A stretch of 5,074 bases of DNA, taken from NCBI GenBank assembly GCA_018985225.1, contig JADGIF010000696.1, forward strand, positions 1 to 5,074. Reading direction: 5' to 3'. Made by a program: the position numbers and the translations under genes. Origin of the DNA: Amoeboradix gromovi X-113 (Eukaryota; Fungi; Sanchytriomycota). The notes under the pieces were generated by a model. It was not told where the DNA came from. It saw only the letters and a list, made by a program, of their open reading frames with translations, and ran no database searches. Of the stretch, positions 1 to 5,074 are shown piece after piece (position 1 is the stretch's first letter; each line of letters starts with the position of its first letter).

Positions 1-349
1 AAATATAAAAACTAGACTAGCTTTCTGAGATAGTTTGAATAATTATTTCAAGTGTGTATTAACCGATAGTAAGTTACATTAAATTAATCTTATTGGTTGC
101 ATCTTTTGCTTAGACACTCAAAGACCTTATTTGAAAAATATAGTGGGTCATCTTGTTGTATTTTAAAGAGGGGAATGAAATTAATGAAAGAAAATTGGTG
201 TGGAAGAAGGAATTTTATTAATAATAGTATTTCCTCCTTATGGAGCACCTACATTAAAAACCACTTGGTCTAGTTTTTATATTTGCTCTGCCACATGCCC
301 CCACGACCTCTGACTTGGACTAGGAGTATTTTCTGAAATTGGGTCCCAA

Positions 350-574
350 ATGGAGGAGTGGAATCAAAAAGATTTTGAAGATCACGTTCACAATGTGGAG
401 TTTAATAACAGAAGAAACAGAATACACAAAGATATGATTAGAAATATTGAGTATGAAGACGATATGCAGCATGGCTTCAATACTGGATTTGAACATGGAA
501 TTAGATCTGGGAGAGCCATTGGGTCGCAAATGGCAAAAGTTGCATTGAATCTACGAAAGAATAGTCAATCATAG
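350..574 (+). CDS. Small Yae1/Lto1-like (GxxxG-repeat, Yae1_N-type) protein; 3' end uncertain
   Basis: MQHGFNTGFEHGIRSGRAIG has five Gly at 4-residue spacing and resembles yeast Yae1 LQEGFNDGFPTGAKLGKQVG. It is preceded by an acidic, Trp-containing N-terminus. The upstream GYxDG half of the motif is not evident, and 74 aa is short for the family. Confidence 0.5.
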   Translation: MEEWNQKDFEDHVHNVEFNNRRNRIHKDMIRNIEYEDDMQHGFNTGFEHGIRSGRAIGSQMAKVALNLRKNSQS

Positions 575-740
575 TCACTGAAATTTTGTTCCCAACTTCG
601 CTAGGAAAAAATCAGATACTTACTTGGGTTTTACGCTCATTTGGGACTTTGTGAAAATGAGTCTAAATTGATGATGCTCTTGCAAGTCTCATAATTAGTC
701 TCTGTTTTGCTTTCTTCCGGACAAGTTCTTAAACTTTTAG

Positions 741-1825
741 ATGCCTACTTTATGTGAATTCGAGAAAACTGATAATTTTTTGCTAAATTGAATTAAATAA
801 AACTACTTACTCAAACACATATTTGCAGTGTTAACACGCTCTAATATTTTAATTCCTTTACTTGACGCTTCTGTTCTATCACTGCTAGGATGTTTGGAAA
901 ACTGGTACTCGCCACACAATTTTGGTGCATCTAATTATTATGGCCTTTTTAGGGTTTGAGATACCGTTTTTGTCAGTTTCTTTAAATTTGGTATACAATA
1001 GAGTCCATGAACTGTCTTGCTGGGTGCCAAATTTTATCCCGAAAATTTACTGAAGCCTCTAGCATTGATCTAATATCATTTACTCTTGGCTTCCAGGCAT
1101 AAAAATGGTATTATTCCAATCCTATTGGATAATTAACTACTTCTCTCGTCAGCAACAACATTGGATATTTATCATTTTTGTATTCTTATCTTGACACGAC
1201 CCATGCACTCATTGGGGAAGATCTGCTAAAAATAGCTCCGTATGTTCTATAGTATCTGAAGCAGATGAAGTCATAACAGAGGCTTAAAGACCTTCAGTTT
1301 CACTTCGAATACCAGGTGCAGGCCGGAGCAAATAGTGTTAAAAGGTAGTTACCGAGACCTACAGTGTCAACTTAAAATGCAGACAGAGTAATTAGATAAT
1401 ATTGCTATTAGTTTACTTAAAGATCATGTTATCAGTCTAGATTCTGACTATTAATTATGTCTTGAAAAGCATGGCTGTACTCCACCGGAAAATCTCGCAA
1501 AATTCTGTCCAATGTGGTTAATATCAGCACTTGAACTCTCATCGTTCTCGGTTGACTTAATTTTGAAATGCTGGCATTTATCATAGAAATAGTGCTAATT
1601 TTTGACATTGCGTATCCTATTTCCCCAAACTACTATCTCTTGCTACTTTAGAGCTAGCGATCTAAATTTGTAACCAATGTCTAGTTCTAAAATAAATGGG
1701 GATGTCTAATCGTTTTTATTTGCACGTAATATATAGAAAACCTAATTTTCGGAAAAGCTGTAATAGTTGATCAAAAGATTGCGTCAACAGCAGAAACATT
1801 ATATGATTTTGAAGACACTAGTTGA
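741..1825. other. Unresolved region: possible decayed or multi-exon gene, or long intergenic spacer
   Basis: Several stop-free segments of 30-58 codons in changing frames (+801-956, +986-1099, +1133-1249, +1455-1583, +1730-1822; minus-strand ATG ORF 1608-1432, 58 aa). No family recognised. Confidence 0.2.
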
Positions 1826-1841
1826 CCGTCTACTTTAATTT

Positions 1842-1855
1842 AGCATGTTTATTCA
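1842..1855 (-). terminator. Putative polyadenylation/3'-end element TGAATAAACATGCT immediately after the MICAL-like stop
   Basis: AATAAA at 1853-1848 on the minus strand, 3 nt after the TAA. The 14-mer is 13/14 identical to the element downstream of the PfkB gene. Confidence 0.5.
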
Positions 1856-1856
1856 G

Positions 1857-3476
1857 TTACTTCCACTTCAAACCCAGTGCAGATCTGACTCGTTCCGGAA
1901 GTGAGGGTGATTCACAATTTACGACATCAAACATGTGGATATCTACATATAATGAATGAGCATACCTAGTAATAGGATCGGCGGTCCACACAGCTGAGTT
2001 GGAGCTCTGCAAGGATCCTTCACATATCGTCTTCCAATCCATTACTTTCCAACTAGCATTCCTTTCTTTCTGCACTATATCCAAATCGCGATAAACAGCC
2101 CACAATTGGGAGCAATATACTGCATCCAAAGTAGACTGAAACCCTCTATTTATTCCCAGTCCTTGTGGCCAGAATGGGTTTTGTAATGCATCCCCAATCG
2201 GAAATATCAGCGATTTGTTATTTTTATGTTCCAATATGGACATTTGATTAACACAAACACCTTTGCAAGAGAAGTCAAATATCTGTATTCCATGTTTACT
2301 ACTGAACTCACAACTCGAAGGCACCTTGCCAGCGTTAGCGATGTCCCTTCCAAATGCTTTTAATTTATCAACGTTTACATTGCATGGTTCTAAACAGTCT
2401 CTGATGGTAGGAAGCACACTATCAAATATACCATAGTTAATAAATGTTTGCTTTTTAACTGTTGCAACAAAGAAATGGTTATTAAAACCTCGCATATATT
2501 CCAAGTTTTCCAAGTCAATACCCAAATCCATTAGTATCCCCAATGGTCCATCTCTCCAGTCTGCAGCAGCCTTTGTCACAACATATTCCTGTAATTTCTT
2601 TTCTTCTGGTGTGTTATTGAATTGAAAGTTACAGATCACTCCAATTGATTCACCAAATTTACTAATTTTGCGATCATACCCTAAATTGCGGATGAGTTTT
2701 GAAGATTCACCTTCAGCTACCATTAATATATCAAACGGAATGCTTTTGTAATCACTATGTTGTCGCAAAATGGCACCGTCAGAAGAAATTGCTGTCTCGT
2801 AGTAATCTACTTTATTTTTGCGCTGCAGCTGTTCAACATTAGATTCACCAGGTTGGATAGACATTTCTTCCTGCTTTACAACTACCTTGAGATGCTTTCT
2901 AGCTTCCTGGGAAGGCAAAGTCCAGATATGAAACAAATTGTCCTTTGTGTACTCGGCATCTATTACGCCACATACACCCGTGTTGTAGATAAAATTTACA
3001 TTGAACAAGAGTGCTGTCTTCAATAAACACATTTGTATCTGGTTTATACCCAAATGTAAATGCCCATGCGGCTGAAAACTAGGAAAATAGTGACGAAGGC
3101 CAAAAGAAGTGAGGTCATTTATAGTGCATCTCCATGTTTTTATGACATTATGTCTACTAAATGTATCTCTTAACTCAACACAAGTGACATTGAATCCGAT
3201 CATTGCAGACTGAACTGCGGCTCTTAAACCGCAGGGACCGCAGCCCGATATCACTAGTTTCTTGTTATAAACCACTTCTTTATTTTGGGACCTGATGTTG
3301 TCCAAGGTTGTAAATAGACTTGACTGACGAAATGATAAGAATGGTAATATTTCGGTTTTGAGCGAGTGATACGTAGCTGACTTGGTGTTTTTAACTAATT
3401 CCTGATATGTTGACAAGGTATCAGACACATCAGAGGCTTCTAAAAAATCTTGGAACAGTGACTTGAAGTCCACCAT
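1857..3476 (-). CDS. MICAL: Stand-alone MICAL-family FAD-dependent monooxygenase ([F-actin]-monooxygenase-like catalytic domain only), ~539 aa, no intron needed
   Basis: Colinear match, from memory, to the MICAL MO domain along its length: N-terminal helical bundle (LFQDFLEA..TLSTYQEL..YHSLK..SLFTTLD), Rossmann VISGCGPCGLRAAV, ELRDTFSRHNV..W, GIDLENLEY..HFFVATVKKQ, IFDFS, GDALQNPFWPQGLGINRGF (MICAL GDxLxEPFWPxGTGxARGF) and terminal DPITRY (MICAL DPxTRY). The ORF track starts at a GTG (3581). I place the start at ATG 3476 (MVDFKSLF), where homology begins; ATG 3497 is an alternative. Stop is TAA at 1857-1859. Confidence 0.9.
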   Translation of the reverse strand: MVDFKSLFQDFLEASDVSDTLSTYQELVKNTKSATYHSLKTEILPFLSFRQSSLFTTLDNIRSQNKEVVYNKKLVISGCGPCGLRAAVQSAMIGFNVTCVELRDTFSRHNVIKTWRCTINDLTSFGLRHYFPSFQPHGHLHLGINQIQMCLLKTALLFNVNFIYNTGVCGVIDAEYTKDNLFHIWTLPSQEARKHLKVVVKQEEMSIQPGESNVEQLQRKNKVDYYETAISSDGAILRQHSDYKSIPFDILMVAEGESSKLIRNLGYDRKISKFGESIGVICNFQFNNTPEEKKLQEYVVTKAAADWRDGPLGILMDLGIDLENLEYMRGFNNHFFVATVKKQTFINYGIFDSVLPTIRDCLEPCNVNVDKLKAFGRDIANAGKVPSSCEFSSKHGIQIFDFSCKGVCVNQMSILEHKNNKSLIFPIGDALQNPFWPQGLGINRGFQSTLDAVYCSQLWAVYRDLDIVQKERNASWKVMDWKTICEGSLQSSNSAVWTADPITRYAHSLYVDIHMFDVVNCESPSLPERVRSALGLKWK

Positions 3477-3941
3477 ATGAAATTGAAGGAGAACCATACC
3501 AAAGTTTAAAACTCTAAAGCAGCTATTGAATTGAAATAAAGCATAAGTGATGATAACATGAATTTTATCGTTTTTATACACTTCATTTCCAACTTCTTAA
3601 CAACGAGATACTCTTTCTTTTCCCATCCATGGCGGTTGCTCCAAATCAGCTAGAATATACTGAGTCTAAAGACATCTCCAAGCGATATAGAACACTATAT
3701 ATTCAAAAACCAGTTTAAAAATTAAATTATCGTTTGAAACAAATGTAAAGTCTGAGTTAAATGTATTGTGGCATAACCAGTGATTGTGGAATTTAACTCG
3801 AAGTTTGTGTGTCCGTCTTTAATCCCGTAAATAGGTGGAGGTGGCGTGCCCAGCAACTGTTACCGATCGACTAGTTTAGTCAGCTTCTCAATAGAAATTC
3901 TTGATTTTCTGGAAAACGAGGACATTAGCAAGGTATCTATG

Positions 3942-3955
3942 AGCATATTTATTCA
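3942..3955 (-). terminator. Putative polyadenylation/3'-end element TGAATAAATATGCT downstream of the PfkB-like gene
   Basis: AATAAA at 3953-3948 on the minus strand, ~60 nt after the TGA and preceded by T-rich sequence. 13/14 identical to 1842-1855. Confidence 0.5.
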
Positions 3956-4013
3956 ATAAAAAGATTAAATAGATAATCTGCGCGCAACATCTGCAAAAGA
4001 ATAGTCGAATGTA

Positions 4014-5006
4014 TCAAAATAAGAACGGAAGCATTCGCTTTACTTCAAGTTCTTTTTCTTTGTATATTTCAAGTCTTTCTTCCATTGTTGAATTGTTAAA
4101 CAATCCATTATCATAGCTAAAGGGTCCAAACTGTTCCAGAGTTAGTCCTGCAGCAATACTTCCCATTCTGCATCCATTTACTATACTTTCAAAGCTATTA
4201 TCATGAACAGACAAATAAGCGGTCAACGCGCCTAGAAAAGTGTTTCCACAACCAGTAGAGTCAACTATTTCAGCATCGTCAACACCTATAAGCAGCCTGC
4301 TCGTGTAATAAGGTGGAATATATGCAATTTTACCATGAAAATTAACTAAAGACCCATAATATGAACATCTTAGCACAATAATAGCACTACCTATAGATAT
4401 TAGTTTGGATACTTCAATAAAATACGACATGGTGTCTGCTATTGAATCATAGGATGGCATTTTATGTTTAATTAGTTCCAAGGCTTCAATGTGATTCGGA
4501 GATGTAATGAATACGCTTGAAGTGCAATATTTCCAGTTATTCCATAGCTCAGATGCATTTTTCAGGTCATCAGGGTTAGGCTCCCAAACGATAAATCTGT
4601 TAGGCCATTCTTCAGCCAGAGGTTTTATTCTCTTCCAACCAAGCACACCATGAACATGAGTTATAGGCCATTCAGTGGGAACATCAAAACAACTAGTACG
4701 AAAGTGATGATAATCTTCAAACTCAGTCACTAATTCAAATGTCAGATGATTATTTTTAAGTGTTATTAAAGCACGTGGGGTTTTGAATGGCTTTAGCACC
4801 TCTAGAAGTGTAATCCCTAAACCTCGCAATGGAGTTGGATCAAAATCGTCACCATACTTTGCGACATATCCCACCCTGTCTGTAACTGCTTTCATCCCGT
4901 AGGTTGCATATAACCCTCCACCCCCTAATAATTTTGTATAGGTGCGCTCTTTTAGATTCATGTCGTCGTAAATAATTCTAGAAATGGATAAACAACATGG
5001 TTTCAT
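4014..5006 (-). CDS. PfkB/ribokinase-fold protein, fungal Mak32-like subfamily (probable atypical or pseudo-kinase), 330 aa
   Basis: N-terminal IIYDDM..LGGGGLYATYG (PfkB GG motif), GDDF, IVWEPNP, SPNHIEA (NxxE), VLRCSYYG, IPPYY and C-terminal signature VDSTGCGNTFLGAL. The WEP motif and the GxGN variant are what I recall from fungal Mak32-like proteins. The frame stays open upstream to the window edge with no further ATG, but the first conserved strand directly follows ATG 5006. Stop is TGA at 4014-4016. Confidence 0.85.
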   Translation of the reverse strand: MKPCCLSISRIIYDDMNLKERTYTKLLGGGGLYATYGMKAVTDRVGYVAKYGDDFDPTPLRGLGITLLEVLKPFKTPRALITLKNNHLTFELVTEFEDYHHFRTSCFDVPTEWPITHVHGVLGWKRIKPLAEEWPNRFIVWEPNPDDLKNASELWNNWKYCTSSVFITSPNHIEALELIKHKMPSYDSIADTMSYFIEVSKLISIGSAIIVLRCSYYGSLVNFHGKIAYIPPYYTSRLLIGVDDAEIVDSTGCGNTFLGALTAYLSVHDNSFESIVNGCRMGSIAAGLTLEQFGPFSYDNGLFNNSTMEERLEIYKEKELEVKRMLPFLF

Positions 5007-5038
5007 AACACCCGCTGGACTCCTCGTTAAAAGTCCTG

Positions 5039-5058
5039 ATTTTCGAGAAAATCGAGAA
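5039..5058. promoter_or_regulatory. Palindromic ATTTTC-GA-GAAAAT with tandem TCGAGAA; imperfect heat-shock-element-like site upstream of the PfkB-like gene
   Basis: Inverted repeat at 5039-5052 containing TTCnnGAA. TCGAGAA occurs at 5043-5049 and 5052-5058, about 33 nt upstream of ATG 5006. Only two correctly phased nGAAn units are present. Confidence 0.25.
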
Positions 5059-5074
5059 TTTCCACAGAGAAACT

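What the first reader, a model, noticed from the sequence alone, without database searches (positions are those of the whole stretch)
1857..3476. Stand-alone MICAL monooxygenase in a fungus-like genome: candidate minimal actin-redox system outside animals
Seen: a full MICAL catalytic domain, including the N-terminal helical bundle and the FWP motif whose Trp stacks on the flavin in MICALs, ends 34 residues after DPxTRY. No CH, LIM or coiled-coil/bMERB domain follows. Even if the GTAACT overlapping the stop were a splice donor, the nearest acceptors (1830, 1818) add at most ~9 residues before a stop. Established: animal MICALs oxidise actin Met44/Met47 to disassemble F-actin, the oxidation is reversed by MsrB/SelR, MICAL1 is autoinhibited by its C-terminal region, and budding and fission yeast lack MICAL. 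Inference: the Mak32-like and Yae1-like neighbours point to a fungal-lineage host. This could be an ancestral or reduced enzyme with no autoinhibitory module, acting on actin in amoeboid or zoosporic cells, on host actin in a parasite, or as an NADPH oxidase/H2O2 source. I cannot confirm that it is undescribed.
Basis: partly seen in the sequence, partly recalled or inferred. Interest (0 to 1): 0.8.

Follow-up and report, generated by a model that had tools for sequence, protein, structure and literature searches.

The report
Stand-alone MICAL-like flavin enzyme in a fungus
An amoeboid, alga-parasitising early fungus carries an intact gene for just the catalytic part of MICAL, the animal enzyme that dismantles actin filaments by oxidising them. 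It belongs to an old, unstudied sister branch found in swimming-spore fungi and many protists, not to the animal MICAL line, so its target is unproven.

Summary
Window 1857-3476 (-) is an intact, intronless, single-copy 539-aa gene with a full MICAL-type monooxygenase domain and nothing else. PDB sequence hits are MICAL3 and MICAL1 (E 9e-49 to 5.5e-45); the next hit has E 0.008. The AF2 model (pLDDT 93) matches only MICAL structures strongly. The stop is real: homologues end at the same conserved tail, AATAAA follows it, and no intron of this genome's 19-20-nt format fits.

The host is a fungus, probably the sanchytrid Amoeboradix gromovi. The enzyme is not a reduced or unique MICAL. It belongs to a conserved stand-alone subfamily seen in about 35 named chytrid and aphelid species and in haptophyte, alveolate, stramenopile, rhizarian, cryptist and provoran protists. 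This subfamily has a ~50-aa insertion and near-neutral charge, and it sits across a fully supported branch from canonical MICALs. Monophyly of the opisthokont sequences is rejected (AU p 4e-42).

Flavin chemistry is conserved. Actin as substrate is plausible (about 35%) but untested. Actin Met44/47 and MsrB are present but are not specific evidence.

Databases auto-name the chytrid copies 'mical3'. I found no paper on them, and the published view places MICAL's origin at the metazoan stem.

The parts
1857..3476 (-). Complete coding sequence (539 codons plus TAA) of the stand-alone MICAL-type monooxygenase. An alternative upstream ATG at 3497 is used by the public model.
   Evidence: Single copy in the genome. 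GC 0.388 and GC3 0.375 lie within the range of other genes of this genome.
3288..3467 (-). N-terminal four-helix bundle (residues 4-63), a MICAL-specific extension.
   Evidence: AF2 helices 4-13, 17-29, 36-46 and 49-63. Aligned to MICAL1/3 from residue 7-8.
3228..3245 (-). GxGxxG dinucleotide-binding motif GCGPCG (residues 78-83).
   Evidence: G78, G80 and G83 are invariant across 11 diverse family members, and all three plus P81 are at least 85% conserved in both clades.
3147..3170 (-). R103...R108-H-N110 motif, equivalent to R116/R121/N123 of mouse MICAL1.
   Evidence: Invariant in all 56 aligned sequences. Aligned to MICAL1.
2754..2903 (-). Subfamily-specific ~50-residue insertion (residues 192-241) with an EL...KVDF.E.A.S.DGA motif.
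   Evidence: Absent (more than 90% gaps) in all canonical MICAL-clade sequences and present in fungal and protist stand-alone forms. Model pLDDT is 66-80 here.
2334..2648 (-). Pfam Rossman_Mical region (residues 277-381).
2139..2195 (-). GD...P-F-W-P...G.G..RGF block (residues 428-446). W436 is equivalent to the flavin-stacking Trp400 of mouse MICAL1.
   Evidence: G428, D429, P434, W436, G439, G441 and G445 are invariant in 56 sequences. Aligned.
1962..1979 (-). DPITRY (residues 500-505), the end of the catalytic domain.
   Evidence: R504 is invariant; D500, P501 and Y505 are at least 90% conserved.
1860..1961 (-). Conserved C-terminal tail (residues 506-539, two helices, ...LP.R.R...GLK) that ends the protein.
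   Evidence: Homologues P0002, P0003 and P0010 end at the same position with the same motif. Model helices 507-519 and 528-533 have pLDDT 94-97.
1848..1853 (-). AATAAA, 3 nt after the stop codon; possible polyadenylation signal.
   Evidence: Read directly from the sequence. The function is inferred.

Best explanation
This is an intact, intronless, single-copy gene for a cytosolic, stand-alone FAD/NADPH monooxygenase of the MICAL superfamily. It belongs to an ancient, uncharacterised sister subfamily, not to the canonical MICAL clade of animals. That subfamily is 500-680 aa long, carries a ~50-aa insertion and a conserved short C-terminal tail, and has no CH/LIM/bMERB domains.

Inferred mechanism, by homology with the MICAL1 catalytic domain: NADPH reduces the FAD. 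The isoalloxazine, stacked on Trp436 when oxidised, swings in. The flavin hydroperoxide then either oxygenates a substrate, most likely a protein methionine, or decays to H2O2. With no autoinhibitory C-terminal region, activity would be constitutive or controlled by expression or by a partner in trans.

The substrate is not shown. The F-actin D-loop (Met44/Met47, both kept in this organism's actin) is the leading single candidate, at about 35%, which fits the crawling, filopodia-bearing zoospores of sanchytrids. A non-actin substrate is about as likely.
For: Family: sequence and fold match MICAL and nothing else at that level.

Core: 55 positions are at least 85% conserved with the same residue in both clades, including GxGxxG, R103/R108/N110, GD, P434/W436/P437 of the FWP motif, RGF and DPxTRY.

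Real end: homologues stop at the same tail. AATAAA follows the stop. No 18-25-nt GT...TAAC...AG intron lies on this strand, whereas MsrB and actin of this genome have 19- and 20-nt introns of that form.

Subfamily: the bipartition has 100% local support in three trees. The AU test rejects opisthokont monophyly, p 3.6e-42. Named members are chytrids, an aphelid, Palpitomonas, Hondaea, Diacronema, Amoebophrya, Ancoracysta and Leptophrys.

Context: actin has HQGIMVGMGQKD. MsrB is present. Sanchytrid zoospores crawl with filopodia and a lamellipodium (PMC8371127). Among named fungi, only zoosporic lineages were hit.
Against: Monooxygenase domains of this subfamily are near neutral (median pI 6.9; window 7.2, net charge +0.6). 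Canonical MICAL-clade domains are basic (median pI 8.7, +7).

No member of the subfamily that I scanned carries a cytoskeletal domain, and two carry an N-terminal alpha/beta-hydrolase.

Tyr293 of MICAL1 is Phe335 here and throughout the subfamily.

Met44/47 and MsrB are near-universal, so their presence is not specific.

The trees are unrooted and the AU group was chosen after the tree had been seen.
Confidence: 0.8

Rival explanations
1. One reading: a true minimal MICAL-actin-MsrB redox system. The enzyme oxidises actin Met44/Met47 to disassemble F-actin in amoeboid zoospores, and MsrB reverses it.
For: The catalytic core is shared with MICAL. The actin D-loop methionines are kept. MsrB is present. 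The host has an amoeboid life style. Among named fungi the gene was found only in zoosporic lineages.
Against: It sits in a separate subfamily from every enzyme shown to act on actin. It lacks the basic charge of canonical MICAL domains. No actin-linked domain occurs in any subfamily member scanned. The predicted-complex test gave no answer, which counts neither way.
Confidence: 0.35
2. It oxygenates a different substrate: another protein's methionine, or a small molecule or lipid. The resemblance to MICAL would then be only that of a shared catalytic scaffold.
For: It is a sister subfamily with its own conserved insertion and tail. Charge is neutral. P0230 and P0286 carry alpha/beta-hydrolase fusions. 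Four positions are conserved differently in the two clades: E326, F335, P426 and Q447.
Against: The open MICAL-type fold, the N-terminal bundle and the flavin-gating Trp are all kept. No metabolic gene cluster or pathway context lies around it.
Confidence: 0.35
3. It acts mainly as an NADPH oxidase and makes H2O2 as a local signal or weapon, without a specific oxygenated substrate.
For: Isolated MICAL catalytic domains have basal NADPH oxidase activity (established knowledge of MICAL1). There is no regulatory domain here.
Against: Wide conservation of a large surface insertion and a C-terminal tail suggests specific partner or substrate contacts. An unregulated cytosolic H2O2 source would be costly (inference).
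Confidence: 0.12
4. Artefact: a contaminant contig in a single-cell assembly, or a truncated or mis-assembled gene.
For: The contig is only 5 kb and carries no mini-intron to tie it to this genome. The protein nests among chytrid sequences rather than outside them.
Against: GC and GC3 match other genes of the genome. A 410-nt segment downstream has a diverged copy on another contig of the same genome. The gene is internal to the contig, with 1.8 kb downstream. Its length and ends match about 80 homologues.
Confidence: 0.03

Closest known systems
Catalytic (monooxygenase) domain of animal MICAL1/2/3 (e.g. mouse MICAL1 2BRY/2BRA, human MICAL3 6ICI)
   Same: N-terminal four-helix bundle and two-domain class-A flavoprotein fold. 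GxGxxG, R/N motif, GD, FWP with the flavin-stacking Trp, RGF and DPxTRY are all present. Identity is 27-30% over the whole domain.
   Different: No CH, LIM or bMERB domains. A ~50-aa insertion at residues 192-241. Phe replaces Tyr293. Charge is near neutral instead of basic. It lies on the other side of a fully supported branch.
Chytrid and aphelid proteins auto-named '[F-actin]-monooxygenase mical3' (Rhizophlyctis, Podochytrium, Boothiomyces, Geranomyces and others; Amoeboaphelidium)
   Same: Same subfamily, same stand-alone architecture, insertion and C-terminal tail. Identity is 35-44% for the named species; the closest relative is an unnamed metagenomic sequence at 58%.
   Different: The window's copy is from a different phylum (probably Sanchytriomycota). 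None of these proteins has been studied experimentally, as far as I could find.
Non-animal members of the canonical clade: Salpingoeca infusionum PH-domain protein, Aphanomyces EF-hand protein, Balamuthia 'mical3'
   Same: MICAL-type monooxygenase outside animals.
   Different: Those lack the insertion, are basic, carry the catalytic domain at the C-terminus of 800-1,500-aa proteins, and group with animal MICALs.
p-Hydroxybenzoate hydroxylase-type class A flavoprotein monooxygenases
   Same: General FAD-binding fold and GD/GxGxxG fingerprints.
   Different: Only distant: Foldseek E about 1e-10 to 1e-12, TM about 0.4, 10-13% identity. They have no N-terminal bundle.

Membership tests
MICAL superfamily (catalytic monooxygenase domain) | Sequence match to the MICAL-specific domain above the curated threshold, with no comparable match to other flavoenzymes | tested here: met
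   PF25413 40.6 bits against cut-off 27. PDB hits MICAL3/1 at E 9e-49 to 5.5e-45, next hit 0.0078.
MICAL superfamily (catalytic monooxygenase domain) | MICAL fold, including the N-terminal helical bundle | tested here: met
   Model pLDDT 93. Top 10 Foldseek hits are all MICAL, TM by target 0.84-0.85 for the monooxygenase-only crystal structures (2bry/2bra/2c4c). The next fold has TM about 0.4.
MICAL superfamily (catalytic monooxygenase domain) | FAD fingerprints (GxGxxG, GD) and the flavin-stacking Trp of the FWP motif | tested here: met
   GCGPCG 78-83, GD 428-429, FWP 435-437. G78, G80, G83, G428, D429 and W436 are invariant across 11 diverse family members; G428, D429 and W436 also across 56 sequences.
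Canonical MICAL family (MICAL1-3 / Drosophila Mical) | CH domain after the monooxygenase domain | tested here: not met
   No CH on the contig. CH domains are found only in other genes on other contigs.
Canonical MICAL family (MICAL1-3 / Drosophila Mical) | LIM domain | tested here: not met
   20 LIM matches in the genome, none on contig C984.
Canonical MICAL family (MICAL1-3 / Drosophila Mical) | C-terminal bMERB / autoinhibitory coiled-coil | tested here: not met
   The protein ends 34 residues after DPITRY. PF12130 has no match in the genome, though that search had no positive control.
Canonical MICAL family (MICAL1-3 / Drosophila Mical) | Phylogenetic placement inside the clade that holds animal MICALs | tested here: not met
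   It falls in the insertion-bearing clade across a branch with 100% local support. Opisthokont monophyly is rejected, p-AU 3.6e-42. The trees are unrooted.
Canonical MICAL family (MICAL1-3 / Drosophila Mical) | F-actin-stimulated NADPH oxidation and stereospecific oxidation of actin Met44/Met47 | not testable with these tools
   Only indirect evidence: actin keeps Met44/47. The complex prediction gave no answer.
Canonical MICAL family (MICAL1-3 / Drosophila Mical) | Basic catalytic domain (positive surface facing acidic actin) | tested here: not met
   Whole-domain pI is 7.2 with net charge +0.6. The canonical clade has median pI 8.7 and +7. This is a crude whole-domain measure, not a surface map.
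Stand-alone insertion-bearing MICAL-like subfamily (defined here) | 500-680 aa, ~50-aa insertion with the KVDF.E...DGA motif, tail ...LP.R.R..GLK, no further domains | tested here: met
   Insertion at 192-241 and tail at 506-539 align with fungal and protist members. One-stretch profile match.

The most novel reading that the evidence does not exclude
The stand-alone, insertion-bearing MICAL-like enzymes are a pre-opisthokont family of unregulated methionine oxidases for actin or another cytoskeletal protein. They serve wall-less motile cells, were kept in zoosporic fungi and many flagellate or amoeboid protists, and were lost when fungi gave up naked motile stages. Enzymatic redox control of actin would then predate animals by far, and this 539-aa protein would be a minimal, naturally constitutive model of it.
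Probability: 0.3. Interest if true: 0.75.

Novelty: new variant of a known kind. Interest (0 to 1): 0.5.

Why it matters
MICAL is treated as an animal invention. Koch et al. 2012 (PMC3305314) found no MICAL-class protein outside animals and placed its origin at the metazoan stem. Neither the chytrid actin-network survey (bioRxiv 10.1101/2020.06.12.142943) nor the sanchytrid genome paper (PMC8371127) mentions it.

The catalytic domain is in fact widespread. One clade holds animals, a choanoflagellate, an amoebozoan and oomycetes. A second, stand-alone clade holds zoosporic fungi and at least six other protist lineages.

If the stand-alone enzymes oxidise actin, reversible actin methionine oxidation is an ancient eukaryotic mechanism, and a small, unregulated enzyme becomes available for study. 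If they do not, they show what the MICAL scaffold did before it was recruited to actin. Either result is reachable with a simple recombinant assay.

Tried and rejected
1. Splicing past the stop. Acceptors at 1833, 1830 and 1818 would give introns of 28, 31 and 43 nt without a TAAC branch motif. This genome's introns seen here are 19-20 nt of the form GTATTAC...[CT]TAAC..AG. Rejected.

2. Hidden in-frame mini-introns in the ORF. None were found on the minus strand.

3. Complex prediction of the enzyme with exon 1 of the genome's actin gave no answer (median score 0.17, mark 0.34). This is no evidence either way.

No RNA evidence was obtained and read laying was not used.

5. A word search seeded with a trout MICAL3 was swamped by vertebrate MICAL3 and gave no non-animal sequences.

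6. Synteny with the closest relative's contig (L016): none.

7. bMERB search of the genome found nothing, but nothing rang in the controls either, so it is weak.

8. Rfam and tRNA scans of the window found nothing.

9. An outgroup-rooted tree was not attempted. The nearest non-MICAL flavoenzymes are about 10-13% identical, so I make no claim about which form is ancestral.

10. The findings look-up by words failed, and the look-up near this place was empty.

Actin and MsrB are each split by a mini-intron. I used their exons separately by reference and left out the joined proteins.
Full report
**What is there**

The minus strand of the window carries one long open frame (1857-3581). From the ATG at 3476 it encodes 539 residues ending in TAA at 1857-1859. 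The public model of this gene (P0001, 546 aa) starts at an ATG seven codons upstream, at 3497. Alignment with homologues favours neither start strongly.

Pfam gives PF25413 (Rossman_Mical) above its curated cut-off (40.6 against 27 bits, residues 277-381). A phmmer search of all PDB sequences returns only MICAL entries with strong scores: MICAL3 6ici at 9.1e-49, and MICAL1 2bry/8y6k/4txi/2bra at 1.7e-45 to 5.5e-45. These align from residue 7-8 to residue 507. The next hit, a dihydrolipoamide dehydrogenase, has E 0.0078.

An AlphaFold2 model built on 56 homologues has mean pLDDT 93.1 and pTM 0.93. It shows four N-terminal helices (residues 4-63) before the Rossmann strand. Foldseek against PDB puts ten MICAL1/MICAL3 structures first (E 1e-36 to 5e-33). 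TM by target is 0.84-0.85 for the monooxygenase-only crystal structures 2bry, 2bra and 2c4c. Other class A flavoprotein monooxygenases follow at E 4e-12 and TM about 0.4.

- GCGPCG at 78-83.
- R103/R108/N110, which align with R116/R121/N123 of mouse MICAL1.
- GD at 428-429.
- FWP at 435-437, where W436 aligns with the flavin-stacking Trp400.
- DPITRY at 500-505, 34 residues before the end.

R103, R108, N110, G428, D429, P434, W436 and R504 are invariant in the 56-sequence alignment. G78, G80 and G83 are invariant across 11 diverse family members.

**Is the end real?**

Four observations say it is.
- The closest homologues end at the same alignment position with the same motif. P0002 is 58% identical. 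P0003 and the aphelid P0010 are 43-44% identical. The motif is ...LP.R.R...GLK followed by the stop.
- AATAAA lies at 1848-1853, three bases after the stop.
- This genome uses tiny introns. I confirmed a 19-nt intron in its MsrB gene (GTATTACACACTAACATAG) and a 20-nt intron in its actin gene (GTATTACATCATTAACGTAG). Earlier notes of this scan describe this format genome-wide. A donor at the GTAACT overlapping the stop would need acceptors at 1833, 1830 or 1818. That gives introns of 28, 31 or 43 nt, with no branch motif before the AG. A scan for 18-25-nt GT...TAAC...AG segments found none on the minus strand of the whole window.
- The gene lies inside the contig, with 1.8 kb of downstream sequence that has no ORF above 58 aa.

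The protein is therefore truly stand-alone. CH and LIM domains occur in other genes on other contigs. PF12130 (bMERB) has no match in the genome, though that search had no positive control. The enzyme is single-copy.

**Whose genome?**

The assembly has 10,549,678 bases in 1,319 contigs, and the window is about 36% GC. Galindo et al. 2021 (PMC8371127) report 10.5 Mb, 36.27% GC and 1,167 contigs for the decontaminated Amoeboradix gromovi assembly, with ORF-only TransDecoder proteins. The public model's start at the first ATG of the ORF fits that method.

Earlier notes of this scan reached the same identification. I take it as probable (about 0.75-0.85), not proven.

The ORF's GC (0.388) and GC3 (0.375) lie within the range of other genes I fetched from the genome. 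A 410-nt downstream segment has a diverged copy on another contig of the same genome. Both argue against a contaminant.

Sanchytrid zoospores do not swim. They crawl with filopodia and an anterior lamellipodium and drag an immotile pseudocilium.

**Relatives**

A word-indexed search found 83 relatives, and a profile version found 95. The named fungal hits are all zoosporic: about 35 chytrid species from many orders, plus the aphelid Amoeboaphelidium. No Dikarya, Mucoromycota, Zoopagomycota, Blastocladiomycota, Neocallimastigomycota, Rozella or microsporidia appeared, nor did Batrachochytrium or Spizellomyces. For the last groups this is absence in a word-limited search and needs tblastn.

Several chytrid entries are already auto-named '[F-actin]-monooxygenase mical3' in NCBI.

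The exhaustive profile search found 713 cluster representatives at E ≤ 1e-30. They fall into two kinds:
- Proteins of 500-680 aa that match the profile in one stretch.
- Proteins that match in two stretches, because they lack profile positions of about 203-265.

The second kind comprises long animal MICALs with the domain at the N-terminus, and non-animal proteins with the domain at the C-terminus.

**Phylogeny**

Three trees of the catalytic domain show the same bipartition with 100% local support:
- FastTree, 186 rows.
- IQ-TREE LG+C20 PMSF, 70 rows.
- IQ-TREE, 37 named rows.

One side (canonical, no insertion) holds animals (Oscarella, Trichuris, Clonorchis, vertebrates), the choanoflagellate Salpingoeca infusionum, the amoebozoan Balamuthia and the oomycete Aphanomyces.

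The other side (insertion-bearing, almost all stand-alone) holds the fungal sequences with the window. It also holds Palpitomonas (Cryptista), Hondaea (Labyrinthulomycetes), Diacronema (haptophyte), Amoebophrya (Syndiniales), Ancoracysta (Provora) and Leptophrys (Rhizaria).

The window groups with the metagenomic P0002 (SH-aLRT 99) among chytrids, next to Rhizophlyctis.

Forcing all opisthokont sequences together costs 160 log-likelihood units (p-AU 3.6e-42). Two caveats apply: I chose the group after seeing the tree, and long branches are involved. Stramenopiles and opisthokonts sit on both sides.

The fungal enzyme is therefore not a simple vertical orthologue of animal MICAL. An old duplication with differential loss, or transfers, is needed. 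The trees are unrooted, so I make no claim about which form is ancestral.

**What differs from canonical MICAL**

- **Insertion.** It spans residues 192-241, is moderately conserved (EL, KVDF.E, A.S.DGA) and is a lower-confidence surface element in the model.
- **Shared and divergent positions.** Across 186 domains, 55 positions are at least 85% conserved with the same residue in both clades. Four are conserved differently: E326 (E/V), F335 (F versus Tyr293 of MICAL1), P426 (P/L) and Q447 (H/L).
- **Charge.** Canonical-clade domains are basic (median pI 8.7, net +7, 80% above pI 8). Those of the stand-alone clade are near neutral (median 6.9; window 7.2, +0.6). From memory of the MICAL1 structure papers, the active-site face of MICAL is strongly positive. 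The whole-domain figure is only a crude proxy for that.
- **Fusions.** In the stand-alone clade the few fusions I scanned are an N-terminal alpha/beta-hydrolase (P0230, P0286) and a Kre9/KNH domain (P0020), with no cytoskeletal module. Canonical-clade protist proteins carry PH or EF-hand domains.

**How it most likely works**

Shown: the FAD-binding and flavin-gating residues and the MICAL fold are intact.

Inferred by homology: NADPH reduces FAD, the flavin swings from its Trp-stacked position, and a flavin hydroperoxide oxygenates a bound substrate or releases H2O2. Without a bMERB-type region, activity should be constitutive unless controlled by expression or by a partner in trans.

The substrate is open. 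Points for actin:
- The shared protein-sized MICAL scaffold.
- A conventional actin with HQGIMVGMGQKD, so Met44 and Met47 are kept.
- An MsrB gene.
- The crawling life style of the host.
- Restriction of the gene, among named fungi, to lineages with naked motile cells.

Points against actin:
- The separate clade.
- The neutral charge.
- The lack of any actin-linked domain in the subfamily.
- Met44/47 and MsrB are near-universal, so they are not specific evidence.

I put actin at about 35%, another specific substrate at about 35%, mainly H2O2 production at about 12%, and leave the rest open.

A predicted-complex test with actin exon 1 gave no answer and counts neither way. The actin and MsrB genes are interrupted by mini-introns. 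I used single exons by reference and left out the joined proteins.

**Known or new?**

Koch et al. 2012 (PMC3305314) found no MICAL-class protein outside animals and placed its origin at the metazoan stem. Their search was based on LIM domains.

The chytrid actin survey (bioRxiv 10.1101/2020.06.12.142943) and the sanchytrid genome paper have no mention of MICAL. No paper in the library holds both 'MICAL' and 'zoospore'. Searches combining MICAL with chytrids, fungi, protists or named protist genera turned up nothing on a non-animal MICAL-type enzyme. The library lacks many subscription journals, so this is not proof.

Databases already recognise the domain (Pfam PF25413, the UniProt and NCBI names). 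The window's gene is thus a new member of a subfamily that is visible in databases but apparently undescribed and uncharacterised. I rate it a new variant of a known kind.

**Verdict**

Interest is moderate: the result corrects the 'animal-only' picture of the MICAL enzyme and offers a simple test of whether enzymatic actin oxidation is ancient. The key functional claim has no direct support, and the family is already auto-annotated.

Noticed in passing
window 894-1305: A ~410-nt segment downstream of the gene has a diverged copy (74% by BLAST, 84% mean column identity in the MAFFT alignment) at G000:C778:239-677. Its indels of 16, 7 and 4 nt are not multiples of three, neither copy has a shared ORF, and there is no Rfam match. 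It is either a non-coding repeat or an unknown RNA gene.
   Followed up: partly
window 575-1856: A 1.28-kb stretch between the Yae1-like ORF and the monooxygenase stop has no ORF above 58 aa. That is long for a gene-free interval in a 10.5-Mb genome.
   Followed up: partly
window 4014-5006 (-): A 330-aa ORF with only weak pfkB/ribokinase matches (Pfam E 0.0012, TIGR02152 E 4e-6, both below cut-off).
   Followed up: partly
window 350-574 (+): A 74-aa ORF with a sub-threshold Yae1_N match (E 0.012). A 20-nt GT...AG segment at 395-414 lies inside it, and it is unclear whether that is an intron.
   Followed up: no
L002 2043-3185 (-) = G000:C826, next to MsrB: Two adjacent ORFs with Cas12f1-like TNB (E 3e-10) and OrfB_IS605 (E 9e-4) matches, suggesting a TnpB/Fanzor-like transposon nuclease gene. 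A long ORF (260 aa) in the overlapping locus L003, about where these ORFs lie, has an unusually high GC3 (0.63).
   Followed up: partly
L002 1684-1702 (-) and L012 1482-1501 (-): Mini-introns of 19 nt (MsrB) and 20 nt (actin). Both start GTATTAC and end [CT]TAAC plus 2 nt plus AG, confirming the format described in earlier notes on this genome.
   Followed up: yes
P0230, P0286 (MMETSP / unknown protists): Members of the stand-alone clade fused to an N-terminal alpha/beta-hydrolase domain. This could be a hint to a non-cytoskeletal role for part of the subfamily.
   Followed up: partly
P0220 (Salpingoeca infusionum), P0306 (Aphanomyces), P0239 (Balamuthia): Canonical-clade MICAL-type domains sit at the C-terminus of PH-domain, EF-hand or otherwise unannotated proteins in non-animals. 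These architectures differ from the animal MO-CH-LIM-bMERB order.
   Followed up: partly
P0281, P0318, P0319 (Clonorchis/Opisthorchis MICALs): These trematode MICALs sit inside the animal clade. Yet they match the profile in one stretch through the insertion region, which suggests an independent insertion at the same site.
   Followed up: no
L016 (ENA ERZ27314334 k141_507975): The closest relative (58% identity) lies on a gene-dense 29-kb metagenomic contig of 35% GC with no synteny to the window. It may come from an unsampled sanchytrid-like fungus.
   Followed up: partly
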